This document shows, one piece after another, positions 1-64,000 of a stretch of DNA of 64,000 nucleotides. The position numbers were made by a program, and so were the translations under genes. Source of the DNA: Mobula hypostoma (taxonomy: Eukaryota); NCBI RefSeq assembly GCF_963921235.1, contig NC_086108.1, forward strand, positions 46,378,001 through 46,442,000, read 5' to 3'. The notes below the pieces were generated by a model. That model had not been told where the DNA came from. It searched no databases and saw nothing but the letters and a program-made list of their open reading frames with translations. The number at the start of each line of letters is the position of its first letter. Within the stretch, counting starts at the first letter, position 1.

Positions 1-376
1 AGGCAACTACCCTGGTTGCAATGTAATCTGATGCATTCAACATATCAATATATCATTGACTGATAGTTAATTTTCACCCGAGGGGAGAACAAAATTCTGG
101 ATTGTCTATGCTGCTGTTCTTATTAACTGGTGCAAATGACCTGGCACTGTGTGGCAGATCCTACAAATTCTCACACTTATTGAGTGTACAGTTTGGGATT
201 TATGTAGCATTCTTTTCAAAGAGAATCTGAAGGCAGAGAAAGTGTTGGTTTTAAGCAGCACTTGAGCAATCATGTTCTATAGCAATCCATTTAATCTAAT
301 CAACTCATTTAACCTAATGTGCTGCATCCATCCCTGGGAACAAAATAGTAATGGTCTTTCTCTCTTTCTTTTTCAG

Positions 377-404
377 CACAAAGAAAAAAATTCTCACTTT
401 TAAG
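377..404 (+). CDS. Upstream selectin paralogue, first cytoplasmic-tail exon (28 nt, phase 1-2; (A)QRKKFSLL(S))
   Basis: Strong polypyrimidine acceptor tctctttctttttcag and donor AG|gtaaga. Same length and phase as exon 38054-38081 of the downstream selectin. Basic KKF juxtamembrane peptide resembles selectin tails. Confidence 0.7.
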
Positions 405-954
405 GTAAGAATGTAAATAGTTTTAGGAACTGACCTGTCATAACGTTAGTTACATACGTTATTTTCATTGGTATCATCTGTGGCTTTTTGTAACCTCAGA
501 ATGCGATGTTAAGCTTGTAGTTACAGAAGCAGAACATGCAAGCATTTCACATAAAAATAAAAATCATTTCCTGATGCACTGATAAAGCAGCATTCAGTAT
601 GGAACTGAGACTTCTAAACTAAGGAGCTTCTGGCTTCAGTCACTCGTCTGAGCTGTTTAATCTGGAACTATTAGGAACAGCTGGACAAAACTGAGAAAGG
701 AAAATTAGATAGGATTCTAGTATGGTTGGTTCATTTCTGCTCATGGGACCTGCAGGATCTATGAATGGCTGAGTAGTTATGTATGGCCCATATTTTAAAA
801 CTTGCTGGGATAACTTTTCAGTGGTGTTCAGCTATGGGCCAGCACTATAAAAAAAAGGTGGAAAATATACAGTTAACTTAAATCAATTACATCTCAGTAA
901 ATTTAAGAATTCTATTTTAATACTAATGAAACCTTTATTTCCATATTTTTACAG

Positions 955-1006
955 CAATAAAACACATAAAGCATTGGGCACTTACAAAGTGAATGAAGAA
1001 GTATAG
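955..1006 (+). CDS. Upstream selectin paralogue, last coding exon ((S)NKTHKALGTYKVNEEV*), P/E-selectin-like
   Basis: Acceptor tttttacag in frame with 377-404. LGTY resembles the P-selectin tail HLGTYGVF. Stop TAG 1004-1006, donor cag|gtgag after 1022, and a further acceptor at 1189/1190, so the stop lies in the penultimate exon as in SELP/SELE. Confidence 0.65.
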
Positions 1007-1189
1007 TGACAACTCAGTTCAGGTGAGAGACCAGTATTTAACTCATCATCTTTACATATTATTAGTCTTTTCAATATGAACATTAAGGTATTCACTTTGC
1101 CAACATTGTACAGTTTCTAATAAAACAATGGCAATTCTAAAGTTAGTTATATAGGGCAGCTCTAACATCTAATTAATATCTTATTGCAG

Positions 1190-3075
1190 GCTTTTCATAT
1201 CTTTATGCAAAGGATGACCAGAAATGAAGGGATTCAGAAGATGTATTCCAATAGCACCGGATTTGCATATTCAACCATTCGACAAGCTGGTACCATTATG
1301 AATGGGTGTATCTCAGGGCATCATCTTTGACTTCATTCAAACGAGTCTTCCATCTTTCTGAATGATAATGGTGGCAAAATACCAAACTTGCCCTCTATAG
1401 TCTTGTTTTACATGCTTGGCTTCATGGAATTAAGCCTCAAGAGATGGGTACTGGGCAATCTGAAACTGCCACACCTCCAAATCAAGGAGACACAGGCAAC
1501 TCTATGGTTGATCCCAAACTAATTTCAAATTACTGGATTTGCTGCCAAATTTGATTTGGTCCAGCCTTGCATTGCGTGCTATGTAGATTTATATAGCTAC
1601 AATGTTTATGATATGTAATGTTTACAATACTACTGATTTCGATGACAGCATGTTAAATACAAAACCACCGAAGAACAAAGTAATGTACTACTCGTGATAA
1701 TGGATTTGTTTAATGTTTTACAATCAATAGTCCCATAAAGATGGAATTTCATTTGCCTTTTCATTCAGGTTCCCCTATGCCACACATTATTTTCTGCTGC
1801 TGTGAGGAGGCAGCATGTATCTAGGTATTTTCCTAAGCCTTGATATCTAACCTAGAATAATGTCTTCACTTACCTTTTTCTCACACCAAACTCTTACCTA
1901 CTATTTTTTTCCTCGTATGCTCCCAGCCTTTTAAGACTGTGAGCAAATTAATGGCTGACTATTCCAATGGCCCAATCATTGATATATAAAGCCATTTCAT
2001 CAGCTATTAAGTTATGATATCTACCTTCAACATTGTCTCCAAAATAATCAATTATCTTCCTATTAGTTGTGGCCTACCCCAGTTGATGGAAAGATTTACT
2101 AGTAATGATAATTGGTAAAGTACAGAACAAGCTGAATGGAAAGTTATTTAACATTCCTTAACATCAACAGAATTAACAAAGAATAATTCTGTTGGGTCCT
2201 CTCAGGAATCTGTGAAACAGCAGAAGACGATAGAATGTATTGCAATATTCCACAGTTTGTATTCACCCATCTCAGTACAAATTGGATGTATGAATGTATG
2301 CACAATTAATATTTATTTAATTCCTCCCTATGGGATGTGTTTAACCATTACCTGGAGTGTTCTCATCAGATTTATCCAATTGACTAATCAGGTTGACCGC
2401 ACAAATCGGTGAATCACGTTGTGATCTTTTGTTATCCATATAGCTCCATACCTGTGTTACGTTATGATGTTGTCTTGTTAACTTGTAGCAATTTCTCATT
2501 TCCAAATTCATTGCTCAAATGCACTTTGATTGATGAGGTGGTAGGATTTGTCTCAATCCTTCCTTCTAATCTAATGGAAGTATAAAAATTAGGCACAAGT
2601 AATTTAATGTGAAGAAACACTACATATGATCACCTTTTGCTTTATCGTTATTCCTATTGAATTACTTGAATGAAAACAAAATTCATATCATCTTTTTTAG
2701 CTTAATTTCCCACACAGCTTCATAACTTGACTACGGAATTAATAAACAAGCTAGTCTGGGAATCTGATACAGAACAAAAAAATCATCTTAAGTTAACATA
2801 ATATTTATGGTCTATTGTCCCTTGAATGGACTCCATTTGCAGCAGAGTTATCCATCACTACAATAAAAATAACATAAACTAACATAATTTAAATATTGTT
2901 TGAGTTTAGTTATGTAAAAATGAAAAGCTACTGCCCTTTAAAGTTTGTTTAAAAGTGTTTGTACAGACTTAAATCACTATATAAAATGATTGAATAATTT
3001 ATTTGTATATCTAATACTGATCATTTCATATGTTTCCTGATATACACAGAAGTTGTAAATATATTTCCAATAAAA
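1190..3075 (+). other. Probable 3'UTR exon of the upstream selectin
   Basis: Acceptor ttattgcag|1190. AT-rich and free of recognisable repeats, with several ATTTA motifs and AATAAA at about 2741, 2862 and 3068. The end position is uncertain. Confidence 0.4.
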
Positions 3076-3574
3076 TATGTATGCTGTGCGTAAGGTCATT
3101 GTACTGTCAATTGTCTTTTTAGATTGCCATAGAATGTCTTGCAAGCTGGTGTTGGGCAACTATTTAGTGTCTCTGTGAGTGTAACTGGGACCTCAGGGCT
3201 GGGGATGTAGGAAGTGGTAAAGACACTGACATTGGTTTGCTTATCCTTAGGAAGTTGAACGATTTTGTAGAAATAGCATAGATGGCATCTTTGCAGTGCT
3301 GTAGGTGGTGCAGATCTTAGAAGCATGCATGAAACCAGGGATCAAGAGCTTTGCACTTGTCTAAGATCTTGATTCTCAAATAGCCTTTCTCTCAGGTAAT
3401 CAAAGGTTGTACTGGTGTTGCTCCCTTCATTTTCCTTGGAGTTGTCACACAGTGATGATCTTGTTCACAGGACAGAGCCACGCTATGATTTGGGAGGCAG
3501 CACTTAGGCAATTGTAAGGAGGAACTGAGAAGAATTGCAATGATGATTTTCCTGTGACAGACTGCAGGGAGATA

Positions 3575-5765
3575 TCAGAAACATGAGAAAGTCATCCAAA
3601 GCAACACCCACAAAATGTTAGAGGAACTCAGCAGACCAGACAGCATCTCAGACAGTACCAGACTTTTAAGGAGCAGCAGAAGATAACTAAAAAGGCAATA
3701 TGGGGGGAAAAGATGAGGTACAAAGGTAAGCTAGCCAAAAACATAAAGGAGGATAGTAAAAGCTTCTTTAGGTATGTGAAGAGGAAAAAATTAGTTAAGA
3801 CCAAAGTTGGGCCCTTGAAGACAGAAACGGGTGAAATTATTATGGGGAACAAGGAAATGGCAGATGAGCTGAACAGGTACTTTGGATCTGTCTTCACTCG
3901 GGAAGACACAAACAATCTCCCAGATGTAATAGTGGCCAGAGGACCTAGGGTAACAGAGGAACTGAAGGAAATTCGTATCAGGCACAAAATGGTGTTGGGT
4001 AAACTGATCGAACTGAAGGTTGATAAATCCCCGGGGCCTGATGGTCTGCATCCCAGGGTACTTAAGGAGGTGGCTCTAGAAATTGTGGATGCATTGGTAA
4101 TCATTTTCCAATATTCTATAGATTCAGGATCAGTTCCTGCGGATTGGAGGGTAGCTAATGTTATCCCACTTTTTAAGAAAGGAGGGAGAGAGAAAACAGA
4201 CAATTATAGACCAGTTAGTCTGACATCAGTGGTGGGGAAGATGCTGGAATCAATTATAAAAGATGAAATAGTGGCATATTTGGATAGCAATAACAGGATC
4301 GGTCTGAGTCAACATGGATTTACGAAGGGGAAATCATGCTTGACTAATCTTCTGGAATTTTTTGAGAATGTAACTATAGATAAAAATGGACATGCAAAAG
4401 CCAGTGGATGTAGTGTACCTGGACTTTCAGAAAGCCTTTGATAAGGTCCCACATGGGAGATTAGTGGGCAAAATTAGAGCAAATGGTATTGGGGGTAGGA
4501 TACTGACATGGATAGAAAATTGGTTGGCAGACAGGAAACAAAGAGCAGGGATTAACGGGTCCCTTTCAGAATGGCAGGCAGTGACTAGTGGGGTACTGCA
4601 AGGCTCAGTGCTGGGACTGCAGCTATTTACAATATACATTAATGATTTAGATGAAGGGATTAAAAGTAACATTAGCAAATTTGCAGATGACACAAAGCTG
4701 GGTGGCAGTGTGAAATATGAGGAGGATGTTATGAGAATGCAAGATGACTTGGACAGGTTGGATGAGTGGGCAGATGCATGGCAGATGCAGTTTAATGTGG
4801 ATAAATGTGAGGTTATCCACTTTGGTGGCAAGAACAGGAAGGCAAATTACTATCTGAATGGTGTCAAGTTAGGAAAAGGGGAAGTACAACGAGATCTAGG
4901 TGTCCTTGTTCATCAGTCACTGAAAGTAAGCATGCAGGTACAGCAGGCAGTGAAGAAAGTTAATGGTATGCTGGCCTTCATAACAAGGGGAATTGAGTAT
5001 AGGAGCAAGGAGGTCCTTCTGCAGTTGTACAGGGCCCTGGTGAGACCACACCTGGAATATTGTGTACGGTTTTGGTCTCCAAATTTGAGGAAGGACATTC
5101 TAGCTATTGAGGGAGTGTAGCATAGGTTTACGAGGTTAATTCCCGGGATGGAGGGACTGTCATATATTGAAAGATTGGAGCAATTGGGGTTGTAGACACT
5201 GGAATTTAGAAGGATGAGAGGGGATCTGATTGAAACATATAAGATTATTAAGGGATTGGACACGCTAGAGGCAGGAAACATGTTCCCGATGTTGGGGGAG
5301 TCCAGAACCAGAGGCCACAGTTTGAGAATAAGGGGTAGACAATTTAGAAAGGAGTTGAGGAAAATCTTTTTCACACAGGGGGTTGTGGTTCTGTGTAATG
5401 CTCTGCCTCAGAAGGCAGTGGAGGCCAATTCTCTGGAAAAGGGTACTGATTGTGGATGATCAGCCATGATCACAGTGAATGGCGGTGCTGGCTCGAAGGG
5501 CTGAATAGTCTACTCCTGCACCTATTGTCTATCATCTATGGAAAAAGTAAACAGTCGATGTTTCAGGCCAAGACTCTTCACCAGGACTGGAAAGAAAGAG
5601 AAGTCACAGTAATAAGGTGGGGGGGAGGGGAGGAAGAAGTACAAGGTAGTAGATAATAGGTGAAATGGGGGGGTGGAGGTGAAGTAAAGAGCTGGGAAAT
5701 TGATTGGTGAAAGAGATAAAGGGCTGGGGAAGGGAGAATCTGATAGGAGAGGACAGAAGATAGGG
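3575..5765 (-). mobile_element. Penelope-derived short element (pLTR fragment) split by a CR1 insertion (pieces about 3575-3648 and 5533-5765)
   Basis: gaggaactcagcagaccagacagcatct|...|catctatggaaaaagtaaacagtcgatgtttcaggcc matches the pLTR at 8300-8450. Mutated hammerhead motif at about 5552-5590. Confidence 0.65.
3649..5532 (+). mobile_element. 5'-truncated CR1 LINE (ORF2 RT, frameshifted)
   Basis: ORFs 3713-4441 and 4386-5120 carry KSPGPDGLHPRVLKE, YRPVSLTS, YLDFQKAFDKV, GVLQGSVLG and KFADDTK. HE1-type 3' tail. Flanked by a catct duplication (3644-3648 and 5533-5537). Confidence 0.95.
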
Positions 5766-5825
5766 AGATATGTCTGCAGTTAGCTGGAAGCTATACTGTT
5801 TCTAAAGGGAAAGATTAAGTTTAGG

Positions 5826-6522
5826 CAGACATCCCACACTGCAAAAACTCACTTCAGGGAGGTAGCACCATCAATTTGCAGGAGACTCCCCGAACTTCCA
5901 GGAGAGGTAGGATGTTTGCAATAGAGTAGCTCCTTAGCAACTAGTCAGCTAGTTTAAATAACATTAGTTATGCTAATGACCGAATGACACCCGTTAAACT
6001 CACCTCAACATGTCCTTTACAGTCTTAACCCACCATGGGCAATAGAAAAGTCATTGTTGCAAACAGCGCAGCGAGCAACACTGTCATTATTTTGACCCCT
6101 ATTAGGCAGGGATACACTTTAGTGTAGTCTGGGGTGATGTACGTTTCATATTTTCTTTTTTTTGGAACGTTCTGCCAGTCTGACTTTTTTTGGAACTCTC
6201 TTGCTCTCGCTCTCTGTCTCTCTATCGCATGTGCTCTCTCGCTCGTAGTCGCTCTCACTCGCGCTTGCTTTCTCGCTCTCTCTCGCTCTCTCTCTCTCTC
6301 GCACTTGCTTTCTCGTGGTTGCTCTCACTCGCGCTCGCTCTCTCGCGCTCGCTCTCTCGCGCTTGCTTTCTTGCTCTTGCGCTCGCTCTCTCTCACGCGC
6401 TCTCTCATGCTCGCTCTCAAAAAAATCAATTTCCGGGACATTGTATATAATTTGAGGGCATCAGGGAGCCACTATTAATTTGCGGGAGACTCCCAGAACT
6501 TCCAGGAGAGGTGGGATGTCTG
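5826..6522. mobile_element. Non-autonomous TIR DNA transposon (MITE) with internal CT/CG microsatellite, copy 1
   Basis: TIRs CAGACATCCCAC...GTGGGATGTCTG. Flanking direct repeat gtttagg (7 bp). Near-identical copy at 49638-50429. Confidence 0.85.
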
Positions 6523-6579
6523 GTTTAGGTGAAATGCTTCATCTTCATAGTTCTACCAATACAAGTTCAACTTGAATGC

Positions 6580-6810
6580 TGGTGCTCTCTGTGTAAGGTT
6601 CACACATTCTCCCTGTGACTACAGGGGTTTCCTCCGGGTGCTCTGTTTCCCTCCTACATCCCAAAGTGCAGGCTGTTAGTTTAGTGTATTACTCTAATTG
6701 TAGATGTGTGGTAAAACTGGGAGAACAGGTGGGATTGGAGGGAGCATGGGCTACAAGGAAAATTAATGGGGGAAATGGGATTGTTCTGTGAGCCAAACTT
6801 GCTTGGCCTC
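6580..6810 (+). mobile_element. SINE (V-SINE/HE1-like)
   Basis: Core motif ttctccctgtgact...gggtttcctccgggtgctctgtttccctcc...catcccaaag. Confidence 0.7.
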
Positions 6811-7559
6811 CTGCAACGTCAGCAAAGGCAGAAAATATGAGTGCTCCAACAAAAAGTGAACTTCACACAATGAACAGATGGTAGACGGAGAAAGCAAAAG
6901 AGGGTCATAAATGTACTGATTGCCATGACAAGTTTGAGTTTTGCCGCACTGCCAAGCTCATCGATGGCCGAAACACACAAAGTCTCACTGCCTGAGAAGT
7001 ATGAACGCTGGTAAACTCATTCACACTGTTGTCATCTTCATCTGAATAGCAATCATTCACATGATTTGCAAGCTTGACCACTGCTTAGATAGTTAGCTGT
7101 GTGTTACTGTTTTAAACATGTTATTACATTTAATGTCATGTGTATCTAAAGGGAAAATCAGATCTATACTAAAATGGGAATGGCAGTATGATGGCCGCTA
7201 GGAGGGAGGCCATTTGATTGGGGGAAAGCTATTTTTGTACAAAAAATGGTTGGAGCCTGGAACGGATTGATAGAGGCGATGTGGAGATAGATGCAATTGT
7301 AATATTCAGGATAAAGACCTGAAAGATACAGGATAAAGGTATTTCAAATCTGTACCAACTGTGTGTAAAAGCAACGAGGAGAGTGCCATCTCCCTACCCT
7401 ATCCCCAGAATCCTGAAAATTCTTACCTTCCATATACTTATCGTGCTCCCTTATGAATATCACAATTGAACCCATTTGTGCATCACCCCTGGCATTCCAT
7501 TCCGTGTGGTCTCCTCATGTAACTCCTGGTTCCCTTGCCAACCACCCTTATTCTTTCAG

Positions 7560-7795
7560 CAATACAACACGGAGAAGGCCCTTCTGTCCCTTCGAGCCAT
7601 GCCTCCCCAACACCCCTTCCCCACCCCCACCGGTCAAACCTGGTACACCTTTGGACTGTGGGAGGAAACATAAGGACAGCCACACATTCCACAGAGAGGA
7701 TGTACAGTGTTTCCTTACAGAGCAGCACCGGATTTGAACTCTGAACTCCAGAATTCTGGAGCTGTAATAGTGTTGTGTTAACGCTGTGCTACTGT
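7560..7795 (-). mobile_element. tRNA-derived SINE
   Basis: Reverse-strand SINE core (tttggactgtgggaggaaac, ggatttgaactc box-B-like) and CR1-like tail. Confidence 0.6.
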
Positions 7796-7854
7796 TGCAT
7801 CATTGCTGTCTGTTATCAATGCCTTTCATGATCTTAAAGATCTTGATTAGATCC

Positions 7855-8218
7855 CATGAGTGCTGGGGTGGAGACACATCATTTTCAAAGGAGGATTAAG
7901 ATGCTCCTTCTCTCTATTTGCCTGCAGGTCACCCTTGGGCAAGTGGTAGCACCGTCTTAGACCCCTGATCGGAGTCATGTGAAGCCATGGGAACAAGTGG
8001 TGGATGGTCATATGAACAGCTGGTGCAAATCACAAGCCCTGGTTATGTGACCACTGACACCAGGCAGACAATCCCTAAAGAGTATTGATAATGGCTGGGG
8101 TAACCAATCTTGCCCAGAAGAAGGCAATGACAAACCACTTCTGTAGAAAAACTTGCCAAGAATGATCATGATCGTAGGTAACACCATGATCAGCCACATC
8201 ATAAAGATAATGATGATT
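7855..8218 (+). mobile_element. RTE-related non-autonomous element/SINE
   Basis: 3' part gaagaaggcaatgacaaaccacttctgtag...cttgccaagaa resembles the RTE/BovA motif. Ends in a short (gat)n tail. Confidence 0.5.
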
Positions 8219-8299
8219 AGATCCCAGATGCTTGTTTCAACAATAAAACAAAACTCACCTGTCTGTCCACATAACTAATCCAAATCCCTATATTCTATG

Positions 8300-11071
8300 T
8301 AAACACGAGGAATTCTGCAGATGCTGGAAATTCAAGCAACACACATAAAAGTTGCTGGTGAACGCAGCAGGCCAGGCAGCATCTCTAGGAAGAGGTACAG
8401 TCGACGTTTCAGGCCGAGACTCTTCGTCAGGACTAACTGAAGGAAGAGCTAGTAAGAGATTTGAAAGTGGGAGGGGGAGGGGGAGATCCAAAATGATAGG
8501 AGAAGACAGGAGGGGGAGGGATGGAGCCAAGAGCTGGACAGGTGATTGGCAAAAGGGATATGAGAGGATCATGGGACAGGAGGCCCAGGGAGAAGGAGAT
8601 GGGGGAGGGGAGGGAAAACCCAGAGGATGGGCAAGGGGTATAGTCAGAGGGACAGAGGGAGAAAAAGGAGAGAGAGAGAGAGAAAGAATGTGTGTATATA
8701 AATAAATAACAGATGGGGTACGAGGGGGAGGTGGGGCATTAGCGGAAGTTAGAGAAGTCAATGTTCATGCCATCAGGTTGGAGGCTACCCAGACGGAATA
8801 TAAGATGTTGTTCCTCCAACTTGAGTGTGGCTTCATCTTTACAGTAGAGGAGGCCGTGGATAGACATATCAGAATGGGAATGGGATATGGAATTAAAATG
8901 TGTGGCCACTGGGAGATCCTGCTTTCTCTGGCGGACAGAGCGTAGGCGTACAGCAAAATGATCTCCCAGTCTGCACTGGGTCTCGCCAATATATAGAAGG
9001 CCACATCGGGAGCACCAGACGCAGTATATCTCCCCAGCCGACTCACAGGTGAAGTGTCACCTCACCTGGAAGTACTGTCTGGAGCCCTGAATGGTGGTAA
9101 GGGAGGAAGTGTAAGGGCATGTGTAGCACTTGTTCCGCTTACAAGGATAAGTGACAGGAGGAAGATCAGTGGGGAGGGATGGGGGGGACGAATGGACAAG
9201 GGAGTCGTGTAGGGAGCAATCCCTGCGGAATGCGGGGGGGGGGGAGGGAAAGATGTGCTTAGTGGTGGGATCCCGTTGGAGGTGGCAGAAGTTACGGAGA
9301 ATAATATGTTGGACCCAGAGGCTGGTGGGGTGGTAGGTGAGGACCAGGGGAACCCTATTCCTAGTGGGGTGACGGGAGGATGGAGTGAGAGCAGATGTGC
9401 ATGAAATGGGAGAGATGCGTTTGAGAGCAGAGTTGATGGTGGAGGAAGGGAAGCCCCTTTCTTTAAAAAAGGAAAACATCTCCCTCATCCTGGAATGAAA
9501 AGCCTCATCCTGAGAGCAGATGCGGCGGAGATGGAGGAATTGCGAGAAGGGATGGCATTTTTGCAAGAGACAGGGTGAGAAGAGGAATAGTCCAGATAGC
9601 TGTGAGAGTCAGTAGGCTGATAGTAGACATCAGTGGATAAGCTGTTTCCAGAGATAGAGACAGAAAGATCTAGAAAGGGGAGGGAGGTGTTGGAAATGGA
9701 CCAGGTAAACTTGAGGGCAGGGTGAAAGTTGGAGGCAAAGTTAATGAAGTCAACGAGCTCAGCATGCGTGCAGGAAGCAGCGCCAATGCAGTCGTCAATG
9801 TAGTGAAGGAAGAGTGGGGGACAGATACCAGAATAGGTTTGGAACATAGATCGTTCCACAAAGCCAACAAAAAGGCAGGCGTAGCTAGGACCCATACGGG
9901 TGCCCATAGCTACACGTTTAGTTTGGAGGAAGTGGGAGGAGTCAAAGGAAAAATGGTTAAGAGTAAGGACTAATTCCGCTAGACGGAGCAGAGAGGTGGT
10001 AGAGAGGAACTGATTAGATCTGGAATCCAAAAAGAAGCAGAGAGCTTTGAGACCTTCCCGATAGGGGATGGAAATATATAAGGACCGGACATCCATGGTA
10101 AAAAAACAAGGCGGTGGGGGCCAGGGAACTTAAAATCATTGAAAAGTTTAAGAGCGTGAGAAGTGTCACGAACATAGGTAGGAAGGGATTGAACAAGGGG
10201 GATAAAACCGTGTCGGGGTATGCAGAAACGAGTTCGGTGGGGCAGGAGCAAGCTGAGACAATAGGTCTGCCAGGACAGGCAGGTTTGTGGATCTTGGGTA
10301 GGAGGTAGAAACGGGAAGTGCGAGGTTTGGGAACTATAAGATTGGTAGCAGTGGATGGGAGATCCCCTGAGCAGATAAAGTCGGTGATGGTGTGGGAGAC
10401 GATGGCCTGGTGCTCCTTAGTGGGGTCACGATCGAGGGGTAAATAAGAGGAGGTATCCGCGAGTTGTCGCTGTGTTTCGGCAAGGTAGAGGTCAGCAGGA
10501 TCTCCCAGTGGCCACACATTTTAATTCCACATCCCATTCCCATTCTGATATGTCTATCCACGGCCTCCTCTACTGTAAAGATGAAGCCACACTCAGGTTG
10601 GAGGAACAACACCTTATATCCCATCTGGGTAGACTCCAACCTGATGGCATTAACATTGACTTCTCTAACTTCCGCTAATGCCCCACCTCCCCCTCGTACC
10701 CCATCCGTTATTTATTTATATACACATATTCTTTCTCTCTCTCCTTTTTCTCCTTCTGTCCCTCTCACTATACCCCTTGCCCATCCTCTGGGTTTTCCCC
10801 CCCTCCCCCTTTTCCTTCTCCCTGGGCCTCCTTTCCCATGATCCTCTCATATCCCTTTTGCCAATCACCTGTCCAGCTCTTGGCTCCATCCCTCCCCCTC
10901 CTGTCTTCTCCTATCATTTCGGATCTCCCCCTCCCCCTCCCCCTCTCAAATCTCTTACTAGCTCTTCCTTCATTTAGTCGTGATGAAGTGTCTCGGCCTG
11001 AAATGTCGACTGTACCTCTTCCTAGAGATGCTGCCTGGCCTGTTGCATTCACCAGCAACTTTGATGTATGT
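8300..11071 (-). mobile_element. Penelope-like retroelement (RT + GIY-YIG, frameshifted) with inverted pseudo-LTRs and a 15-bp TSD
   Basis: Minus-strand ORFs carry FYLLPKIHK..GRPIVS, MDVRSLY, AMGTRMGPSYA, YIDD and LLYIGET (GIY-YIG). Arms about 8338-8923 and 10494-11072 are inverted repeats. TSD tccctatattctatg at 8285-8299 and 11072-11086. Confidence 0.95.
8398..8435 (-). ncRNA. Minimal type-I hammerhead ribozyme motif in the Penelope pLTR
   Basis: Minus strand reads TAGTC-CTGACGA-AGAGTCTCGGCCT-GAAA-CGTC^GACTG: intact CUGANGA/GAAA core, stem I TAGTC/GACTG, palindromic ACGU helix III and GUC cleavage triplet. Confidence 0.7.
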
Positions 11072-11086
11072 TCCCTATATTCTATG

Positions 11087-11640
11087 GACATTTAGACAAG
11101 TACGTAACAGGCAAGGCACGGAGGATACGGACCTACTGCAGGTATATGAGATGACATGTAAACGGGCAGAAAACCTGTTTCAGTCCTTGATATCGCCATG
11201 ATTCTGAGGCATAGAGTTAAACAGCACAGAAACAGACCCTACAGCCCAACTCATCCAAGCCTATCAACTCACTTCCCTGAACTAGTCCTACTTGCTTACA
11301 TTTGTCCCATATCCCTCTAAACCTTTCCTATCTGTCCAAATGTCTTTTACACACTGCAGTTGTACTCACTTCTACATCTTCCTCTAGCATATGGCTCATT
11401 CCACATACCCACCACTCACTGTGTGAAGAAGTTACCCCTCAGGTCTCCTTTCAGTGCCTCCCCTCTCACATTAAACCAATGCACTTTTGTTTTAGACTCA
11501 CCTACACTGAGAAAAAGACTGTGACATTCACTTTATCTTTGATTTTATGACTTTATCACATGATTTTATGTACTTCTATAAGCTCAGCCCTCTAGGAATG
11601 AAAGCCCCAACCTATGCAGTCGTTCTTTATAACATGCCTA
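11087..11640. mobile_element. Degraded CR1 3' fragments (both orientations)
   Basis: Typical CR1 3' motifs (ttagacaagtac..., ccacatacccaccactcactgtgtgaagaagttacccctcagg). Confidence 0.6.
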
Positions 11641-11649
11641 CCTGAGCCA

Positions 11650-12860
11650 GTATTTCCAGCCTCAGAAATTACCCAGATTCCTTTCAGTTTACCTCTCGCA
11701 ACAGGTCAATAGAAGATGCTATTTCTCTGGCTCTTGACTCAGAACTGGATCGTCTCAACAACAGGTACATATATGTCAGGCTGTTGTTCATCAACTACAG
11801 CTCAATGTTCAACAATATCTTCTCCTCCTAACTTATCACTAAGCTCCAAGATCTGGGCCTTTCTGCATCCTTTCACAAATATCACTGGCAGACCTCAATT
11901 AGTAGAGATTGCTAACTATACCTCCCCTTCACTGATCAACAATGCAGATGCATCCCAAGACTGCGCACGTAGCCCCCACTCTCTTTATATTTACAACTGT
12001 GTGGCTAAGCACAGCTCCAGTACCATCTATAAATTTGGCAATGATATTAGTATTGTTGGCTGAGTTGTGTGTTGTGATGAATCAGTGCACAGGAGACAGA
12101 ACATGTAGTTGAGTAGTCCCACAACAATCTCACTCTTAACATAAACAAAACCAAGGATCTTATTACTCACTTCGGAAAGGAAAAGATAGTAGAACACGTG
12201 CCAATTCTAATTGGTGGGTAAGAAGTAGAGAGGAAAAGCCACTTTGAATTCCTGGATGTGAGCCGTCCAACACTCACGAGAAAGGCATGCTAACACCTTT
12301 GTTTTCTCGGAAACTTGAGGAGGTCTGGTGTGTCATCAGATACTCTACTAAATCTCTACCGATGCATTGTTGAAAGTATCCTGGCCTGATCCAGCAATTC
12401 CAACACACGGGAACACAAGTGACTGCAAAAATATGTCAAAACAGCCTCGTCCATCACAGGCACAGCCATCCCTCACCAATGACAGCATCTTTAAGTGCTG
12501 CTGTCTCTAGCAAGTGGCATCTGTCACTAAGGATTCCCACCTTCAGACATGAGGTACAGAAGCCCACTATCATCTGGTTTAAGAAAAGCTACTTTCCTGT
12601 GAACAAAAGGTTCTTAAACCAAATGCACAAGCCTGACCCTACATCAGTATGGAACATTACGAGTCAAATCTTGCACTACCTTAGACTTGTATCTGATGGT
12701 GTCTCTTTTTGCATTAAGGTAATTTTTGCACAGGCTTTTTTCCTCTCTTTCTCTTCACAGTCTTGTTTACTAAGGTATAATTTATATATTGTTTATTTCT
12801 TTGTGTTGTCTCTACTGATGTGCCTGCAATGGTACTGCAAGTATAACATTTCACTTGGCA
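11650..12860 (+). mobile_element. Degraded Rex1-type (L2 clade) LINE
   Basis: Decayed YVRLLFINYSSMFN / CVAKHSSSTIYKF..DD-type motifs, with many stops. Confidence 0.7.
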
Positions 12861-13182
12861 CCAGGGCAATTGTATTTGTATAGTTTTAAGGAAACCTAAT
12901 AAGTTTGAGTTCAATGTGAAAGCTCCCATTGGCTAGAAGTTTTAGCTACCAATGGAGAACATAGTTCTGGCTGATGGAGCCAATCATCTCATCGCCCAAG
13001 ATATCACTGCAGGAATTTCTCAGAGTCATGTCCAGAGCCTAACCAGATTCAACTGCTTCACTGATGAATTCTCTTCATCTGAAAGTATTGCTTCCAACTT
13101 TTCATCCTGAGCTGAACTCCTGCAGTAATAAAGCAGTCCATATCCATCTTGTCATCATCAGGCTTAGACTGAGAGTTGCAAG

Positions 13183-15881
13183 CAGGGCCAGACTTTAGGC
13201 AGGGCTAGGCTGGGCTGCAGCCCAGGGGCCCAAGCTGCAGAGGGGCCCAAAATAGGTAGCTATCATAATGGCAGACAAAAAAAATACGAGAGCGGAGCAC
13301 AGAAAAGAAAAAAGAAACAAGAGAAAGAGGACCGTGAGAAAGAAGCATTAAAAAGCCATTCAAATTGACAGAATTTTTTTAAACCTGTTCTCGATGATGC
13401 AGCAGTACCATCGCTCTTGTCACAGTCTGAGACCAGTGGACAAATGGAGACTTGTTCAACAGCTAGTGCTAGCACCAGCGTTAGCACAGGACCACCGTCC
13501 TTGCCACAGTCAGCAGCTAACGTTGAAGAGGCAGAGAGCATGACTTTGGGATTCCCAACCACACAGGCCTCCGAACAACCAAGTCGGGCCGCCATTAATG
13601 TTAACGTAACCGCTACTGAGGATCGTTACAGCACTGATCCTGCTCACTGGGGAAAGAAAACGTTAGATAATTCAGTCCGAGCATACTGGGCTAAGAAAGG
13701 GCCGGAGTCCTGCCAGAATAAGGATGTGGATATCAAAGCTTCGGAACGAGTATACAGACAACAGAGACGTTTTTTCTCCAAATTTCACTTCAAATGCAAG
13801 CTCGTAACTGGTGAGTACATATCGAGGCAATGACTCTTATATTCCCCTTCCACCGGCTGTGCATTCTTCAGCACTTTGGAAGTGCAAGTGTTGCATTGCA
13901 AGCTGTAAATCTAGACCTGTATAATGCTGTGGACTTGGTGAGATCACTACGGGGATACTTAGCAATCTTGCGTGATCAATTTTATACTTTTGAGACCCAG
14001 GCTAAAACTATGTCTCCAACAGTCTCACAAGTGTACAAAGAAGACACCCAATGACAAAGAAAACGTAAAGCCTTTCTGGGTGAATCCACAACACCTGATG
14101 TTGGCTTGTCAGCCAGAGAAAATTTTTCAGCTACTGTTTTTTTGGTCGTGATGGATAGATTACTTGCAGAAATTGATTGCAGATTGGCATCATATAATGA
14201 CCTTAACAACACATTTGGCATCCTAAACAATATCCTTTCTCTCTAGGGTTGCCAACTGTCCCGTATTTGCTGGGACATTCCGTATATTGGGCTAAATTGG
14301 TTTGTCCCATACACGACCGCCCTTGTCCCATATTTCCCCCGCTAAGGTAGAGGGTTCCTATGAAACCTTTCGTGCTGAAATGGTGTAAAGCGAAGAAGCA
14401 ATTACCAGTAATTTATATGCGAAAAACTTTTGAGCGTTCCCAGACCCAAAAAATTACCTACCAAATCGTTCCAAAGAACACATAAAACCTAAAATAACAC
14501 TAACATATAGTAACAGCAGGAATGATATGTTAAATACACAGCCCATATAAAATAGAAATAATGTATGTACAGTGTAGTCGGGAAGATTAAGCCAAAACCG
14601 ATTTGTAGGGGGAAAAGATTGGCATGTACGCACATGCGCATGTCACATAGGCGCATCTCACGCATGTGCACAGAGGTGCCCGCGCAAGGCTTCTTGGTCA
14701 TGGTAGTCTTTCACAAGTGTCCCGTATTTGACTGCTACTTTTGTCCCTTATTTGGGAGTGAGAAAGTTGGCAACCCTACTTCTCTCTCTGTACAAGATCT
14801 GCGCAAGAGAGCATCTGATCTCCAAAGCAGATATTCAGCTGACCTAGAGTTAAACTGCGTGGAGGAGATTGTCCATTTCAGGGAATTTGTAAGTGGAAAA
14901 GATATTTCATTCGCAACAGAACTTTTATGCTTCCTCAGAGAAAAAAACTTGCAGGTCATCTTCCCAAATGTAAGCATTGCTTTGAGGCTTTATCCTGTCA
15001 CAAGTGCAAGTGGTGAGTGATCTTTCGCCAAGCTCAGGCTAGTGAAGAACAGGCTCAGATCCACAATGGGACAGGACAGGCTGAATCATCTTACTCTGAT
15101 GTCACTTGAAAGGGATCTTGTTCGGAAACTGGATTTTAGTGATCTGATCAAGGACTTTGCTGCGAAGAAATCCAGAAGAACTAGGCTTTAATTTTGAAAA
15201 ACAAGCATCTGACTTTGTAAATATCTAGGCTTGTGTGTCAGTGCTGTTCCTGTTTTTGTGGCAATAGGCTAACAGTTGACTGTTTACAAACCTAGTAAGT
15301 AACAAGTGGTCTTTACTCTGCAAGCCACACAGCACAGCAATAGGTTAGTACGTGCTAGATCTCATTTCTCGAAAAGATTGTTGGAGTATTGCCAAGTTTC
15401 CTAGTTTGCTATAGTGCCATCTCTCTTGGCCTTTTTGTCTCTCATTTCCATTTTACTTTCTCAGAACACACGGTTGAGAAAAATACTGGATAAAAATGCT
15501 TTGGCATTGTTTGAGAAATAAGGCCTATGCTATGTGCAGCAACAGCTAAATAAAGATTTAAGATTGGGTACATCATACTTCGTCTCCCTCATAACTTTAC
15601 TAAGCCAACTAAGCCTAGGTCAATTTTTGAGTGCCTTAGATGCTGTCCTTCAAACTAAGAACCTGTATTACTTTCTGTCCTCCCCTTTAAGGCCTGTAAG
15701 TTTATAGCCTACGTATTGTACTAAACCAATGTCTTGGTCCACAGCTTTGATATTTAGACCAGTACAACCTTTGCTCTTGTTCTTGCCTTGTTTTGCTTGG
15801 TACAGCAGCATTTTACGATGTCGGTAGGGGCCCATCAGGGCCTCCAGCCCAGGGGCCCTGACCCCACTAAATTCGGCTCTG
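13183..15881 (+). mobile_element. hAT DNA transposon (ZMYM1-like/Tip100-type transposase, internally deleted and mutated)
   Basis: Imperfect TIRs CAGGGCCAGACTTTAG and ..CTAAATTCGGCTCTG. 8-bp TSD gttgcaag/gttgcagg. N-terminal YESGAQKRK and C-terminal hATC dimerisation motif PVTSASGE*SFAKLRLVKNRLRSTMGQDRLNHLTLMSLE. Confidence 0.9.
14244..14778. mobile_element. Nested non-autonomous hAT-type element (TAGGG termini)
   Basis: TIRs TAGGGTTGCCAACT...AGTTGGCAACCCTA. 8-bp TSD tttctctc/cttctctc. Subterminal tgtcccgtattt repeats. Interrupts the transposase frame. Confidence 0.9.
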
Positions 15882-16477
15882 GTTGCAGGTAATCTTGATG
15901 TCACAGATGCCAAGCAGACATCTCTCTAACAAGACTGAACCAGCTGCCTCCTTTGACAGTCAAAGCCATTAGAAGTATCAAATAACCTAGCATTAACATC
16001 TTGAAGGTCACAGTTGCCCAAAACAAGTGGTTTAGAGTCAAACACAAAGCACTAGGAGTGGTCGGGGAATGAGTATTTTGCTGTAAGTGATGTGAGCATC
16101 CTGGATAATGAAGCAAGTTAAACTATCAGACTACTTTGGTTTTGCTTGCAGGAGAAAACCTGTACTTCTTCATAATCTAGTATAAACGTGGCTCTGGTTG
16201 TATACATTCCCATTGCTGTACTCTGAAATAACCCAATGTTCAGGCTGGTTCACCATCACAGCCACAGAATTTTAGTGGGTGACTGGTTGGATAAAACATG
16301 ACCCAGTCTCGCAGCTTCCAGCAGCACACTGGGTTTTACTCATATACTCTGTCAACAGAGTTCCCAATCAATTCAGCAAATTAGGAGAGTGAGAAGGTAC
16401 ACATCTCACCTTCAGCTCTGTCACTTACAGGCACATTTCAAGCAGATAGTGAAAGAAAAAAAATCATCCAAAGAAAC

Positions 16478-17289
16478 TGCATTCATTGGCCTAATCTCAA
16501 ACAATAACCAGGTGGCCAACAGGGAAGAAGTCATCACACTGACACAGTGGTGTCAAGAAGACAATCTCTCCCTCAACGTCGCAAAAACAAAGGAGCTGGT
16601 TGTGGACTACAGGAGGAATAGAGACGGGCTAACCCCTATTGACATCAATGGATCTGGGGTTGAGAGGGTGAACCGCTTTAAGTTATTCGGCGTAAACATC
16701 ACTGAGGACCTCACGTGGTCTGTACACACCAGCTGTGTGGTGAAAAAGGCACAACAGCACCTCTTTCACCTCAGATGGTTGAGGAAGTTTGGTATGGGCC
16801 CCAAAATCCTAAGAACTTTCTACAGGGGCACAACTGAGAGCATCCTGACTGGCTGCATCACTGCCTGGTATGGGAACTGAACCTCCCTTAATCGCAGGTC
16901 TCTGCAGAGAGTGGTGCAGACAGCCCAGCACATCTGCAGATGTGAACTTCCCATCATTCAGGACATTTACAAAGACAGGTGTGAAAAAAGGGCCTGAAGG
17001 CTCATTGGGGACCCGAGTCACCCCAACCACAAACTGTTCCAGCTGTTACCATCCGGGAAATGGGAAAAAGCCAGGACTAACAGGCTCCAGGACAACTTCT
17101 TCCACCAGGCCATCAGACTGATTAACTCACACTGATTTAAGTGTAGTTCTATGTTACTTTGACTGTTGTATTTATTATAAATTATTATGATTGCACATTG
17201 CACATTTAGATGGAGACGTAACATGAATATGTTTACTCCTCGTGTATGTGAAGGACGTAAGAAATAAAGTCAATTCAATTCAATTCAAT
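16478..17289 (+). mobile_element. Rex1-type LINE 3' fragment
   Basis: ORF 16389-16880 (LSLNVAKTKELVVDYRR, KKAQQHLFHLRWLRK, ESILTGCITAWYGN). Ends in a (caatt)n tail. Confidence 0.85.
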
Positions 17290-17444
17290 ATTTGTTCTAA
17301 AGTAAGCTGTTCAGCAAAACCATGACAATTATGGAGTGTAGCACCACCTAGTGTCTTCCCATGCCACTACAGTGATTGTAAATATCAGACAGCGAGGGCA
17401 AGTTTCAGAATTCTTCATAAAGACGGAGAAACCTGGGTGCATCT

Positions 17445-17915
17445 TAGTCATAGTCGTAGTCCTAGTCATACTTTATTGATCCCGAGAGAAATTGGTTTTC
17501 ATTACAGTTGCACCATAAATAATTAAGTAGTAATAAAACCATAAATAGTTAAATAGTAATATGTAAATTATGCCAGTAAATTATGAAATAAGTCCAGGAC
17601 CAGCCTATTGGCTCAGGGTGCCTGACCTTCCAAGGGAAGAGTTGTAAAGTTTGATGGCCACAGGCAGGAATGACTTCCTATGATGCTCTGTGTTGTATCT
17701 CGGTGGAATGAGTCTCTGGCTGAATGTACTCCTGTGCCCACCCAGTACATTATGAAGTGGATGGGAGACATTGTCCAAGATGGCATGCAACTTGGACAGC
17801 ATCCTCTTTTCAGACACCACCGTCAGAGAGTCCAGTTCCATCCCCACAACATCACTGGCCTTACGAATGAGTTTGTTGATTCTGTTCATGTCTGCTACCC
17901 TCAGCCTGCTGCCCC
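17445..17915 (-). mobile_element. Rex1-type LINE 3' fragment (same family as 21490-22670)
   Basis: C-terminal RKSFLPVAIKLYNSS and 3'UTR are near-identical to the 21.5-kb copy. Confidence 0.85.
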
Positions 17916-18962
17916 ATCTTGTAAAGTAGCACAAAGACATCATATGATGTGACCCCAACAATGACATGAATACTTTTCTACAAGGCTTACTTTATTAAAA
18001 TGGCAAATGAGCTCCTAGAGCCGAATATAACAATGTGTTAGAAAACAAGATGAGCATGTTATATTGATCTTAAATGAGGCTTTGCCTAGAATAATTACTG
18101 TTCTTTGAGAAACTCTATGTGAAAACAGTGGGTGAAAGTGTGTATAATTCTAGGATGTAGATATGGATAGTGGGTGTTCAATTCTAATGACCTTCAACAT
18201 CTTTTAGGAGATATTGGTGGTCAAGGATACCCCTTGGGATTAACACTGTACCCAGAGTTTAGAGAAGGTTAGTTCAGCTGCATGAAAGATTTCCTGGAGC
18301 AAGGAGCAAAGCTGGTGATACGTTTAGCTTTGAAGAAGATTAGACGTCAGAGGAGAAAGAAAGTGATAGATGAGCGCCTTCACGTACAGATGTAAAGGAA
18401 AGTAATCAAAGTCCAAAGGAAGCAAAAACGTTGCCTTCAAGTGTCATCTGGTTACTGCAGCTCAAACAGGTATACAGGAAGGATGAAGGCAATTATGGAG
18501 ATGTATAGTTGTTCAAGCAGATCTTGAATACTTTGTGATGAAGAATTTCAACCACACACTAAATAAACTATAAGTGGTTCTTTTGCTAGATTGACCACCA
18601 TCTAAACTGTAGGATTGCTGGCACACTGTGTTGTAAACATCTTCCTGCAGTAAAGACAGACTGCAAACAAAAAGAAACAGAGTGTAAATATGCCCAAAAA
18701 TCTGTCTATTACAAAACCATGATGAAAAAACTGCAGGAAGGGATACTCTAATGATAATTGTACATATTTGTTACGAGAGGCCAGAGAAACAGAGGAATTC
18801 TGACATGGTCTTGTTGGGCACTTTCACATTTGCGCTGAGCTCAATTCTTCCCACCGATTGCTTTCCAGAGCAGAGGTGCAAAAATCCACGAAGGGAGAAG
18901 GTGCTGGATGTACTTTGGACAATGGACTCCCTTCATAGCAGAAGGTACAAACTAGTCTGGGG

Positions 18963-19310
18963 ATGGATGCTTACTTTCTCAACTTGCTGGAAATAGATTC
19001 AACTACATTATCAGCTGTCATTCACAAGGTAAAGGTTCAGTTTGCTAAATACAGCACTCCAGGTGTGGCTGCAACACTCTATGGCCTAAAATTTGTTGCA
19101 GATGGGTTTGCACTCAGTGTCTAAGTTGAGACGATATCATCGCCACACAATTCCCAATCCAATGGAAAGGCTGGGCCTGCTCTAAAAACCAGTCATGTTG
19201 CCTTCTGCGAAGGGTAACGGAAGCATGCACTGAATCACGCCACAGGCTCTTGCACTTAGAAACATCTCAATATTAGGTGGGCTCACTTCTAAATGACTGA
19301 TGAAGCCCTG
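18963..19310 (+). mobile_element. Highly decayed Ty3/Gypsy integrase core
   Basis: Single frame reads DAYFLNLLEIDSTTLSAVIHKVKVQFAKYSTPGVAATLYGLKFVADGF..*..SSPHNSQSNGKAGPALKT, matching the rve consensus (FARYGIP..SDNGPQF..SSP..PQSNGKAE). Confidence 0.6.
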
Positions 19311-19794
19311 AGCAAGAATAAAACTGCTCCAAGCTAGCTGATATCTAGAATCCCTGCTGGAATAAATGGATAGAGAAAGAGACGAATGGGACAGCTGAGA
19401 AAATGCTATAAGTCAGAAGACCAATTGAACTTTGCTCCCAAGAGAAAGGTGGCAAATGATCTTCAGAGAACTGTCACAACCTGGACTTTATAAGGGGAAA
19501 TTATCATGAAAATAGATGTCATCTGAGGAAGACTACACAAGAGGTTCAGGAGACCAAATCCAAATACGGACAATGTGCTACCGCCTTTGCTGCAGAACAA
19601 GAGTGCACCTGCTCAGTCAGGCCCAAATAAACAGTGAGCAGGTCTGGAGACCGGTGCCCCAACCAGCACCGGAGCTTGTTTAATGTTTACGCTGAAAACA
19701 CAATCATAAAGCATTTCAATATGCGTCAAGAACGCATAAGAACACTAGGAGTGTGGAGTCTCTACTACATTTAAATTTGAAACTTATTAACTGC

Positions 19795-19977
19795 CCGTAA
19801 GGGGTTTGTACGTTCTCCCTGTGACCGCTCAGGTTTCCTCCCACACATAACGGTTGATAGGTTAACCGGTCATTGTAAATTGTCCTGCGATTAGGCTGGG
19901 GTTAAATCTGGGGTTGCTGGGCAGTGCAGCTTGAAGTTCTGGAAGGGCCGAGCCTGCATTGTATCTCAATAAATAAA
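19795..19977 (+). mobile_element. SINE (HE1/V-SINE-like)
   Basis: gggtttgtacgttctccctgtgacc..ggtttcctcccaca..ggttaaccggtcattgtaaattgtcc core, with an aataaataaa tail. Confidence 0.7.
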
Positions 19978-21489
19978 GGATGCAAGAGATGAAACATCAT
20001 CTAACGCCATCTCATGGTGATAGTAAGTATCAAGTATTTTGAAATAAGAGATCGGGGAATTCTGCCATGATCGAGGACAACTACAATGAGAGAAGTGTGA
20101 GAAGTTAAAAGGCAACTTAGAACATGGCTTATCATGAACCACAGAATGTAACAACTACTTTATTTAAAGGAAGAACAATCTGACAGTCTCGGCATAAAAT
20201 ATTGAGCAGAGAAATCTAGAAATAGCTATCAATTCTTGCAACATGTTTGGCTCCATTATCAAGAACAACCTCTAATCTGCATTTAACGAACTGGAAATGA
20301 AAGACCTCCTCTTGCCGAACACTACAGACACAAAACCAAGAGCAAAATGATTGTGTGAGTAAAACGCAGATGTCTGATTTCTGCCGACTAAAATTGCTCT
20401 GCTTACCAAGAGCATTAAAATGTAAATTCATTTTAGAATGTTAGATGCATTGATACGTTAATATGTTGACAGGCATTTGTCAACAGCTAACAAATGGTTC
20501 CAAAAATTGAATTCATATTAATGTTGCTGGCAAGCCATTTCCTTTCTAACACAATCCAAGGTTCCAAAGGGATTTTTGTTCCTTTAGTGAGTGAGATATT
20601 ACAAAACAAAAGCTGATTTTTGACTCACTTTCAAATCACCATCAAAAGCATTTAAACCAAAGATCCCTCTTTGACCCCACTTTGCTTCTTGTCGCAGAGC
20701 CCTTCTTGGTCCTTAGAATTCTGACCATCTTGTATCTCCACACTAATGCTGTTCTTGAGACTGCTATGAGATGGGATTATCCTGAAAAGGGATTATTTGG
20801 CATCTGGGCATTGCTGGATGCCCCAGAGAGGTCCTGAACCACTGTGAAGCTACCGCCATGGCATTATTGGGCAGGATGTTCAAGGATTAAGACCCACAGA
20901 TGATGAAGCAATGTATTTCCAAATTAGGATGGTGCACAGTTTGGAGGGGAACTTGTTGGTGTAGTGTTCTCATGTATTGATGACCGTATTCTTCCAAATG
21001 GTAGAGGTGGCAGGTTTGAGAGGTACTTTCAGAATAGCCTCATGAGTAACTGCAGTGAGTTTTGTAGATGCTGCACAGACTGCAGCCACTGTGCACCGGT
21101 GGTACTGGAAATCAATATTTAGATGTTGGCCGGGCTGCTGATGAACTATGTACCCACGCAGAGCTGGGAAAACTCAGCAAGTTCAGCAGCATCTCTCGAA
21201 CGGGAAACAACTGATGTTTCAGATTTGGGACTCTTCATAAAAACTGAGAAAGAACACCATCAATTTAGATCGAGGACAAGGTGGGAGTGGTCAATAGAGG
21301 AAAACAAGAGAATTTCTCTAATCGACTGAAATACGGTGGCTATTAAAGGGACGTTAAGGTCCCTTGACTGTATATGAAATTGGTAATCTTCCAAAACTTC
21401 CTGTTTTTTTACTTCAAATTTCCAAAATCTGCAGTTGTTTAAAATTTTCATACTCCTTAGTTCTGCTTTGTACACAAGTTGTTATTATT

Positions 21490-22670
21490 AGTCATACTTT
21501 ATTGATCCCAGGGGGGAACTGGTTTTCGTTACAGTTGCACCATAAATAATAAATAGTAATAGAACCGTAAATAGTTAAATAGTAATATGTAAATTATGCC
21601 AGGAAATAAGTCCAGGACCAGCCTATTGGCTCAGGGTGTCTGACCCTCCAAGGGAGGAGTTGTAAAGTTTGATGGCCACAGGCAGGAATGACTTCCTGTG
21701 ACGCTCTGTGTTGCATCTCGGAGGAATGAGTCTCTGGCTGAATGTACTCCTGTGCCCACCCAGTACATTATGTAGTGGATGGGAGACATTGACCAAGATG
21801 GCATGCAACTTGGACAGCATCCTCTTTTTAGACACCACCGTGAGAGAGTCCAGTTCCATCCCCACAACATCACTGGCCTTACGAATGAGTTTGTTGATTC
21901 TGTTGGTGTCTGCTACCCTCAGCCTGCTGCCCCAGCACACAACAGCAAACATGATAGCACTGGCCACCACAGACTCGTAGAACATCCTCAGCATCGTCCG
22001 GCAGATGTTAAAGGACCTCAGTCTCCTCAGGAAATAGAGACGGCTCTGACTCTTCTTGTAGACAGCTTCAGTGTTCTTTAACCAGTCCAGTTTATTGTCA
22101 ATTCGTATCCCCAGGCGTTTGTAATCCTCCACCATGTCCACACTGACCCCCTGGATGGAAACAGGGGTCACCGGTACCTTAGCTCTCCTCAGGTCTACTA
22201 CCAGCTCCTTAGTCTTTTTCACATTAAGCTGCAGATAATTCTGCTCACACCATGTGACAAAGTTTCCTACCGTAACCCTGTACTCAGCTTCATCTCCTTT
22301 ACTGATGCATCCAACTGTGGCAGAGTCATCAGAAAACTTCTGAAGATGACAAGACTCTGTGCAGTAATTGAAGTCCGAGGTGTAAATGGTGAAGAGAAAG
22401 GGAGACAAGACAGTCCCCTGTGGAGCCCCAGTGCTACTGATTACTCTGTTGGACACACAGTGTTGCAAGCACACGTACTGTGGTCTGCCAGTCAGGTAAT
22501 CAAGAATCCATGATACCAGGGAAGCATCCACCTGCATCGCAGGACGGACGGTGCTGAACGCACTGGAGAAGTCAAAAAACATGACCCTCACAGTGCTCGC
22601 TGGCTTGCCCAGATGGGTGTAGACACAGTTCAGCAGGTAGACGATGGCATCCTCAACTCCTAGTCGGGTC
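21490..22670 (-). mobile_element. Rex1-type LINE, 5'-truncated RT
   Basis: 349-aa ORF with FFDFSSAF, TGAPQGTVLSPFLF and KFSDD. Confidence 0.92.
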
Positions 22671-22699
22671 ATGAAAATCAGTGATTTATATCTGATATC

Positions 22700-24404
22700 T
22701 TATATCAGGTCTATACAAGAAAACCAGGTATGACTTGTAGAGGGCCACTTCAAGAGCAATGGAACAATTCCAAGTGAGGTTGAATGCGATGTCGGATGCA
22801 CATCAACCCTGGCAGGGTTTGCAGGACATTCCTACAAAGTGAAACCCAATAGCATGAATGGCAGCAATGCTTCACTACCAGATGAGCTCAACGCCTACTA
22901 TGCCCACTTTGAAAGGGAGAATATAACTATAGCTGTGAATATCTCTGCCGCACCCGGTGACCCTGGGATCTCTGTCTTGGAAGCCAATGTTAGGCCGTCG
23001 TTCAGGAGGTTGAACATCACAAGGTGGAAGGCCCTGATGGAGTACCTGGTAAGGCTCCGAAAACTTGTGCCAACCAACTAGAAGGAGTATTCAAGGACGT
23101 TTTCAACTCTCACTGTTACCGCCAGAAGTTCCCACCTGCTTCAAAAAGGCAAAAGTTAATCCAGTGCCCAAGAAGATTAGTGTGAGCTGCCTTAATGACT
23201 ATCGCCCAGTAGCACTTAACATCTATATTGATGAAATGCTTTGAGAAGTCGGTCATGACTAGACTGAACTCTTGCCTCAGCAAGGACCTGGACCCATTGC
23301 AATTTGCCTATCGCCACACTGGGTTTATGGCAGATGCAATCGCAATGGCTCTTCACATGGCCTTAGACCTCCTGGACAATACAAACACCTATGTCAGGAT
23401 ACTGTTCATTGACTATAGCTCAGTGTTTAACATCATCAGTCCCACAGTCCTGATCATTTTGTGACAAAACCTGAGCCTCTGTTCTTCCCTCTGCAATTAG
23501 ATCCTTGACTTCCTTACCAGGAGACTACAATCTGTGCATATTGGTGATAATACATGCTCCTCGCTGATGATGAACACTGGTGCTCCTCAGGGGTGTGTGC
23601 TTAGCCCACTGCTTTACTCTCTCTAAAGCCATGACTGTGCGGCTAGGTACAACTCAAATACCATCTCTAAATTTACTGATGATACAACTATAGTTGGCAG
23701 AATCTCAGAAGGAGAGGAGAGGGTGTGCAGAAGTGAGATATACCAGCTAGTTGAGTGGTGTTACGACGACAAACTTGGACACCATGTCAGTAAGATGAAA
23801 GAGCTGATTGTGGATTTCAGAAAGGGTGAGATGAGAGAACACAAGCTAATCCTCGCAATAGGATCAGAAGTGGAGAGAGTGAGCAACTCCTGGGTGTCAA
23901 GATCTCTAAGGATTTAACCTAGTCCCAATATATCAATGCAGCATTGATATATTGGGACTATATTTCATTAGGAGTTTGAGGAGATTTGGTTTGTCACCTA
24001 AAACATTTGAACAGTTCTATAGATGTACTGTGGAGAGCATTCTGACAGTCTGCTATGGGAGGTGGGGAGGGGGGGTACTGCACAGGACTGAAAGAAGCTA
24101 CAGAAAGTTGTAAAATTAGTCAGCTCCATCATGGGTACTAGCCTCCATAGAATCTAAGACATCTTCAAGGAGTTGTGCCACAGAAAGGCGGTGTCCATTA
24201 CTTAGCACTCCAACCACCCAGGACATGCTGTCTTCTCATTTTTACCATCAGGAAGAAGGTACAGAAGCCTGAAAGCACATACTCAGGGATTCATGAACAG
24301 ATTCTTCTCCTCTGCCAATGTTAAATGGACATCGAACCCATGAACACTACCTCATTTTAAAAAATATATTATTTCTGTTTTGCACTATTTTTAATCTAAC
24401 TGAT

Positions 24405-24443
<39 letters not shown>

Positions 24444-24597
24444 GCACACTGTATATACACACACACTTACTGCAATTGATTTACTTATTTACCTTTTTCT
24501 TTCTATATTATTATCACGTATTACATTGAACTGCTGCTGCTAAGTTAACAAATTTCACAACACATGCCAGTGATAATAGACCCGATTCTGATTCTGA
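22700..24597 (+). mobile_element. Degraded Rex1-type LINE with (TA)n(CA)n and gattct tail
   Basis: LPDELNAYYAHFE, MKCFEK..LDPLQFAYR, GAPQGCVLSPLL and FTDDT motifs in broken frames. Confidence 0.88.
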
Positions 24598-24819
24598 TAA
24601 GCTGTGCATGTCTAGATGCAATTAACTTGATACATCAAGCCTTGAGGTCATGGTCCTTCTTGGTGGCTGTTCCTGTTTCTCATCAACAATGACTTCTAGG
24701 ATGCTGATGGTGGGAGAAGAGGGGGCTGTTTGATTGGAATGCATTTGAATATCTAGGATGTTAGACCCTTATTGTGTAGTTATCAGAAAACACTTCTGTC
24801 CTAAGACAATCAACTGACC

Positions 24820-25258
24820 TCACTGCCAATCAACACCAGCGCACCTCAGGGATATGTACTTAGCCCACAGTTCTACCCTCTCTACACTCATGACTGTGTG
24901 GCTAGGCACAGCTCAAATGCCATCTATAAATTTGCTGATGATACAAACATTGCTGGCAGAATTTCGGATGATGACGATAAAGCGTACAGGAGCAAGGTAT
25001 AGCAGCTAGTTGAATGGTATTGCAGCAAAAAACCTTGCACTCAATGTCGGTAAGAACAAAGAATTAAATGTGGACTTCAGAAAGGGCAAGTTGAGGGAGC
25101 ACACACCAGTCCTCATAGAGGGATCAGAAGTGGAAAGAATGATATTTACTGTAATTCACATTTTTTTCCTCTGTTATTATGTCTTGCTTTGTACTGCTGC
25201 AACAACGTTAACTAATTTCACAACATGTGCCAGTGATTTTAAAACTGATTCTGATTCA
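24820..25258 (+). mobile_element. Internally deleted Rex1-type fragment
   Basis: HDCVARHSSNAIYKFADD and LALNVGKNKEL motifs joined directly to the 3' tail. Confidence 0.7.
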
Positions 25259-25954
25259 GACGAAGCACCTGAAAGTGGGTGGGTGTAGAACACTGACAGC
25301 GAACAGATAGAAATTCTACTTAAGAATATTCATCTCTTGTCTCTTTATAGGAAACTTTGGCTAAGAAGCCAGGTGAGCAGAAGTGATTCCATGATATTTA
25401 GGATTGCCTCTCTAACATGCTGTGCTACATTGTCATCTCCTGAATAGCAAATCCATTCAAAAAACTACAATAATGATGCAAGATCACACAAATGAAGACC
25501 CATCCAATCATATCCCCCTGGAATGTCCAACCCTACTTACTTATAAGTCTATTGTTCTTGTTCACCTAAACGGACAGGTTAAATTTCAGGTAAACAACAC
25601 ATACAAAGAAAGAGATCTCCCAACGATGCAGCATACCCTTAATATTCTACTGGAGTGCTAATGTGGAACTTAAACCTTCTGATCCCAAAGTGCTTTGCAT
25701 TTAGCACATTTAATGAAAAAATTAATCTTAACTTTGTTTTCTCCTTCAGAGATCTTTCCAACAGTGCCTCCATTTAACACTGGTATAAAAGTTCTCTTAA
25801 ATTCTTTAATTTCACATAGAAAAAAAACTTTTAATGTGAATAGGATGCTGACGGCTGATAAAATCTCCTTTGTTTATTTTTTGTAAGCCTTGGGAGTATA
25901 ACTAGCAGCACGGAGTTACCTAACATTGACAACATCATCAGAATATTGGTGCCA

Positions 25955-26115
25955 AGTAGATAAGGCTAAGAATAACAATGAAGGACTTGGTTTATAAAGA
26001 AACGTTCTCCACAGAATCATGGTGCAAGTGATAAGTTCTGTTCTATTTCTTTCCCAGTGGATAGCTGCATAGAAAATTGGAGGAAGCAAGAACAAAATTT
26101 TGCAGTACAAAAAAT
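25955..26115 (+). promoter_or_regulatory. Putative promoter / 5'UTR of the second selectin
   Basis: AGATAA 25958, TATAAAG 25993, TGATAA 26029 and AGGAAG 26081 lie just upstream of the ATG|gtaagg exon end. Confidence 0.4.
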
Positions 26116-26118
26116 ATG
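26116..26118 (+). CDS. Selectin start-codon exon end (ATG|gtaagg)
   Basis: ATG immediately followed by a consensus donor. Phase 0 matches the next exon, as in SELP/SELL. Confidence 0.55.
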
Positions 26119-26958
26119 GTAAGGCATTTTTTATTGGAAAAACGCTCATTCATAAAGCACAATATTTTAAAATATATGCATACTGTACACATGGAAGTAC
26201 AAAATAAATGTACTTAAAACACTGCAGCATTGTATAAATATAATTTAGATCTGCATTTCAATATGATAAGATTAGGAATAATATCTTGACATGTAAATCA
26301 CAATGGAGTTGTGTGTTTTATTCGAGTAAAATGCGTAAAAGTGCGAAGCACCTTTCGGGTACTAACCATATATCTGCAGGAATCCCCAGAACTGATTTCT
26401 GGAGTATGTGGCAACAACATTGATATTTATGAGATGAGGAAACAAAAATGCAAACAAATAGAATCAATTATTAAATGTATCGGGCAATATTACACCCACC
26501 CGTCAGCTTTGTTATGTCTAAAACTTAGAAAATATGTGGCAATATTTATACCACATTAAACTTAATACTTTTGTACAGTATTTTTATCTGCAATTTTAAT
26601 GCATGTAGTAGCCCATCTAAACAAAGTTAATATCTTATCCAATGTAGGGAAATTCATGAATTGCGCTGTTTAAGCAGTTATCAGCAGTGCTAATTTCTCA
26701 GTTAATATTTAATTTTAATCTTTCACAGTCATCATGTTCCTTCTATAAATCTTTAACACAAACACTGAGAAAACTGGGCAATACGTTTTCTGTTTTAGAA
26801 CACGCCATAATAACAAATGTAAAAAACATTACAGCAGGAGCTTCAAGCACAAATGTTTCTAAAAGTTTTCTCTGTTCTATAAAGACATGTAGAGGATATT
26901 TTTTAATGCAGGATACTAGATTTTTCTAATTGAATAACGGTGAATTTCCCTTCTACAG

Positions 26959-27049
26959 GTATCTTGCACTGAAACTTACGATTGCCAATGGGGGCATCAA
27001 CAGCCTCAGAGAACAACCCATCATTTCTGGATTCTAGTTTTCATCTACG
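26959..27049 (+). CDS. Selectin signal-peptide exon (VSCTETYDCQWGHQQPQRTTHHFWILVFIY)
   Basis: Acceptor tttcccttctacag and donor G|gtacag. 91 nt, phase 0-1, with a hydrophobic end that joins in frame to [13 protein letters not shown]. Confidence 0.7.
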
Positions 27050-29055
27050 GTACAGTATGATTTCCAGGCCATTACCCCATTGTGACAGTAGTTCTGGCAA
27101 TTGCTTTGCAGTTAGTTTAGGAACCAACTCAATTTATACTTAGACTGTTTTCACTGGAATGAAGACTGGGATGAAATATTGAAGCCTGTCCACAGGTAGC
27201 AACAGCAGTAACAAGGAATTACTGAACACCTTTTCACCGTTGAAATCCTACCGACCACAAAAATAATAAAACTTGCAAAAGTGGATGTGCCGAGATCACA
27301 TTTACCCCTCTAAAACAAAAATTACCTCTAATTATTCCCCAAATCAAAAACATCAGAAGTGGTTACCAAGAGGATTCAATAGCAAAAATTAAAGCTGCTT
27401 TGATTAGTAGTTTGTAAAATATTTCCTTAATGATCTGGGGGATGGTGGGTTGAGGGAGTGTGATTGTAAAAGTCTTGGTTGTCCTGTTGTTAGAATGAGT
27501 GTCCACGTTCGGGTGACTGAAGGACTTTGCATTAACTCTGTTCAGGTCAGGATCTGTTCCTGAGTTCACCAGAATCTACTGGTAGTAGATACAAGTTTTT
27601 GAGCCCCTTGCATTATTCCATGCTTCTGTTTTTCCAAGCTAGCAGATGTACAGGGAAGGAGCTTTGCATTTTAGTTCCTTTCTGGCATTATGGGCAATGC
27701 ATTGTACGTCAGTGTAGTGTGGGTCTGTGCATGTTGAACTATATGCTTAGACTTCCCAATCAATTGCATTTTAGTACACCACTGAGGATATTCAATTTCA
27801 CTGATTCTAAAATGATGGTCTCACATCTCCCCTCTCCCATCTGGCAGAAGATACAAAATCCTGAAAGCATATTCTACCAAGGCTCAAGGACAGCTTCTAT
27901 TCCACTGTTATCAGATTCTTGAATAGACCCCTTGTATGATAAAATGGACTCTTAACCTCACAATCTACCTCATTATGATCTTGCACTTTAATGTTTGCCT
28001 GCCTGGCACCTCTTCGGTAGTTTTTACGTTTTAATCTGCATGAGAGTTCCCCATAATTATATAGTGCTCTGGTGAGTGCTGTGTTCAAGTTTGATCCTTT
28101 ACTTGGAGAATATAGAAAGATATACCTGATAGTTGGGATTACAGGGTTTACAGCAATGAAGTATCAGACTGGTTCTTGAGATGGTGGGTCTCAGCTTAGC
28201 CTACTAGTGAAGGCTAAGATAGTATCATGTAGAATTTGGAAGGAAGAGAGGCGAAGCTTACATAATGACCTGTTGACTCAAGAAACTACCTCCCTTGGCT
28301 AAGGAATCAGAACTAGAGGTCATTGTCTCAAAGGAAAAGACCACTTGGGACCAAAATGAAAAGGAATTTCTTCAGTCAAAGGATGATGAATCTTTGGATT
28401 TCTCTCCCACAGAGGCAGAGGAAAGTTAGTCATTGACGACAATCATAGGATACTGTACATTAAGGCAATTGAGAGATATTGGGATTGGGCAGGAGAATTT
28501 TGTTGAGGTAGAAGTTCATCAAAGATCTTGTTGTAAATGGCAGAGCAAGCTTGAGGGAGAAAAAGGCCTGCTCTTGCTTCTAATTGTAACATTCTTCTGG
28601 CATATTCTAATGCTAATGCTGGAAATCTCAATGCAGTCAAGATCTGGGTTCAAGTTCATGGAATTCTGCTTGAATCAGATTTGCACAGCACAGAAAAGGG
28701 CTCTTCAGCCCACAGATTCCTTGTTGACAATCAAAGACCCAAATACAAAAATCTCATTTCATTCTCCTAACGTATCGATCAACTCCCTCCAGGTTCTAGC
28801 GCTCCCTTACATGCTACAGGCAATCTTTAACCCACACACCTTTGGGATGAGGGAATAAACTGAGTCACTGGGAAGAAACCACAGAGTCAATGATGTAAAT
28901 TCTTCATTGATGGCATCAGAGATCAGGATTGAATCCGGATCACTGACGCTGCGACAGAGCAGCTCTACTAGTCTATAGGGACCATAAAGTCAATTGCACT
29001 TTGTTTATTACCAAACTAGTTCAGGCATCACAAAGAACTATAATTTTCTTCACAG

Positions 29056-29436
29056 AGCTGGTAATTTGGGAAGGAGTTGACACTTGGACATATAACTACT
29101 CAGATACAAACATGACATGGGCAGATGCCAGGGAATACTGCCAAAAATCCTTCACTGACCTGGTTGCAATTCAGAACCAAGAAGAAATTAATCATCTAAA
29201 TCAGGTATTACCAAGAAATCCAACTTACTACTGGATTGGAATAAGGAAGATTGCTGGTGTTTGGACCTGGGTTGGAACAAATATATCACTGGACAAGAAA
29301 GCAGAAAACTGGGCGGAAGGAGAACCAACTTCTGGGGGAGAGGATTGTGTGAAAATCTATATAAAGTGACAAAAAGAAGCAGGAAAATGGAACAATCATA
29401 GCTGCAACAAAATGAAAGTGGCAATTTGCTATTTAG
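29056..29436 (+). CDS. Selectin C-type lectin exon (contains in-frame TGA 29367-29369)
   Basis: [89 protein letters not shown]. 381 nt, phase 1-1. Confidence 0.95.
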
Positions 29437-29580
29437 GTAAGATAAAAATGTTCTCAGAGTTTGGTGAATGTGATGAGTGCTTCCTAAGAATTTAACATCT
29501 GTACAACTCCAAGCACAACTGACATACTCGATGAAAAGTCCTGGAACAGTAAAGTTGTCTTTTCTGATTTCTAAAAATAC

Positions 29581-30406
29581 ATTGAACCCATGAACACCAC
29601 CTCACTCTTAATGATTCAGGAACAGCTTCTTCCCCTCTGCCACCCGATTTCTGTATGGACATTGAACCCATGAACACTACCTCACTCTTAATGATTCAAG
29701 AACAGCTTCTTCCCCTCTGCCACCCGATTTCTGTATGGACATTGAACCCATGAACACTACCTCACTCTTAATGATTCAGGAACAGCTTCTTCCCCTCTGC
29801 CACCCGATTTCTGAATGGACATTGAACCCATGAACACTACCTCACTCTTAATGATTCAGGAACAGCTTCTTCCCCTCTGCCACCCGATTTCTGAATGGAC
29901 ATTGAACCCATGAACACTACCTCACTCTTAATGATTCAGGAACAGCTTCTTCCCCTCTGCCACCCGATTTCTGTATGGACATTGAACCCATGAACACTAC
30001 CTCACTCTTAATGATTCAGGAACAGCTTCTTCCCCTCTGCCACCCGATTTCTGTATGGACATTGAACCCATGAACACTACCTCACTCTTAATGATTCAGG
30101 AACAGCTTCTTCCCCTCTGCCACCCGATTTCTGAATGGACATTGAACCCATGAACACTACCTCACTCTTAATGATTCAGGAACAGCTTCTTTCCCTCTGC
30201 CACCCGATTTCTGAATGGACATTGAACCCATGAACACTACCTCACTCTTAATGATTCAGGAACAGCTTCTTCCCCTCTGCCACCCGATTTCTGAATGGAC
30301 ATTGAACCCATGAACACTACCTCACTCTTAATGATTCAGGAACAGCTTCTTCCCCTCTGCCACCCGATTTCTGAATGGACATTGAACCCATGAACACTAC
30401 CTCACT
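29581..30406 (+). repeat. 80-bp tandem minisatellite (10 full units plus a partial unit) derived from a Rex1 3' end
   Basis: Unit attgaacccatgaacactacctcactcttaatgattcaggaacagcttcttcccctctgccacccgatttctgaatggac starts at 29581, 29661 ... 30381. Homologous single-copy sequence at about 24285-24355. Confidence 0.95.
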
Positions 30407-32189
30407 ACTTCTTTTCTTTATTTCTGTTTATTGCACTTCTTATTTAATTAAACAATTATATATATTCTTTCTGTATTTCATGGTTTCTCTCTATTTTTAT
30501 GCATTGCATTGTACTGCTGTAACAAAGTTAACTAATTTCACAATATATGCCGGTGATTTTAAAACTGATTCGGACGAAGTGGGTATAGAACACTGACAGC
30601 AAACAGATAGAAATTCTACTTAAGAATATTCGCTTCTTGTCTCTTTATAGGGAATGTTGGTCAAGAAGCCAGGTGACTAGAAGTGATTCCATCTTTATAT
30701 TTGCACTATTATTTAATTCATTATATATATGTATACAGTATATATAATTCACAGCTTTTTTCTCTCTATTATTATGTATTCCATTGTACTGCTGCCGCAA
30801 AGGCAACAGATTTTACGACATATGCCAGTGATATTAAACCTGTTTCTGATCCTGATTCTCTTTCCTCATCTCTCTGGGGGCACTAATCTGGACATTTACT
30901 ATCATGAAAAATAAACGAGAGCAACTCAGCAGTCCTTTTTACATACCACTTTACCTGAAAATTTACCTAAAAATTGAATCTACACCTCATGTTATAACAG
31001 ATACCATATTATTGAGACTATCATCTTTGACTAAAAAGTTAGATATTGTCTAAATCTATGAATAAAGCAAATAAATTATTTGAAGTGCTAAGACAGCACA
31101 TTTATAAATATCTATCGGTCTCTGTGGAGCAAGTTAAAATTTTTAAGATAGTGCCTGCTGACAACTTCATCGTGAGGTCTTATTATAATAAAATCACCAT
31201 GAAGCAGGGCTAATCTCTAAGTTCATAATAAATTATCTTCTAAAGCTTATTTACCACAATCTGATTGACTACAGCCTGATTATCAGTTCATTTTCAGTAA
31301 AGTGAGGAAATAGTTAATCATTTTCAACCATTTTGCTTTGTGGTTACTGCACATCATGTCTGAATAGGAGAAATCAATGCTTAATCTTTCTGGAAAAAAT
31401 ATTCTTAAAGTCATTGGTGAGTGAAACCACTGTACATTCAAGAATATGCAAGGGATTTATTTATAAATGAAGTAATCAATCCAGATGTATATCTTTGTTG
31501 CACCCTGCTACGAAGTGAAACCCCTGAGGCAGTTAAATAAACTTGCACATTTCTGAGGGAAGCTTTCTCCGCATTGTTATGAGAGGCCAGTTGGCAGCCG
31601 CCCAGTTGCTGTTAACCTGCATTTTAAGTACCAGTTTACCCTTTCCACAGACTCTGTCCTGGGAGGCAGGGGACTTTGCAAGGTACAGTATCTGGGCAGA
31701 CTAGAACACACCTCATCCATGAAATGCGTGTAAGTGAAACTTTTGACAGCCTACTAAGACCTGCCATAAGCTTTGGTGGCTGTCAGAATCATGAAGGGTT
31801 TTGAATGTTCCAAAGGAAAATTGAAAATATATTTAAAAAGCAATGAAACAAAAAAACCCAATTACCTAATCTAAATAAATTTGGAGGTATGTAAGCTACC
31901 AATCCACCAGTACACTGAACTTACTGCCCCTCTCTATCCTGATTTAACACATCACAGCTTCAGGAGCTGTGAGTTCCTGGTCTATGACTGGACTCTGAGG
32001 CAATGAATGTCAGAACACAAATGGTGAGATCCCTGTTTAGAAGAGACAGTGGGTTCAGCTTGCAGTGATAAATCCTTACAATCTGACGCTACAGTGAACC
32101 TAGCAGATGACATGAATTCCTAAATAGAATAACTGAATATCATGTTGCTGTTACAAAACCTTCCCGGTGAACTGCAGAGGCATCTCATA

Positions 32190-32480
32190 CTGCCAGCCAG
32201 CTTCAGCTGCTTGCTGCAGTTAGTAAAGCTGCTGCCGCAATATGGGTTCAATCCTCACCCTTGGTGCTGTCTGCGAATGTGGGTTCTCTCTTTCTTTCCC
32301 ACATCCCAAGGATTGTGGACTGTGAGCTAATCGGCCACTGTAAATGGCTTCAACTGTGTAGATGGTTGATAGAATCACGATGGAAATACTGGGAAGGGGG
32401 GGGGGGGGTGGCGGAGAATAAAATCGTGATCCCTGTAGGTGGTAGCCTAGAGCGGATGGGCTGAATGGGGCTATCGTCAC
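32190..32480 (+). mobile_element. Degraded tRNA-derived SINE
   Basis: Box-B-like gggttcaatcct, ccacatcccaagga core and CR1-like tail. Confidence 0.55.
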
Positions 32481-32938
32481 AATGACTCCAAAGAATATGG
32501 ACCCCTGCGCACAGACACCAGGAGAGCCAGGGTAGAAAGCAGGAATCCTCACTGTTTTCCTTTTACCTAAATCAATGCAGGAGACGCAGTTGTCACATTC
32601 TTGGGCTTTATGCAGAACTTTCCTCCGTTCCCCAATTTCCAGCCTAACACAATGGTGCCAAAATAAAACAGAGAACTCTGTTCTGTGAATCATAGCAAAT
32701 AAATGCCATCCTTATCCTCCAGCTGGGCATCTAGTACCACGAACCTCCGAAGGAGACACCGGTTTATGCTGTTTTCATTTGGGTATTAAACCAGTTTTGC
32801 TTAAATAAATTCGTTCTTTTGTTTATGTAGCAAAACAAATTCACAACAATCCATTATCAGTCATTTTCACATCCTTAAGCAAATTTTGTAGGTTTATACC
32901 ACATCACTAAAATAGAGGTAATACCAAAATCCAGTATT

Positions 32939-33370
32939 TATGACAAGGATGTTTGGTTCTGGCCCGAGTGCAGAAGGAGAAACGCCGAAGCAGATAAACA
33001 GTTCACCGACTTTTAATAAGAAATGCGCAGAATTAAAAGAATAAAAACAATAAACGCGAGGCCAACAGGGCCTTTAACTAAAACTCTCGGATCGAAAGCT
33101 AACATCGACAATGCGGCTCGGAACCAGTAACTTAATACGAAATAAATACCGCTCCTTTACAGCGTGAATCTAAATGGTAGTCTTCTTTCCCGGAGCAAGG
33201 ACTAAGGTGAGCAGGAAGCGTTGACATTGCTGTGGTTTTGGTCAAGTTTCGACAAGACAGAAACGAAAGGAGGGGAGTTAAATAAAACCACAATGAAACA
33301 CTAATCGACCTCGTTCCGAACACTCCTGCAAGGGCGCACAGACCCCGCGGCAGAGTCCATGGTTGTGACA
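32939..33370. mobile_element. Probable solo LTR (Gypsy-like), CpG-rich
   Basis: tatgacaa...ttgtgaca termini and CpG-rich composition against an AT-rich background. No clear TSD. Confidence 0.4.
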
Positions 33371-33741
33371 AAATGTGTACAAATTTACACTATATCAGCG
33401 GCCGAAGACTTGTCGGTTTTTTTTTCCAGAATTAACTTCTGGATTGATGGGCCGGAGTATTCGCCGGCAGGCTGGTGGCTGGGTGGAGGAGCGATGATGC
33501 TGTCCGGCGGGCAGAGCGGGGCAGCTCACCTCACACTGTAGGGCCGGGGCGTTGTGCACCCGGGCAGGCTGTGGGAGGCTGAGATCGCTGGCGCCGCGGC
33601 TGTCCTCGAAAGGTAGAACACTTAAGGTGCTGTGCTAGAGGACCAGCGTGTCTGGCTGATGTAAACGACGATAATGTGAGGAAAATCATGTAAATATTTT
33701 AGTGAGCGATCATTCTGAGACTGTGTTGCTTTTTTCGATAG

Positions 33742-33849
33742 CCTCGTGCAAGCCTAACTCCTGTAATAATCGAGGAGAATGTGTGGAAACTGTCGGATAT
33801 TACAAATGCCGTTGCGACGAAGGGTTCTACGGTTTGCGGTGTGAATTGG
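33742..33849 (+). CDS. Selectin EGF exon (ASCKPNSCNNRGECVETVGYYKCRCDEGFYGLRCEL)
   Basis: 108 nt, phase 1-1, six Cys. Matches the selectin EGF consensus. Confidence 0.93.
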
Positions 33850-34578
33850 GTGAGTTGTTGAACAGGTGAACATTGTTGAATCTCACTCTAGCTATTGCGT
33901 TCAACATTCTGAGGCCTCGAGGGAATCAGACAGTGTGACCCGGGTTCCCTCGAGTTGGAGCTCCAGGTGGACGGCCAAGAGGGAGTGAAGACTGAAGACT
34001 GATGTAAAAGAAATAATGGGATACAGAGGAGGATTATTTACCTGATAGAGTTCAGATATCGGGATGATTTCCGTCAGCAACTCAGCCGAACAACAATGAG
34101 AAGACTAAATTAGATGCTCGTGGATCGGGGAGGTCAGGGTGAGGAGTAAAAACATCGACTGCTAACATTTATGGAAAACAGACCTCTGGAAGCTGATTAG
34201 AAGAGGGTCGGCCAAATCAAATTTGGAATGTGGCAGTGAGGTCATTGGCCAGGTTTTATCAGGAGGGTGGTACCACTTAGACAGTCTTTGTGTTGGAATT
34301 GGGAGGTAATCCAATGATGAAACAGCGCGTTCAGGTTATGAATGGTCAGTTTGGTTCTTTGACAGTGAGCAAAACTCTCTAAAACATCTCAAGGCTTATG
34401 GCTCCAGTCATCATTGTAGATCTTGAAATCTATGCTTGTCTGGATAAAAATTGTTGATCTGTCCTTGAATAAGATATTAATCTGAATACTTAGATGTTAG
34501 ATCACAGCAATTTTTTTATCATTGACTTTTATTATTTCATTCCATAACTGATATATTATTGCCATATTTCCTGGCCAG

Positions 34579-34764
34579 TTAAGCAATGTGACACTTTGAG
34601 TGCTCCTGTCCAAGCAAAAATGCTGTGCAACCACCCTCTTGGAAACTTCAGCTTCAACTCCACCTGTGACTTCCACTGCATTCCAGGGTTCACACTGCAA
34701 GGGTCACAGAGTCTCCAGTGCACGGCGGCAGGACAGTGGACAGCAGAGACACCCAGCTGTGAAG
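34579..34764 (+). CDS. Selectin sushi/SCR exon 1
   Basis: 186 nt. VKQCDTL..MLCNHPLGNFSFNSTCDFHCIPGFTLQGSQSLQCTAAGQWTAETPSCE has the six-Cys selectin SCR pattern. Confidence 0.93.
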
Positions 34765-34874
34765 GTAAAAGATCAAGAATGATCCACCATCAGCAACTTA
34801 GACAACCGAGTAAAGAAGAAAGATGCACATTACTCATTCCGTTTGGGTCAGCTTCCTTCATGCTTGTGTTTCAG

Positions 34875-35060
34875 CTGTAAAGTGTGGAAAACTGGAGATT
34901 CCCGAGAAAGGATACATGAACTGCTCTCACCCCCTCAGCGATTTCAGTTACAAGTCAGTGTGTACGTTAAACTGTGATAAAGGATTTCATCTTGGTGGAT
35001 CAGATAGCATTCAGTGTGGAACATCTGGACAATGGAATGGGCGGAAACCCACCTGTGAAG
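34875..35060 (+). CDS. Selectin sushi/SCR exon 2
   Basis: 186 nt. AVKCGKLEIPEKGYMNCSHPLSDFSYKSVCTLNCDKGFHLGGSDSIQCGTSGQWNGRKPTCE. Confidence 0.93.
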
Positions 35061-35165
35061 GTACAATTAGATGAAGTAGAAGTAAATTTTTTTAAATGTG
35101 TATAGAAAATTGTACAATTTTATTAGCTTGACTAAACGTGTGCTCAGTTGAAATGTATTCTTCAG

Positions 35166-35351
35166 CTATGCAGTATACAGATCTGGAGTTTCGTGGACAA
35201 GGAATCAGGAATTGCACACATTCAACTGGAGAATTCAATGATAGCTTAACATGTAACCTTTGTAGCAGTGCAAGATCTGAGCTTTGTGAACCAGGCACAC
35301 AGGAGACCGGAGCTGTGGGAAATTGGACAACACAGTCCCCCACCACTAAAC
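35166..35351 (+). pseudogene. Degenerate third sushi exon (open frame, Cys pattern lost)
   Basis: 186 nt between ttcag and a weak gtacac donor. Translates AMQYTDLEFRGQGIRNCTHSTGEFNDSLTCNLCSSARSELCEPGTQETGAVGNWTTQSPTTK. Confidence 0.7.
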
Positions 35352-35449
35352 GTACACAAAATTAGGATAACATCTAGAGTTTGTGAAGGCAGAGGTTATC
35401 CATTATGTTAATTTAGCCAGCTGTATTGTATACATCTTTAACTATACAA

Positions 35450-36030
35450 TGGATGCCTGGACTGGTCAGGGTTGACCATGGAAGTTACATCCTAGCTGTC
35501 AATGTTTGATATGCATGCCTGTACACAGGCCAGGGCAGTACGATATGGAGAGGAAGCTGTTGCCCATGCAGCAGTTTTCCCCTCTCCACACATCTGATGA
35601 ATCCAAAGGAACAGCAGAGACCGATATAGCTTGGCTTCAGCGCCGTCACAGGAGCTGTCTGTCAGCATTGAACTCAGTGTAGGACTGCCTAAGGACTCCA
35701 GCTCTGGAGTTTTCCTAAGGATTTACTCCCAAAGCCTTCACCATAAATGGGTATAGCTGCAAGGCAGCTGAGGTTTGAAATCAGAGTTTTCCTTCAGAGA
35801 TGAGCTGCCAGCCACGACTGATGAGCCCCATCCGCCCGGTGACTAGTTTTAAGGCACCAGTAACTCGCTTTGCCCCTTCTCCTGTTAGTAGAAACAGTTC
35901 CACTGAGCTTAGTAGCTAAGCCATAACTGAAGGTGAAGAGCTGGACTTGGTCGTCAGAGGCTATTTGAGATGCACACCATTGGGAGCATGCATTATCCCA
36001 CTACCACCCCCAGCTATAACAACCTTAAGG
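35450..36030 (-). mobile_element. Non-autonomous RTE-derived element (5'UTR plus 3' end)
   Basis: Minus strand ggcagctcatctctgaaggaaaactctgatttcaaacctc resembles the conserved RTE 5'UTR motif. No ORF. Confidence 0.45.
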
Positions 36031-37140
36031 TCCCAAGTGTACAAAACATTCTAAGATAAAAACAAATTGGCAAAAATACTCAGGGTACTGATGAAAAGTT
36101 ACTGACCCAAAAATATCAACTCAGTTTTTCTTTCTCCACAAGTTTGGTCTTACTTGCTGGATATTTCAAACATCTTGTTTTTTATTTTGAGATTATCAGC
36201 ATCATCAGAATTTTGCCCTTGCATTATATTTCAGAATGTACATTTCTGTTTTAAAATGTGAAATAGTAACTTTTCCCACAGATTGAAGGGCTGGAAAATA
36301 ATTTGTTTGCACGAGTTGGTCTCCCTCTATAGAACCCACTTGACATTTACTTTGTTGTGGTAATGCTAAGACACAACAGTGCCACAGTTGGGGGATTTGT
36401 TCTGAGGCATTTCACTTGAGAGAACTCAGTACTAACCCTGTAGAAAGTGATCCAGCCCAGATCATGTAAGGAATTATGAAACTACATCCTTGAAATTAAT
36501 CAAAGTGATTGACATTAGACTGAGCTGCTAACCCTATACTATTAAAAATCCACCAAACTTTCAAGAGTAGTTCAGAAGAGAAGACTGGAGCTCAGCAAGT
36601 AATTTAGAAACTAGATAAATAAAAGTCACAGTATATTACAAAGGCACTACTTGAAATGGGGAAGTGACGTGACTACTGTGATACTTGGTTTCAAAGTCTT
36701 CAACTACAAGAAATGATTTCACAAGTGGTACAAGTCAAATTGCCTTGATGTAAGGGAACAAAGTACAAAGAATTTCAAAGGTAGTCAGGAGAGTCATGTT
36801 AAACCTTTGTGACCAGAACCATGATAATGACCAACTATTAGACTCATTGGTTAAATCATGGTGGAGTCACTTGGTTGGCAAAGTCTTGTCAATCTTGGCC
36901 AGTGCAAGCATACAACATAAAATCAACCTTATTGCTGTACATTTCACTGTCTCTAGGAGTCCAAGATGAAGAAGCTTAAATCCTATGGACAAATCTCAGT
37001 ATTAGTACCTGTTATTAATTAATAATGTACAGGTTATTAATTATTTCAGTTCAATGAAGTGGGCTTATCTGTATGCTATGCGTGATGTTGCATTTTCCTG
37101 TGTTCATTCATTCTGTAGTTTTAACACTTTGTTTTGACAG

Positions 37141-37260
37141 TTCATATCTTTAACAAAATGTGGGAACCACAAAAGGCCACAGTAGCAACTGTGGGAACAG
37201 CATTCACACTGCTGCTTCTGTCATTTGTAGTCTGGGGTATTATACGTCGTTATAGAAAAG
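37141..37260 (+). CDS. Selectin transmembrane exon (HIFNKMWEPQKATVATVGTAFTLLLLSFVVWGIIRRYRK)
   Basis: Acceptor tttgttttgacag and donor G|gtaaga. 120 nt, phase 1-1. Hydrophobic helix followed by a basic stop-transfer segment. Confidence 0.85.
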
Positions 37261-38053
37261 GTAAGAGTTTTATCAAAAATTCCAAGGTTTATTCTTAAAT
37301 ATTGTTTGCCTACTGTTTTCTCTGTCACTTATGGAACCCAGACAGAAAGATGGATTTGAGCCAAGATGAGATCAGCCACGGAGTTATTAAATGATACAGA
37401 ACATTTGAGCGGTATTATAGCATCCTTGCGAGGGAATAGCCTGGCCCTTCTCACCAGTGAAAGAAAGAAACAATGAAATCATCAAAATGGTTTGAGGAAC
37501 TAGTTATTGCATTTTGCTGCTGACGGCGAACAGTCATTGAGACCACTCCTTAATTACCATCCCCTTTGCTCTAAAGGTGACTTCATGTTTTCAGTAGTGG
37601 CTGCAAAGACTGGAGAGATTTGCTTCAACTAAAGATTTTCATGACTTGAGGCAATGTATTTGCAAATCAGAGGACTGAGAACATGCTACAAACAAAATAC
37701 TTGGCTTTCACCAATTTCCATAGATTTAAGTAAAATGAGGGGGTTCATTATAGTCTTGTCAAATGTATCCAACTATTTGTTTGGCTAATTGGATCCACTA
37801 TGTCTAGCTAGAGACTTGGAATAGCTTGCCTTAGAGTACCAACTAGGAGTGAGGAAGATAGACTATTCTGTGCTGCCATTGTGTACAGCATCAGTGACAG
37901 AAGTCTGCAATCAGCTGACTCAGCTGTAATCTGCACAGCAGAATGGACTGTGATGCAGGATGGGAGGATGTAAATGACAACAAAATTAAATTATGTCAGC
38001 AATGATAGAGCAACAGCAAACATATCAATTGTGACATTCATTTTCTTTTACAG

Positions 38054-38081
38054 CAAAACAAGAGAAGAACCCACTTTCAAG
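38054..38081 (+). CDS. Selectin cytoplasmic exon ((A)KQEKNPLS(R))
   Basis: Acceptor ttttcttttacag and donor AG|gtaat. 28 nt, like the paralogous exon 377-404. Confidence 0.7.
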
Positions 38082-38834
38082 GTAATCTTTTGTTTTCAAT
38101 ACCAAGATGGTGATATTTTAGGAGTCTGTGTTGCTGGGAGATACGGTGCCCACAGGTAATTTAGAAACTAGGACATGTGCTGCCTATGATTTTTCAGCCA
38201 TCAGCAGCAGGACAATGCGGGCAGTCAACTCATGTGATATTCTTCCAAAAGACAAAGAGGTCATAATCCCATTACATTTCTTCAGTAAAAGGAAGGAAAG
38301 TGGAGGAAAAAACCTTCAATTCTCTTGTGAAAGATCAAGTAGCATTTCTGCCAGGCCTTTCGTGGCCATGGGATATCCAAAAATGTTATTTGGCAATTAA
38401 ATACTTCTCACATGTAGCCAAGTGTAGACAGCCAATTTGCTCATTTGAGGGTAAATTTTAGCCAGGACTTAGGGAAAACCCCCAAGTTATTCCTCAAAAT
38501 ATAATAAATCTTTAATCTCTGTCTGAGGATATGTATGATTTTGGATACCCAGAAGGTAGTATCATTCAGTACTGCATTCGAAAGTCTGCAGAGATTTTGT
38601 GCTCGCATCTACAAAAGAACTTCACCTACCCATGTGGCTAAAATGAAAAAGCTGCCACTGAGCCGCAGCTGGAAAGCTATCATCCATTCTCTAAATTATT
38701 GCAAATATTCCTTCTTGTTCATTGCAGGGCCTTTGCTTCAATAAAAGAATTGCAGCTGATGCGTGTCATCTATAATGCCTACATTACTCACTACAAAATG
38801 CTCATTCTCTGACCCAGTTTTGTGGCTGTATATA

Positions 38835-40125
38835 GAAACATAGAAAACGAACATGTCCTTACCTTAGAAATTACCTAGGGTTACCCATAGCCCTCTATTT
38901 TTCTAAGCTCCATGTACCTGTCCAGGAGTCTCTTAAAAGACCCTATCGTATCCACCTCCACCACCGCTGCTGGCAGCCCATTCCACACTCTCACCACTCT
39001 CTGCATAAAAGACTTAACACTGACATCTCCTCTGTACCTACTTCCAAGCACCTTAAAACTGTGCCCTTTCATGCTAGCCATTTCAGCCTTGGGAAAAAGC
39101 CTCTGATTATCCACACAATCAATGCCTCTCATCGTCTTTTACACTTCTATCAGGTCACCTCTCATCCTCCATCACTCCAAGGAAAAAAGGCCGAGTTCAC
39201 TCAACCTATTCTCATAAGGCATACTCCCAAAACAGGCAACATCCTTATATTTCTCCTCTGCACCCTATGGTTTCCACATTCTTCCTGTAGTGAGGTGACC
39301 AGAACTGAGCACAGCACAGTGGGGTCTGACCAGGGCCCTATATAGCTGCAACATTACCTCTCAGCTCTTAAACTCAACCCCATGATTGATGAAGGCCAAT
39401 GCATCGTATGCATTCTTAACCACAGAGTCAGCCTGTGCAGCAGCTTTGAGTGTCCTATGGACTCTGACCCCACGATCCTCTCATCCTCCACACTGCCAAG
39501 AGTCTTACCATTAATACTATATTCTGCCATCATATTTGACCTACCAAAATGAACCACCTCACACTTATCTGGGTTGAACTCCATCTGCCACTTCTCAGCC
39601 CAGATTTGCATCCTATCAATGTCCTGCAGTAACCTCTGACAGCCCTCTACACTTATCCACAACACCCCCAACCTTTGTGTCATCAGCAAATTTACTAACC
39701 CATCCCTCCACTTCCTCATCCAGGTCATTTATAAAAATCACAAAGAGTAGGGGTCCCAGAACAGATCCCTGAGGCACACCACTGGTGACCGACCTCCATG
39801 CAGAATATGACCCACCTACAACCACTCTTTGCCTTCTATGGGCAAGCCAATGTCCCCTTGGATCCCATGCCTCCTTACTTTCTCAATAAGCCTTGCATGG
39901 GGTACCTTGTCAAATGCCTTACTGAAATCCACATACACCACATCTACTGTTCTTCCTTCATCAATGTGTTTAGTCACATCCTCAAAAAATTCAATCAGGC
40001 TCGTAAGGCACGAACTGCCTTTGACAAAGCCGTGCTGACTATTCCTAATCATATTATGCCTCTCCAAATGTTCATAAATCCTGCCTCTCAGGATCTTCTT
40101 CATCAGCTTACCAACCACTGAAGTA
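38835..40125 (-). mobile_element. CR1 LINE RT fragment
   Basis: [33 protein letters not shown] and KFADDTK motifs, frameshifted. Confidence 0.92.
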
Positions 40126-41081
40126 ACACTCGCATGCCTGATAAGAATATGTGAAAAAGTGTTTGCAAATTTCATGACAGTCTCAGTTAAATGCATTTGG
40201 GGTCCCTGAATTATAAATAGAAGAATAAACTATAAGAAGAAGCAAATAGTTTTACAAACTTTTATAGAACACACGTTTGGCTACAAATGGAGTATTATAT
40301 CCAGTTCCAGGCCTAAACTTTTGGAATGATATGAGGCTTCAGATAGGGTGGATTACAGAGAGTTTGTAAGAGATTCCAGGGATGAGAGATTATAAGTTAT
40401 TTGTTTAAAATAGAAAATCTGGAGGTGTATGGGGTTCGAATGGGGTAATGAAAGAAATTGGAGAAAATGTGCCTATTGGCAGAAAGCTTTAAAAAACAAG
40501 GAATGTAGGATGAGGGTGATTGGAAAAACAACCTGAAGGCAAGTTTTTTTATGGATTGAACAGTTAGGATTTGGAACACAGAGTGCCACTGGCAGCTTCC
40601 ATTGTAACATTCAAAAGCTAGGTGATAAGGTATCTGAAATAATTTACAGGGCTACAAGAAGATGGATGTGGGATTAGCAGGATTGCTCTTGAATGGAGTT
40701 GAAGGATGGAATGGCCTCCTCTCCCATTTTGTGATTCTATTCAGTGAATCATCCTTTTTGCATCCTGGTTTGCTATATACTGTATACAGTTATTCTAAAC
40801 TGAGATTTGCTCTTTAGACCGCTTGATGTCAACAATCAGCATTGGAATAGGAAATAACTATTTCGCAGGGACTTTCCCACTTTTGAGGGCAGTTTTTATT
40901 GTGATCAGAAACATGTTATTGCTATCATTGACCTGAAAATACAAAGTAACACATAATATAGGTAGGAGTCATTTTAAAACAAAGAAACAGTGTTATATGT
41001 AAATCCTTTTGGTGTATGTCAACTCTTGCATATTCATTACAAGCATATGCTCAACTTCAAATATTTCACTTTTATGTACAG

Positions 41082-41115
41082 AAATGAAGACAATTTGGAA
41101 AGAACTACAGTTTAA
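41082..41115 (+). CDS. Selectin last coding exon (NEDNLERTTV*)
   Basis: Acceptor tttcacttttatgtacag in phase 2. TAA at 41113-41115, followed by an AT-rich UTR with AATAAA at about 41459. Confidence 0.55.
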
Positions 41116-42449
41116 TTGTGGGATGCTTTAGATTGCTGAATTACCTTTGAGTGTATAATGAAAAAATCAGTAGCATCAATGACTTCTGAAAACTGATAAG
41201 ACACAAAGAGTGTTTCATGAGACCTCACATCGCATTGAAACTGTATGGAAGTAGACTCAACATGATACCAAAAATTGACAATGATTTAAGCTTGGAAGTC
41301 CAAGACAGTTTTTTGAAGACTAGTACCAATCCTGAAAACAAACAATGAATCCCATCCATCATTAAATTAACTCTAATGAGACGGTGGAAATCTTCAGTAA
41401 GAAATTCTATAAGATTGCTCCAGAACCTTCATGCCTACTGCCAATGTGCCTTGATAAAAATAAAAATTTTAAAATGCATATAACGAAAGAAGGAAGCAAC
41501 CAAATTACTTCTCAATAATATCATTGATCCAAAGCTACTGTACCTTTTAAAATTGTATAATTTAAATTTTGTGTTAATTAGAGACTCACAAGGGAATAAT
41601 TGTGGGGTTTATGAATACTTCACTCTTTCATGAGGCAAATGATTTATAAGAACCCAACTCTAGTTCGGCAGAAGAACAACAAAGGATACTTTCTAGATAG
41701 GGGGTTTGAAACATATTGTTGCATTTCAGCACTTAAACATAAATACATTGAGATCATACCCTGCATCCCAGGGACAGCATGTTCAGTAAGTTATTCCTCC
41801 AGCACCAAGTATTGTTCACATTCAGTAATAATTGATTCATATGAAGATAGTACATGTAAGAACAACAAAATGTTGCATTACATGATCTGTTCTGGCAAAC
41901 AGCTCAAAAACACATGATTAAGAATATAGTACTGTGTTATATTTTGATGGTTCTTCTATTAGAAAACATGTTATCAATGTTATAGCAGAGATTGGTCTAA
42001 GTTACATTTTTATATTGGATATGGCATATCACAGAATAGTACTAACACAAATTTCAGGCGTTTGAGATTGTGCCAGCTGGTAATATAATAGTCACAGTAA
42101 AACTTAGCCCAGTTTGAGTTTTAATGCAGCTCATATATGCAATGTCAAGACACCACCAGCTATCTGTTAATGCTGGGAAAGTGAGATGTTGTAAGAACAA
42201 AAAGGGAGTAAATACCGAAACAGAAATTCACCAACAGAAAACCAGAGTTTAGAGTCACTCATTTTACATCATATACACTAGTAACATTTGATGTGTTGAA
42301 GCACTGAAAAATATATCACAATAGTTAAAATATAATAAAAATTAAACAATAGCAAGAATGAACAGAACAGAAAACTGTAATAGCTCATTTGAGAATCCCT
42401 AAAAATATAAAAAAATATTAATAACTCCTAAAAGGTTTCCTCTAGCAAT

Positions 42450-44250
42450 TGGCACGTGGGAGGAAGCCTCCATCTATACCTCTTATAATTCTATAAACCT
42501 CTATAACAAATCCCCTCAGTTTTCTATGCTCCATAGAAAACAATCCAATTTTGTTCAACCTTTCCTAAGAGCTAATACTATTCAATTCTGGCAATATCTC
42601 CTCTTTACACTCTCCAAAACCTCCTCATCCTTCCTGTAATGGGGAAGACTAAAACTGCACACAATACTTGAAATGTGGCCTAACCCAAGTTTAATTCAGA
42701 CTTATACTCAAAGCCCTGGCTGATGAAAGCAATAACGCCATACAGCACCTTTACCATACTACCTACTTGTGAGTTGGTGATCTTGCAGCAGCCATTAATG
42801 TTTGTCTCAGTGTGTGTCCCTGGGAAGAGCGTGTGGAACACAGAGGTTCAGTGGAAGAGACATTGTGGTGACACCCTTGTCGTAAAACCATCAGTTGTGG
42901 AATAAGAGTGGGTAATGTTGGTGCTTTGAGGGGAGGCGTTGAGGAGCTCGAACATTTTGATCCACTTGGGATTTGGCACACTTAGGGATACTTAAGGATG
43001 CCATTAAATCGCGAGTTTGCAAAAGAAAATTATGAGAATGGTACTGAGATGACAGAGCTTGAGTTTTAAGGAAAGGCTGGATGGCTGGGACTTTTTCCCC
43101 TGGAAAAAGGTGTCTAAGGGGTGACTTGATAGACCTTTCTAAAACCCTGCTAAAATGGACATAGAGAAGATGACTAGTGGACTACTGGTGGCGAGTCCAA
43201 AACTAGAAGACATAGGTTAAAGTGATTTAAGAAGGACTTGAGGGGCAAGTTTTCACACAGGCGATTTGCAGTATATAGAATGTAGGTGGTAGGGGCGGAT
43301 ACAATGGCAACATTTAAAAGATATTTGGACAGGTATCTGGATAGGGATGGTTTAGAAGGATAAGGGCCAAGTGCAAGCAAAAGAGACCAGCTCAGTGTAA
43401 CTTGGTTGGCATGGATGAGTTGGGCCAAAACGCCTGCTTCTGCACTGCATAACCCTTTGACCTTGAGGTTCTTTGACATACCCTCCTGAGAAACACATAA
43501 TCAGCAAAGGCGGAAGTAGTATAAAATGCCTGTTCCCAAATAAAAGCTGCATCCATCCCAATCCAAACAGAATAATAAAATGCCCATCACAATACTGAAT
43601 ACTATGGGACAAATGGATCACCTTGGTTAACTCCTCTTATGATAGGGATGGGTCCAATCTTGGTCCTGCTATTTTCAATAAAAATAAACAGATTCGTACA
43701 TAGGTCTGAAAAGAGATGGACAAACTAGACATCAATCCCCATCCTACCTGAAGCTTTGAGAATTACTGATGGCTATTGTATTAATAAAAGCAATTGCTAA
43801 GTCAAATGTTCCTAAGAATGCAATGTTAAAGCTTTATAAGACATTGATCAAACCACCCTGGAGTATTTTGGGTCCCTTATCTAAGGACGTACTGGCATCG
43901 GAGAAGGTCCAGAGGAGTTTCATAAGAAGAACCTCAGGAATGAAAGGGTTAATGTACGAGGAATGTTTGATGGCTCTGGCCTGTACTCCTTGGAGTTTAG
44001 AAGAATGAGGGATCTCATTGAGACCTATTGAGTATTGAAACACCTAGAAAGACTGGACATAGGGAGGATGTTTCCTATAGTGGGGGAGTCTAGGACCAGG
44101 GGGCACAGCCTCAGAATACAAGGATGTCTCTTTAGAACAGAAATGAGGAATTTCTTTAGCCAGAGGGTAGTGAAGCTGTGGAATTCATTGCCACATGCAG
44201 CTGTGTAGGCCAAATCATCAGATATATTTAAAGCAGAGATTGATAGGTCC
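42450..44250. mobile_element. Cluster of degraded CR1 3' fragments (about 42450-42770 -, 43020-43460 +, 43820-44250 +)
   Basis: LYKTLIKP, EKVQRSF, SRTRGHSLRI-type motifs and CR1 tails. Confidence 0.7.
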
Positions 44251-47200
44251 TTGTCTTATGGTCTAAATCCTTATGAATCATATTGGTCTCTGTTATTGTT
44301 ATTAAAATGGGATTACTATTATAACTGGGAATGGCCATCTACACATCCTTTTTGCCCTAAATTGAGGGTGATCGCTTGGCCAATTGTTTGCCACAATTCT
44401 CAACAATACAGGATGAAAATATAGTAGTGATGGGTTATCAATTACTAACCTTTTTAAATTAAATTGGATCATCTGACTTGGAATGAGGACCATGAGGCTG
44501 TTTTAAATATTGGATAGACTTGAGCTGCATCTAACCTAACAGTATACATATTGGTTAACACAATGATGTCCATTTTGCAAACCTTGCTCAGAGGACACTG
44601 ATTGGGCCAGCAGCAGCATTCTTCTTAAAAATATAAATAGTATTTAAAACCTTGGATGTGGTAAAATCCTTTATAAGGATTTAAATATCTGCTTTGTTAT
44701 TGAATACAGCAAAATAAGATTTAAAATGCTCCTCCAGGCTTTCTATACTAATGGGATTATCCACCTCAGATAAAACATTCATTAGCTGCCTTACTAAACC
44801 TTTCCTAACCTTCTTGTACAAAGTTTGAAACTGCCGTATCTTATCTTAGCAAACAAATTGCTAGGAAATGTGTTTCCTCAAAGTATCACCAAGGAAAATC
44901 CAGTCAGTTTCACATCACCACTCTGATTCTACAGGCCTGCAACTACTTACACATAATTAAGGAAAACTACTCAATTAATTACATTGTTTAACAACTAATA
45001 TTTTGTGCTTTTTTTCCTTTTACCCAATCATCTTACACCAATGCATCTTTGTACTAAATTTTCAAACAACGGAAACAAATCCTCTTCTAAACCCATCATG
45101 ATTTTGGGTATCAAGTATCCTTAGTTTTTACTGAACCCAGTATTTTCCTGGTATCTATAGCTCCTTAGCCCTGACACCATTCAACTGAAGCTATTCTATA
45201 CAATTTCTAAAGTCATTTTACCCTTCTTAATAGCTGAACCACAATTTGAGACGATCATCCAGCTGATACTGAGCTGTGATAAATTTAGGTAACCACTGCT
45301 CCCAGGTTTTTGTACTGTTTCCCTCTTTACAAAGTGGAATCCTAGCTCCTTTGTTAACTAACTTCTAATATCTCTAAACTCCCTCTTCGTACCACGTTTA
45401 ACATGCTGGCATTTACCTTATGTTGTTTCTCTGCATTCCTCCTGCCAAAATTTAACACTGGTATTTTCCTTTATCAGCAAGTGCCTCTAGCCTGTCTGAA
45501 GGTCAATTCCCTTCAATTTTATGCCAACTTCAAATCTCAAAATCCTGTTTTCATCCACTCCATCACTGTTCTCTATTGTCCACCAGTCCAAAAGATCATT
45601 CCCTCTACGGTTTCCCCCGATATTTTAAGTCCTTCCTGTTTCTGCATATCAGATGAAAATTCATCACCACAGTATGTGTAAATGCATCAAATAGTCTGAT
45701 TAGATGAATATTGTCAGAGTATTCTATCAACAACATTCAATGGTGGATAAGTTTCCTTACCAGTGTAATTTCTTGAAATACTGTATTTATTAATTTATCA
45801 TTAAGTACCAACTTAATTATTCAACACTATTCCTATTTTATGTTTTTATTCGTATCAGTAAAAGGAATTATATTTTATGTTGGTGTATTTTTTTTTAGCT
45901 TTTTCAGTAAGTAAAATAGGAACATACCATGGGATGCTGGTGGTTGTTAACATCTTGGGAATGATCTGGATGTATTCCTCATAATATATGTCAGTTAAAT
46001 TGTATACCATGACCTCGTGTTGTATTGAGCAAACATTATTCAAATAATTCATAAAGCTTCTTGTGTTTACATATATATGCTAACTATAATTTTTATTCTA
46101 AAAATAAATCAGATTTAAACAAGCATTCATTATATAGTGTAGAACAATCTATGAAATATTTGAAATGTAATGGAAAACATACAATATAAAGCCTTTTTTA
46201 GTCAACATAATCCAAATTTCAACAAGCCATGCTGCTAAAATCCATTTTTACACATTTTTACAGCCTACAAGACTTTACTTGTGTAATTGCATGTTACAAA
46301 TATAAATACTAAATATGTGGCTTTAGTTAATTGCTTCAACATGTAATCTAACATTTAAGAAATTATTTTCATTGTCATTATTTATACTCTGAATTAGTAT
46401 GTCCTGACGAATAGAATTGTATACTGTAAAATTAAAATGTCAATGTTTTGTTGTAACTCTCTACCCATTAAAACTTTTAACACAATTTATATTTAATTTT
46501 GTGACATAACTTATTTATTGAAAATGTACCTCTCACCAACTAAACGTCAAACCAATTTGGTATCAGGTGCTGGCTCTGGATCAGTAACAGCACTCTACTC
46601 TGGGTCACGAGGTGGCAGTCGAAGTATACAATCCTGGCCATGGAGTGCCATCTAGTGGATATGTTGTTAAAATAGATGGGATGAAGAAAGATTACTGTAT
46701 TTTATTTCTTTAAATTTCCAATGTAACTTCTGAGTGAGATGCTGCATTTGTGAAGTTAAAGGTTTCTGTTAATAGTATAATATCCTTTAAACAAAACAGC
46801 GTCTCCTATTGATTCTGGAGTGGATAGTGGGTATGAAAATGGACTTTACATCCTGAAATGGAAGTGAGGTTTTGCAGGAGCTGGGCAACATTTAGTTCTT
46901 TGGAAGATCCTGATTACTTCATGATAGGGGCAGCCTCACCGTATTTTTTTTTAAATTTTTGTTCTTTGCGTTGATTTTAATCTTTGGTCATGCAAACCTA
47001 TCCATATGAAAGTTATCAAGAGCTAGATGAAACCATTGGACTTTCAGGGATATTTCAATTGTTCTTGGTGCATTAAATAAAATGGCTTGCAGTACAATAG
47101 CAGATATTTAGATATATTTGCAAGGAATATGATAACCACCTTAAGTTATTGCGGCATTCCTCAGGTTCTGCAGCTTAGATTCAGATGGAACAAGGATAAA

Positions 47201-47251
47201 ATTTTCCTCCATTCAGTGAGTTTTTCAGATACAATCCACTGGATGTACTAT

Positions 47252-47413
47252 TCAACTATTCACATTTTCCACACTCATGAGATTTAAATGTTTCATTTCA
47301 TCAACTCGATTCTTGTGAATCTGGAAAGCAGGAGTCACCCAACGTCCACAGGAACACTGATCACCGTACCAGTTGAAAGATCCCAGCTTGCAGTTGCATT
47401 TTGGGCAGAGCAA
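47252..47413 (-). CDS. DUSP12: DUSP12 exon 6
   Basis: LLCPKCNCKLGSFNWYGDQCSCGRWVTPAFQIHKNRVDEMKHLNLMSVENVNS*. Confidence 0.95.
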   Translation of the reverse strand: MLCPKCNCKLGSFNWYGDQCSCGRWVTPAFQIHKNRVDEMKHLNLMSVENVNS

Positions 47414-50400
47414 CTGAAAAACAGCAAAATTTTAAAAAGAAATTAAATCAATAATATACATTTTATCTTCCATTTAATTGACAAGAGACAATATGCCATA
47501 GGCAGGATTCAGCCATTGGGAAACATTTCCTATTGTTTACATAGAAAGGATGAATGGATTTCTATTGTAGGACCATCTTTGTCATTAGTACAGTAGCCCA
47601 ATGTAAAATAGTTTACCTATTCAATTTGATATTATGTACTTACCTTCAGAACTATTTTAAACTGGTTTCGGTGGTCGTTTAGGCTATTTTTCTATTCTAG
47701 ACTCTCGCATACTAGAACAATCCTTCTAAAAGGACCCACTTTTAAAATTTCAACTCTTCCCTTCTGAATCTTCTCCTCCACTGCTTCACATACTTCATGT
47801 TTATGCTGACAGAGCAAACAATTTAGCAACAGAATTTGGGCAGCGCCAGCAACCACCGATTAGACCTCAATTCCCTCCACTCCTGCAAAGAGCCTATACA
47901 TTTTCTCCTTGACATTTGCTTTTCTTCTGGGTGCTGCAGTTCCTTTCACATTCCAAAGGCCAACAGTTTGGATTAGTAAATTGTGGGCATCCCAGCAAAA
48001 TCCTCATTGATTGATTTGATGCAAATGTCGCACTTCTCTGTATTTTTTGATGTTTCTATGTACGTGTGCCAAATAAATCTTTCAATTTTGCCAGTGGGGA
48101 CAATGTCTTAGAAATTATATTCAACAAAAACTGGTTTTATACAGATCATTACAATCAAAAATATTCCAGGTACTTCAATGAAACTTTGATTTTTGTTGTT
48201 TACTCATCCAAGCAATACTGCAGTGACACCAGAGAAGTGTTTAATTCTATTAGCCTTCCCTCAAAGTTAAAGAGTAGAAAAATGTCAATATGAAGCACTC
48301 TCTTAACTTTCTGACACTTGAATAAGGGATTCTTACAGGAATTGCATCGGAATGGGTGGACTATCTGTTGGTTAAGGCAAGTATGGAAACAATTTAAGAC
48401 TGCACATTCATGTTAACTGGGTATCTGCTTGAAGAAATGGTCAATAGGAGCTGGGGAAGGGCTGTGAAATCTGTTAGCCATGTCTCTCTCCACTTTATCA
48501 GCAAAAGGGACTGACAATGGCAAGTACAGTAAAATGGGATGACAAATAGTTATACAGGGTCGTGGGTACTGATAAATCTAAGTTGTTGAGTACTCTGACC
48601 ACAAACTTGCTGATGCAACTTTGTGTAGTATCTTTGTGCTATTACGCTTGGAAAGTGTGAATATCAAAGGAGGAGTGGGGAGGGGGAAGAGCATTCTGTT
48701 AACTTGGGCACCAACCAGTTAGCGTGGGGTGATTAGGTGCAGGTTTGGTACAATATTGTGCCGGTGAAATGCAGCAGAAGTAAATAACCAGACTCTCTGG
48801 TCTTTGTTCCTCACATGGTTGCAGGCGGTTAATCAATAAAGCTAATTCCCATTTCAATGTTTACTGACAGTTTTTGCTAAGTGTTCACAAAATGTTAAGG
48901 AACACTCAAGAATGACAGGGTTTGAGTTCTGCCACGGCCTCTGACCAGAATGACATTAAGTTATTTTGTTGTGGCAGCAGATTTCTTGAAGCTTTTTGGT
49001 GGAAGTTTGCATGTGAGAGGTAACAGTGGTCAGTCAAGACGACATGTTATCTTCCTGTTCAAAAATAACCTTACTGAAAGCTGAAGGTAATTCAGCTCTT
49101 AGTAATAAATTCAGGTAAATAAATACTGAAGCATAATAGCATAAACATACTGTTGTGGTGACCCACTTTCTACACAAGCAAACCGGCTCACAAAATAGCC
49201 CACTCACGGGGAGAGACCTTTGTAATGCACCTCTGACGTCATTTCCGCCCGGAGAGAGCTGGAAGGGAACTGCTTAAAAGCCAGTGCCGTAGTCTCGAGT
49301 GCTACATACAGACTGCATGTCGTTATTTCTAGCTCTGTGTGTAACACATCGCTACACTGTCATTTGATTCCCACTACCAGCAGACTATTTTAGATATTTT
49401 AATACCCACAAAAATAGACTTAACAAACATACTTATCTATTACATCCCTTACTTAGTTCAAGCGACTACCTAATTAGTTTTACTTACCTACATTAACCTG
49501 GCCTTCATGATGAAAAACATTTTTAAATGGTTAAATGTTGATATTTCACAGAGGAATATTCTTCATTTATCCACTTTGATTTTACTTTTTTGCATCAAGA
49601 GTCACAATGAAGTTATTTGATCAATGCAATCCTGTTACAGACATCCCACCCTGCAAAAACTCATTTCAGGGAGGTAGCACCATCAATTTGCGAGAGACTT
49701 CTGGGAGAGGTGTGATGTCTGCAATAGAGTAGCTCCTTAGCAGTTAGCCAGCTAGTTTAAATAACGTTAGCTATGCTAATGAATGAATGACACCTGTTAA
49801 ACTCACCTCAACATGTCTTTTACAGACTTAACCCACCATGGGCAATAGAAAAGTCGCTGTTGCAAACAGTGCAGTGAGCAGCACTGTCATTATTTTGACC
49901 CCTATTAGGCAGGGGTACACTTTAGTGTAGTCTGGGGTGACGTACGTTTTATTTTTTTTTGGAACACTCTGCCACTCTGACTTTTTTTAGAACTCTCTCG
50001 CACTTGCTCTCGCACTCTCTCTCTATCGCGCGCGCTCTCTCGCTCGTGGTCGCTCTCACTCGTGCTTGCTTTCTCTTTCTTGCTCTCGCTCTCTCTCTTG
50101 CTCTCATTCTTGTTCTCTCTCTCTCGCGCTTGCTTTCTCACTCTCTTGCACTTTCTCTCTTGCTCTTGCTTTCTCGCTCTCTCTCTCGCGCTTTCTCTCT
50201 TGCTCTTGCTTTCTCGCTCTCGCGCACACTCTCTCGCTCTCATGGTCGCTCTCACTCGTGCTCGCTCTCTCGCGCTTGCTTTCTTGCTCTTGCTCTCTCT
50301 CACGCATTCTCTCACGCTCGCTCTCAAAAAAATCAATTTCTGGGAAATTGTATATAATTTGCGGGCATCAGGGAGCCACTATTAATTTGCGGGAGACTCC

Positions 50401-53400
50401 CGGACCTTCCGGGAGAGGTGGGATGTCTGCTGTTATATTAATGAAAAAATACTGGATATACTTTTGAGATGTAGAGTTTAACCTATGCTGAAAATTGATT
50501 GAACTAAACTAAATTGAGTGTTATACACAGTGTGGTATTTTTCTTTCAGTTGCATACACCTTGAAATTTAGGAAACCTACAATATAACCAAGAGTCAATT
50601 TCACTTGGACTTAGATATCTGTCTCCGATAGCACTATCTATACTAATTTACCTGTCCATCCAAAACACCAAGTAGTGAAGGCTCCATCCACTGCACAGGT
50701 TCAATGAAATATGATGTACATCTAGTCTGATTGCACCTCTGGCTTTGAGACAACCTCTTGTGAGCAAATGCTGTTGCTCCAGTTCCAGGTTCATGAGTCA
50801 AACTGCTTGAGCCACGAAATAAACAACGCCTAAAATTATATTTAAAAGAGGAAACCTTACAATGAAAATCTACATACTTGACACTGAAAATGAATTATAA
50901 AACAGCTGCACAAATGAAAATTTCAAGGAGATTGTGAACTGCTGGATTTGTAGCTTTAGTACATCTCCATCAAAACATTATTTTCACTCACAGGATTGGA
51001 TGAAAAAGAAGAAAGAGGCTCATTTAGAACATAAAGACTGGTCTGGCTCAATTGAACATTATGAATACTTACAGGCAGTAATTATTATGCAATTCATACA
51101 AGTACATAGGAAAAGATTATGTAAATTGGCAAAACTATGCCACCTGGACTTCAATATAGGTAAATGCACTGTAATCTAATGATGAAATGCTAAATGGAAC
51201 TCAAGGAGCTTTAACAGTCCCTACAAAATGTCAGTTACAAAAAATAAAATCAAAGTCTCAGATTACAAGCAGTTGTGCTGCAGCTGTTAAAAGGATTGGT
51301 TAAACCACAGCTGGAGGTCTGGGCACTGCACCTTATAACATTTTAATGGGTTTAGAGAGACCACAGTGAAGATCTACCCGAATGATAAATGCTAGATTAA
51401 TATTAGTGCAATGTTTCAGGAGAGAATGTCTATGTACTAATGTTGGTAGAACTTTGGAACCACTTCAACAACTGAGTGCTGACATTTTAAAATCTAAGAT
51501 TGACAGGGTTCTGTTACCCAGTTTACTAAGGCATTTTGGCATATATCTGTCAGGAACCCAATGAATGTTGATAGAAGCTCACTAAAGGTGTTAATGGCCT
51601 AAAACCAAGCAATGCTGTTTAACTATCGTCTACAGAAAGAATTGCACTCACCTACACTTTCGGCACCTGTAGATTGCTTCACTAGTTTTCCCAAGACTTA
51701 TGGGATCCAATGCAAATAATTCCCTCGGTAAATGCGGCAGCTCTACATGTATAGATAAAAAGGTATTTGCAAGCAATTCAAATCATTTTCTTGTACATAC
51801 ATAGAAATTAATAATGACATTAAGCTGAAATGGTATGTTACATAGATCATAAAAAGTAATTTCATTTTTGTGTAGATATATTAAAAATACACTTAGACCA
51901 TGATCACCCAGGATTTAAACTGCCACTTGGTGAGAAAGGATCAGATAACACAATTCTCATAAATCCGTAATTTGTAAAACAAGATCTCAAATTAATCTTC
52001 TTTCCTTATTTGATTAAATTTTACTGAAGCCACTAGGTGAAATAAATCGTACTGTAAAAAAGGGCTCAATAACTACGCATAGAGGTCTTGAGAATTTTGT
52101 TTTGAAATTAATAAAATATTACTCAGGTAAATGGCAAAGTGTATAATAATAATGTTCGAAAACATTACAGTGTTGAAGGAATCGATGAAGTCCAGAAAAA
52201 TGCTTGGTGCAAAACTACAGGTGTCGTGAAGCAATAAACTAAATGTAAATTAGAAAGCAAAAATCTCTTTCATTACACATAATGAGTTCACATACAGCTG
52301 GTACCTTTTATACATTCAAAGAAAGCTGATAAAACAATTGCGTATTCAGCAAAAATAGCAAATTTGAGATAAGAAATGGAAAATAATTGAGTGAAAATTC
52401 ATATCATAAGGTGGATTTGCATAGCAGTTTCTGTACTTATCCTGCCAGTATGAGATTACCTGGGTACTTCTCAGTGACTTTCTGAAGTCGATACTGTTTG
52501 TAATCAGCACTTGTTAAATCCACTTTGCAGCCCATCGCTTCATACAGCTTCAGTTGCTTCACAAACTCATCATTTATCCTAAAAGCAAAAACAAAGTATT
52601 TTATAAGTTTCCCCTTTAAAAGACTATAATTAATTAAAATAGTGACATGCGATCCTATCTACACCAACCTTACCTGATGTCCGGTTTAATGGCTTTAAGT
52701 TTACCATATGCCTCTTCAAAACTCAGGTTATCGGTTTTCATTATAAACGCAGTTACCACAGCAGCGCTTCTGCTGACTCCTGCATGACTGTGAAATAAAA
52801 TAGTTTACTAATAACTTTGAAAATCTTCTCTCCAAGATCACACATTCAAAAGTTCAATTCTACATCTTCCTTAAGTCAATCTAAATAATAATGTTGTGCT
52901 GCTGAATACAAGTAATATAAAATGAAACCTTGATTCTTTTTCCCAGGAAATCAGCAAATAATCCAGAATATGGACCGGCATAGGAATAACGTAGTCCCAG
53001 TAATACGTCTATAGCACAATTACCCAATTAATTGCATTGGAGGTAAGAATGATGACCAAGTAGAGCGTGTTGGTAGCTGCAGGTTGCAAGTCTGAATAGA
53101 AGCAATTAAAAATAAACCTGAGTATTTCTGCAGATGCTGGCAATCCAAAGCAACACACATAAAATGCTGGAGGAACAGCAGGTCAGGCAGCATCTATGGA
53201 AATGAATAGACAGTCGACATTTCGGGCCAAGACCCTTTATGAGGACTGAGAAGGAAGGGGAGGATGCCAGAATAAAGAGACGGGGGTGGGGGGGGGGTAC
53301 AGGATGGAGGCTAGCTGGAAGGTGATAGAGAAATCCAGGTGGGTGGGAAAGGTCAAGGGCTGGAGAAGATGGAATCTGATAGGAGAGGAGTGTGGACCAT

Positions 53401-54777
53401 AGGAGAAAGGAAAGGAGGGGAGCGGGAGCGGGGTTGGGGGGGGGGAACCAGTAGCCAGGTGAGAAGAGGTAAAAGGTCATAGTGGAGAATGGGGGGGGGG
53501 GATTTTTTCCTACCAGAAATTGATATTCATGCCATCAGGCTGGGGGCTACCCAGACAGAAAAAACAATAATTTAGGTTGGGGGCTACCCAGATGGAATAA
53601 ATAATAATGAAAATAATGCCAGAAGATGAAAGTCTCCAAAGTAATTCAATTCAGTCTCTGTCACTTGGCTTATAATTTCACTAATTCACGTCTCTTTCTT
53701 TAGCTCCCAGTATGAGCTGGGGAACCAGCGTGAGTGGGTTACATGGGTGGGGCAGGGAGTTCCATTTGCACGCTGGGCAAGTGGCTGTAACTGGGCTCAG
53801 AATTGGAACAGAGGTTGTGGAATGAGAGTAGTTTTATATTTATTGACACCAGATATACTGTAAAAGTTATTACACTACAGAATCATTTCAGAAAGCAATG
53901 GAAGTGCATTGGGAAATCTAACGGGAGAAAATCTACTTGTTTTGTCCCAACAAAGTTACAAATGCCCAATGATCAGAATTTTAGTCAAATGAACAGATTA
54001 AGTACGTAACAAAATTGCATTTATCAACCTGGATGGCACTGATTCTAGCTTGTATACATTTTTGAGTATTTTTAATATCTACAGAGCACGATGTTTCATC
54101 TGAAGCTGCTATCCATTAGTGATGGGAAGAAACCTGCCCAATAAAAATGATTTAACTTTTATCATTGAACTTGGGAAGTGCTTTGCTCATCACAAAGCAG
54201 AAAAACTGCATCAACGGGATCAATTCAGTGAGACCGCCGTTTACTATTTCTCACAATAACATTTTTAGCAACATGATTGTGACTGAAGTTGTAAAAACTT
54301 TTGCACCGCAAGGAAATCCTTTATTAAAACTTTTCATAGGGATGAAACGTTTGAATAATGCATCTTGAACGCTCCTTATTCGTTTGCAGCAAATATGCCT
54401 AAAATATAATTTCCGATGCAAGGAATGGAGCATAGAGTCTATTTATGGAGAAATGCAGCCAGCAGTGGATGCACCGCTATACCACATCAAGCCGGAAAGC
54501 TGTTGCATGAAGAGTCGCCGTACCAATGCACCAACACTGCGGCGCCCGCTGCAGCATGTGCCTGCTGCACAAAGCCCACACACTCGTCCAGGAAGCTGAG
54601 CAGGTCGGTGGAAGGCTCGTCCAGCGCCTGCACGAATTTCGCGCAAACGTTCCCCATAGGCGGGGGCTCCTGCGAGTCGACGGTGAGTACATGAGAAATG
54701 CCGCGGTCCGACAGGCTCTGAGACTGGGCCACATCACTGGCAGCTCCCAGGAACAGGCCGCTCCTCACCAAGATCAT
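47252..54777 (-). CDS. DUSP12: Dual specificity protein phosphatase 12 (YVH1 orthologue), 6 exons, 918-nt CDS
   Basis: Exons 54524-54777, 52674-52787, 52460-52578, 51652-51742, 50652-50829 and 47252-47413, all GT-AG and in frame. Catalytic VLVHCHAGVSRS spans exons 1-2. C-terminal Zn-binding YRCRKCRR..H..CTSYFIEPVQWM..LLCPKCNCKLGSFNWYGDQCSCGRWVTPAFQIHKNRVDE. Confidence 0.96.
47830..48085 (+). mobile_element. Degraded SINE in DUSP12 intron 5
   Basis: ttctccttgac..ttcttctgggtgctgcagttcctttcacattccaaag core, with an aaataaatct tail. Confidence 0.55.
49154..49356 (+). mobile_element. Solo LTR (203 bp) with a 4-bp TSD
   Basis: TGTGGTGA...TCGCTACA termini and TSD ctgt/ctgt. Internal TGACGTCA, CCGCCC and CTTAAAA. 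Confidence 0.75.
49638..50429. mobile_element. MITE with internal CT/CG microsatellite, copy 2
   Basis: Same TIRs and body as 5826-6522. Flanking repeat ctgtta (6 bp). Confidence 0.85.
50652..50829 (-). CDS. DUSP12: DUSP12 exon 5
   Basis: RCLFRGSSSLTHEPGTGATAFAHKRLSQSQRCNQTRCTSYFIEPVQWMEPSLLGVLDGQ. Confidence 0.93.
51652..51742 (-). CDS. DUSP12: DUSP12 exon 4
   Basis: ELPHLPRELFALDPISLGKTSEAIYRCRKCR. Confidence 0.92.
52460..52578 (-). CDS. DUSP12: DUSP12 exon 3
   Basis: INDEFVKQLKLYEAMGCKVDLTSADYKQYRLQKVTEKYP. Confidence 0.94.
52674..52787 (-). CDS. DUSP12: DUSP12 exon 2 (catalytic loop)
   Basis: (C)HAGVSRSAAVVTAFIMKTDNLSFEEAYGKLKAIKPDI. Confidence 0.95.
53107..53600 (-). mobile_element. 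Penelope pLTR fragment in DUSP12 intron 1
   Basis: Matches the 8300-8800 arm. Hammerhead motif at 53211-53248 has a mutated core. Confidence 0.8.
54524..54777 (-). CDS. DUSP12: DUSP12 exon 1
   Basis: MILVRSGLFLGAASDVAQSQSLSDRGISHVLTVDSQEPP..FVQALDEPSTDLLSFLDECVGFV..AVLVH(C). Donor TG|gtacgg. Confidence 0.93.
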
Positions 54778-54900
54778 GTCCGCAGAAAGAGACGCACGCC
54801 GGCCCGGTGATGTCATTGCGTACCGTGACGCCATACGTTGACTGTGCGTACAGAGGGGCACGCGCGGAGTTGGTGGATATCAACTCTGGAGGGGACCTTT
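54778..54900 (-). promoter_or_regulatory. CpG-rich DUSP12 promoter/5'UTR
   Basis: CpG-rich region about 54480-54870 with CRE/ATF-like TGATGTCA and TGACGCCA and a GCCAT (YY1-like) motif. Confidence 0.55.
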
Positions 54901-55855
54901 CGGGCCAGAACTCCTCAACAGGACCTCAACCTGAAACGTCAACTGTTTATTTCCTTCCATAGACACTGACTGACAAAACGTTGGAGAAACTCAGCAGGCC
55001 GGGCAGCATCAACGGAAAAGAGTAAACAGTCGACGTTTGGGGCCAAGACCCTTCATCAGGAATGGGGGAAAAAGAGGATGAGAAGTTAGGGCAAGGAGAT
55101 TGGGGGAAGGGGAGGACGAAGTACAAGGCGGTAGGTAATGAGTGGAACTGGGAGGGGTGAAGTAAAGAGCTGGGAAATTGGTAGATGAAAGAGACAAAGG
55201 GTTGGAGAAGGGGGAATCTGATACGAGAGGGTAGAAGACCATGGAAGAAAAGGAAGGAGGAGGAGCACCAGAGGGAGGTGATGGGCAGGTCAGGAGATGA
55301 AGTGAGAGAGGCAAACAAGAATGGGAATGGTGAAGGTGGAGGGGCAATTACCGGAAGTTTGAGAAATCGATGTTCACGCCATCAGGTTGGAGGCTACCCA
55401 GACGGAACACAAGGTGTTACTCCTCCTCATGCATGGCCTCATTGCAGCAGTACGGGAGGCCATGGACTGACATGTTGGAATGGAAATGGGAAGTAGAATT
55501 TATGCTTTAGGGACTGCTCCCCACGTGACTCCGTTGTTCATTTATCCCTCCCCACTGATTTCCCTCCTGGTATTTATCCCTGCAAGAAGAACAGGTTCCA
55601 TACCTGCCCCTACACCTTCTCCCTCACTCCTACTCAGATTCCCAAACTGCCCGTCCAGGTGAGGCGACACCTCGTTTGTGGGTCTATTGGGGTCATCTAC
55701 TGCATCCCGTGCTCCTGGTGTGGCCTCCTGTAAATCAGTGAGACCAGACGTAGATTGGGAGACCACTTCAGCAAGAGCTACGCTCTGCCTGTCAGAAGAA
55801 ACGGGATCTCCCAGTGGCTGCCCATTTCAATTCTATTTCCTATTTCCATTCCAAC

Positions 55856-58800
55856 GTAAGACCATAAGACATAGGAGCAGAATTAGGCCATTTGGCCCAT
55901 CAGGTCTGCTCCACCATTCAGTCATGGCTGATCCTTTCTTCCCCTCCTCAGCCCCACTCCCCATAACATTTGATGCCGTGTCCAATCAAGAACCATTCAG
56001 TCTCTGCCTTAAATACACCCGATGACTGAGCCTCCACATCCGCCTGTGGTAACAAATTCCACAAATTCACCACCCTTTAGCTAAAGAAATTTGTCCACAT
56101 CTCTGTTTTAAATGGACACCCCTCTATCCTGAGGCTGTGCCCTCTTGTCCTAGACTCCTCCACCATGGGAAACATCCTTTCCATATCTACTCTAGATCTT
56201 TCATCATTCGAAAGGTTTCAATGAGATCTCCCCTCATCTTTCTAAATTCCAGTGAGTACAGACCCAGAGCCATCAAATATTCCTCGTATAATAACCCTTT
56301 CATTCCTGGAATCATCCTTGTGAACTTCCTCTGAACCTTCTCTAATGCCAGCACATCTTTTCTAAGATCAGGAGCCCAAAACTGTTCACAGTATTGAAGG
56401 TGAGGCCTCACCAGTGTCTTATAAATCCTCATCATTACATCCCTTGCTCTTGTATTCTAGACATCTTGAAATGAATGCTAACATTGCATTTGCCTTCCTC
56501 ACCACTGACTCAACCTGCAAGTTAACCTTTAGGGTGTTCTGCACAAGGACTCCCAAGTCCCTTTGCATCTCAAATTTTTGTATCTTCTCCCCGTTTAGAA
56601 AATAGTTTGCCCATTTATTTCTACTACCAAAGTGCATGACCATGCATTTCATTTGCCACTTTCTTGACCATTCTCATAATTTGACTAAGTCCTTCTGCAG
56701 CCTACCTGTTTCCTCAACACTAGCTGCACCTCCATCAATCTTCATATCACCTGCAAACTTGGCAACAACGCCATCTATTCCATCATCTCAATCATTGATA
56801 TACAGCATAAAAAGAAGCAGTCTCAACACCGACCCCTGCAGAACACCACTATCACTGGGCAACCAGACAAGGATCCTTTTATTCCCACTTGCTATCTCCT
56901 ACTAATCAGCCAATGCTCTAACCATGCCAGTGACTTTTCTGTAATACCATGGGCTTTTAACTTGATATGCAATCTCACGTATGGCACCTTGTCAAAGGCC
57001 TTCTGAAAGTCCAAACATACAACATCCACTGCACCCCCTTTATCTATCCTACTTGCAATCTCCTTAAAGAGTTCCAACAGGTTCATCAGGCAAGCTTTTC
57101 CCTTATGGAAACCATGCTGACTTTGTCCTATCTTGTCCTCTGTCACCAAGTACTCCATAGCTTCCTCCTTAGTGATCGAATCCAACATCTTCCCAACCAC
57201 TGAGCTCAGGCCAACTGGTCTATAATTTCTTTTCTGCTGCCTTCCTCCTTTCTTAAAGAGTGCAATTTTCCAGTCCTCCAGAACCATTCCAGAGTCCAAT
57301 GATTTTTTGAAAGATCATCACTAATGCCTCCACAATTTCTACCACTACCTCTTTCAGAACTCTGGGGTGCAGTTCATCTGATCCGAGTGACTTATGTACC
57401 TTTAGGTCTTTCAGCTTTTTGAGGACCTTCTTCCTTGTAATAGTAATGGAACTCACTTCTCTTCCCTCACATCCTTCAACATCTGGCACAATGCTAGTGA
57501 ATTCCACAGTAAAGACTGATGCAAAGTACTCATTTAGTTTATCTGTCATCTCCTTGTCCCCCATTATTATTTCTCTGACCACATTTTTTCTAGCAATCCT
57601 ATATCCACTCTCATCTCTCTTTTATTATACTTGATACTTTCTTTTACATACTTGAAAAAGCTTTTACTGTTGTAACGCACTGTAAGGTTTCACTGCTAAT
57701 ATAAAGGCCTCTCTGTAATGTTTCACTTCTAAGGTAATGGTTTCTCTGTAGCAGCAATGTTTGGGTAATGACTAGAGATAACGGAGGCTTTGGAATGTAT
57801 GCTAGCCATGTTGTTCTTTCTTGTGGGTCTGGAAGCAGGGATTTTGCGGTCTTTTGTCCGAGAGAAGACGGGGATAGAAAGAGTTGGTAGATTGCTGGAC
57901 GGAGTGGACTCGGAGGGAGGGTCCGAGGGTCAGCAACACTCAGAGGAGGTCAATGGGGGTCAAATGGACCATTCCGTTCACTCCAACGTGCACTTTAGAC
58001 TGTTTCATTAAAATGGGCCCGTTTTCTTTTTATTTTCTTTACTAACCCTATAGTCAGAATAAGATTTAGAAAGTTCAACTGTTAAGTTGCATATGGTGTA
58101 CTGTCTGATATTTTGCGGTGCGGATTTGTAACCGGGCCACACATCACGTAGCATCCACACAAATGAGATTGCTCAGTTTGGCCGGGTCAGAGGCTGTATG
58201 GTGGCCGAACCTCAGGCTTACACTATCCATTTAGATTTTGTTTGCTAGCTTGCTTCATATTTTATCTTTTCCCTCAAATGATCCTTTTAGTTGCTCTCTG
58301 TAGGTTTTTAAAAGTTTCCCGATCTTCTATCTTCCTGCTAACTTTTGCTTTGTTGTATGTCCTGTCTTGCTTTTACATTAGCTTTGACTTCCCTTGTCAG
58401 CCACAGTTGTACTATTCTGCCATTTGAGTATTTCTTCATTTTTGGAATACATCTATCCTGTACCTTTTTTACTGTCCATCCAATCCTGAGTCCCTTCACT
58501 CTGGTTCCCAGCCCCTTGCCATATTAGTTTAAACTCCCCCCAACAGCTCTAACAAACCTGCCCACGAGAATATTGGTCTCCCTCGGGTTCAGGTGAAACC
58601 CATCACTTCTGTACAGTTCATTCCTCCCCCAGAAAAGATTCCAATGATCCAAGAACCTGAAGCTCTGCCCCTGCACCAGCTTCTCAGCCACGCATTAAAC
58701 TGCCAAATCATCCTGATTCTACCCTCGCTGGCGCGTGACACAGGCAGCAATCCGGAAATCACTACCCTGGAGGTCCTGCTTCTCAGTTTTCTGCCTAGCT

Positions 58801-58896
58801 CTCTAAATTCTCTTTTCAGGACCTCTTTGCTTTTCCTTCCTATGTCATTGGTACCAATATGTACCACAACATCCGGCTGCTCTCCCTCTCCCTCCA
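55856..58896 (-). mobile_element. CR1 LINE with ORF1 SGNH esterase and deleted/frameshifted ORF2
   Basis: ORF1 QPDVVVHIGTNDIGRKSKEVLKREFRELGRKLRSRTSRVVISGLLP. ORF2 ELHPRVLKE, SQHGFHKGK and LDFQKAFDKV. 3' tail at about 55860. Confidence 0.92.
57671..58222. mobile_element. Solo LTR nested in CR1
   Basis: TGTAAC...CTTACA termini and 4-bp TSD ctgt/ctat. The CR1 sequence resumes after it. Confidence 0.75.
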
Positions 58897-59529
58897 AAAT
58901 GTCAGTCCATGACCTTCTCTGCTGCCACAATGAAGCCACACTCAGGTTGGAGGAGCAACGCCTTGTATTCCATCTGGGTAGCCTCCAACCTGATAGCATG
59001 AACATCGACTTCTCAAACATCTGGTAATTGCTTCCCCCCTCCCCCATCTTCACCATTCCCATTCCCGTTTCCCTCTCTCACCTCATCTCCTTACCTGACC
59101 ATCACCTCCCTCTGGTGCTCCTCCCACTTACCCTTCTTCCATGGTCTTCTACCCTCTCCTATCAGATTCCCCCTTCTCCAGCCCTTTATCTCTTTCACCT
59201 ATCAACTTCCCACTCTGTACTTCACCCCTCCCCCCTCCCAGTTTTCACCTATCACCTACCACCTTGTACTGCCTCCTCCCCTTGCACCACTTTCTTGCTC
59301 TACTTTCTCATCTTCTTTTCCAGTCCTGATGAAGGGTCTCAGCCCGAAACACCAACTGTATTCTCTGGTATAGATGCCGCCTGGCCTGCTGAGTTCCTTG
59401 AGTATTTTGTGTGTGTTGTTCTGATTTCCAGCGTCTGCAGGTTTTCTCATCTTTGTTGAGATACTCACACCTGTTTTCACCTGTATTAAAATTACCTCCA
59501 ACTAACTTTGGTTTTATTGCGTTCTGCTG

Positions 59530-61090
59530 CATTTCAAAGTAAATTTATTATCAATATATATGTCACCATCTACAACCCTAGGTTTGTTTTTCTTGCGGGC
59601 ATTCTCAGTAAATCCAAGAAACATAATAGAATCAAAGAAAGGCTGCACCAGATAGTGCAGACAAACAACTAATGTGCAAAGGTAATCAAATTGTGCAAAT
59701 ATGAAAGAGAGAAAGATATATAAATAAGCAATAAATATCAAGAATGTGAGATGAAGAACCCTTGAAAGTGACTCCATAGATTGTGGAACAACTCAGTGAT
59801 GGGGCAAATGAAGTTATCCCCCACTGGTTCAAGATGCCTGCCTGATGGTTGTGAGGTAGTAAATGTTTCTGAACCTGGTAGTGTGGTCCTGAGGTTCCTG
59901 TACCTTCTTCCCGATGACAGCAGCAAGAAGAAAGCATGGCCTAGGTGTTGGGGGTTCTTGATGATGGATGTTCCTGTGACAGCGGTCCACGTAAATGAGC
60001 TCAATGGTAGGGAGGATTTTATCCATGATGGACAGGACCATATCCACTACTTATTGTAGGATATTCCATCCAAGGGCATTAATGTATCCATACCAGGCCG
60101 TGATGCAACCAGTCAATATATTCTCCACCACACATGAATTGAAGTTTGCGGAAGTTTTAGGTGTCATGCCAAATCTTAACAAACTTCTTAGGAAGTAGAG
60201 GCATTGCCATGTTTTCTTCATAATTGCACTTACATGCCGGGCCCAGGACAGGTCCTTTGAAGTGGTAACACCGAGGAATTCAAGGTTGCTGACCCTCTCC
60301 ACCTCTTATCCCCTGATGAGGACTGGTTCATGGACTCCTGGTTTCCTCCTCCTGAACTCAATAATCAGCTCCTTGGTCTTGCTGACATTGAGTGAGAGGT
60401 TGTTGTTATGGCACCACTCAGCCAGATTTCCAATCTCTCTCCTGTATGCTGTTTCATCACCACATTTGACTCAGCCAGTAGTGTAGTCAGCAAACTTAAG
60501 TATGGGATTGGAGCTGTGTTTACGTCACAGCTGTAAGTATAAAGTGAGTAGGCAAGGGAGCTAAGCTCACAGTCTTGTGGTGCACCTGTGCTGATGGACA
60601 TTGTGGAGGAGTTGTTGTTACCAATCAGAACAGACTGGCGCCTGGAAGTGAGGAAATCAAGGATCCAATTGCACAAGGAGGTATTAAGGCCAATGTCTTG
60701 AAGCTTATTGGTTAGTTTTGAGGGGATGATAGTATTGAATGCTGAGCTGTATTCGATAAAAAGCATCCTGGTGTAGGCATCTTTGCTGCCCAGATGTTCC
60801 AGGGTTGAGTGAAGAGCCAATGAAACAGCATCTGCTGTGGACCTGTTGTGCCGGTAGTGCAAATTGCAGCGGATCCAAGTTGCTTCACAGGTAGGAGTTG
60901 ATGTGTTTCATCACCAACCTCTCAAAGCATTTCATCACAGTGGATGTAAGTGCTACTGGATGATAGTCACTGAGGCAGGTCACCATGCTCTTCATTGGAG
61001 ATGTGCTTAGCCTCACAGTCATAAGTATGAAGCAAGGAGAGCAGGGGGCTAGGCACACAGCCTTGTGGTGCACCTGTGCTGATGGAGATT
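59530..61090 (-). mobile_element. Degraded Rex1-type LINE
   Basis: [35 protein letters not shown] and ENILTGCITAWYG motifs. Confidence 0.88.
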
Positions 61091-61371
61091 GTAGGAGAGA
61101 TGACGCAGTGCAGGTAATACCACTTACGCTGCTCCCTCAGGTAGTTTTTAAACATGATGAGGCTTGCCTCCCTACATTTTTTAGGCATCTCTTCCCTGCC
61201 ACTATTGAAGTGGGGGGGTGGGGAATTCTTAACTCTTTTAATCCTACCACAGTTACTTTAATGCCTCTTGGGCCGAATGCTGGAAGATGGGATGAATGTG
61301 GGTGTGTGTCCATTGGTTAGTGTGGGCTGAATGCCCTGCTTCCATGCTATATGACTTTGCTAATGGAAACA

Positions 61372-62300
61372 AGTCAAAGTTCAAAGCAAATTTATTATCG
61401 AAGTATGTACATGTCACTATACGCAAGCCTGAGATTTGTTTTCTTGTGGGCATACACAGTAACTCCAAAAACACAGTAGAATCATTGAAAGACCGCACCC
61501 AACAGGTGGACAAGCAATTAATGTGCAAAGGACAGCATACTGTGCAAATACGAAAGAGAAAAAAAATAACAAATAAAAAATCAGTAAATATCAATCACAT
61601 CAGATAAAGAGTCCTTGAAAGTGAGTCCATAAGTTGTGGGAAGAGTTCATTGAAGGAAAGCGTGAAGCTGAGCAAAGTTGAGTGAAGTTATCTTCACTGG
61701 TTCAAGATGCCTGCTTGATGGCTGAGGGATAATAACAATTCCTGAACCTGGAGGTGTGGGTTCCGAGCCTCCTGTACCTTCTTCCTGCTAGCAGTAGCGA
61801 GATGGTGGGGGTCTTGATGCATGCTGCTTTCCTATGACAGCGTTCCGTGTAGATGTGCTCAATGGTAAGGAAGGCTTTACCCATGATGAACCAGACCATA
61901 TCCACTACATTTTCCAGGATTTTCCATTCAAGGGCATTGGTGTTTCCATACCAGGCTGTGGTGCAACCAGTCAATATACTCTTCACCACACATCTATAGA
62001 AGTTTTCCAAAATTTTAGAAATCATGCCAATCCTTTGCAAACTTCTAAGGAAGTAGAAGCGTTGCCGTGCTTTCTTCGTAATTTCACTTACATGCTGGAC
62101 CCAGGACAGATCCTCTGAAATGGTAACAGACTGGAATTTAAAGTAGCTGACCCTCTCCACCTCTGATCCTCTGATGAGGACTGGCTCATGGACTTCTGGT
62201 TTCCTCCTCCTGAAGTCAATAATCAACTCCTTGGTCTTGCTGACATTGAGTGAGAGGTTGTTCTGGCACCACTCGGCCAGGTTTTCAATCTCCCTCCTAT
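61372..62300 (-). mobile_element. Rex1-type LINE 3' fragment
   Basis: [30 protein letters not shown] and SILTGCTTAWYGN motifs. Confidence 0.88.
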
Positions 62301-64000
62301 AATCTACTGCCAGATGATGACGCCACACTGCCTGATGTCCTAAACCAGTTCTTTGCCCACTTTGATACTCAGAGGGAGGAGGCTGCTCCACTCATCAACC
62401 CACCTGATGACAAGTCCACACTGGTCCTTAAGCAACATCAGATGAGATCCACCCTGAGGAAAGTGAATGCAAGTAAGGTAGCTGGCCCAGACGGAGTGCC
62501 CGGCCGGGTACTGAAAGCATGTGCCGACCAGCTTGCTGAGGTGTTTAAATATATATTTAACCTCCCACTGCAACGAGCTGTTGTTCCAACATGCCTTAAA
62601 ACCTCCACCATCATCCCAGTGCCCAAAATATCAGCTGTGAAGTGCCTGAATGACTATGGCCCTGTAGCGCTGACACCCACAGCCATGAAGTGCTTTGAGA
62701 GACTTGTGCTCTCACACATTAAGGCTATAATCCCACCTGATCTGGACAAACACCAGATTGCCTACTGGGCAAACTGCTCCACAAAGGATGCAATCACAAC
62801 AGCCCTCCGTATTGCTCTGACTCACTTAGAGGAACCGAACACTTATGTGAGGATGTTATTTGTGGACTTCAGTTCTGCACTTAACACAGTCTTCCCCCAT
62901 AAACTGGTCAGCAAACTGAACACTCTTGGCTTTGGTTCCTCCCTGTGCTCATGGGTCATGGACTTTCTCACAGACCGACCACAGCAAGTCAGAATTGGTA
63001 AGCACACCTCCACCACCCTCATCTTAAAAACAGGCACCCCGCAGGGCTGTGTGCTGAGCCCTATGCTCTATACACTCTTCACACATGACTGCACCCCCCT
63101 CTACACCTCCAACTCCATAATTAAATTTGAGGAGGATACTACAGTGGTTGGCCTGATCTCGGACGAGGATGAAACAGCCTACAGGCTTGAGGTGGATCAT
63201 CTGACGGAGTGCTGTAAGGACAACGACCTGGTCCTTAACACTTCTAAAACAAAAGAGATGATCATTGACTTCAGGAGACCGAAGGACAGAGTACACACCC
63301 CCTTCCATATACATGGAGAGGTAGTGGACAGTGTGGAAAACCTAAAGGTCCTTGGAGTTACGTTGTCAAAACAGCTGACATGGACCACCAACACCTCGCT
63401 GCTTGTAAAAAAGGCACAACAAAGAATCTTCTTCCTCAGAAAGCTGAAACAGGCCAAACTTCCACAAAAGCTGTTGCTTAACTTCTACAGAAGCACAATT
63501 GAAACCATCCTGACCAACAACACCACAGTGTGGTATGCCAGCTGCACAGCCGCTGAGCAACAAGACCTGCATGGCGTGGTGAAGGCGGCCCAGCGAATTG
63601 TCAGGATGCAGCTCCCAGGACTGGACACCATCTATTCCAGCAGACTCAGGAGGAAAGCAATCAGCATAACCAGAGACACCACACACCCCGGCCACTCCCT
63701 GTTTGACCCGCTGCCATTCAGCAAAAAGTTCAGGACACTAAAAACCAGAACAAATAGACTGAGGAACAGCTTCTATCCCAGAGCTGTGGCCTCCATCACA
63801 GCACTCCCACAGAACAATGACTGAAACTGTGAGCACAGACATGCACACACGGGGACTCAAATACTGGCACTAACGGCACTTTGTGCATTACTGTGACATT
63901 CTGGTGCTGCTGCAACTTATTTTCTGCTACTTATCTATTTAATACTGTTTTTCTATTATTGTCTTGTTTTTAGCGACTGCTTTATTTAATTGCCTGAGAG
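62301..64000 (+). mobile_element. Young Rex1-type LINE, open RT ORF (about 500 aa), 5'-truncated
   Basis: Uninterrupted ORF to 63824 with KVAGPDGVPGRVLKACADQL, PVALTPTAMKCFERLV, FVDFSSALN and GTPQGCVLSPML. The catalytic FADD reads FEED. Confidence 0.93.

Follow-up and report, generated by a model that had tools for sequence, protein, structure and literature searches.

What becomes of a selectin gene when a stop codon falls inside its ligand-binding domain? The question is raised by a C-type lectin exon of the devil ray Mobula hypostoma, within the 64,000-nucleotide window analysed here (contig NC_086108.1, positions 46,378,001 to 46,442,000 of the forward strand; coordinates below are those of the window). 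The first-pass annotation had described a selectin paralogue whose lectin domain was specifically disabled while the rest stayed intact, and had offered either a young pseudogene or null allele, or a non-adhesive, lectin-less receptor. The evidence below makes it probable that this gene, here called copy B, is a young pseudogene, derived from a redundant selectin copy and still transcribed in part.

Structure of copy B and its premature stop

Copy B has the layout of a selectin: an N-terminal C-type lectin domain, one EGF domain, sushi repeats, a transmembrane (TM) segment and a short tail, with one exon each. The model comprises nine exons with canonical splice sites; its likely start ATG is at 26116 and its terminal stop at 41113-41115 (378 codons, one internal stop). 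The features are as follows, with organism B denoting a relative that is about 1.7% diverged (75/4476 bases).

26116..26118, plus strand: end of exon 1 and likely start (ATG/GTAAGG), placed by donor and frame inference without spliced RNA
26959..27049, plus strand: exon 2, the signal-peptide exon, open (exon model)
29056..29436, plus strand: C-type lectin exon of an EPT/WNN-class selectin (copy B) with internal stop (translation, L-selectin alignment)
29157..29366, plus strand: central tract of the lectin exon, 95% identical to the inverted paralogue (likely old gene conversion)
29352..29354, plus strand: E92K codon, Glu in organism B (contig comparison)
29367..29369, plus strand: premature TGA at R97, common to organism B (contig comparison)
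33742..33849, plus strand: EGF exon, open (exon model)
34579..34764, plus strand: sushi 1 exon, open (exon model)
34875..35060, plus strand: sushi 2 exon, open, spliced to the TM exon in both species (RNA contigs)
35166..35350, plus strand: sushi 3 exon, decayed and skipped (first and last Cys lost, no GT donor)
37141..37260, plus strand: TM exon, open, with an in-frame ATG at 37158 (exon model)
38054..38081, plus strand: tail exon 1 (exon model)
41082..41115, plus strand: tail exon 2, ending in RNEDNLERTTV and the natural stop, resembling the shark tail (exon model)

The 381-nt lectin exon is bounded by AG and GT, has phase 1-1 and four Cys codons, and also encodes the C-terminal part of the signal peptide; joined without it, copy B is an open frame of 251 residues. 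The description of the rest of the gene as intact stands for the EGF, sushi 1-2, TM and tail exons and fails for sushi 3, which both RNA contigs crossing 35166-35350 skip. Besides the TGA, no further lesion was seen in the nine modelled exons of this genome. All four lectin Cys and the splice sites are present as described, with two of the four Cys behind the stop. Cryptic in-frame donors upstream of the stop (29257, 29347) look weak by eye. Directly behind the lectin exon lies a minisatellite (29579-30406; 80-bp unit, 10.4 copies, 98% matches), and 440 bp before the EGF exon lies a multi-copy repeat of about 365 bp (32941-33305; ~80% identity, 2150 candidates). Two copies of this repeat stand 4.6 kb apart on another contig, suggesting an LTR; it is followed by a GC-rich stretch, and the region is a putative internal promoter.

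A genome search placed four selectin lectin exons on the contig, among six matches: an EPN/WND gene directly upstream, copy B, an inverted copy A about 98 kb away and, some 180 kb downstream, another EPN/WND exon. Copy B sits behind an EPN-type selectin as in sharks, and the Mustelus model P0008 is a fusion of the EPN-type selectin and copy B in the order of this genome. The lectin exon of copy A is open (EPTPGGED..WNNDPC) and encodes a sequence identical to the M. hypostoma database protein P0034. The fourth lectin exon, L004 (EPNNGKANED..VEMYINVGENSGKWND), falls near a teleost selectin group without K96/R97, on a long, weakly placed branch.

The in-frame TGA at 29367-29369, 67 nt upstream of the lectin-exon donor, aligns to R97 of human L-selectin, and translation and this alignment bear out the R97 position assigned earlier from E-selectin; copy A has AGA at the equivalent codon. 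A contig from X1, possibly the source sample, shows 0 differences from the assembly over 29286-29560, with no second allele listed. In organism B, represented by the two samples X5 and X10, the only difference in the X5 contig (29337-29560) is at 29352; the X10 contig (29172-29439) differs there and at 29328. Both keep the TGA, and the lectin exon of organism B retains E92 and carries its own T82A. The TGA is thus real and fixed. An assembly error or a private null allele, for which one could cite that the second sample under the same species label (X9) covered the codon with the paralogue alone, is scarcely credible and was rejected, given the clean X1 contig and the TGA in two samples of organism B; the null-allele option lapses with a stop common to two species.

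Sequence comparison dates the TGA between the divergence of the stingray lineage and the split from organism B. The TGA also preceded E92K, since organism B has the stop but keeps E92. A short-protein search for copy B exons, truncated or intact, in other rays gave 72 hits, the best at 55-70% identity and none from the EPT/WNN clade, so a closer dating of the stop was not reached.

The disulfide pairing of the C-type lectin fold needs the Cys that are lost behind the stop, and a fragment that ends short of the WNN strand, with only two of its four Cys, would not be expected to fold. Nonsense-mediated decay follows a 50-55 nt rule; with the stop 67 nt before an exon junction and six junctions behind it, a fully spliced mRNA would be sent to decay. 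Copy B lacks the open lectin frame with four Cys of a functional sLeX-binding selectin, and the TGA, being the same in this genome and organism B, is a fixed disabling change of the kind that marks a pseudogene.

The calcium site of the EPT/WNN selectins

Copy B shares its signal-lectin-EGF-sushi-TM-tail layout with human E-, L- and P-selectin (PDB 1G1T, 3CFW/5VC1 and 1G1Q), and its lectin domain aligns to that of human L-selectin over 116 residues (E 2e-46). Y48, E80, E88, Y94 and N105 are kept; T stands at N82, K at E92, the stop at R97, N at D106 and H at 107, and the loop is two residues shorter. We take E80, N82, N105 and D106 to be the selectin calcium-site residues, the ligands of the EPN/WND motif. 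Where a selectin that binds sLeX has EPN, WND, E92 and R97, copy B has EPT, WNN, K92 and a stop. The sLeX contacts given in PMC11232095 are E88, E92, R97 and Y48.

The first-pass annotation had read the changed and shortened motifs as damage concentrated on ligand residues, with sugar binding lost before the stop arose. A motif census does not sustain this. Among 260 lectin domains, matched by pattern in 232 fetched proteins, 232 are EPN/WND, 19 EPT/WNN, 8 EPD/WNN and 1 EPN/WNG. All 19 EPT/WNN domains come from sharks and rays and have an 8-residue loop; intact, they all keep E88, E92 and Y94 (19/19); 18 have R97, the other K, and 18 have an acid at 107. These proteins are named 'L-/E-/P-selectin-like' in the database and include P0026 (Hypanus), P0034 (Mobula) and P0047 (Scyliorhinus). 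EPT, the short loop and WNN also occur in the stingray orthologue P0026 and in the intact copy A of this genome. Targeted loss of ligand residues was therefore rejected as an explanation. On these comparisons, three of the four cited changes are ancestral features of the subfamily; E92K, which is later than the stop, and the stop itself are the only ones private to copy B. The histidine at 107 is common to copy B and the intact P0026, and D/E107H may mark an earlier relaxation.

Copy B belongs to this class by its EPT, its 8-residue loop ending in ED, its WNN and its place in a quick tree of 91 domains, a hand-picked subset of the fetched proteins with SH-aLRT support and no bootstrap. There a single clade of 21 (SH-aLRT 99) unites the EPT/WNN rows, and copy B stands beside Hypanus P0026 (SH-aLRT 96), to which it is 91% identical. 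The eight EPD/WNN rows, all percomorph (P0004, P0005, P0007, P0018, P0020, P0021, P0024, P0025), form a separate clade (99) nested in teleost EPN/WND selectins. They are changed at the same two calcium-site positions, with Asp rather than Thr at 82: N82D and D106N, a charge swap, occur in 8/8 domains, and this class has Gln at 88. Across the 27 EPT/WNN and EPD/WNN domains, a change at 82 is always accompanied by one at 106.

An altered motif need not mean a dead site. Human CD23 has EPT in a C-type lectin domain whose principal site binds Ca2+ (PMC3724626), so the motif by itself does not imply that calcium binding is lost. CD23 differs in that it is not a selectin, binds IgE without carbohydrate and has the ligand Asp-270 (PMC3724626), where the EPT/WNN class likely has Asn. 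We tentatively propose, as a reading that may well prove wrong, that sharks and rays have an old selectin class with a re-wired calcium and fucose site (N82T, D106N, a loop shorter by two residues) and E88, E92, Y94 and R97 held. Such a class would bind a ligand other than classical sLeX, either another glycan or a protein, as CD23 does; percomorphs would have re-wired the same positions independently (N82D, D106N), and devil rays would have knocked out one of two copies. Three selectins are reported in Fugu, with no motif variant mentioned in the accessible text (PMC514892). In a search of open-access literature listings, no paper dealt with a selectin of EPT/WNN or EPD/WNN type, with selectin loss in rays or with chondrichthyan selectin phylogeny.

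Relatives of copy B and change after the stop

Five shark proteins (P0008, P0038, P0040, P0047, P0049, assigned by motif end, sushi or tail type) represent copy B in intact form, with its type of TM segment and tail, and the stingray model P0026 is an intact copy B as well. Database names point to copy A in four myliobatiform genomes and to copy B in one, from word-index searches that are weak for absence. The stingray copy B model has an intron-derived start, one or more read-through introns, no signal exon and an out-of-frame sushi-2 copy. Together with 107H and the decayed sushi 3, this odd model suggests that copy B was already weakening in stingray relatives. Organism B also has an apparent second sushi-2-like exon copy (X5, 34535-35040), preceded by a sushi-1 acceptor, and the stingray model likewise reads two sushi-2 copies.

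The centre of the lectin exon has a history of its own. Over 29157-29366, copy B and the inverted copy A (L002) differ at 11/210 positions, against about 30-37% in the flanks. Third-position differences number 6/70 in the centre and 18/46 in the flanks (P 1e-4); four-fold sites alone (4/26 centre, 2/9 flanks) give no conversion signal. In the quick tree, shark copies group by species, not by copy. These patterns point to likely gene conversion between the inverted copies, recurrent and, in the lectin centre, old. An isoform of Narcine (P0063) lacks the C-terminal part of its lectin domain, about half of it, without loss of frame; the break falls at the site matching 29321, where copy A has an internal GT and copy B has none.

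The differences between this genome and organism B are all later than the stop, and the dN/dS check proposed earlier was made against organism B only. In the lectin exon, three differences change an amino acid and none is silent. In the EGF, sushi 1 and sushi 2 exons of copy B, 11 are amino-acid-changing and 4 silent, giving an omega of 0.77 that omits three differences in organism B's second sushi-2-like copy and two unlisted ones. A hand calculation with the three second-copy sites added gives 12 changing, 6 silent and an omega of about 0.56. An omega of 0.2 is rejected (P 2e-4), as is 0.3 (P 5e-3); 0.5 is not (P 0.11), so the check finds no clear constraint and is compatible with a value of 0.5. 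Polarisation by P0026 assigns six changes to this lineage and five to that of organism B, where the Gly of the sushi C..GF motif has become Glu.

Copy A provides a yardstick if the distance to organism B is similar to that between the two named Mobula species: its EGF and sushi domains differ at 10/345 residues between two database Mobula species (7/328 for a shorter isoform), against 11/157 for copy B versus organism B (P 0.05; P 0.02 with the shorter isoform). Copy A differs from stingray sushi domains at 65/310 residues, and stingray divergence does not separate copies A and B. No stop, frameshift or splice-site loss was seen in the EGF, sushi 1 and sushi 2 exons of organism B. A rough model puts the chance that all non-lectin exons and splice sites stay open at 0.45 for a branch of 0.9% and at 0.21 for one of 1.8%. 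The downstream exons, which show no clear constraint, are thus likely to be open by the short time elapsed and not by protection.

Transcripts and the fate of the gene

RNA runs were recognised by their spliced junctions; X10 is without cover on exons 1-2 and X22 without cover on 33660-35420. In X9, copy A contigs reach a depth of 15-19. The 5' half of copy B appears there as unspliced pieces alone (depth 2.6-6.2), which cross the exon 2 donor and the lectin acceptor. Contigs of both X9 and X10 cross the EGF acceptor unspliced. In both runs sushi 2 is spliced directly to the TM exon and the decayed sushi 3 is left out; in X9 this junction lies in a contig of depth 33.7. The junction that would skip the lectin exon (27049/33742), sought as suggested earlier, is not among the joins listed for the X9, X10 and X22 contigs, which drop rare variants and could miss it.

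One X9 contig, 1339 nt long and at depth 33.7, covers 34042 to 35060 without splicing; a further 144 letters of it map uniquely to 2427-2570. This contig defines two features.

34042..35060, minus strand: region covered by the RNA contig, likely an antisense exon, its 34042 end being the donor CAG/GTAAAT (contig and splice consensus)
2427..2570, minus strand: likely antisense 3' exon with a CTAAT branch-like motif, pyrimidine tract and TAG acceptor, in the 3' UTR of the upstream EPN-type selectin

The 31.5 kb skipped at the 34042/2570 join begin with CT and end with AC. A genomic deletion as the source of the join was rejected, both ends fitting the minus-strand splice consensus. An antisense RNA is thus likely spliced over the 5' half of copy B and into the 3' UTR of the upstream selectin, and the X9 contig is likely this RNA merged with a sense piece in an unstranded assembly.

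The first-pass option of a non-adhesive, lectin-less receptor is the best placed of the alternatives and still improbable. A membrane protein would arise either through lectin-exon skipping (251 residues) or, as a sushi-TM-tail or TM-tail product, from an internal start, and would serve as a non-adhesive or signalling stub. The open skip frame, the sushi-2/TM junction spliced in both species and the absence of any lost Cys in the expressed copy fit such a product, as do three in-frame ATG codons (34620, 34916, 37158), of which the one at 37158 has A at -3 and is conserved in organism B and two sharks. However, RNA contigs run unspliced across the EGF acceptor in X9 and X10 and across the exon 2 donor in X9, and the sushi 1-2 intron, which carries an in-frame stop, is retained in the X9 contig. 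Skipping would also remove the C-terminal part of the signal peptide, and the downstream omega of about 0.8 and the loss of a conserved sushi Gly to Glu in organism B speak against it. Of that option, the open frame and the spliced 3' half stand; a listed skip junction and clear downstream constraint were not found.

Slightly less probable again is that the protein is dead and the locus is kept as a regulatory RNA, whose antisense strand would pair with the 3' UTR of the canonical selectin next to it and tune the level of that selectin. The strong minus-strand donor and acceptor at the join, the uniqueness of the far piece in the genome and a donor core with no change listed in organism B agree with this. 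The join, however, comes from one contig in one of three RNA runs on that stretch, unstranded, and antisense RNA is common at old genes. Readthrough of the UGA-C context, yielding a little full-length protein with an altered lectin site, is very unlikely. The base after the TGA is C and frame and splice sites are intact, but the CAA after the stop is inherited, since the orthologue has Gln there, and so was not selected; both lineages also gained further ligand-site changes after the stop.

The pseudogene reading, the option of the first-pass annotation that the evidence favours, draws on the stop fixed in two species, the lack of clear constraint downstream, the decayed sushi 3 and the intact copy A. 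In a genome that has an intact copy A with a matching binding-site motif, plus two canonical EPN/WND lectin exons, loss of copy B would cost little. After the stop, both lineages would have drifted, with E92K here and T82A and the sushi Gly-to-Glu change in organism B; the leftover RNA, a spliced sushi-2/TM/tail piece and a spliced antisense RNA, is likely residual transcription. Against this stand the sushi-2/TM junction spliced in both species, the unrejected omega of 0.5 and the lack of a downstream lesion. Copy B resembles a transcribed duplicated (unprocessed) pseudogene, with introns kept, one fixed stop, apparently near-neutral change, an intact paralogue nearby and residual sense and antisense RNA. 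It differs in that the duplicate is old, being shared with sharks, and only the loss is young.

As a gene loss this is minor, one spare copy of a four-gene cluster in a ray lineage. It shows how ancestral subfamily motifs can mimic targeted damage when a fish gene is compared with human residues only. The selectin calcium site is usually taken to be invariably EPN/WND, but in two separate fish lineages positions 82 and 106 co-change. The EPT/WNN and EPD/WNN classes are thus two natural variants for testing how the selectin calcium site sets ligand choice, and they bear on leukocyte rolling in cartilaginous fishes.
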